The notes under the pieces: model-generated | The model's database searches: none | Told to the model about the DNA's origin: nothing | What the model saw: only the letters and a program-made list of their open reading frames with translations | Source: an uncultured virus (IMG/VR IMGVR_UViG_3300044614_000614) | Lineage: Duplodnaviria > Heunggongvirae > Uroviricota > Caudoviricetes | Direction: 5' to 3' (one strand) | Length of the DNA: 20,000 bases | IMG/VR virus record: IMGVR_UViG_3300044614_000614 | Coordinates: 54,457 to 74,456 of that record | Shown here: piece after piece, positions 1 through 20,000 of the stretch | Layout of the letters: every line of letters starts with the position of its first letter | How positions within the stretch are numbered: position 1 is the stretch's first letter | Position numbers and translations under genes: made by a program

Positions 1-149
1 TGAAAGTTATCTACACCATATTTTTTGATGGCATATTTCAGTAGTTTGCCTGATCCAAGATAATCATCATTCAAATCTTTTGTTTGATGTTTGCCGATAT
101 AGAACTTGCCGTTCACAAGATTGGTTGTTTTGTAGATAGTATAGAACAT
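1..149 (-). CDS. GIY-YIG homing endonuclease (Seg-like), N-terminal part; runs off the window
   Basis: Hand translation from ATG at 149: [49 protein letters not shown]. It has the TIY..YIG motif and YLGSG, a GAGG RBS upstream, and lies next to tRNA genes like T4 segB. Confidence 0.9.
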
Positions 150-152
150 CAG

Positions 153-205
153 GAAGCCTCAGGATACAATAGGGTTTACGATCTATTTAGTATCCTGAGG
201 ACTTC
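153..205 (-). promoter_or_regulatory. RBS-sequestering hairpin containing a late-promoter-like ACTAAATA
   Basis: Perfect inverted repeat 157-167/190-200 (CCTCAGGATAC/GTATCCTGAGG), extended by 153-156/202-205 and 168-172/183-187. The 3' arm contains the GAGG RBS; ACTAAATA lies at 184-191. Confidence 0.75.
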
Positions 206-209
206 AATG

Positions 210-280
210 CGACCTATGCGAGACTCAAACTCGCTACACCTCTTAGACAGAGAGGAGTGATATCCATTCACTAATAGGCC
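210..280 (-). tRNA. tRNA-Asp(GTC), no encoded CCA
   Basis: Acceptor GGCCTAT/ATAGGTC; anticodon arm CCTCT-CTGTCTA-AGAGG; T arm GCGAG-TTTGAGT-CTCGC; discriminator G followed by CAT. Confidence 0.85.
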
Positions 281-286
281 TTGAAT

Positions 287-361
287 TGGAGAACCAGGTG
301 AGAATTGAACTCACGACACGCGGGTTAAGAGGCCGCTACTCTACCACTGAGTTACTGGTCC
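287..361 (-). tRNA. tRNA-Lys(CTT)
   Basis: Acceptor GGACCAG/CTGGTTC; D arm ACTC-AGTGGTA-GAGT; loop CT-CTT-AA; T loop TTCAATT; 3' CCA. Confidence 0.88.
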
Positions 362-367
362 TTGAAT

Positions 368-443
368 TGGCTGGATAGCTTGGATTCGAACCAAGGTCAT
401 CCTCGTTAACAGCGAGGCGCTCTACCGCTGGAGCTACTATCCA
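368..443 (-). tRNA. tRNA-Asn(GTT)
   Basis: Acceptor TGGATAG/CTATCCA; anticodon arm CCTCG-CTGTTAA-CGAGG; T arm CTTGG-TTCGAAT-CCAAG; G73 then CCA. Confidence 0.93.
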
Positions 444-445
444 AT

Positions 446-585
446 ATTCTACTTTCGTCAGTAGTCACATCATCATATGAGATTCGAACTCATGCCTGCG
501 GATTTCGGCCGCCGTGCTTCCCCTACACCAATGAATGACTTGTCGCTGGTGGCCACCTGCTAGTGACTACTGACGAAAGTAGAAT
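446..585 (-). ncRNA. Candidate ncRNA: degenerate tRNA-like cloverleaf (GAA loop) enclosed by a perfect 23-bp inverted repeat
   Basis: 446-468 is the exact reverse complement of 563-585. Interior 469-539 folds as acceptor-like stem, D arm GTGT-AGGGGAA-GCAC, arm GCGG-CCGAAAT-CCGC and T arm ATGAG-TTCGAAT-CTCAT; no CCA. Confidence 0.6.
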
Positions 586-693
586 GTGAGGCTGTGCTGA
601 GTCACAGACCCTCACTGGATATTTCGCTACTCAGTGCGCCTTTGAGAAGAGCAAAGGTACTCATAGGAACTTAACAATGTCAATCAGCAGTAG

Positions 694-912
694 TTACGTG
701 CAAACATGCACGACAAAAAAACCTTTTACACCTTCGCTCTTCAGCTTGTTTATAAGCTGCTTCTTCGCTTCGGTATACGTGCCACGAATCCAGATTACGT
801 CTTCCATAGACTTTGGATTTCGCGTTTCACTAAAAGCCCAACCGCCTATACCGCGGGGTTTGCGACCGTGAGCCAGTTCGAAGTCAGTCGTATCGAATTC
901 GATCTTCAGCAT
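694..912 (-). CDS. Hypothetical phage protein (72 aa, HGRKPRG.GGWAF motif)
   Basis: ORF with AGGAG RBS and its own sigma70-like promoter; same strand as all neighbouring genes. Confidence 0.75.
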   Translation of the reverse strand: MLKIEFDTTDFELAHGRKPRGIGGWAFSETRNPKSMEDVIWIRGTYTEAKKQLINKLKSEGVKGFFVVHVCT

Positions 913-940
913 TCAGCTTCTCCTCATCAGTTACAAAAAG

Positions 941-969
941 AATATATCACACTGATTCGGTCTTTGCAA
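941..969 (-). promoter_or_regulatory. Sigma70-like promoter
   Basis: TTGCAA (964-969), 17-bp spacer, TATATT (941-946), with an A-rich upstream tract. Confidence 0.6.
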
Positions 970-979
970 GCACTTTTTT

Positions 980-1015
980 AAAAGAAAAACCCCGAAACTT
1001 TCGCTTCGGGGTTTT
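980..1015 (-). terminator. Intrinsic terminator (putative attenuator terminator)
   Basis: AAAACCCCGAAGC-GAAA-GTTTCGGGGTTTT followed by TCTTTT: 13-bp stem, GNRA loop and U tract. Confidence 0.85.
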
Positions 1016-1042
1016 AAAAACTAAGTCTTTACGATGACTTAA

Positions 1043-1123
1043 CTACATAGAACCCCTCATCACACCTGCCCATGCTGGCTGGCGTGTCTCTTGATTAATC
1101 GTGAATGGGTAATAATGTTTCAT
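1043..1123 (-). CDS. Putative leader peptide (26 aa) MKHYYPFTINQETRQPAWAGVMRGSM
   Basis: Short ATG-TAG ORF between a dual promoter and a terminator. Its 3' end carries GGGGTT, complementary to the terminator 5' arm. Only a weak purine-rich RBS (AAGAAAG). Confidence 0.6.
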   Translation of the reverse strand: MKHYYPFTINQETRQPAWAGVMRGSM

Positions 1124-1147
1124 TTTCGTCTTTCTTAAACTGTATTC

Positions 1148-1188
1148 TATTTATACAACATCCTAGCAGGATTTTATTAGGTTGTCAA
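1148..1188 (-). promoter_or_regulatory. Tandem sigma70-like promoter and T4-type late promoter
   Basis: TTGACA (1183-1188), 17-bp spacer, TAGGAT (1160-1165) with extended TGn; exact TATAAATA at 1148-1155. Confidence 0.75.
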
Positions 1189-1196
1189 CTTTTTTT

Positions 1197-1273
1197 TGGT
1201 GCGAAAGGTGGGACTCGAACCCACAGAACTCGGTTTTTGAGACCGATACGTATACCTATTCCGTCACTCTCGC
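1197..1273 (-). tRNA. tRNA-Leu(CAA), short variable arm
   Basis: Acceptor GCGAGAG/CTTTCGC; anticodon arm TCGGT-CTCAAAA-ACCGA; T arm GTGGG-TTCGAGT-CCCAC; A73 then CCA. Confidence 0.9.
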
Positions 1274-1432
1274 CCAGTATTGCCTGATTAGGCCTATGAT
1301 AACAAGTGTAACAGCACCAATCATCAATGCACTATATGTGATAACACCAGTGTTACTCAACAGCATATCTACAATCCACATGAAACCTACCCATGTAACA
1401 CAGAAACATCCTCTATCAAACCATTCGTTCAT
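1256..1432 (-). CDS. Small hydrophobic (probable two-TM) protein, 58 aa
   Basis: Hand translation MNEWFDRGCFCVTWVGFMWIVDMLLSNTGVITYSALMIGAVTLVIIGLIRQYWARVTE; GAGG RBS; stop codon falls inside tRNA-Leu(CAA). Confidence 0.6.
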   Translation of the reverse strand: MNEWFDRGCFCVTWVGFMWIVDMLLSNTGVITYSALMIGAVTLVIIGLIRQYWARVTE

Positions 1433-1449
1433 TATATATCCTCAAAGGT

Positions 1450-1541
1450 TGGTCGGCGTGCTTGGATTCGAACCAAGTCAAGAACACTCATCTAGTGCTA
1501 AAGGGATTATAAGGCCCTCCCGTGTACCAACACCCACGCCG
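1450..1541 (-). tRNA. Non-canonical tRNA with TAT anticodon (nominally Ile), long variable arm and 4-nt D loop
   Basis: Acceptor CGGCGTG/CACGCCG; D arm GTGT-TGGT-ACAC; loop CT-TAT-AA; variable stem AGCACT/AGTGTT; T arm CTTGG-TTCGAAT-CCAAG; ACCA. Confidence 0.75.
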
Positions 1542-1688
1542 TTATTTCTCTACGTATCGTTTTGTTTCATGACCACATTTAGAACAATGCAGCTTGCCGT
1601 CCCAGTCATCCCACAAAGAGGTTTCTTTATAGTGACCTTTTTCACAAGACTTACAGCGTTTGCCGTCCATGTCAATGTGTGTCATCAT
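1542..1688 (-). CDS. Small zinc-ribbon-like protein, 48 aa
   Basis: Hand translation MMTHIDMDGKRCKSCEKGHYKETSLWDDWDGKLHCSKCGHETKRYVEK has two CxxC motifs; GGAG RBS. Confidence 0.7.
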   Translation of the reverse strand: MMTHIDMDGKRCKSCEKGHYKETSLWDDWDGKLHCSKCGHETKRYVEK

Positions 1689-1700
1689 CAACTCCGCATT

Positions 1701-1776
1701 TGGTGCGCCCGCTCAGATTCGAACTGAGGATCGGACGGTTATGAGCCGTCAGCATTAACCGCTATGCTACAGGCGC
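1701..1776 (-). tRNA. tRNA(CAT), probably Ile2 (lysidine type) rather than Met
   Basis: Anticodon arm GACGG-CTCATAA-CCGTC. G1-C72 is paired, so not an initiator. C4-G69 and C5-G68 match known TilS determinants. CCA present. Confidence 0.85.
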
Positions 1777-1780
1777 GAAT

Positions 1781-1856
1781 TGGTGCCCCTTGACAGATTC
1801 GAACTGTCCCTTGAGCGATTTTAAGTCGCTTGCCTCTACCGCTGGGCTAAAGGGGC
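1781..1856 (-). tRNA. tRNA-Leu(TAA), short variable arm
   Basis: Acceptor GCCCCTT/AAGGGGC; anticodon arm AGCGA-CTTAAAA-TCGCT; T arm GACAG-TTCGAAT-CTGTC; ACCA. Confidence 0.9.
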
Positions 1857-1863
1857 GTATTGT

Positions 1864-2130
1864 TTAGTCCTTCATTGCGCCGAACATGAAGCCCTTGCGA
1901 GGATCACCCCACTCAGTCTCAGCACGAACACGAACATATCGTGCGCGAGTGTCGGCTGTATTAGGATTAGGCACAGTAACCCACGGGTTCTTACCCTTTA
2001 ACCATGCCTTCTGCAAGAGTGTCCACTTATCAATAGCGGAACGTTCACGCTTGATAGCCTTTGACAGACTACGATTTGCTTCACGTTCACCCTTAGAGGT
2101 GTAAGCAGACTTAGACTTCGGTGCAGACAT
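1864..2130 (-). CDS. Hypothetical basic phage protein (88 aa)
   Basis: ORF with GGAG RBS filling the gap between two tRNA genes. Confidence 0.8.
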   Translation of the reverse strand: MSAPKSKSAYTSKGEREANRSLSKAIKRERSAIDKWTLLQKAWLKGKNPWVTVPNPNTADTRARYVRVRAETEWGDPRKGFMFGAMKD

Positions 2131-2152
2131 TTACTTTCTCCATTACAAAAAT

Positions 2153-2235
2153 TGGCGACCACTGAGGGATTCGAACCCCCATTTTCAGCTCCAGTTACGT
2201 CTAGTCGGGTAGAAGCCGACCTCGGCTAAGTGGCC
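2153..2235 (-). tRNA. Non-canonical tRNA-like RNA with TCT (Arg) loop and no D arm at the normal position
   Basis: Acceptor GGCCACT/AGTGGTC, then G and CCA; T arm GGGGG-TTCGAAT-CCCTC; arm GTCGG-CTTCTAC-CCGAC begins only 8 nt after the acceptor strand. Confidence 0.7.
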
Positions 2236-2246
2236 TTTTGAGTATT

Positions 2247-2254
2247 TATTTATA
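2247..2254 (-). promoter_or_regulatory. T4-type late promoter TATAAATA
   Basis: Exact T4 late consensus about 12 nt upstream of the first RNA gene of the cluster. Confidence 0.7.
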
Positions 2255-2438
2255 CAAATTCGTCAACAGGAAAACCCCTGATATATAGACCATCAAGAAA
2301 TTTCTGACCTATCATGTGAGCATCATCGCTATTCACGAAGAACTGTTCCCAGATACAATCGTCATCTTCGAAACAATATAGCATGAACCCTGCGCGGTTG
2401 TCAACCATTTCAAAACTTACATCATACGACTTAACCAT
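2250..2438 (-). CDS. Hypothetical protein (62 aa)
   Basis: ORF track; overlaps the upstream ORF, with GGTGAG upstream of the start. Confidence 0.65.
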   Translation of the reverse strand: MVKSYDVSFEMVDNRAGFMLYCFEDDDCIWEQFFVNSDDAHMIGQKFLDGLYIRGFPVDEFV

Positions 2439-2697
2439 TGTTTACATGCTCACCACAAAAATCATTCTTGTTCTTTTCAATAATCTTAGGATACCGAGTA
2501 CACTTGCGATAGTTTATATGCCGATCATATTTGGCTTCCATAAGTTCAACTTCAAAACTAAGCATCATGAAGTCACCGAAGAACTTCTGCCAAAACGTCT
2601 TCTGTGACCAGATTTCATCAGCAGTCTTTGGCTTCTCAGCCTTAGGATATCTCTTGGCCCAGATACAGTTTTCACAACTAGAAGCAATCTTGCTCAT
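2431..2697 (-). CDS. Hypothetical Cys-containing protein
   Basis: ORF with CxxC...C...CxxH pattern. Start moved to ATG 2697, downstream of a promoter and a GAGAG RBS. Confidence 0.65.
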   Translation of the reverse strand: MSKIASSCENCIWAKRYPKAEKPKTADEIWSQKTFWQKFFGDFMMLSFEVELMEAKYDRHINYRKCTRYPKIIEKNKNDFCGEHVNNG

Positions 2698-2724
2698 GTC
2701 ATTAACTCTCTCTTTTATGCACAC

Positions 2725-2752
2725 ATAATAGCATATCTGTTGCCATCGTCAA
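2725..2752 (-). promoter_or_regulatory. Sigma70-like promoter
   Basis: TTGACG (2747-2752), 16-bp spacer, extended TGn-TATTAT (2725-2730). Confidence 0.5.
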
Positions 2753-2970
2753 GAGAATTCTGCATCAAATATGTCATTGATATCAATGAGAGATTTTGTG
2801 GTCATAAATCTTGGTGTCCAACCATCAAACGCACCACCCTTGTTCAGAAATTGAGTGTATTCTGAAGCTTCATCTTCAAAGAAAAACGCTTTGATGATCT
2901 GATCCGTATGAGTTTCATATACAAGCCAAGAATAGTCATTGTCATCAAGTACAACTTCATAGTTCTTCAT
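2749..2970 (-). CDS. Hypothetical phage protein (73 aa)
   Basis: ORF with GGAG RBS directly downstream of gp41. Confidence 0.75.
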   Translation of the reverse strand: MKNYEVVLDDNDYSWLVYETHTDQIIKAFFFEDEASEYTQFLNKGGAFDGWTPRFMTTKSLIDINDIFDAEFS

Positions 2971-2981
2971 GTTTTCTCTCC

Positions 2982-4364
2982 TTAAACCTTGATACCTTTG
3001 AATTTGTCTCTCTTGTCGTTCGTCTTGTTAGGCATTTGAATTTGACCGCTGTCTGCAATATCATTTTGTGCAGAAGCTTCAGCATCATACAGTTTCATTT
3101 TAGGTCTATCTACACCAATGACAAATCTCTTGTTAGTTGTCGGATCATTGTATCGGTTCTTCAATTGCTTCACCATGATCTGACCTAAGTCTTCAAGTTG
3201 CTCAGTGCTGATCAACGCAAACATGAAATCGGCAGTCGCTGGCAGACCAAATGATTCCGATGTATCTTCAAGACCAACATCTGAATTTGAGTAGCCGCCT
3301 CTTGTAGTTTGTGTAGCAGATATAATTGGAACATCAAACTCGACTGCAAGACCTCTTAGTTCTTCTGCAATTGCTTTGATGAACGTATAAGAATTAACAT
3401 TAGGTCCAGCTTTCATTCTAGCAGAGGAACAAATGTTAAGATAGTCGATATAGATGATATCAGGTTCGAAGCTCTTCTTCAATCTCAGTTCATTTAGCAG
3501 AGTTCTGAAATGCTGAGACGAAGCAGATGCAGTAGGATACTCTTTGATGATCAACTTACCATTGGTCTTGTTCTTGAGAGATGCAACCTTTCTCTCATAC
3601 AAATCTTTTGGCATCTTCTCTAGATCGTCAACTGCTGTGTTAAGAAGATTTGCATCAATACGTTCTGCAATTCTTTCTTCTGCCATTTCCATTGTGATGT
3701 ACAAAACATTCTTACCAATTGTTAGATTGGCAGCAGCAAAGTGACACATAGCAAGAGACTTACCGACACCAGTACCGGCAAGAATGATATTCAAAGTCTT
3801 CTTGGGCAAACCACCTTTGGTGATCTTGTTGAAGAACTCAAGATCAAACGGAATACGTTCTTCTACTCTATGATAGAAATCATATCGCTTTTCTACATCT
3901 TGGAAGAAATCATGACCGATATTTGGGTCAAATGAAACTGAGAGTGCTTCGGTCAATACATGAGGAATAGATCCTTTACCAAGTGTCTTGTTTTGTCCAT
4001 TCATGATTTCAATGGATAACATCATTGCTTGATAGATTGCCTTCTCTTGACAGAACGTCTCTGTCTTATCAATCAGCCATTCTTCAGATGTCTCTTCTTT
4101 GGATTCGTCAAAGGAAGTTAAGGCACTCTTACATGCCTTAACTTCTTCTTCGGTAATCTTAACTAGAGAATTGATTTCAATTTCTAGAGCATCAGCAGTA
4201 GGTCGTTTGTTATACTTCAGAATGAAGTCATTGATCTGTTCAAAAAGAACCTTGTCTTCATTCGAAAAGTACTCACTCTTGAGAAATGGTATTACTTTGC
4301 GGCAATAGTTTTCATTCCTCAACAAACTCTTCAATATCGTCTTTTCCAGACTTAGCTGCGACAT
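2982..4364 (-). CDS. gp41: T4 gp41-like replicative DNA helicase (DnaB family)
   Basis: Walker A AGTGVGKS, YITMEM, IYIDY, ESFGLPATAD and QLKNRY motifs; T4 gene order uvsX-40-41. Confidence 0.97.
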   Translation of the reverse strand: MSQLSLEKTILKSLLRNENYCRKVIPFLKSEYFSNEDKVLFEQINDFILKYNKRPTADALEIEINSLVKITEEEVKACKSALTSFDESKEETSEEWLIDKTETFCQEKAIYQAMMLSIEIMNGQNKTLGKGSIPHVLTEALSVSFDPNIGHDFFQDVEKRYDFYHRVEERIPFDLEFFNKITKGGLPKKTLNIILAGTGVGKSLAMCHFAAANLTIGKNVLYITMEMAEERIAERIDANLLNTAVDDLEKMPKDLYERKVASLKNKTNGKLIIKEYPTASASSQHFRTLLNELRLKKSFEPDIIYIDYLNICSSARMKAGPNVNSYTFIKAIAEELRGLAVEFDVPIISATQTTRGGYSNSDVGLEDTSESFGLPATADFMFALISTEQLEDLGQIMVKQLKNRYNDPTTNKRFVIGVDRPKMKLYDAEASAQNDIADSGQIQMPNKTNDKRDKFKGIKV

Positions 4365-4635
4365 GCTCAGAAACCTCCAAAATCATATGGTTCAAAATCA
4401 ATCCTGCAAACTCTTCAAACTTTTTGCTTCGTCTGAGATTAGTCTCTGTATGATTACCCATATCAAGTAGATCATATGAGAATTGCAGAACCGCACTATC
4501 GTTTTCCAGTTCCTTAACTGATACTTGTACGTATCGAAGTATAACGCCATTCCAAGGCTCAATCAAGATTTCAATAGGGACTGTATCATAGTCCTTCATA
4601 TCATCACGGAACTTATAGTCTTGACCAATAATCAT
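4312..4635 (-). CDS. Probable gp40-like protein (head vertex assembly chaperone position)
   Basis: Small acidic ORF between uvsX and gp41 as in T4; called mainly from synteny. Confidence 0.6.
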
Positions 4636-5681
4636 TCGTCTTCTCCATCTGCAACATTAGACTTACCATACAAGAATTCATTCTTACATGCTTCATCAAT
4701 TCGATCAAGAATGTCCTTCGTAAAATACTTCTCAGGATCATTTAGAATAGCAGATTCAAATGCTTTTGTTCCATCTGGCAATTCATATCGTGTAGATACC
4801 TTCTTGATGATGTCAAACTTCTCAGCAAGATCAAGAAGACCATAATATGGATCAAGACCATCTGTATAGTCGAGTAGTGTCTCTACTTTCTTATTTTCAA
4901 TAGTCAGTCGAGCCTTCTTTAGATTTGCGGTGATGATTGCACCAGTGATCTGATTATCCTTGTCCTTGTCTTTCTTCTTGGACAAGAACAGAATAGTAGA
5001 TGCAGCATACTCAAGACCAGAACCACCACCCATCTTCTTTGTCGGCACATATGAACCAACAACATCGTAAACGTGATTGGTCACAATGAGAGGCACCTTA
5101 GCCTTACCAAGCTTCAAAGTGAGAACACGGAATGCACCACGCACCAACTGAGCACGGGTCATGTCTCGTGTGTCTTTACCATCTGCAATGTCTTGCATTT
5201 CTTTATCGGTTGAAAGATTACCAAGTGAGTCGAGAACAAACATCATTGGTGGACGATCTTTGCTTGTCTTGTCTTCAATGTACTTGTCGAGGATCTTTAC
5301 TGCTTGGGTTCTGAACTCTTGGATAGTTGCGACTGGCACAACTGCAACTCGCTTTGTGTCAATGCCTCTATCTGTAAGCATTTGCTTAGATATAGCAGAT
5401 TCGGATTCAAAGTAGAAGACGAATCCTGTTTCGTTTTCTCTGAGGAACTGTCTGACAATGTTGATTGCGTAAAAGGTCTTTCCTGTAGACGGTTCACCAG
5501 CGAGTGCTGTGACTTTGTTAGCAGGTAAACCCCCATAGATGCTACCAGATAGCAGAGCGTTAAGACTATAGCTGCCAGTGCCAATAAAACCAGTAACATC
5601 ACCAGCTTCGACTCCTTCATCCGCGATGCCAGCGTATTCATTATCAATCTCCTTGAGTAAGGATGTAAACATATTTGACAT
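4632..5681 (-). CDS. uvsX: UvsX RecA-like recombinase
   Basis: Walker [25 protein letters not shown] and MGGGSG motifs; GGAG RBS. Confidence 0.97.
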
Positions 5682-5731
5682 ATTGATTCTCCAATATTAT
5701 GTTGATGTCACGATTCTCCGTGACGAGGTAT

Positions 5732-6190
5732 TTAGCAGCGAACGATATCGTCTTCGCTGCATATCTCACCCATCTGAACTTCAATCGCAATGAGTGTTTC
5801 ATTCAGGTGAGTATTAGCAATCTTATGAAGAGAAAGCTTTGGCACATGAAATGATTCACCCTTCTTCACAGTAAAGATGCTACCATCAACAATGACTTTA
5901 CCTTCACCCTGCACAATTGTCCAGTGTTCTGAGCGATGCTTATGATACTGAAGTGAGATTGCTTGATCAGGTAAAATCTCAAGACGCTTGACCTTGTATC
6001 CCTGATCAACATCAAGTACCTGCCACTCACCCCACGGGCGTTTTACTGATTCAACATAAGGCATTTTGCGTTCTGCTGCAATCTTTTCCATTATTTTATC
6101 AAAGTCTTTGTCTTTATATTCTCTACATCCTGGATCACACTCTTTGTATAATCCACATGGGCATCCACCACCGTGATCATATTTTGCCAT
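5732..6190 (-). CDS. Cupin protein, mannose-6-phosphate isomerase type II C-terminal family, with Cys-rich N-terminal extension
   Basis: RPWG, VKRL, SLQYHKHRSEHW, IEVQMG and EDDIVR motifs; TAATG coupling with the upstream gene at 6190. Confidence 0.88.
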   Translation of the reverse strand: MAKYDHGGGCPCGLYKECDPGCREYKDKDFDKIMEKIAAERKMPYVESVKRPWGEWQVLDVDQGYKVKRLEILPDQAISLQYHKHRSEHWTIVQGEGKVIVDGSIFTVKKGESFHVPKLSLHKIANTHLNETLIAIEVQMGEICSEDDIVRC

Positions 6191-6729
6191 TATATCCACC
6201 TCAATTTAGGTTCACCTTTATATTCATTATTGAAAACAAACCATGCGAAGGCAAGCATCCCACCACCTCCATTAAATCCGACACGATTACCGAATACATA
6301 CACATATTCTAAAACATTCAAAGAGAAAAGTCTATCTCGTCTTTCTTTGCCTTCAAGAAAACTTAGCTTGTTGAACATAGCAACTTTCTTCTCAGCCAAG
6401 TTTAAAGCATGAAGGGTGAACTTGGTTCCGATCTTGAAAGGGGGATTGGTAATGATGTTGTCAGTTTTTCTATGACTATACATAAAATCAAAGTGTGCAT
6501 CACCATATCCTCGGTCAATCAGATCCGTTGCGTATATATGATTGTATCCGTAACGCTGCAATCTCTTACAGATGGCACCATCACCACATGCTGGTTCCCA
6601 AATCTCACCAGAAAACTTTTCGCGGTCCAGAAGGGCATCAATAGCCCAATCTGGAGTCGCGTAGAAGTCATCTTTCTTCCGGTTAGGATTGCCTGAACCA
6701 GCAAGTCTTGTAAATTGTTCCAAACTCAT
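6190..6729 (-). CDS. DNA amino-methyltransferase (probably N6-adenine)
   Basis: DFYATP, WEPACGDG (SAM binding) and catalytic NPPF motif. Confidence 0.88.
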   Translation of the reverse strand: MSLEQFTRLAGSGNPNRKKDDFYATPDWAIDALLDREKFSGEIWEPACGDGAICKRLQRYGYNHIYATDLIDRGYGDAHFDFMYSHRKTDNIITNPPFKIGTKFTLHALNLAEKKVAMFNKLSFLEGKERRDRLFSLNVLEYVYVFGNRVGFNGGGGMLAFAWFVFNNEYKGEPKLRWI

Positions 6730-9290
6730 GAGAAGAAATCTTCAAGTGAACTGACATGTTCTGTTTTCCAATTGATACTGTCGAGAATGATTTTGAGAGG
6801 TTCAAGAAATGATTTCTCAAATTGTAAATCATAGTCTACATACTTCTCTATATCAAGCTCTTTTGGCACAATCGTAGGAAACGAAATGACATTAGACTGA
6901 ATTGTGTTTGGTTCTTTAAGATAAAGAAACTTGATCTTTTCACCTTCCATGATCATCGGATAATTCTTGTCTAGTTTCTTGCGCTTGATCAGATCATTAT
7001 ACATCAATGAACCACGAACGTGAATAGGTGTGCCTTTACCAAAGATAGATTTAGCATCAGCGAACTTACCAAGTCCATTCACACCACGAGGAAATGCAAT
7101 ATCAGATATTGACTGTCGTCTAAACTCTTGTCGATAAGTTTCAATCATATCAATCATATCATCTTCGGACTTGTTCAGTACAATATCAATAGCTTCCCAC
7201 ATGATCTTGCGGCAGTATGCTGGCGTTGAAGACTTGATCATCTCAAGACCCATCACCTTTACCTTAGGCTTTGCATACTCAACACCTTCGTTGTTATAGA
7301 CATTCATGATGTAACGCTTCTTGGCTGTCCAGATACCTTTGTCAGCAAGAGCTTCACGCTTCATTTGCATCTTTTGTTCGTAGGCATTAACATACTCAGC
7401 AAGCTCAGAGTAAGCTTTGTCAATAAACGGTTGAATGCGATCTTCACATACCTTGTCCATGAACTTGATGATTTTCTTTGTGTCAGCAGTTGGGTTCTGC
7501 TCAACAATAGTCTTGCTGACCAATTTATCAAGTGACAGATAAATGCTATCCGTATCTGATGCAATAACATAATCTTCTTTCTCCGTCTTGAGTAGCTTGT
7601 TCATATACTCATTTAGCTTATTCTCAATCCAGCGAATAGACAACTGACCTGCTGTAGTAATAGCAGACGCTTGTCTCACATCAAAGAAACGAAAGAACTC
7701 ATTACCTAAAGCACCATAAGCTGAGTTCAGAGAGACCTTCTTCGCAAGTTGTAGATTATTATACCTTGCAATGCGTTTCTCAATGTCATATCGTTTTGTG
7801 GAGTCGGTTTCTTTTTCAAGTTCTTTCTTAGCTTCGATAGCTTTCTTTTTATATGCGCTACGGTCATTGTACATTGTTTCCATAAGCTCAGGTAAAAAAC
7901 CATGTCGTTCTTTTGTGAAAAACTGACCATTCGGAGTCAGTGTTACATTAGCAGTCTTAAGCACACTAGTTTCAATCTTCTGCTCAAGAAGATTATCAAC
8001 GTTTACTGTGTTTCGAGTGATAAACTCTCTTAGTGTTCCATCATAATGCACCGGCTCAATGATGGTGTCAGGGCTAATGTTCCACTGCATAATGAGATGA
8101 GGGTACAGAGAATTGAGATCGAAGCTTGCGACCCACTTATGCATACCAATGAGAGGGTTTTTAACAAATGCACCTTCATACATACTGTCTTTCTGATGTG
8201 TGGTGTTCTGAGGAATAACGATCTTCTTCTTTCGAAGATGATTGAAGATGATGATATCCCACATGCGAACCTGAGTGAACGCATCTTCATAATTTGTTTT
8301 GGAGTCATATGCCAAGGTCAAAACAAGTTCAATCAGCTTCAACTTGTCATCAAGCTTATCGATGAGTTCAACGTCACGAATGTTATACTCAATGAATAGC
8401 TGAAAATTGTCACGATATAGTGAGTGAAGATTACCATACTCTTCATATGAAAGCTTACGTTCACCCAATTCTACATTAGCAATCGCATCAAGTTTATATG
8501 ACTCTTGCGACTTACCATTAGGAGCATAACGCTGATACAGATCAATATAGTCAAGAGATGCTATACCCAAAATAGAGTATGTCTTAAATTGACGACCTGG
8601 ACCAAAGTTAACTTGTCTCTCGTTGATAACACCCCAAGGAGAAAGTCTCTTTGCAGTTGCTTCACCACACAGTTTCGTAATACGGTTTACAAGATATGGA
8701 ATATCGAAGAACTTGATATTCCAACCAGTGATGATATCGGGATAATTCTTGTTATTAGACCAAACATCTAGAAACTTATAGATCAGATCAAATTCATCTC
8801 TACACTTCACATATGTAACGTCTTCGCGGTTGTTGATGAAATCACCGCAACCGAAAACGTGAAAGCCAAGTTTTGTCTTGATGGTAATAGCAGTGATTGG
8901 TTCATTAGCAACATCAGGTTCTGGAAAGCCGTTCTCACTGCCCACCTCAATATCGATGTTTGCTACGTTTATATCTGCAATGTCCCAATCGATATGTTCA
9001 TCAAAGTTATCAGCAATGAACGAATATTCATAACGCTGATTACCGAAGATTTTAAAACCTTCTACACCCTCATATTGCTTGATGAAATCACGACAGTCAC
9101 GAATGTTACCTGGCTTGATTTCAGAAACAAATTCACCATGAATAGTGTGAAACCCTGTATGGGTTTTTGAAGACACATACAGGGTTGGGTTATAATCGAT
9201 TTTCTTTGTTATACGAAATCCGTTTTCGATGCCACGATACAGGATACGTGAGCCGTATACCTGCACATTAGTATAGAATGAATTTGTCAT
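6726..9290 (-). CDS. gp43: T4 gp43-like family B DNA polymerase
   Basis: Exonuclease motifs DIE, GWNxxxFD and YNxxD; polymerase motifs SFDLNSLYP, KxxLNSAYG, SDTDS and KKRY. Confidence 0.98.
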   Translation of the reverse strand: MTNSFYTNVQVYGSRILYRGIENGFRITKKIDYNPTLYVSSKTHTGFHTIHGEFVSEIKPGNIRDCRDFIKQYEGVEGFKIFGNQRYEYSFIADNFDEHIDWDIADINVANIDIEVGSENGFPEPDVANEPITAITIKTKLGFHVFGCGDFINNREDVTYVKCRDEFDLIYKFLDVWSNNKNYPDIITGWNIKFFDIPYLVNRITKLCGEATAKRLSPWGVINERQVNFGPGRQFKTYSILGIASLDYIDLYQRYAPNGKSQESYKLDAIANVELGERKLSYEEYGNLHSLYRDNFQLFIEYNIRDVELIDKLDDKLKLIELVLTLAYDSKTNYEDAFTQVRMWDIIIFNHLRKKKIVIPQNTTHQKDSMYEGAFVKNPLIGMHKWVASFDLNSLYPHLIMQWNISPDTIIEPVHYDGTLREFITRNTVNVDNLLEQKIETSVLKTANVTLTPNGQFFTKERHGFLPELMETMYNDRSAYKKKAIEAKKELEKETDSTKRYDIEKRIARYNNLQLAKKVSLNSAYGALGNEFFRFFDVRQASAITTAGQLSIRWIENKLNEYMNKLLKTEKEDYVIASDTDSIYLSLDKLVSKTIVEQNPTADTKKIIKFMDKVCEDRIQPFIDKAYSELAEYVNAYEQKMQMKREALADKGIWTAKKRYIMNVYNNEGVEYAKPKVKVMGLEMIKSSTPAYCRKIMWEAIDIVLNKSEDDMIDMIETYRQEFRRQSISDIAFPRGVNGLGKFADAKSIFGKGTPIHVRGSLMYNDLIKRKKLDKNYPMIMEGEKIKFLYLKEPNTIQSNVISFPTIVPKELDIEKYVDYDLQFEKSFLEPLKIILDSINWKTEHVSSLEDFFS

Positions 9291-9607
9291 TATGCTCCAG
9301 GAAGAATGAGTTTACTCGAAGGTGCAATGATGCCACCAAAAATAGAATTGTACTGATTAAGGAAATCAGATACAGGGTTCATTATACAGAGAACATGTAC
9401 CCTGTCAATCGTGAAGTCTTTATCTTCAGAGAATTCTGCCCATGGTGCAATACCAACATTTGGTGTGTTTGGATCGACCTTAGATGTGCCAAGTACCACA
9501 ATGCGGACAGGATTCTTCATCACCAAATTGTCTCTGTCAAAGTGAAGAACTTCTGCCAGAATTTCATCACGATTAGTTAGCTTAATAAGTTTTACATTGC
9601 CTGCCAT
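9290..9607 (-). CDS. Hypothetical protein upstream of gp43 (possible Sm-like fold)
   Basis: KLIKLTNRDEILA..NPV..APW pattern typical of the small gene beside gp43 in T4-like phages; TAATG coupling. Confidence 0.7.
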   Translation of the reverse strand: MAGNVKLIKLTNRDEILAEVLHFDRDNLVMKNPVRIVVLGTSKVDPNTPNVGIAPWAEFSEDKDFTIDRVHVLCIMNPVSDFLNQYNSIFGGIIAPSSKLILPGA

Positions 9608-9789
9608 TATTCAATTTCTCCTACGTAATCAAAAACACCAACTGTTGTCCACTTCTCTGGGGTATATGTCATTCTAGATCCACTTTCGGTCTTATAGACA
9701 TACTTGTTGTCATAATCCATAATTTTAGCAAGCTTCTCCCACTTGCCGTCATACTCACGTTGCTTCCATTGTGTTTCGAGAATATTCAT
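9607..9789 (-). CDS. Hypothetical protein (60 aa)
   Basis: AGGAG RBS; TAATG coupling to the next gene. Confidence 0.75.
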   Translation of the reverse strand: MNILETQWKQREYDGKWEKLAKIMDYDNKYVYKTESGSRMTYTPEKWTTVGVFDYVGEIE

Positions 9790-9798
9790 AGTATCTCC

Positions 9799-9999
9799 TT
9801 AATTGAACTTAGTTCCACTCATCTTTTCTTCGGTAGTCACATACACCATACGTTCTTCATCATTAGTATAGTATACTGGGTTCATACCTGCTTGTCTATA
9901 GTCATCGCCCCATTTCAGTGCTGTGTGAAAGTTGCTATCGGGACCCATAATCTCTGCGGCTTGTTTTAGAATTTCTTCGGAAATAGTCTTGTATGTCAT
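9799..9999 (-). CDS. Hypothetical protein (66 aa)
   Basis: ORF with AGGA RBS. Confidence 0.75.
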   Translation of the reverse strand: MTYKTISEEILKQAAEIMGPDSNFHTALKWGDDYRQAGMNPVYYTNDEERMVYVTTEEKMSGTKFN

Positions 10000-10020
10000 A
10001 GTTCTATTCCTTCTAGAGAG

Positions 10021-10281
10021 TTACCAAACTCCGTCTTCAATTAGGCCTGCTCTGCCTTCATTGATAAGATTATTTATACAGTTATCGCAGATGTTACCTG
10101 TATCATAAAATGGTCCGCGCTTAAGAGCGTACCGTTGCATATCGTATCGTGAACCGTAATGAGCAAGAATGTAGTGTGTGCCACTATGCAGATAGAGAGT
10201 TGCAGCACAACCATTTGCTTGCTCTGTTTCATCAAGATATGGCATAGCTTTATACTCAGTATTGCATGTGTTACACTTCAT
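10021..10281 (-). CDS. Hypothetical zinc-binding protein
   Basis: Two CxxC motifs (CNTC, CDNC); start set at ATG 10281. Confidence 0.7.
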   Translation of the reverse strand: MKCNTCNTEYKAMPYLDETEQANGCAATLYLHSGTHYILAHYGSRYDMQRYALKRGPFYDTGNICDNCINNLINEGRAGLIEDGVW

Positions 10282-10283
10282 AA

Positions 10284-11021
10284 TCAGTCCCACAGATTCT
10301 GATAGTATTTACCGAAGAGAATAAATCCGTTCTGCTTGCGCTTATGATAAGCATCAAACTTTTCTTTGTTGAACTTGCCGCGTTCACGCTCACGCTTTTC
10401 AGACCAACATAATTCTTCTTTTTCAACCACAGTGCCATCAGCTTTCAAAACACTGTAAGTACGAGGTTCAATCACTTCATCAGGAGCATAAGGATCATAG
10501 AAATTCTTATCGCTTTCATACTCATCAAGCTCCTGCTCAAAGCTCCAAATCATCTGGTCAATAACCCAAAGCCACTGAGATTGAAACTTTTTGTCCACCG
10601 CTTCAAGTTCTTCTTCAGTGGCATTCAAACTATGATCAAAACAACCATAATCAAAGACTGCTTTCTCTCTTTCAGAGAAACGAAGATGTTCAGGCAAATC
10701 TTCTTTATCTACAAAAGGACTGCCATGCTTGGTATCCCTAAGCTGCTTCAACATAGGAAGAGTGATATGTGCCAGCGTGTGATCCATTGACCAAGTGTCA
10801 TAGTTATCAATGCGAACATTGATCTTACGCTTACGATTACTGACAAGCTTGTTGATTGTTGCATCTAAAACAGTCTGACACCAGCTTTCAAGCTTTTCAA
10901 GAAACTTGTCAAAACGAGTGGTGCTTTCTTCCCACTCATATCCATATTTCTTGTTCATATGCTTGTAATGGAAATCAGCAACGTAACGATTGCCTACATG
11001 TGGTCCAATATACACTTTCAT
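10284..11021 (-). CDS. Hypothetical T4-like phage protein
   Basis: Long ORF MKVYIG...DTWSMDHTLA...FGKYYQNLWD; start set by ATGA overlap with the upstream stop. Confidence 0.8.
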   Translation of the reverse strand: MKVYIGPHVGNRYVADFHYKHMNKKYGYEWEESTTRFDKFLEKLESWCQTVLDATINKLVSNRKRKINVRIDNYDTWSMDHTLAHITLPMLKQLRDTKHGSPFVDKEDLPEHLRFSEREKAVFDYGCFDHSLNATEEELEAVDKKFQSQWLWVIDQMIWSFEQELDEYESDKNFYDPYAPDEVIEPRTYSVLKADGTVVEKEELCWSEKRERERGKFNKEKFDAYHKRKQNGFILFGKYYQNLWD

Positions 11022-11701
11022 TGTTCTACAATGTCCTTTAAAATTTGATATGTGTCTTGCCAGTCTCTTACCCAATGCGCGTGATCAGCTAATAGATAGA
11101 TTGTATGATCGTTGCCACCCACTTCACACTTATCACCAAAGAACGTGAAGGGATATACATACTTTGCAATCTGAGACTTATCTTTGCCCTTCAAAAAGAT
11201 ATCAATACCAGTCTCACCACCAACTACACAATCGAGTCGTGGGAACATACTGTTCAGTCTCTGACATATAATTTTACGTTCGTTTGTAGCATTGTCCCAT
11301 TCTATGTACTGATGTCTCTGCACTTTGTTTGCATTACGTCCTACTATAGAAAAGTTGACAGTGCCAATACGTTCTTCAATATGATTACCAGTACGAACAG
11401 AGAAGCCTGAAATCATTGCTTCATTTTCAAGTGCTTCTCTTTCTTGTTCAGTAAGCTTAAAGTGATACTGTTGAATTATCAGTCCTCTCTTGACCAAGAG
11501 ATTACCAGAGCAATTGAAGATTCCTTCTACTGCATAGCAGATATCAGAACCCAATTGCTCTTCGGTTTTCTTGTAGTCTGAACCAGTAACAATGTAGACG
11601 GGATGTGTCCTACAGAAGTTTAGAAAGAATGATTCAAACTCAGAGTCGATCAGACCTCTAGACGGAGTAAGAGTCCCGTCTACATCAAAAACGTAGTTCA
11701 T
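11018..11701 (-). CDS. HAD-superfamily phosphomannomutase-like enzyme (eukaryote-type PMM, HAD-IIB)
   Basis: FDVDGTLT, VTGSD, HIEER..NFS..GR, GG..GIDIF and FFGDK..GGND motifs. Confidence 0.85.
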   Translation of the reverse strand: MNYVFDVDGTLTPSRGLIDSEFESFFLNFCRTHPVYIVTGSDYKKTEEQLGSDICYAVEGIFNCSGNLLVKRGLIIQQYHFKLTEQEREALENEAMISGFSVRTGNHIEERIGTVNFSIVGRNANKVQRHQYIEWDNATNERKIICQRLNSMFPRLDCVVGGETGIDIFLKGKDKSQIAKYVYPFTFFGDKCEVGGNDHTIYLLADHAHWVRDWQDTYQILKDIVEQ

Positions 11702-11937
11702 GAATTGCTACCAGACTTTCCTGTTGCAGTTCTGATTTGCTCAGGAGTGATTACCATACAAGTATAATATGTGCGGCCTGAGTTTGTGCCAACTTCAATC
11801 TGCTTTTGGTCTACGAGTTCACGACCAGCAGCATTGCATTCTTGCTCATTGTTGTATAAGGGAGAGTTAGGATAATGAACATCAGTGTAAACATCACCAT
11901 TGTTCATTACAACATTCAAAACGATAAACCAAATCAT
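11698..11937 (-). CDS. Hypothetical protein with hydrophobic N-terminus (79 aa)
   Basis: GAGG RBS; ATGA coupling. Confidence 0.7.
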   Translation of the reverse strand: MIWFIVLNVVMNNGDVYTDVHYPNSPLYNNEQECNAAGRELVDQKQIEVGTNSGRTYYTCMVITPEQIRTATGKSGSNS

Positions 11938-11959
11938 GTCTATGCCTCATTATTTAAAT

Positions 11960-12033
11960 TGGAGCGAGGTGCGGGACTCGAACCCGCTTCTACAGCTTGG
12001 AAGGCTGGGGCACAACCCATATACCAACCCCGC
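11960..12033 (-). tRNA. tRNA-Gly(TCC)
   Basis: Acceptor GCGGGGT/ACCTCGC; loop CT-TCC-AA; T arm GCGGG-TTCGAGT-CCCGC; U73 then CCA; ACTAAATA late-like motif at 12043-12050. Confidence 0.92.
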
Positions 12034-12045
12034 AATTAATAGTAT

Positions 12046-12276
12046 TTAGTTCACTAGTTGAGAGATTCCACGAAGCCACTTAAATTCTCTTTCAAGAAGA
12101 ATGAGTGCTTCCTTTTTATTTCCACGATTCCAATAGTATTCAGCTTCAATGAGGTCAGGCTCTTGTTCTACATTGTAGCCGCGAGACTTGACTTCTTCGA
12201 TTAGTTCGGAATCTGTCCATTCAGAAAGATCAACATCAATCTCAACGTGTTCCGTAAAATACTTGGTGCTAGCCAT
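12046..12276 (-). CDS. Hypothetical protein (76 aa)
   Basis: GAGG RBS, downstream of a promoter. Confidence 0.75.
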   Translation of the reverse strand: MASTKYFTEHVEIDVDLSEWTDSELIEEVKSRGYNVEQEPDLIEAEYYWNRGNKKEALILLEREFKWLRGISQLVN

Positions 12277-12306
12277 AACTTCCTCTATGTGTGTTTGAGT
12301 TATAAC

Positions 12307-12335
12307 AATATACTATAGGAATCAGATCAAGTCAA
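12307..12335 (-). promoter_or_regulatory. Sigma70-like promoter
   Basis: TTGACT (12330-12335), 17-bp spacer, TATATT (12307-12312). Confidence 0.6.
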
Positions 12336-12534
12336 CAGAAATCACTTTCCTTTGCTTCTCGGCTTCTTTGCGATCTTTGGTGCGTTTCCTGGCGACTTTG
12401 GCGATTTCGATTTTTCTTTCTTTGTTGGCGTAGAACCATTCTTCGATTTCTTCAGCCGTCCTGCCGCATCCTCGGCATATTCTTTTAGTGTCTTCATATT
12501 CACACACCTTCGTACAAATAGAATTATTAGACAT
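12322..12534 (-). CDS. DUF1289 family small Cys-rich protein
   Basis: SICTKVC...ICRGCGRTAEEIEEW signature. Confidence 0.8.
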   Translation of the reverse strand: MSNNSICTKVCEYEDTKRICRGCGRTAEEIEEWFYANKERKIEIAKVARKRTKDRKEAEKQRKVISVDLI

Positions 12535-13516
12535 GCACTTTTATCTTTTCTAAACAGCGATCAATACTTTCATCCACTTTAATCTTGGCTTCCCATCCTA
12601 ACATCTGCTTGACCTTTGTGACATCAGGAACACGAACACGCACATCATTCTCATATTCTGCAATGCTGTCAAACACAAGAGCATTATCTTCAATCATACC
12701 CTTTTCAACAGCAATATCACGAATAGTAAGAGCAAGTTCAGACATTGAAATTGGTTCTTTATTTCCTAAATTGAAGATTTCGTTCTTCGTTGTTTCAGAG
12801 AAAGAATGTTGTGCAATTGCTCTTGCAACATCATCAATCCACGTGAAGCAACGAATTTGCTTGCCGTCTCCAATGATAGGTAAAACTTGTTTCTTTTCTA
12901 TTACGATATTTTTGATATAGTCTGCAAAGACATGAGATATGCCTACATCACCTTCAGACTTCTCATAAGGAGTTATGATATTGAACGGACGCCAAATCGT
13001 ATAATCAAGATCATATTGCTTTTTGTATGCACGTGATAGTCTCTCACCTATAAACTTAGACATTCCGTATTCGGTGTGCGGTGCAGGAAAAACATCTACT
13101 TGATCTTCATAAACAGGTCTAAAAACATCTTGAGGACAATTTTCATATACCATGCTTGAAGAGATGTAAACGACTCTCTTCACTTTCCAATTATATGCAG
13201 ACTCTAAAATATTACCATGTAAAGTCACATCATTATAAAGAATGTCTGCACAATACTTGTTGAAGCCACCAACGCCGAATATCCTTGCCGCTGCTTGAAT
13301 GATATAATCTGGTTTGTATTTACCTATTAGAGAGTGAACATCATACGCATTTGTCAAATCTAAATTCTCGAATAGATAACCCTTTGCGATATTCAATCGT
13401 TCATTGTATCTGAATAAATTGTCAACACCAATGACTTCATGTCCTTGATCTAATAGATAAGGAATGACAGCCTGCATCAGACTACCTTCAGATCCTGTTA
13501 CTAAAATCTTGCTCAT
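12527..13516 (-). CDS. NAD-dependent nucleotide-sugar epimerase/dehydratase
   Basis: ILVTG, YISSSMVY, YGMSK (YxxxK), RPFN and GDGKQIRCFT motifs; start at ATGA overlap. Confidence 0.92.
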   Translation of the reverse strand: MSKILVTGSEGSLMQAVIPYLLDQGHEVIGVDNLFRYNERLNIAKGYLFENLDLTNAYDVHSLIGKYKPDYIIQAAARIFGVGGFNKYCADILYNDVTLHGNILESAYNWKVKRVVYISSSMVYENCPQDVFRPVYEDQVDVFPAPHTEYGMSKFIGERLSRAYKKQYDLDYTIWRPFNIITPYEKSEGDVGISHVFADYIKNIVIEKKQVLPIIGDGKQIRCFTWIDDVARAIAQHSFSETTKNEIFNLGNKEPISMSELALTIRDIAVEKGMIEDNALVFDSIAEYENDVRVRVPDVTKVKQMLGWEAKIKVDESIDRCLEKIKVHV

Positions 13517-14736
13517 GTGTAAAATATTCCACTCTTTGTTTTCTTGCTTTCGTCTAAAAATTTCCATGCATCTGCAATGAGAATGTTTGTCTTCTTTGAA
13601 ATGTGTTCATCGTAAAACTTCTTAAACTGGTTGTGAGGAGTCATCACAACGAAGGCATCATAATCATTTATATCATGGGTCGGCCATACATTGTCGGGAT
13701 GTGCGATATATGGATCAAAGAATGCATACGCAATACCATGTCTCTTACAAATCTTCGCAAACTTGAAGCTAAGACTATTACGTGCATCATCACAATCTGC
13801 TTTAAATGTTGCACCAAGTATACCAATTCTCTTCGTTTCAGGTTTTTCTTTCATTATCGCGTTGAACATATATTGAGGCATTCCTTCATTGATGAGGAAT
13901 GATGCTTGAATCAGTTCTGGATAAGGAACATTTTCAAGTAAAAACTTACCGTCTTTAAATAAACACGGACCACCTACATTTGGGCCAGGTTTAGGTAATG
14001 CCATACGAGAATAGTTCTTGTTTACAGAATCAATAACCTTATGAACATCTAATCCTTGTTCTGTGCCAATCATGTAGAATTCGTTTGCGAGAGCAAATGT
14101 CACATAACGATACATATTTGTAATAAGCTTACCAAATTCAGCTTCACGAGGAGTTAGATGAATGCACTCTTCTACGAATGTAAAGATTTCTTTTGCAGCA
14201 TCAAAAGCTTCTTTCGTTCTTGCACCAATCAACTGAGGAAACTTCTTACTTTCAACAATACCTACACCTTGTGCTACACGCTCAGGCGCGAATACAATAT
14301 GAAAAGGAACATCAGTTTCATCAAACAAAATACTTTCTAGAAGATCAGTAGTTCCAGGAGCAACTGTGCTTCTCAGTATTACGACTGCGTTTTCTTTGAG
14401 ATTAGGAGCAAGATCATACTTCACGAAGTCAATGATATCATCAACTCTAGGATTACCTTCACCATCAACAGGAGTACCAATCATGATTGCAACAGCATCA
14501 CATTCTACTAAGAGTTCTGTGTTTGTTGTATAAGTCAAACGATCTGTACTGAGCAAGCTCATTAGCAAGTCTTTTGCTCCCTCTTCTTTATGAGGTACAA
14601 AGCCGCCTAATAGTTGCATACATGCGGCAGGATTTCTATCAATGCCTATGACATTATGTCCAGCATCAGCCAATACAAGGCTGAATGGGAAACCTACGTG
14701 ACCCGCGGCACCAATAACGGCTACTTTTTTAACCAT
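13513..14736 (-). CDS. UDP-glucose/GDP-mannose dehydrogenase family (UDP-ManNAc dehydrogenase-like)
   Basis: VIGAAGHVG, LRSTVAPGTT, APERV, catalytic GGPCLFKD and GATFKADCDDARNS motifs. Confidence 0.92.
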   Translation of the reverse strand: MVKKVAVIGAAGHVGFPFSLVLADAGHNVIGIDRNPAACMQLLGGFVPHKEEGAKDLLMSLLSTDRLTYTTNTELLVECDAVAIMIGTPVDGEGNPRVDDIIDFVKYDLAPNLKENAVVILRSTVAPGTTDLLESILFDETDVPFHIVFAPERVAQGVGIVESKKFPQLIGARTKEAFDAAKEIFTFVEECIHLTPREAEFGKLITNMYRYVTFALANEFYMIGTEQGLDVHKVIDSVNKNYSRMALPKPGPNVGGPCLFKDGKFLLENVPYPELIQASFLINEGMPQYMFNAIMKEKPETKRIGILGATFKADCDDARNSLSFKFAKICKRHGIAYAFFDPYIAHPDNVWPTHDINDYDAFVVMTPHNQFKKFYDEHISKKTNILIADAWKFLDESKKTKSGIFYT

Positions 14737-14737
14737 C

Positions 14738-15568
14738 TCAAGTTTCCTTATTAAACTTAAGCATTGCGATATTCCATTCATCCCACTCTTCACGTTTGAC
14801 GTTAATTGGATGAAGTTCAAAATCATTTGGATTCATCTTGTAGTTCATCAACAATACTGTTTGATCATCATCAATCAAGCCGCAATTAATCATGGACGAT
14901 AAAGATTGCTTGTTATATGATAATTGTCTGAACCACGCCTCTTTACCACCAACTAAATGACATCCCATGATGTATACATCATTATGTCTTATGATATCGA
15001 AGATTGGTCTGCCAAAGTCAATGTCTTTTTTATTGAAGTAGTGCATCTTGTTAGGATCAAAGTCATAATCCCATATGTTAGACTTAGGTAAAGTCTTTTC
15101 ACTTCTAACATATCCAAAGTCTAACCATGCAGCAATATTTGTTTTGATTTGGTCTCTTTCATATGCACCAACAACAAAATCAGTCTTTAGATAGTTTACC
15201 AACACATAATCTGCATTCCAATATTCTGGCATTCTTGGATCATTTACAAACTCAATGTACTCTCTGCGACTCTGAATTCTTTCAATCACAGGCTTAGCAC
15301 TCTTTACTATTTCACTAAAGTCAAGAGGAACAACAACTGTTCTAGAACCTGGAGACTGCTTCTCTCTTATCTTAGAGATGATTTCAGCGTGTTCTTCTGA
15401 ACAGTATATAATCATATCGTTTCTAATCTTGGCTAGATTTTCAAAGTAGCTGAAATAACTTTCAGTTGATCTTGGAATATAATGTGGTGTATCGATACCA
15501 TGTGAAGTTTTATTCCAATTGCTCCTGCCAATATCAAAGAAGGCTGTGACTACAGTAATGTTACTCAT
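14738..15568 (-). CDS. HtrL/YibB-family glycosyltransferase-like protein
   Basis: TVVTAFFDIGR, AWLDFGY and DDDQ motifs. Confidence 0.85.
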   Translation of the reverse strand: MSNITVVTAFFDIGRSNWNKTSHGIDTPHYIPRSTESYFSYFENLAKIRNDMIIYCSEEHAEIISKIREKQSPGSRTVVVPLDFSEIVKSAKPVIERIQSRREYIEFVNDPRMPEYWNADYVLVNYLKTDFVVGAYERDQIKTNIAAWLDFGYVRSEKTLPKSNIWDYDFDPNKMHYFNKKDIDFGRPIFDIIRHNDVYIMGCHLVGGKEAWFRQLSYNKQSLSSMINCGLIDDDQTVLLMNYKMNPNDFELHPINVKREEWDEWNIAMLKFNKET

Positions 15569-16425
15569 AAATTTATCCTCGTCATTATCATGGAATCCCA
15601 CCATGTTAAAAATACTTCCATATCCATAAACTTGTTAGGTTTATTACCTCTAAACAAAGGTTGATTTAGCATATGATAGTATAGATCATCATTGCTGTCA
15701 ACTTCAATCACTCGCTTTAAGAACAAGTGATCGTCTCTGTAATCATGCCAGTTTATCACAGCTTCTGGATTGAAATCCATTTCAAGAGTTGTGCTTCCCC
15801 AATAGATAGGAACAGTTCTAGCATAAGCAGCTTGGATAATCTTTTCTGTGATGTATCCAGGATAACTGCTGTTCTCAAAAGCTAAATGAAACTTTCTTGT
15901 TCTAAGAAAATCTATCTTTGCAGAAGTTGGTCTAGGAATAACATAACCAATGTTATTGAACAAAGGTCCAGCACTGTCAACTTTCTTATAGTTGTTAAGC
16001 AGATTGAACAGTTGGTTTCTCTTTTCACTATTTGGATTACTTACGACAAAAGAAGCAAAGCCTGTCTTTTCTGCTGGTTCAGAAAGATTAAATGGTGTAG
16101 AAAACCCTTGTTCATTTACGAGACTGTTTATCTCATGAACATAAAGAGGTAATCTGAAATGATACGGTTCATCTATGTGGTCGAACGTTATAGCAGCATG
16201 ACACTTATAGTTCCAAAATCTTCTGTTCTCACCAGTAAAGAAGACCTTGAAGACTTTTGCTGAGTCATACGATTCATTTTTGTTACCAAAATTTTCATCA
16301 CCAAAAATCAATATATGAGGATCATTGTCGTCACGAACAACATCATACTTCTGAGATAAAATAGAAATGAACCAATCTGGACTCATTCCAAAATCTGCGA
16401 AACCTACTCTAATTTTCTTTTTCAT
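15565..16425 (-). CDS. Alpha-1,3-fucosyltransferase-like (GT10 family)
   Basis: FTGEN, SFVVSN, FENSSYPGYITEKI and PIYWG motifs. Confidence 0.92.
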   Translation of the reverse strand: MKKKIRVGFADFGMSPDWFISILSQKYDVVRDDNDPHILIFGDENFGNKNESYDSAKVFKVFFTGENRRFWNYKCHAAITFDHIDEPYHFRLPLYVHEINSLVNEQGFSTPFNLSEPAEKTGFASFVVSNPNSEKRNQLFNLLNNYKKVDSAGPLFNNIGYVIPRPTSAKIDFLRTRKFHLAFENSSYPGYITEKIIQAAYARTVPIYWGSTTLEMDFNPEAVINWHDYRDDHLFLKRVIEVDSNDDLYYHMLNQPLFRGNKPNKFMDMEVFLTWWDSMIMTRINL

Positions 16426-16435
16426 AATCTATCCT

Positions 16436-17209
16436 TTAAATGACTATGCAGATATCGTTCTTCTGATATGAAGCATTATACATGATGTTAGAGTCAAAAT
16501 TACCATTGTCAAAAATTTGGCATGGCTGTATAAACTCTGCATCATTAAGCTTTCTTGTAATGGAATAAACATAGATGTTCAGTAGATTATTACCACTATT
16601 TACAAACTGGAGGTGAACACTGATTATTTCATATCCATTTGCTTTTGCCAGTTGCTTGAAGAAGATGGGAGAATAGTTAAAGAACCCGTGATTGATATCA
16701 AAACAAGGAACAGTAGATAACATTACACCACCAACTTTACATAGGTCGTGCATGACATTGAATGCATTTGTCTGGTTTATCAGATGTTCTGTTGTTCCAT
16801 TATTGACAACAAGATCATATTGACCTTTCTTGTCATCAGGACAACGATCTACATTCAAGTCTAGTTTTAACACATAATCAAGATCATTATATGTGTCTAA
16901 GTCAATAGCGAGATAGTCAAACTCTAAATCTTTGTAGAACCTTTGTGCTAACATTCCAGAAGAATAATCATCAAAAGACGCATTCTTACCAAACAGTTCA
17001 AAAACTTCTTTTAGAAAATCTTTACTGTCAGGATATGTTTTCTCATTAGGCACAAATTCATTATTGACTATCTTACCTGATATTCCTGAAACATGATAAT
17101 GAAGTTGTGAAGCTCCTATGTCTGCAACAGAAAGCTTTTTAGAGAAATCTAAGATTCCATTTCTGTGTAGATCCATCATGTTCAATACATCTTCTCTTGT
17201 AGTACCCAT
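16436..17209 (-). CDS. Class I SAM-dependent methyltransferase
   Basis: VADIGA, YLAIDL, YDLVVNNGTTEH, KVGG and HGFFNY motifs. Confidence 0.8.
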   Translation of the reverse strand: MGTTREDVLNMMDLHRNGILDFSKKLSVADIGASQLHYHVSGISGKIVNNEFVPNEKTYPDSKDFLKEVFELFGKNASFDDYSSGMLAQRFYKDLEFDYLAIDLDTYNDLDYVLKLDLNVDRCPDDKKGQYDLVVNNGTTEHLINQTNAFNVMHDLCKVGGVMLSTVPCFDINHGFFNYSPIFFKQLAKANGYEIISVHLQFVNSGNNLLNIYVYSITRKLNDAEFIQPCQIFDNGNFDSNIMYNASYQKNDICIVI

Positions 17210-17218
17210 AAATAAACC

Positions 17219-17782
17219 TCACTTATACCAATACCAAACGTCACACTCTGTCTCTAAGATAGTCTTATTCTTAGAAGAAGCAAACTCTATCACTGCCTCG
17301 TTGATGCACTTGATCACTCTAAAATCATGACCTGAAAATATACCACCATCTTTAAGCTTAGGATAGTAATTCGTCATGTCTTTAGTAACTTGCTCAAACG
17401 TATGTAGACCGTCAATAAATACAAAGTCTAGAGAGTTATCTTCGATATTAGAGACAGCATCATCTGAATACTTTCTGAGAAACTTAATTCTATCACCAAA
17501 CACCTTTGTGTTATCTAGAAACTGCTGATATATGTTTTCTCTTTCGTTTAGATTTGTACCATTCCAATCAATGTAGTTAACATAAGGATCAATGCAATAT
17601 AGAGTAAGATTTTTATTTGATTCCATCAAAAATCTTGTAGTGAATCCTTCAGCCAGACCAATTTCAACACCTACAGGATTTTCTAATCCTTCAATCATCT
17701 TACCAAGTCCGTAACCAGAACACTTAAACTTTGGTGTTATTCCAAAATTACCAGTAGAGTTATAATAAAAAGAATCACTCAT
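17219..17782 (-). CDS. SAM-dependent methyltransferase (Methyltransf_24-like)
   Basis: GVEIG, CIDPY, DFVFIDGLH and GGIFSGHD motifs. Confidence 0.88.
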   Translation of the reverse strand: MSDSFYYNSTGNFGITPKFKCSGYGLGKMIEGLENPVGVEIGLAEGFTTRFLMESNKNLTLYCIDPYVNYIDWNGTNLNERENIYQQFLDNTKVFGDRIKFLRKYSDDAVSNIEDNSLDFVFIDGLHTFEQVTKDMTNYYPKLKDGGIFSGHDFRVIKCINEAVIEFASSKNKTILETECDVWYWYK

Positions 17783-18461
17783 CTATACGTTCTCCATTTG
17801 GTGCTAAGTTGCCGCATAGTCCTATTTTTTCCATTTCAATAGGAGCAAAGGCATTAAAATATTTGTAATAAGCATGTTCTATGTCCATCGGCAATGTAAG
17901 ACAATCGCGGATAACATATTTCAGCTTTTCTATCGTCTGATCTAATAGATCATAATCAAAATGAAAAAGTCTTGATTGATATACATGATCTACGCCAATA
18001 TAATCTGATTGTTCTTTTGGCATCCAAGTTTTAGTAGGAACAGTAAACACATACTTACCTACATGTTCTAGACCAGGAACAAAGTTATCAGTTAGTTGAT
18101 ATCTACCTGATATCTTATATATTCTCTTTGTTTTTATTTCATTCTCACGAATCCAATTCAACGACATCATAAAAGAAATGGATTCAGCAGCACTTTTTAC
18201 GCCCGCTTCTGAAAATTTTTTGACGTTTTCATCTCTGCCTGTAAAAAGAACAACCGTGTTTCTCTTTACTAGTTCATCAAAATATTTACTTTCTGGTTCA
18301 ACAGAAGACGCATCAAACAAAATCTTTTGATTGTTAGGCATATACTTGTCAATTGAATTCAAAGTCTCAATCGTTTGATTAAAACGGTCTTCTGTTGAGT
18401 AAATTGAAAGATGATTTGGACAAACAAGCGCACTGCTTATCACAAAGATGGCATCGTTCAT
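17775..18461 (-). CDS. Hypothetical protein, probable glycosyltransferase-associated
   Basis: RFNQTIETLNSI, KISGRY and DIEH motifs; embedded in the sugar island with ATGA coupling. Confidence 0.65.
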   Translation of the reverse strand: MNDAIFVISSALVCPNHLSIYSTEDRFNQTIETLNSIDKYMPNNQKILFDASSVEPESKYFDELVKRNTVVLFTGRDENVKKFSEAGVKSAAESISFMMSLNWIRENEIKTKRIYKISGRYQLTDNFVPGLEHVGKYVFTVPTKTWMPKEQSDYIGVDHVYQSRLFHFDYDLLDQTIEKLKYVIRDCLTLPMDIEHAYYKYFNAFAPIEMEKIGLCGNLAPNGERIDE

Positions 18462-19489
18462 ATCTTCAGCCACTTCTCATTAGCGAGTGTCCAGTTAACG
18501 ACTTCACTGATTCGATCAGACAAAGCAATCTTTGGATACCAACCAAGATTTCTCATATACTCACCAGATAAAGCATAACGAAGATCGTGTCCAGGTCTAG
18601 ATGAATGGAAATCTATCAATTCATAATTCAATTCTTTACCTTGAGACTTTGCAATCATTAGAGCCAAATCTAGGTTATTGATTTCTTCAGCACCAACAAT
18701 ATTGAACTTAGGGCACTTAGCACCACCATAGTCATCAATGTGAATAGAGTTTCTATCAAGGTTTAGAATAAACATGAGAGCAGACGCAACATCCTTGGCA
18801 TGAATGTAATGTCTTGAACCTGGAATTGTTTTAGTCTTGTCTGAGTGAATGTAAACCTTCTCACCAGTATTGGCTCTTCTAATGACCATAGGAATAAACT
18901 TTTCAGGATGCTGACGCTCTCCAAAAACATTCATAGTATGTGTGATGTAGATAGGAAGCTTGTATGTATTTTCATATGCAACACAAAACTCTTCAGCGGC
19001 AGCCTTTGATGCTGAATAAGGATTAGTTGAATTGTACCTATCAAATTCTTTATAGTTAACACCGAAAGGTGCAGGACCAAATACTTCATCGGTAGAGAAG
19101 TATACAAAACTTTCAAGATTCTTAAGAGTTCTGGCATACTGCAATAGGTTCACAGTGCCAAGTGTATTGTCCATCAAAAACTCAACAGGATATTCAATCG
19201 AACGATCAACATGTGATCCTGCTGCCATGTGTAGCACAATGTTAACATCACCAAGCAGAGAATTGATAAGCGGATTGATTTCGGCTCTCAAGTCGTGATA
19301 CACAATCTTCACTCTTGACTTGACAGACTGGTCATATGACTGAAGTATATCGTAAAGCCTATTCAGATTTCCAGAGAAGTCTAATCTATCAAGACTGACA
19401 ATCTTCCAATCTGTTTCTCTTAGAATTGTATCGATAACATGATGTGCAATGAAACCTGCACCGCCTGTAATAAGAACTGTCTTTGTCAT
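18458..19489 (-). CDS. rmlB: dTDP-glucose 4,6-dehydratase-like NDP-sugar dehydratase
   Basis: TGGAGFI, AAGSHVDRSI, STDEVFG, PYSASKA, QHPEKFIP and RPGHDLRY motifs. Confidence 0.9.
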   Translation of the reverse strand: MTKTVLITGGAGFIAHHVIDTILRETDWKIVSLDRLDFSGNLNRLYDILQSYDQSVKSRVKIVYHDLRAEINPLINSLLGDVNIVLHMAAGSHVDRSIEYPVEFLMDNTLGTVNLLQYARTLKNLESFVYFSTDEVFGPAPFGVNYKEFDRYNSTNPYSASKAAAEEFCVAYENTYKLPIYITHTMNVFGERQHPEKFIPMVIRRANTGEKVYIHSDKTKTIPGSRHYIHAKDVASALMFILNLDRNSIHIDDYGGAKCPKFNIVGAEEINNLDLALMIAKSQGKELNYELIDFHSSRPGHDLRYALSGEYMRNLGWYPKIALSDRISEVVNWTLANEKWLKI

Positions 19490-19503
19490 TTAATCCTCAC
19501 GTA

Positions 19504-20000
19504 TTAATTATATTTTTTATATATGGCTTCTGCAAGCCCGTTCACTCTATCATATTGATGAACAATGACAGAAGGTAATCCAGTACTATGAGTATAAACC
19601 ACACCATCTATGATATCTGGTTGATTTACCATGTACTTCGTTCCATATAAAATTATGGAAGTAGGATCATTTTTTTGACCAATATCACCTGAGCCAGACC
19701 TTATTGCATGAATAGTCGTAGCTAAGTTTGTTGTCCACCCGGAATCATTAGACAATAGCGTAACATTCTGTGAGCAGAACTGCAACTGAATAATGAAATT
19801 ATATACTGCCTGATCAACGATATTTATACGTCTGTTTATACTCAATTGATACAGAAGCAACAGCAAGTCTTGCACCAGAGCTTGTGTTCCAGCTATGACA
19901 CCAACATTAAAAATCTCATTGTATTGGATCTTATCATAGACTACAGGATCAAATGAAGACAAGAAGTTATTGTGATTCCAAGATTCATCCTTATATCTAA
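19504..20000 (-). CDS. Putative glycosyltransferase, C-terminal part (5' end outside the window)
   Basis: Frame is open to the window edge (RYKDESWNHNN...); NVGVIAG, DQAVYN and HQYDR motifs. Confidence 0.7.
   Translation of the reverse strand, partial: RYKDESWNHNNFLSSFDPVVYDKIQYNEIFNVGVIAGTQALVQDLLLLLYQLSINRRINIVDQAVYNFIIQLQFCSQNVTLLSNDSGWTTNLATTIHAIRSGSGDIGQKNDPTSIILYGTKYMVNQPDIIDGVVYTHSTGLPSVIVHQYDRVNGLAEAIYKKYN

Follow-up and report, generated by a model that had tools for sequence, protein, structure and literature searches.

A conserved promoter, short reading frame and two-state RNA, possibly a transcription attenuator, in the tRNA gene cluster of T4-like phages

The analysed window (20,000 nt) forms the terminal part of a 74-kb contig from an uncultured T4-like phage. 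Inside its tRNA gene cluster, between tRNA-Leu(caa) and tRNA-Asn(gtt), we found a conserved unit composed of a promoter, a reading frame of 26-28 codons and an RNA with two rival folds, one a stop signal for transcription and the other a hairpin; 24 tRNA genes are located downstream of it. The anatomy of this unit is conserved among relatives, both competing helices covary and are bistable, and the ORF is preserved. We tentatively consider the unit a ribosome-operated transcription attenuator within a phage tRNA gene cluster, with a probability of about 0.45.

All features of the original prediction were confirmed on the minus strand by reading the sequence, and they are listed together with the neighbouring genes in Table 1.

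Table 1. Features of the unit and its surroundings (positions in the window)
Feature	Position	Strand	Remark
tRNA-Leu(caa), conserved upstream neighbour of the unit	1197..1273	-	ARAGORN
P1, sigma70-like promoter TTGACA-17-TAGGAT	1160..1188	-	10/12 consensus matches
TATAAATA, late-promoter-like	1148..1155	-	read from sequence; presumably a match to the T4 late-promoter consensus
Short ORF, 26 sense codons	1043..1123	-	ATG 1123-1121, TAG stop 1045-1043
Region 1 (ACCCATTCA), candidate partner of region 2	1102..1110	-	MFE fold of the window
AAT CAA (Asn, Gln codons), near-invariant unpaired stretch including wobble bases	1091..1096	-	alignment A5
Mid-ORF hairpin CACGCC/GGTGTG, possible RNA polymerase pause hairpin	1061..1086	-	MFE fold
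Region 2 (GGGGTTCTA), antiterminator 5' arm, last sense codons	1048..1056	-	pairs with region 3
Inner hairpin bringing regions 2 and 3 together	1021..1042	-	MFE fold; core 1041-1022
Region 3 (TAAAACCCC), common to antiterminator and terminator	1008..1016	-	
Intrinsic terminator, 13-bp stem, GAAA loop, U-tract	976..1015	-	stem 1015-986; 3' arm is region 4
P2, second sigma70-like promoter TTGCAA-17-TATATT, past the terminator	941..969	-	9/12 matches, with TG
ORF72, variable cargo gene	694..912	-	strong Shine-Dalgarno sequence
tRNA-Asn(gtt), tRNA-Lys(ctt), tRNA-Asp(gtc), first of 24 downstream tRNA genes	209..443	-	

Distribution and genomic setting

The unit was also detected in 24 other viral contigs and in 20 metagenome matches, and 20 distinct versions were aligned. 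Combined with a count of compensatory changes, this search for relatives showed that the ORF and both pairings are conserved. The viral search pattern fixed regions 2 and 3 and the metagenome pattern fixed the inner hairpin, so the apparent invariance of these parts is inflated.

The position of the unit is constant, in agreement with its predicted location upstream of tRNA genes. The first downstream tRNA is tRNA-Asn in 13 of 13 relatives' loci, with the bulk of the cluster also downstream, and tRNA-Leu precedes the unit in eleven of them, the remaining two being truncated by the contig end. The protein genes around it vary: ORF72 matched no PHROG family, its position is taken by an unrelated 64-aa ORF in group B relatives and by no ORF in v4-v6, and group B carries a protein gene upstream of the unit. 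A long stem of 23 bp was also observed about 300 nt downstream of the terminator unit.

When 50,697 phage records were searched by blastn with the element of the window and with two of its diverged variants, the only matches, if any, were to tRNA-Leu; as no record matched the element, no cultured carrier and no host was identified. No Rfam 15 family (riboswitches, T-box, leaders, sRNAs) scored above its gathering threshold, and the best matches, Yfr10 (27.3 vs 43 bits, E 0.34) and the rnk leader (22.9 vs 55 bits, E 0.76), both lay over the terminator hairpin. Among the helicase-neighbour loci, nhmmer found the element in one of 80 (L048); tRNA genes occurred in just seven of the 81 loci scanned for them (these 80 and L010), so this set is uninformative on the spread of the element. 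A pattern scan of prokaryote genomes gave two matches, both rejected as unrelated coding sequence in cyanobacterial MAGs. Contigs from four public RNA runs, which contain just 5-6% of the sampled words, matched only the relatives' tRNA genes and left positions 400-1113 uncovered; being confined to those genes, they are uninformative on the expression or the 3' ends of the unit.

Competing helices

The original prediction held that antiterminator and terminator exclude each other, and the comparison supports it. Among the 20 variants, 97.8% of the alignment cells of the antiterminator helix (2:3) are paired, with two pairs changed on both sides, and so are 97.3% of those of the terminator helix (3:4), with three compensatory pairs. 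In variant m135, matched changes occur in region 2 (G to A), region 3 (C to U) and region 4 (G to A); the change in region 2 is synonymous (GGG to GGA) and disrupts the 1:2 alternative. In m138, m142 and m146 the outermost 2:3 pair is changed from A-U to G-C, at a site that is unpaired in the terminator. These covariation events of 2:3 are few, as one pair comes from a single sequence and the other from three related sequences.

When the folds were forced, energies ranged from -20.1 to -30.7 kcal/mol for the antiterminator and from -23.7 to -30.8 kcal/mol for the terminator, and the two were nearly isoenergetic in each of the 20 variants. In the nascent RNA before region 4, eight or nine of the nine 2:3 pairs form in the MFE fold of every variant. 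The motif GGGGTTYTA occurs twice on the two strands of the 20-kb window, as region 2 and as the complement of region 3 (expected count 0.10; at least two matches in none of 200 shuffles). The terminator is the strongest minus-strand terminator-like site of the 16-kb tRNA region and the only strong one internal to the cluster. The 171-nt RNA has an MFE of -50.3 kcal/mol compared with -31.0 ± 3.8 for shuffles (z -5.1), and its predicted fold is a chain of simple hairpins in which no junction resembling a ligand pocket is evident.

The inner hairpin is paired in 95% of cells; its loop varies in sequence and length, and its 5' arm contains the stop codon (TAA or TGA) in relatives. The mid-ORF hairpin (88.2% of cells paired) has two compensatory pairs, forming a series of C-G, U-G and U-A, and a conserved loop. 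The 1:2 pairing is conserved only as a CCC:GGG core (79.5% of cells paired, alignment A4), shows no covariation and is the pairing that m135 disrupts; with no conserved 1:2 anti-antiterminator, the untranslated RNA may default to either fold. A 1:4 pairing suggested by the MFE fold of L006 was rejected, because just 65% of it is paired across variants.

Leader reading frame

The short ORF, predicted to end just past the antiterminator arm, was kept in every full-length copy: all 22 full-length viral matches and all 20 true metagenome matches have it intact, at a length of 26-28 codons, as counted with search patterns that left out its start codon, stop codon and 5' half. Its stop lies 2-5 nt past region 2 in all 20 aligned versions. 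Both indel sites within the ORF are of 3 nt, whereas six of the seven in the non-coding 3' part have lengths not divisible by three (p ~0.08 by our own count); the sole 1-nt indel, in the window lineage, creates the TAG stop. In simulations of stop avoidance, every variant was free of stops in 836 of 5000 runs when the same columns were variable and in 168 of 5000 when the columns were moved, giving a range of p 0.03-0.17 over both. The evidence for selection on the open frame is thus modest.

At the peptide level, the minimum numbers of changes at the three codon positions were 18/18/18 (MAFFT codon analysis). Leader pN/pS was 0.6-1.26 between groups, and among close pairs some values were 0.09-0.5, others reached up to 0.77 and two were undefined. 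We therefore found no excess of synonymous over non-synonymous change of the kind seen in a small protein gene under purifying selection. Such a barely constrained peptide is expected if the act of translation matters and not its product; without an excess of change at wobble positions, a non-coding RNA fits equally well. In the conserved blocks not even the wobble bases vary, which points to a constraint at the RNA level.

A ribosome-binding site of AGGA or GAGGA was found in four of the 20 variants. In the other 16 it is weak (ten, with just GGA placed 2 nt ahead of the AUG) or missing (six, the window included). The stretch AAT CAA is unpaired in the predicted folds, with AAT invariant in all 20 variants and CAA in 19 (alignment A5). 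No amino acid is specified by a run of codons; the nearest is a tandem AAT AAT, followed by CAA, in eleven variants, and the other nine, the window among them, have a single AAT. The near-invariant sense codons outside the helices are Lys AAA, His CAY, Tyr TAT, Asn AAT and Gln CAA. A SECIS-like or read-through signal at the stop was considered and rejected, since the stop is TAA in most variants.

Promoters

A promoter of the TTGACA-17 type is located upstream in all aligned variants, with a -10 element of TAGGAT, TAGAAT, TAAAAT or TGnTATAAAT, and the promoter scan called P1 in the window, L116 and L113. The late-promoter-like TATAAATA is present in most variants and replaced by TACTAAATA in v2-v4, m147 and m148.

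The original prediction named a promoter beyond the terminator as evidence that would speak against it, if this promoter drove the downstream tRNAs wholly. The comparison divides on this point. As consensus matches only, P2 or an equivalent recurs in three of the five lineages scanned (the window, and L116 and L112 with 10/12 matches each), in which the downstream tRNAs need not depend on read-through; in the other two, L113 and L142, the consensus scan found no promoter after the terminator. A MotA-type middle promoter at P2 was rejected because, by our reading, its spacing did not fit the consensus.

Proposed mechanism

Transcripts from P1, or from the four upstream tRNA genes, would carry the leader ORF, which we infer to be translated, with the ribosome position setting the fold. 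Region 2, as the last sense codons, could pair with region 3 into a two-storey hairpin that would sequester the 5' arm of the terminator. A ribosome arriving promptly at the stop would cover region 2, so that 3:4 could pair and transcription would end. With no ribosome, a late one or one stalled ahead of about codon 18, the 2:3 helix would form first, presumably as the default winner, and the polymerase would continue into the downstream genes, up to 24 tRNA genes; read-through would then be relevant to tRNA output. The covarying mid-ORF hairpin may be a pause site that synchronises the polymerase with the ribosome.

What favours the attenuator is the compensatory changes specific to 2:3, the bistability, the kept ORF and frame, the conserved place of the unit, and the two scanned lineages in which P2 is missing. 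Against it stand the poor ribosome-binding site, the modest evidence for selection on the frame, the lack of a wobble excess, P2 itself and the lack of a conserved 1:2 helix.

Alternative explanations

Much of this opposing evidence would suit an autonomous small gene, an explanation we regard as possible if doubtful: P1 and the terminator would make a stable RNA of about 150-175 nt, acting as sRNA, as micropeptide mRNA or as both, and the choice between 2:3 and 3:4 would serve biogenesis, stability or function of this RNA and not downstream control. All variants have their own strong promoter and terminator, the flanks are variable (ORF72, the 64-aa ORF or none downstream, the group B gene upstream), and transcription may restart at P2 in the three lineages with consensus matches. 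The wobble-invariant blocks with no wobble excess, the weak ribosome-binding site and the strongly structured RNA point the same way, and the unpaired, near-invariant AATCAA could be a seed. A simple sRNA, however, has no need for a covarying, isoenergetic helix that competes with its own terminator; the kept frame, start codon and stop beside region 2 are left unexplained, and no Rfam family matched. The unit could also be a terminator/antiterminator switch set by an effector other than the ribosome, for instance a tRNA, a small molecule or a protein of phage or host, with the ORF incidental. Speaking for this are the bistability and covariation of the switch, the weak or missing ribosome-binding site and the nucleotide-level conservation of unpaired blocks; the mid-ORF hairpin with its conserved loop could serve as a binding site. 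We nevertheless judge it distinctly unlikely, as no known riboswitch, T-box or protein-binding leader family matched, no pocket-like junction is evident, and ORF preservation together with in-frame indels would be coincidence.

Quite improbable, in our estimate, is an element for processing or insulation, in which the terminator separates two tRNA units and the 2:3 hairpin is an RNase III-type site. RNase III sites are compatible with a two-stem hairpin with an internal loop, the cluster's only strong internal terminator is followed by P2 in three of five lineages, and the 23-bp stem 300 nt downstream suggests heavy processing of the precursor. This reading leaves unexplained why the unit has a dedicated strong P1 and a conserved ORF, and why a hairpin competes and covaries with the terminator.

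Comparison with known systems

The closest known systems include the leader-peptide attenuators. In those of the amino-acid operons and pheST (trpL, hisL, pheL, pheM, thrL and leuL), as here, a short ORF precedes an intrinsic terminator, antiterminator and terminator share a strand, the 5' arm of the antiterminator is placed so that it would be masked by a ribosome standing on the stop codon, and a leader-internal hairpin offers a potential pause site for the polymerase. The trp-type geometry that had been proposed is thus retained in the terminator and its exclusive antiterminator, but not in the 1:2 helix, which is not conserved beyond CCC:GGG. The element further differs from these systems in having no codon run for a single amino acid, a weak ribosome-binding site and, in several lineages, a promoter after the terminator; it resides in a phage and precedes tRNA genes instead of biosynthetic or synthetase genes.

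Ribosome-stalling attenuators are also found before antibiotic-resistance genes (ermK, bmrB-bmrCD, vmlR, lmo0919 and the mef/msr leaders). Their leaders likewise have no amino-acid run, and any stall frees the antiterminator, which makes them responsive to general translation trouble; they answer ribosome-targeting drugs and control bacterial resistance genes, whereas the targets of the element would be phage tRNAs. T-box riboswitches similarly tie the choice between terminator and antiterminator to the state of the tRNA pool, as proposed for the element. However, T-boxes bind uncharged tRNA directly, need no ORF and control synthetase and amino-acid genes, while the element has an ORF, has no Rfam T-box match and precedes tRNA genes.

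Small structured RNAs within the tRNA cluster of a T4-type phage have a precedent in rnaC and rnaD, stable non-tRNA RNAs of the T4 tRNA region that are processed from the tRNA precursor; we know of no promoter of their own, ORF or competing terminator for them. In a limited literature search, the material available gave no description of leader-peptide attenuation in phages or ahead of tRNA genes. The terminated product of the Sinorhizobium attenuator rnTrpL is reported to be a small RNA, and its leader peptide, peTrpL, to be functional (PMC7968998), so one element may be an attenuator and at the same time a gene for an sRNA or micropeptide. rnTrpL has Trp codons and controls trp genes, and it has no sequence relation to the element.

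Sensing of the tRNA pool

Clusters of tRNA genes are common in phages. The control of their expression is largely uncharacterised, and their purpose is debated between codon supply and escape from tRNA-cutting defences. A switch backed by covariation, with a preserved mini-ORF at the entrance of the main tRNA block, offers a testable handle on this control. If it is operated by the ribosome, these phages would measure the translation state of the host and set their tRNA output accordingly. Should the ribosome model prove wrong, the element still represents a new conserved family of structured RNA in uncultured T4-like phages.

A more specific use of the attenuator, which we rate as unlikely, is a feedback valve for tRNA supply, in which ribosomes stalled on the leader would free the antiterminator and let the polymerase proceed into more than 20 phage tRNA genes. 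Such stalls could reflect a shortage of the host's Lys, His, Tyr, Asn or Gln tRNAs, or their cleavage by a defence nuclease. Such a valve would be the first leader-peptide attenuator to be described from a phage, as well as the first with tRNA genes themselves as its targets, and it would sense translation capacity and not one amino acid.

The original prediction went further and proposed a general sensor, with stalls caused by the depletion or cleavage of nearly any host tRNA opening the gate and so possibly countering anticodon-nuclease defence. We consider it unlikely; sensing of "almost any tRNA" and the link to anticodon nucleases are pure inference. All evidence for the attenuator applies to it, and by geometry region 2 stays accessible whenever the ribosome stalls no later than about codon 18. 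The near-invariant unpaired codons are for Lys, His, Tyr, Asn and Gln, and the first downstream tRNAs are for Asn, Lys and Asp; several of these tRNAs are targets of known anticodon nucleases. The codon sampling on which this proposal was built stood in part. Compared with 26-codon windows drawn at random from long ORFs of the same phage, the 17 amino acids of the leader fall in the upper 2.5%, but its 21 distinct codons are ordinary (24% of the windows). The variants range from 14 to 19 distinct amino acids, and unconstrained sequence also gives high diversity. The tandem AAT AAT in eleven of 20 variants, just upstream of tRNA-Asn, hints at a narrower signal, and no defence system is linked to the element. 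That phage tRNAs counter tRNA-targeting defences has been proposed (PMC10264068); that paper does not mention attenuation, a leader peptide, a terminator or a promoter.

Among the tRNA genes of the contig, one has a CTA anticodon. It prompted us to consider recoding of TAG, which was rejected, as the long ORFs were hardly altered when TAG was read as sense.

Structure of the element

All features of the original prediction, a leader-peptide attenuator upstream of tRNA genes, were present on the minus strand at the predicted positions. The terminator is preceded by a second possible pairing: region 2 (the antiterminator 5′ arm, in the last sense codons of the leader ORF) can pair with region 3 to form the 2:3 helix, or region 3 can pair with region 4 (the terminator 3′ arm) to form the 3:4 helix.

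Features of the element on the minus strand and of the promoter-like site past its terminator
Feature	Position	Strand	Method
Promoter P1, TTGACA-17-TAGGAT	1188-1160	-	promoter scan
TATAAATA	1155-1148	-	read from sequence
Leader ORF, 26 sense codons	ATG at 1123; TAG 1045-1043	-	read from sequence
Mid-ORF hairpin	1086-1061	-	read from sequence
Region 2, GGGGTTCTA	1056-1048	-	read from sequence
Inner hairpin	1041-1022	-	read from sequence
Region 3, TAAAACCCC	1016-1008	-	read from sequence
Terminator, 13 bp, GAAA loop	1015-986	-	terminator scan
Second promoter-like site (P2)	969-941	-	promoter scan, 9/12 consensus matches

The motif GGGGTTYTA occurs only twice in the window, counting both strands, as region 2 and as the complement of region 3, against 0.10 occurrences expected. 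By folding, the RNA of the element is much more stable than shuffled sequences (z -5.1). No other minus-strand terminator-like site across the 16-kb tRNA region comes near the terminator in strength; one other such site of at least 7 pairs was found, near the far end.

Distribution and conservation

Through a search with ORF72, a small ORF downstream of the terminator (694-912, no PHROG family), we found five related contigs, three identical across the element and two with a diverged version; nhmmer revealed a more distant copy adjoining a helicase of 66% identity. True matches numbered 17 of 20 for an ORF-based pattern, 23 of 23 for region 2, inner hairpin and region 3 alone, and 20 of 22 for a metagenome scan whose pattern left regions 2-4 and both ends of the ORF free. 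In total the element was found in 24 other viral contigs and in metagenome records, partly overlapping as the same contigs, and 20 distinct versions from both sources were aligned. It was absent from cultured phages at blastn sensitivity and from 185,579 prokaryote genomes in a pattern scan (both matches were false), and no Rfam family covers it. The locus is fixed: tRNA-Leu(caa) and tRNA-Asn(gtt) flank the unit in 11 of 13 loci, and in the other two the contig ends upstream. Judged from sequence, the original observation is confirmed and widened to a conserved family, with ORF and pairing retained in viral contigs and metagenomes.

A TTGACA-17 promoter stands directly upstream in every variant, with TATAAATA at or just past the -10 in most. 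The leader ORF opens with ATG AAA, spans 26-28 codons and is intact in all 22 full-length viral matches and all 20 true metagenome matches. Most variants end it with TAA, group B of the relatives with TGA and the window lineage alone with TAG; in the alignment the stop codon begins 2 or 5 nt past the 3′-most base that region 2 pairs, without exception, and it lies within the inner hairpin 5′ arm in all variants but the window. The mid-ORF hairpin contains two covarying pairs, one of them running through C-G, U-G and U-A by amino-acid-changing substitutions. Pairing in the inner hairpin reaches 95% of cells, and its loop differs among variants in sequence and length.

Alternative pairing

The 2:3 helix is paired in 97.8% of 180 cells; 16 of the 20 variants form all 9 bp without a mismatch, and a C.A mismatch occurs in the window only; the terminator helix is paired in 97.3% of cells and has three covarying pairs. 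Some columns that look invariant were fixed by the patterns of two of the scans (region 2, inner hairpin and region 3; metagenome). In variant m135, regions 2, 3 and 4 are each changed at one matching position (G to A in regions 2 and 4, C to U in region 3), which preserves both helices; in region 2 this turns GGG into the synonymous GGA and disrupts the alternative pairing with region 1, the candidate partner of region 2. Variants m138, m142 and m146 carry a G.A mismatch in the 2:3 helix, and their outermost pair is compensated from A-U to G-C, at a region 3 position unpaired in the terminator.

The forced antiterminator fold (-20.1 to -30.7 kcal/mol) was close to the forced terminator fold (-23.7 to -30.8 kcal/mol) in each variant, and nascent RNA reaching to the terminator loop formed 8-9 of the 9 2:3 pairs in all 20. 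Considering these energies, the nascent pairing and the compensatory changes in both helices, which are few and come from mutually related variants, selection on two mutually exclusive helices is well supported, and the element is a switch. The structural core of the original prediction, a choice between terminator and antiterminator with a short ORF lying over it in the arrangement of an attenuator, is likewise well supported by comparison among the variants. RNAalifold gave the terminator form together with a contact of 3 bp (CCC:GGG) between regions 1 and 2, beyond which no conserved 1:2 helix was found in the 20 variants.

Leader translation and proposed mechanism

Several observations favour translation. 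Every copy retains the frame, the start and the position of the stop. Two indel sites fall within the leader ORF, both of 3 nt; of the seven in the next 68 non-coding columns, six have lengths not divisible by 3, a contrast with p of about 0.08 by our own count. The lone 1-nt insertion, in the window lineage, creates the TAG stop itself. With changes redistributed by simulation, none of the 20 sequences acquired a stop in 168 of 5000 runs with moved columns and in 836 of 5000 with the columns left in place. Other observations speak against translation. Changes per codon position were 18/18/18 (11 variants), and pN/pS between groups was 0.6-1.0. For the ribosome binding site, AGGA or GAGGA was found in only 4 of 20 variants, GGA two bases ahead of the AUG in 10, and none in 6 including the window. 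A kept frame with a freely changing peptide would be expected of a regulatory leader ORF; a non-coding RNA in which the conserved blocks stay open by chance would fit as well. We put the chance that the leader is translated somewhat better than even.

A ribosome at the stop codon would cover region 2 and the inner hairpin 5′ arm; region 3 would therefore pair with region 4 and transcription would end. If the ribosome were missing or late, or stalled while its A site was no further than about codon 18, region 2 would be free to pair with region 3 once this is made, and the polymerase would read on. Folding under ribosome masks bore out this dependence in variant L006, while the window terminator stayed the equilibrium MFE under every mask, so that an effect in the window would have to be kinetic. 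The trp attenuator has a 1:2 helix and the element has no conserved one; untranslated RNA should therefore tend to read through, and so, of the two logics compared, the element would be nearer to drug-responsive ribosome-stalling attenuators than to amino-acid attenuators.

We consider a ribosome-controlled attenuator plausible, with a probability of about 0.45. The main rival, an autonomous small RNA or micropeptide gene, seems rather unlikely, at odds of roughly one in four. The two can go together, as attenuator-derived sRNAs show (PMC7968998). In the literature searched, no description of a leader-peptide attenuator in a phage, or of any attenuator ahead of tRNA genes, came up. Four public RNA-type runs sharing words with the region contained tRNA genes of relatives only.

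The original prediction also read the codon diversity of the leader as the sign of a general tRNA-pool sensor, possibly against anticodon nucleases. By itself this diversity does not support such a sensor: 21 distinct codons are ordinary, a number reached by 24% of 26-codon windows drawn at random from ORFs of the phage itself; the 17 distinct amino acids fall in the upper 2.5% of random windows, and the variants range from 14 to 19. More telling is the conservation of AAT CAA, unpaired and nearly invariant including wobble bases, just ahead of the mid-ORF hairpin and upstream of tRNA-Asn; a second AAT precedes it in 11 of 20 variants. It could be a narrower Asn/Gln signal, or have a non-coding role such as a seed or binding site. 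Phage tRNAs have been proposed to counter tRNA-targeting anticodon nuclease defences (PMC10264068), and the terms attenuat, leader peptide, terminator and promoter are absent from that paper. The link of the element to such nucleases we only infer, and the general sensor and anti-defence reading is speculative and improbable.

Downstream region

The slot after the terminator (694-912 in the window, with equivalents in L113 and L111) varies among relatives, holding as small cargo gene ORF72 or an unrelated 64-aa ORF (ORF64), or no ORF; a conserved non-coding block and then a long stem separate it from tRNA-Asn. Downstream tRNAs driven wholly by the promoter after the terminator had been named as a point that would speak against the original prediction; judged by consensus matches alone, such a site was seen in three of five lineages scanned (window 9/12, L116 10/12, L112 10/12), whereas L113 and L142 showed none. 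In lineages with P2, read-through would supplement it; in those lacking P2, it could be the chief source of downstream transcripts.

In most relatives (L116, L113, L112 and others), a second small conserved hairpin and then an A-rich stretch lie 20-60 nt past the terminator, before P2; among the 20 aligned variants this hairpin is absent from the window lineage and m135. At 444-693 (-), past ORF72, the conserved non-coding block is followed by a perfect 23-bp stem around about 95 nt with a T-arm-like hairpin; the relatives have a long stem of different sequence at the equivalent place. Positions 470-537 score 33.3 bits for Rfam tRNA with no ARAGORN call, and the stem may be an RNase III-type processing stem flanking a tRNA-like RNA.

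Phage and tRNA cluster

The viral contig is 74,456 nt long (G+C 40%, estimated completeness 45%), the window being its final 20 kb. By its genes it comes from a T4-like phage: it encodes a family-B DNA polymerase that shares about 52% identity with Synechococcus myovirus polymerases, a DnaB-like helicase and a UvsX-like recombinase. Twenty-nine tRNA genes were found, 28 of them on the minus strand in a single 12-kb cluster; four lie upstream of the element (Leu-taa, Met, Ile-tat and Leu-caa) and 24 downstream, opening with Asn-gtt, Lys-ctt and Asp-gtc.

The tRNA-Ile(tat) at 1450-1541 (-) is unusually long (92 nt), the same in relatives, and its nearest Rfam family is tRNA-Sec (27.9 bits, below threshold). 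Another Rfam tRNA match, at 2156-2235 (-), passes the gathering score of 29 with 33.3 bits and has no ARAGORN call. Outside the window, at contig 46778-46851, there is an amber suppressor tRNA with anticodon CTA, labelled Pyl by ARAGORN. No sign of TAG recoding was seen on the contig, where TAG is used least among the stops (in 7 of 60 ORFs of at least 150 aa); if the leader TAG of the window were suppressed, the frame would run on through the terminator for about 32 codons. A gene run at 12527-19489 (-), adjoining the replication genes, encodes nucleotide-sugar epimerases, UDP-glucose dehydrogenase-like and methyltransferase-like proteins, and may serve DNA or surface sugar modification.

Follow-up and report, generated by a model that had tools for sequence, protein, structure and literature searches.

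A tRNA-like gene with a displaced D-like segment

The stretch of DNA analysed here, referred to as the window, is 20,000 nucleotides long and forms part of a 74,456-base virus record (G000), which is estimated to be 45% complete and carries a DnaB-like helicase, a UvsX-like recombinase and a DNA polymerase. Positions 2153-2235 of the window hold an odd tRNA-like gene of 83 nt on the minus strand, read from 2235 to 2153. The gene opens with GGCCACT (RNA nt 1-7, 2229-2235), the 5′ strand of an acceptor stem that pairs at all seven positions with AGTGGTC at 2157-2163, followed by a single-nucleotide connector, T8 (2228). A canonical D arm is missing; there is no hairpin between position 9 and the anticodon stem, and just eight nucleotides, T8 plus AGCCGAG, separate the acceptor strand from the anticodon arm. 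AGC (nt 9-11, 2225-2227) and CGAG (nt 12-15, 2221-2224) form the 5′ strands of two proposed helices, P1 and P2, with partners at nt 47-49 and nt 35-38 respectively. The anticodon arm (2204-2220) consists of a 5-bp stem, GTCGG/CCGAC, and a 7-nt loop, CTTCTAC, with the anticodon TCT at 2211-2213.

Between the anticodon arm and the T arm lies a 23-nt segment, TAGACGTAACTGGAGCTGAAAAT. From the alignment and the pair counts described below, it begins with a TA bulge (nt 33-34) and the 3′ strand of P2, GACG (nt 35-38), which together occupy 2198-2203. A D-loop-like bulge of eight nucleotides follows, TAACTGGA (nt 39-46, 2190-2197), and then the 3′ strand of P1, GCT (nt 47-49, 2187-2189), which was assigned from covariation and a mutual information (MI) scan. 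The segment ends with an A-rich linker, GAAAAT (nt 50-55, 2181-2186), at the place of the variable loop. The T arm, GGGGG-TTCGAAT-CCCTC (2164-2180), is evident from the sequence, from its Rfam alignment and from pairing in the family, and the gene closes with the acceptor 3′ strand AGTGGTC, a discriminator G and an encoded CCA (2153-2163). Apart from the D arm the element therefore has the parts expected of a tRNA, namely the acceptor stem with discriminator and CCA, the T arm, and an anticodon arm with T33 and a purine at 37. A preliminary description of the sequence had listed the acceptor stem, G73, CCA, T arm, UCU hairpin and 23-nt segment, and all of these lie where it placed them.

On the same strand, a T4-type late-promoter-like motif, TATAAATA, is found at 2254-2247, 11 nt upstream of G1. 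An 88-aa ORF (1864-2130, minus strand; PHROG 23239, function not known) starts 22 nt downstream of the element and is preceded by a GGAG-type ribosome-binding site.

Several other features were observed nearby. A tRNA-Ile(tat) of 92 nt lies at 1450-1541 on the minus strand, and also at 1706-1797 of a second viral contig, L004; its D loop is very short and its long variable arm resembles that of a class II tRNA. ARAGORN calls the window gene, and its nearest Rfam family is tRNA-Sec, at 27.9 bits. A 68-nt tRNA-like stretch at 470-537 (minus strand; Rfam tRNA, 33.3 bits) has an apparent 4-bp anticodon stem and gave no ARAGORN call, including at a low threshold. At 3-149, on the minus strand and running off the window start, an ORF fragment beside the tRNA cluster resembles by eye the N-terminus of a GIY-YIG homing endonuclease. 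Outside the window, ARAGORN reports in G000 a tRNA with a CTA anticodon (C1:46778-46851; labelled Pyl, amber-reading) and another with a 2-base 'anticodon' (C1:52332-52413). TAG ends 13 of the 78 long ORFs of the record.

Standard tools miss or barely detect the element

The preliminary description had proposed a comparison of tRNA finders. In its default mode ARAGORN called eight other tRNAs in the window and missed the element, and the intron and mitochondrial modes also made no call there. The Rfam tRNA model (RF00005) scored the element at 33.3 bits, against a gathering threshold of 29, in sensitive mode only; the element was absent from a default gathering-threshold run over the whole window. 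In the RF00005 alignment the D arm is deleted and 20 nt are inserted in the variable region. With a lowered threshold ARAGORN offered a different fold, with a D hairpin closed by a 4-nt loop, a TCTA/TAGA stem and a 2-base 'anticodon'. We rejected this fold, which is paired in 51% and 47.6% of cells in the family. Folded alone, the element is no more stable than shuffled sequences (z = -0.62), and a BLAST search with 601 bases around it returned zero matches among cultured phages.

A family of related genes in phages

An exact search with the T arm and the acceptor 3′ strand found seven viral contigs. Five carry an identical element despite differing upstream flanks, one (L006) carries a version two bases off, and the last, L004, holds a normal tRNA. 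This tRNA-Arg(tct), at L004:1452-1528, shares its first 10 and last 28 bases with the window element; either the middle part was swapped between genes of the normal and the rewired kind, or the two are the product of a recent divergence.

We then used two degenerate patterns. The first constrained no more than the anticodon loop, the T loop and a long spacing, and found 69 loci, with the odd layout in 44 full copies and one truncated copy and 24 that are unrelated. In the second the anticodon was left free and the constraints fell on the D-loop-like motif, linker and T loop; here all 58 loci have the odd layout. Pooled, the scans gave 53 distinct sequences on about 74 viral contigs, as tallied from the two tables, and these make up alignment A1. 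The bulge reads TAAnTGGA in 44 of the 53 sequences, and the linker is GAAAAT in 30 and GnAAAT in 13 more. Conservation of the T loop, the anticodon loop and parts of the bulge and linker is partly circular, since these places were fixed by one pattern or the other. The connector T8 is invariant (53/53) and was left unconstrained by every search pattern. The discriminator is G in 26 sequences, T in 17 and A in 10, and CCA is encoded in 30 of the 53.

A covariance model (R1) was built from the A1 structure, as had been suggested for phage homologues at the outset, and scored the window copy at 93.2 bits, compared with at most 34 bits for the normal tRNAs of G000. The preliminary description had also allowed that the homologues might be normal tRNAs and this copy a one-off rearrangement, whereas 53 distinct homologues have the odd layout, far more than a chance resemblance. 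G000 itself holds a second member outside the window, about 3.7 kb before the window start (C1:50651-50744, minus strand). This copy is 94 nt long, has the anticodon ACG and scores 45.8 bits with R1; it contains an extra hairpin inside the linker, its P1 is shortened or bulged, and it received no call from ARAGORN. When the family pattern was run against 185,579 prokaryote species, with one genome each, it matched four stretches only, all on contigs of metagenome-assembled genomes and scoring 77-88 bits with the family model.

Cultured phages also carry the gene. BLAST searches matched 295 records when the query was the window element and six when it was L081. Four records were examined and each holds a full member: Vibrio phage D419 (L134:1469-1551, 80.7 bits with the covariance model, anticodon ACG), Microbacterium phage Pumpernickel (L135:1483-1563, 72.8 bits, UCU), Maribacter phage Panino (L149:1466-1548, 84.6 bits, UCU) and Caulobacter phage CcrColossus (L148:2501-2584, 80.7 bits, ACG). 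The hosts of the family thus span at least four genera, and further matches include six Pseudomonas phage records, Zooman and CcrPW. In none of the four records examined does the odd gene carry a tRNA annotation, and among the matches listed for the window element (40 of the 295) none has an annotated feature under the match. In the D419 record the locus tags skip from TRNA_0009 to TRNA_0011 exactly at the unannotated odd Arg gene, which suggests that a prediction was removed before deposition.

The element is unchanged in contigs whose flanks have diverged, and in a contig from an RNA library seven differences fall in the ORF while the element has none, which together point to purifying selection on the element. 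From these sequence comparisons we conclude that the element is a member of a widespread, unannotated family of predicted arginine tRNAs in phages, in which the anticodon arm would sit inside the D stem.

Covariation places the anticodon arm within a D-like stem

The preliminary description had proposed that AGC at positions 9-11 pairs with GCT of the 23-nt segment, and the structure tested on A1 was this pairing (P1) plus a second helix (P2). The three standard stems are almost always formed. The acceptor stem (1-7:73-79) is paired in 98.7% of cells, with double changes in all seven pairs, the anticodon stem (16-20:28-32) in 96.6%, with double changes in all five pairs, and the T stem (56-60:68-72) in 99.2%. 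P1 (9-11:47-49) is paired in 94.3% of cells. Its first pair, 9:49, is A-U in 47 of 49 sequences. The second, 10:48, changes from GC (27) to AU (16) and CG (2) and is never unpaired, and the third, 11:47, is CG in 33, AU in 3, UA in 3, UG in 2 and something else in 6. P2 (12-15:35-38) is paired in 70.3% of cells. Here 12:38 is CG in 50 sequences and 13:37 is GC in 40, AU in 7, CG in 3, GU in 1 and UA in 1, with weaker pairing at 14:36 (30 of 53) and 15:35 (16 of 53). In the window copy just C12-G38 and G13-C37 are standard pairs; in L006, the contig whose element differs by two bases, both changes turn P2 mismatches into pairs.

An unguided MI scan of 3741 column pairs recovered the same structure, with ranks 1 to 18 all belonging to it; among the pairs of P1 and P2, 10:48 ranked 9, 13:37 ranked 13, 11:47 ranked 17 and 14:36 ranked 18. 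Across the 53 distinct sequences compensatory changes are present in all five helices. The AGC/GCT pairing is therefore borne out by covariation. Run on the family, RNAalifold returned the three standard stems only, without P1 and P2, and nearest-neighbour energies averaged -17.9 kcal/mol with P1 and P2 and -18.9 kcal/mol without them, the two helices giving a gain in 21 of the 53 sequences. P1 and P2 thus have evolutionary rather than thermodynamic support, as they covary but are favoured neither by RNAalifold nor by the computed energies. A local D-like hairpin placed after the anticodon arm was also considered and rejected, as 59% of its cells are paired and one of its pairs forms in 2 of 49 sequences, and the segment does not form the variable arm of a class II tRNA.

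As nt 9-15 pair with two stretches on the 3′ side of the anticodon arm, they enclose that arm in a D-like stem. TAAnTGGA then forms an 8-nt bulge in the 3′ strand of this stem, and a 6-nt A-rich linker leads on to the T arm. The term 'D-arm-less', offered at first for this RNA, holds in so far as there is no D hairpin, but the covariation of P1 and P2 indicates that a D-like stem does exist and encloses the anticodon arm.

Arginine identity

All 53 sequences have an arginine anticodon, UCU in 44, ACG in 6 and UCG in 3. The result is the same for the 27 sequences found by the anticodon-free pattern alone, where the counts are 18 UCU, 6 ACG and 3 UCG. Bacterial arginyl-tRNA synthetase (ArgRS) recognises an identity set made up of A20, C35, U or G at 36 and A or G at 73. 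In the anticodon loop T33 and C35 are invariant (53/53), and all but one of the 53 sequences have A at position 37. The base right after GG in the bulge is likewise always A, and its equivalence to A20 depends on the three-dimensional fold. GGA is present in all 26 sequences whose search pattern left the bulge region free.

The odd gene complements the tRNA sets of the phages

We compared the odd genes with the normal tRNAs in five phage genomes. ARAGORN finds 29 normal tRNAs in G000, none of them for Arg, and the odd genes are the element (UCU) and the second member (ACG); with the record estimated at 45% complete, a normal tRNA-Arg may exist elsewhere in the genome. Vibrio phage D419 has 18 normal tRNAs, with no Arg, and an odd ACG gene. 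Panino has 20, including Arg(acg) without a tct gene, and Pumpernickel 42, including Arg genes acg, ccg and cct, again without tct; in both the odd gene is UCU. In four of the five genomes the odd gene thus has the Arg anticodon that is otherwise missing. In CcrColossus no gap is filled, as the odd Arg(ACG) lies directly before a normal Arg(ACG). Another contig, L110, has an odd Arg(UCU) in tandem with two normal Arg genes, acg and cct. The codon use of G000 matches its two odd anticodons, UCU and ACG. In its 78 long ORFs, AGA makes up 42.4% of Arg codons and CGT, CGC and CGA together 48.9%.

Two further observations concern these clusters. In CcrColossus the next gene is annotated in the record as a 'tRNA-OTHER' pseudogene (L148:2672-2754); it is 83 nt long, its D region is enlarged and its anticodon loop has the Arg anticodon CCG, so that the odd Arg(ACG), the normal Arg(ACG) and this gene form three consecutive Arg-type genes. 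A tmRNA is present in phage tRNA clusters that also hold odd tRNAs, at L004:830-1171 and in the Panino record (L149), according to ARAGORN or the record annotation.

Transcription and genomic context

The motif [TC]ATAAATA, ending 7-11 nt upstream of the element, is present in nine of 56 distinct combinations of element and flank, covering six different element sequences whose flanks are otherwise unrelated. This conservation argues for a conserved transcription start just upstream in this lineage, as predicted from the motif. The element had been described as having an exact late promoter just upstream, and TATAAATA is indeed present, with the motif conserved at this spacing in a subgroup. 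Genome-wide enrichment does not accompany it, however, as G000 contains five occurrences on the strand of the element where about five are expected. Most members of the family are found inside tRNA clusters and many directly follow another tRNA, with which they are probably co-transcribed.

In the metatranscriptome search one run contained a small share of words from the element region. One metatranscriptome contig (259 nt, depth 3.7) corresponds to 1958-2216, covering part of the element and the ORF, and could be DNA; it establishes neither a start, an end or a strand nor expression. The element and the 88-aa ORF are possibly on one transcript.

Comparison with known tRNAs

To our knowledge few features in biology are as conserved as the order of the cloverleaf arms, and the known exceptions either lose arms, as in mitochondria, or alter stem lengths, as in Sec, Pyl and allo-tRNAs. 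The family shares with canonical class I tRNA-Arg (RF00005) the 7-bp acceptor stem, the discriminator and CCA, the TTCGAAT T arm, the anticodon arm and the GGA motif. It differs in the position of the D-loop-like motif and of the 3′ strand of the D-like stem, both of which follow the anticodon arm, and in having a linker where the variable loop would be. Class II tRNAs (Leu, Ser and Tyr) also have a long stretch between the anticodon and T arms, 23 nt in the case of the window element, but in the family this stretch pairs back to nt 9-15 rather than forming a hairpin of its own, and the anticodons are those of Arg. In circularly permuted and split tRNA genes, found in algae and archaea, the order of the parts is non-standard and processing restores the cloverleaf. 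In the present family, by contrast, the 5′ and 3′ ends lie where they normally do, and the altered topology would persist in the mature RNA.

Mitochondrial tRNAs lacking the D arm (type III, mt-tRNA-Ser(AGY)), as covered in the available part of a review of non-canonical tRNAs (PMC7609411), also have no D hairpin and use a short connector that contacts the variable region. These are short, organellar RNAs that have lost the D-loop and T-loop motifs, whereas the family is viral, longer than normal at about 83 nt, and has a canonical T loop, a D-loop-like motif and the P1 and P2 helices. The word 'phage' does not occur in the available part of that review, and a full-text literature search found no description of a tRNA with this topology. 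The family is clearly a relative of tRNA, with an arm order not described in the literature searched, and it is probably a tRNA.

The nested layout is also found with other anticodons. A scan with a wider range of anticodons gave at least 80 loci, and a minority of those listed stand above normal tRNAs. Genes with this layout have UAU (L120:115-198 at 58.2 bits, L229 at 63.2 bits, L173, L230, L227, L207 and L076), GAU (L191 and L244), CAU (L212 and L076:118-197) and the Arg anticodon CCU (L241); L076:287-378 is also among them. The rewired architecture would therefore not be confined to the Arg family as defined here.

A possible three-dimensional arrangement

The T loop is canonical, and the bulge follows the base order of a D loop, namely an A, a purine, two bases, GG and an A. 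Its second A is matched by a T at the last base of the linker in 49 aligned rows, and also in L017 and L018, which are misaligned at this point; the same two positions are G and G in L013, L069, CcrColossus and L241, and G and C in most Ile-type relatives. The strand that runs from P2 to the anticodon loop on the 5′ side is nine nucleotides long in all 53 sequences, and P1 has two to three base pairs. The bulge order and T loop, the covariation between bulge and linker and the constant 9-nt strand suggest that the normal tRNA core is retained, and for this reason we favour a re-threaded L shape, as a model inferred from these features.

In this L, P2 and the anticodon stem (nine layers) would replace the D stem, the 26-44 layer and the anticodon stem (ten layers) of a normal tRNA. 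P2 would take the place of the D stem with its strand connectivity swapped, and the bulge, placed at the elbow, would function as a genuine D loop whose second A pairs with the final base of the linker, much as in the 15-48 pair. P1 would form a short strap in the inner angle beside nucleotide 8, and the A-rich linker would line the core in the place of the variable loop. The other possibility is a simple three-way junction in which one arm would span 12 bp; the GG would then be too distant from the T loop for the chain to return via a single A.

Discussion

We consider that the element is probably the gene for a working tRNA-Arg(UCU) that reads AGA and has a non-canonical secondary structure and a rewired core. 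We rate this reading best on the Arg anticodons, on the tRNA sets, which in four of five genomes lack the matching Arg tRNA, and on the use of AGA, CGT, CGC and CGA codons. The 'arm-swapped tRNA-Arg' of the preliminary description is accordingly the best supported of its proposals, through the Arg anticodons, the invariant candidate identity positions, the complementarity to the tRNA sets and the codon use. The RNA would be made from the phage tRNA cluster, in this lineage perhaps from its own late-type promoter a few nucleotides upstream and possibly jointly with the downstream ORF. Host RNase P would trim it, with CCA already encoded, and host ArgRS would charge it through the A after GG (acting like A20), C35, U36 and G73. 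The charged RNA would then supply AGA decoding for phage mRNAs.

Could the RNA instead be a tRNA mimic or decoy, which, through its anticodon loop, acceptor and elbow, is recognised by a host nuclease or toxin that targets tRNA and soaks it up or resists it, with translation an added role or not the main one? tRNA-cleaving immunity is common, and two sources indicate that phage tRNAs counter such defences and that phages may carry resistant tRNAs (PMC11555353, PMC12916289). According to the second source, type I-A retrons were suggested to cut tRNA D-loops, and degradation-resistant tRNAs may be expressed by phages (PMC12916289). Such work offers a possible selective advantage but no direct connection to the family. 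A changed D region with a kept anticodon loop would offer a possible escape from an enzyme that reads the core, and the odd and normal Arg(ACG) genes side by side in CcrColossus fit the same idea. A decoy role, however, leaves aside that the missing anticodon is supplied in four of five genomes, matching the main Arg codons of the phage, and that all features expected to be needed for charging are conserved. Our analysis also tied no defence system specific for tRNA-Arg or the D arm to these phages, and we regard this explanation as unlikely.

The position of the 88-aa ORF, 22 nt downstream with a ribosome-binding site, the promoter-like motif upstream and the one RNA-library contig that joins element and ORF could also point to a processing or regulatory signal, where the tRNA-like fold in the ORF leader acts as an RNase P site or stabilises the mRNA. 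Yet members are found in many contexts, mostly tRNA clusters with a tRNA directly upstream or downstream, and a leader function would not account for the Arg-only anticodons and the conserved identity positions, so that we give it very little weight. A decaying or rearranged tRNA-Arg pseudogene without function, as the lack of an ARAGORN call, the low Rfam score and the fold z-score might have indicated, is refuted by the 53 distinct homologues, in which each of the five helices shows compensatory changes, by their presence in phages of at least four host genera, and by the identity of the element in contigs with diverged flanks, in agreement with the case first made against decay.

Returning to the tRNA-Arg reading, a broader and more tentative proposal, which we think doubtful, is that the odd genes, including those with UAU, GAU, CAU and CCU, make active tRNAs that reach the L shape through the re-threaded core, with P2 joined to the anticodon stem, the bulge as D loop and P1 as strap, and that they have spread among unrelated phages as host nucleases or other readers of the D arm or core miss them.

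If the element is a working tRNA, the connectivity of tRNA would be more plastic than has been assumed. It would account for some phages whose near-complete tRNA sets seem to lack tRNA-Arg, and it would reveal a weakness of the standard tRNA finders, as all four cultured-phage records examined leave the gene unannotated. The family would provide a natural test case for how the shape of a tRNA is read by ArgRS, RNase P, EF-Tu and the ribosome. Should the rewiring protect against immunity that targets tRNA, it would constitute a new principle of counter-defence, and if the re-threaded core is correct, the cloverleaf and the armless forms of mitochondria would be joined by a third solution to building a tRNA. 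The cultured phages that carry the odd gene, together with their hosts, make these questions testable.
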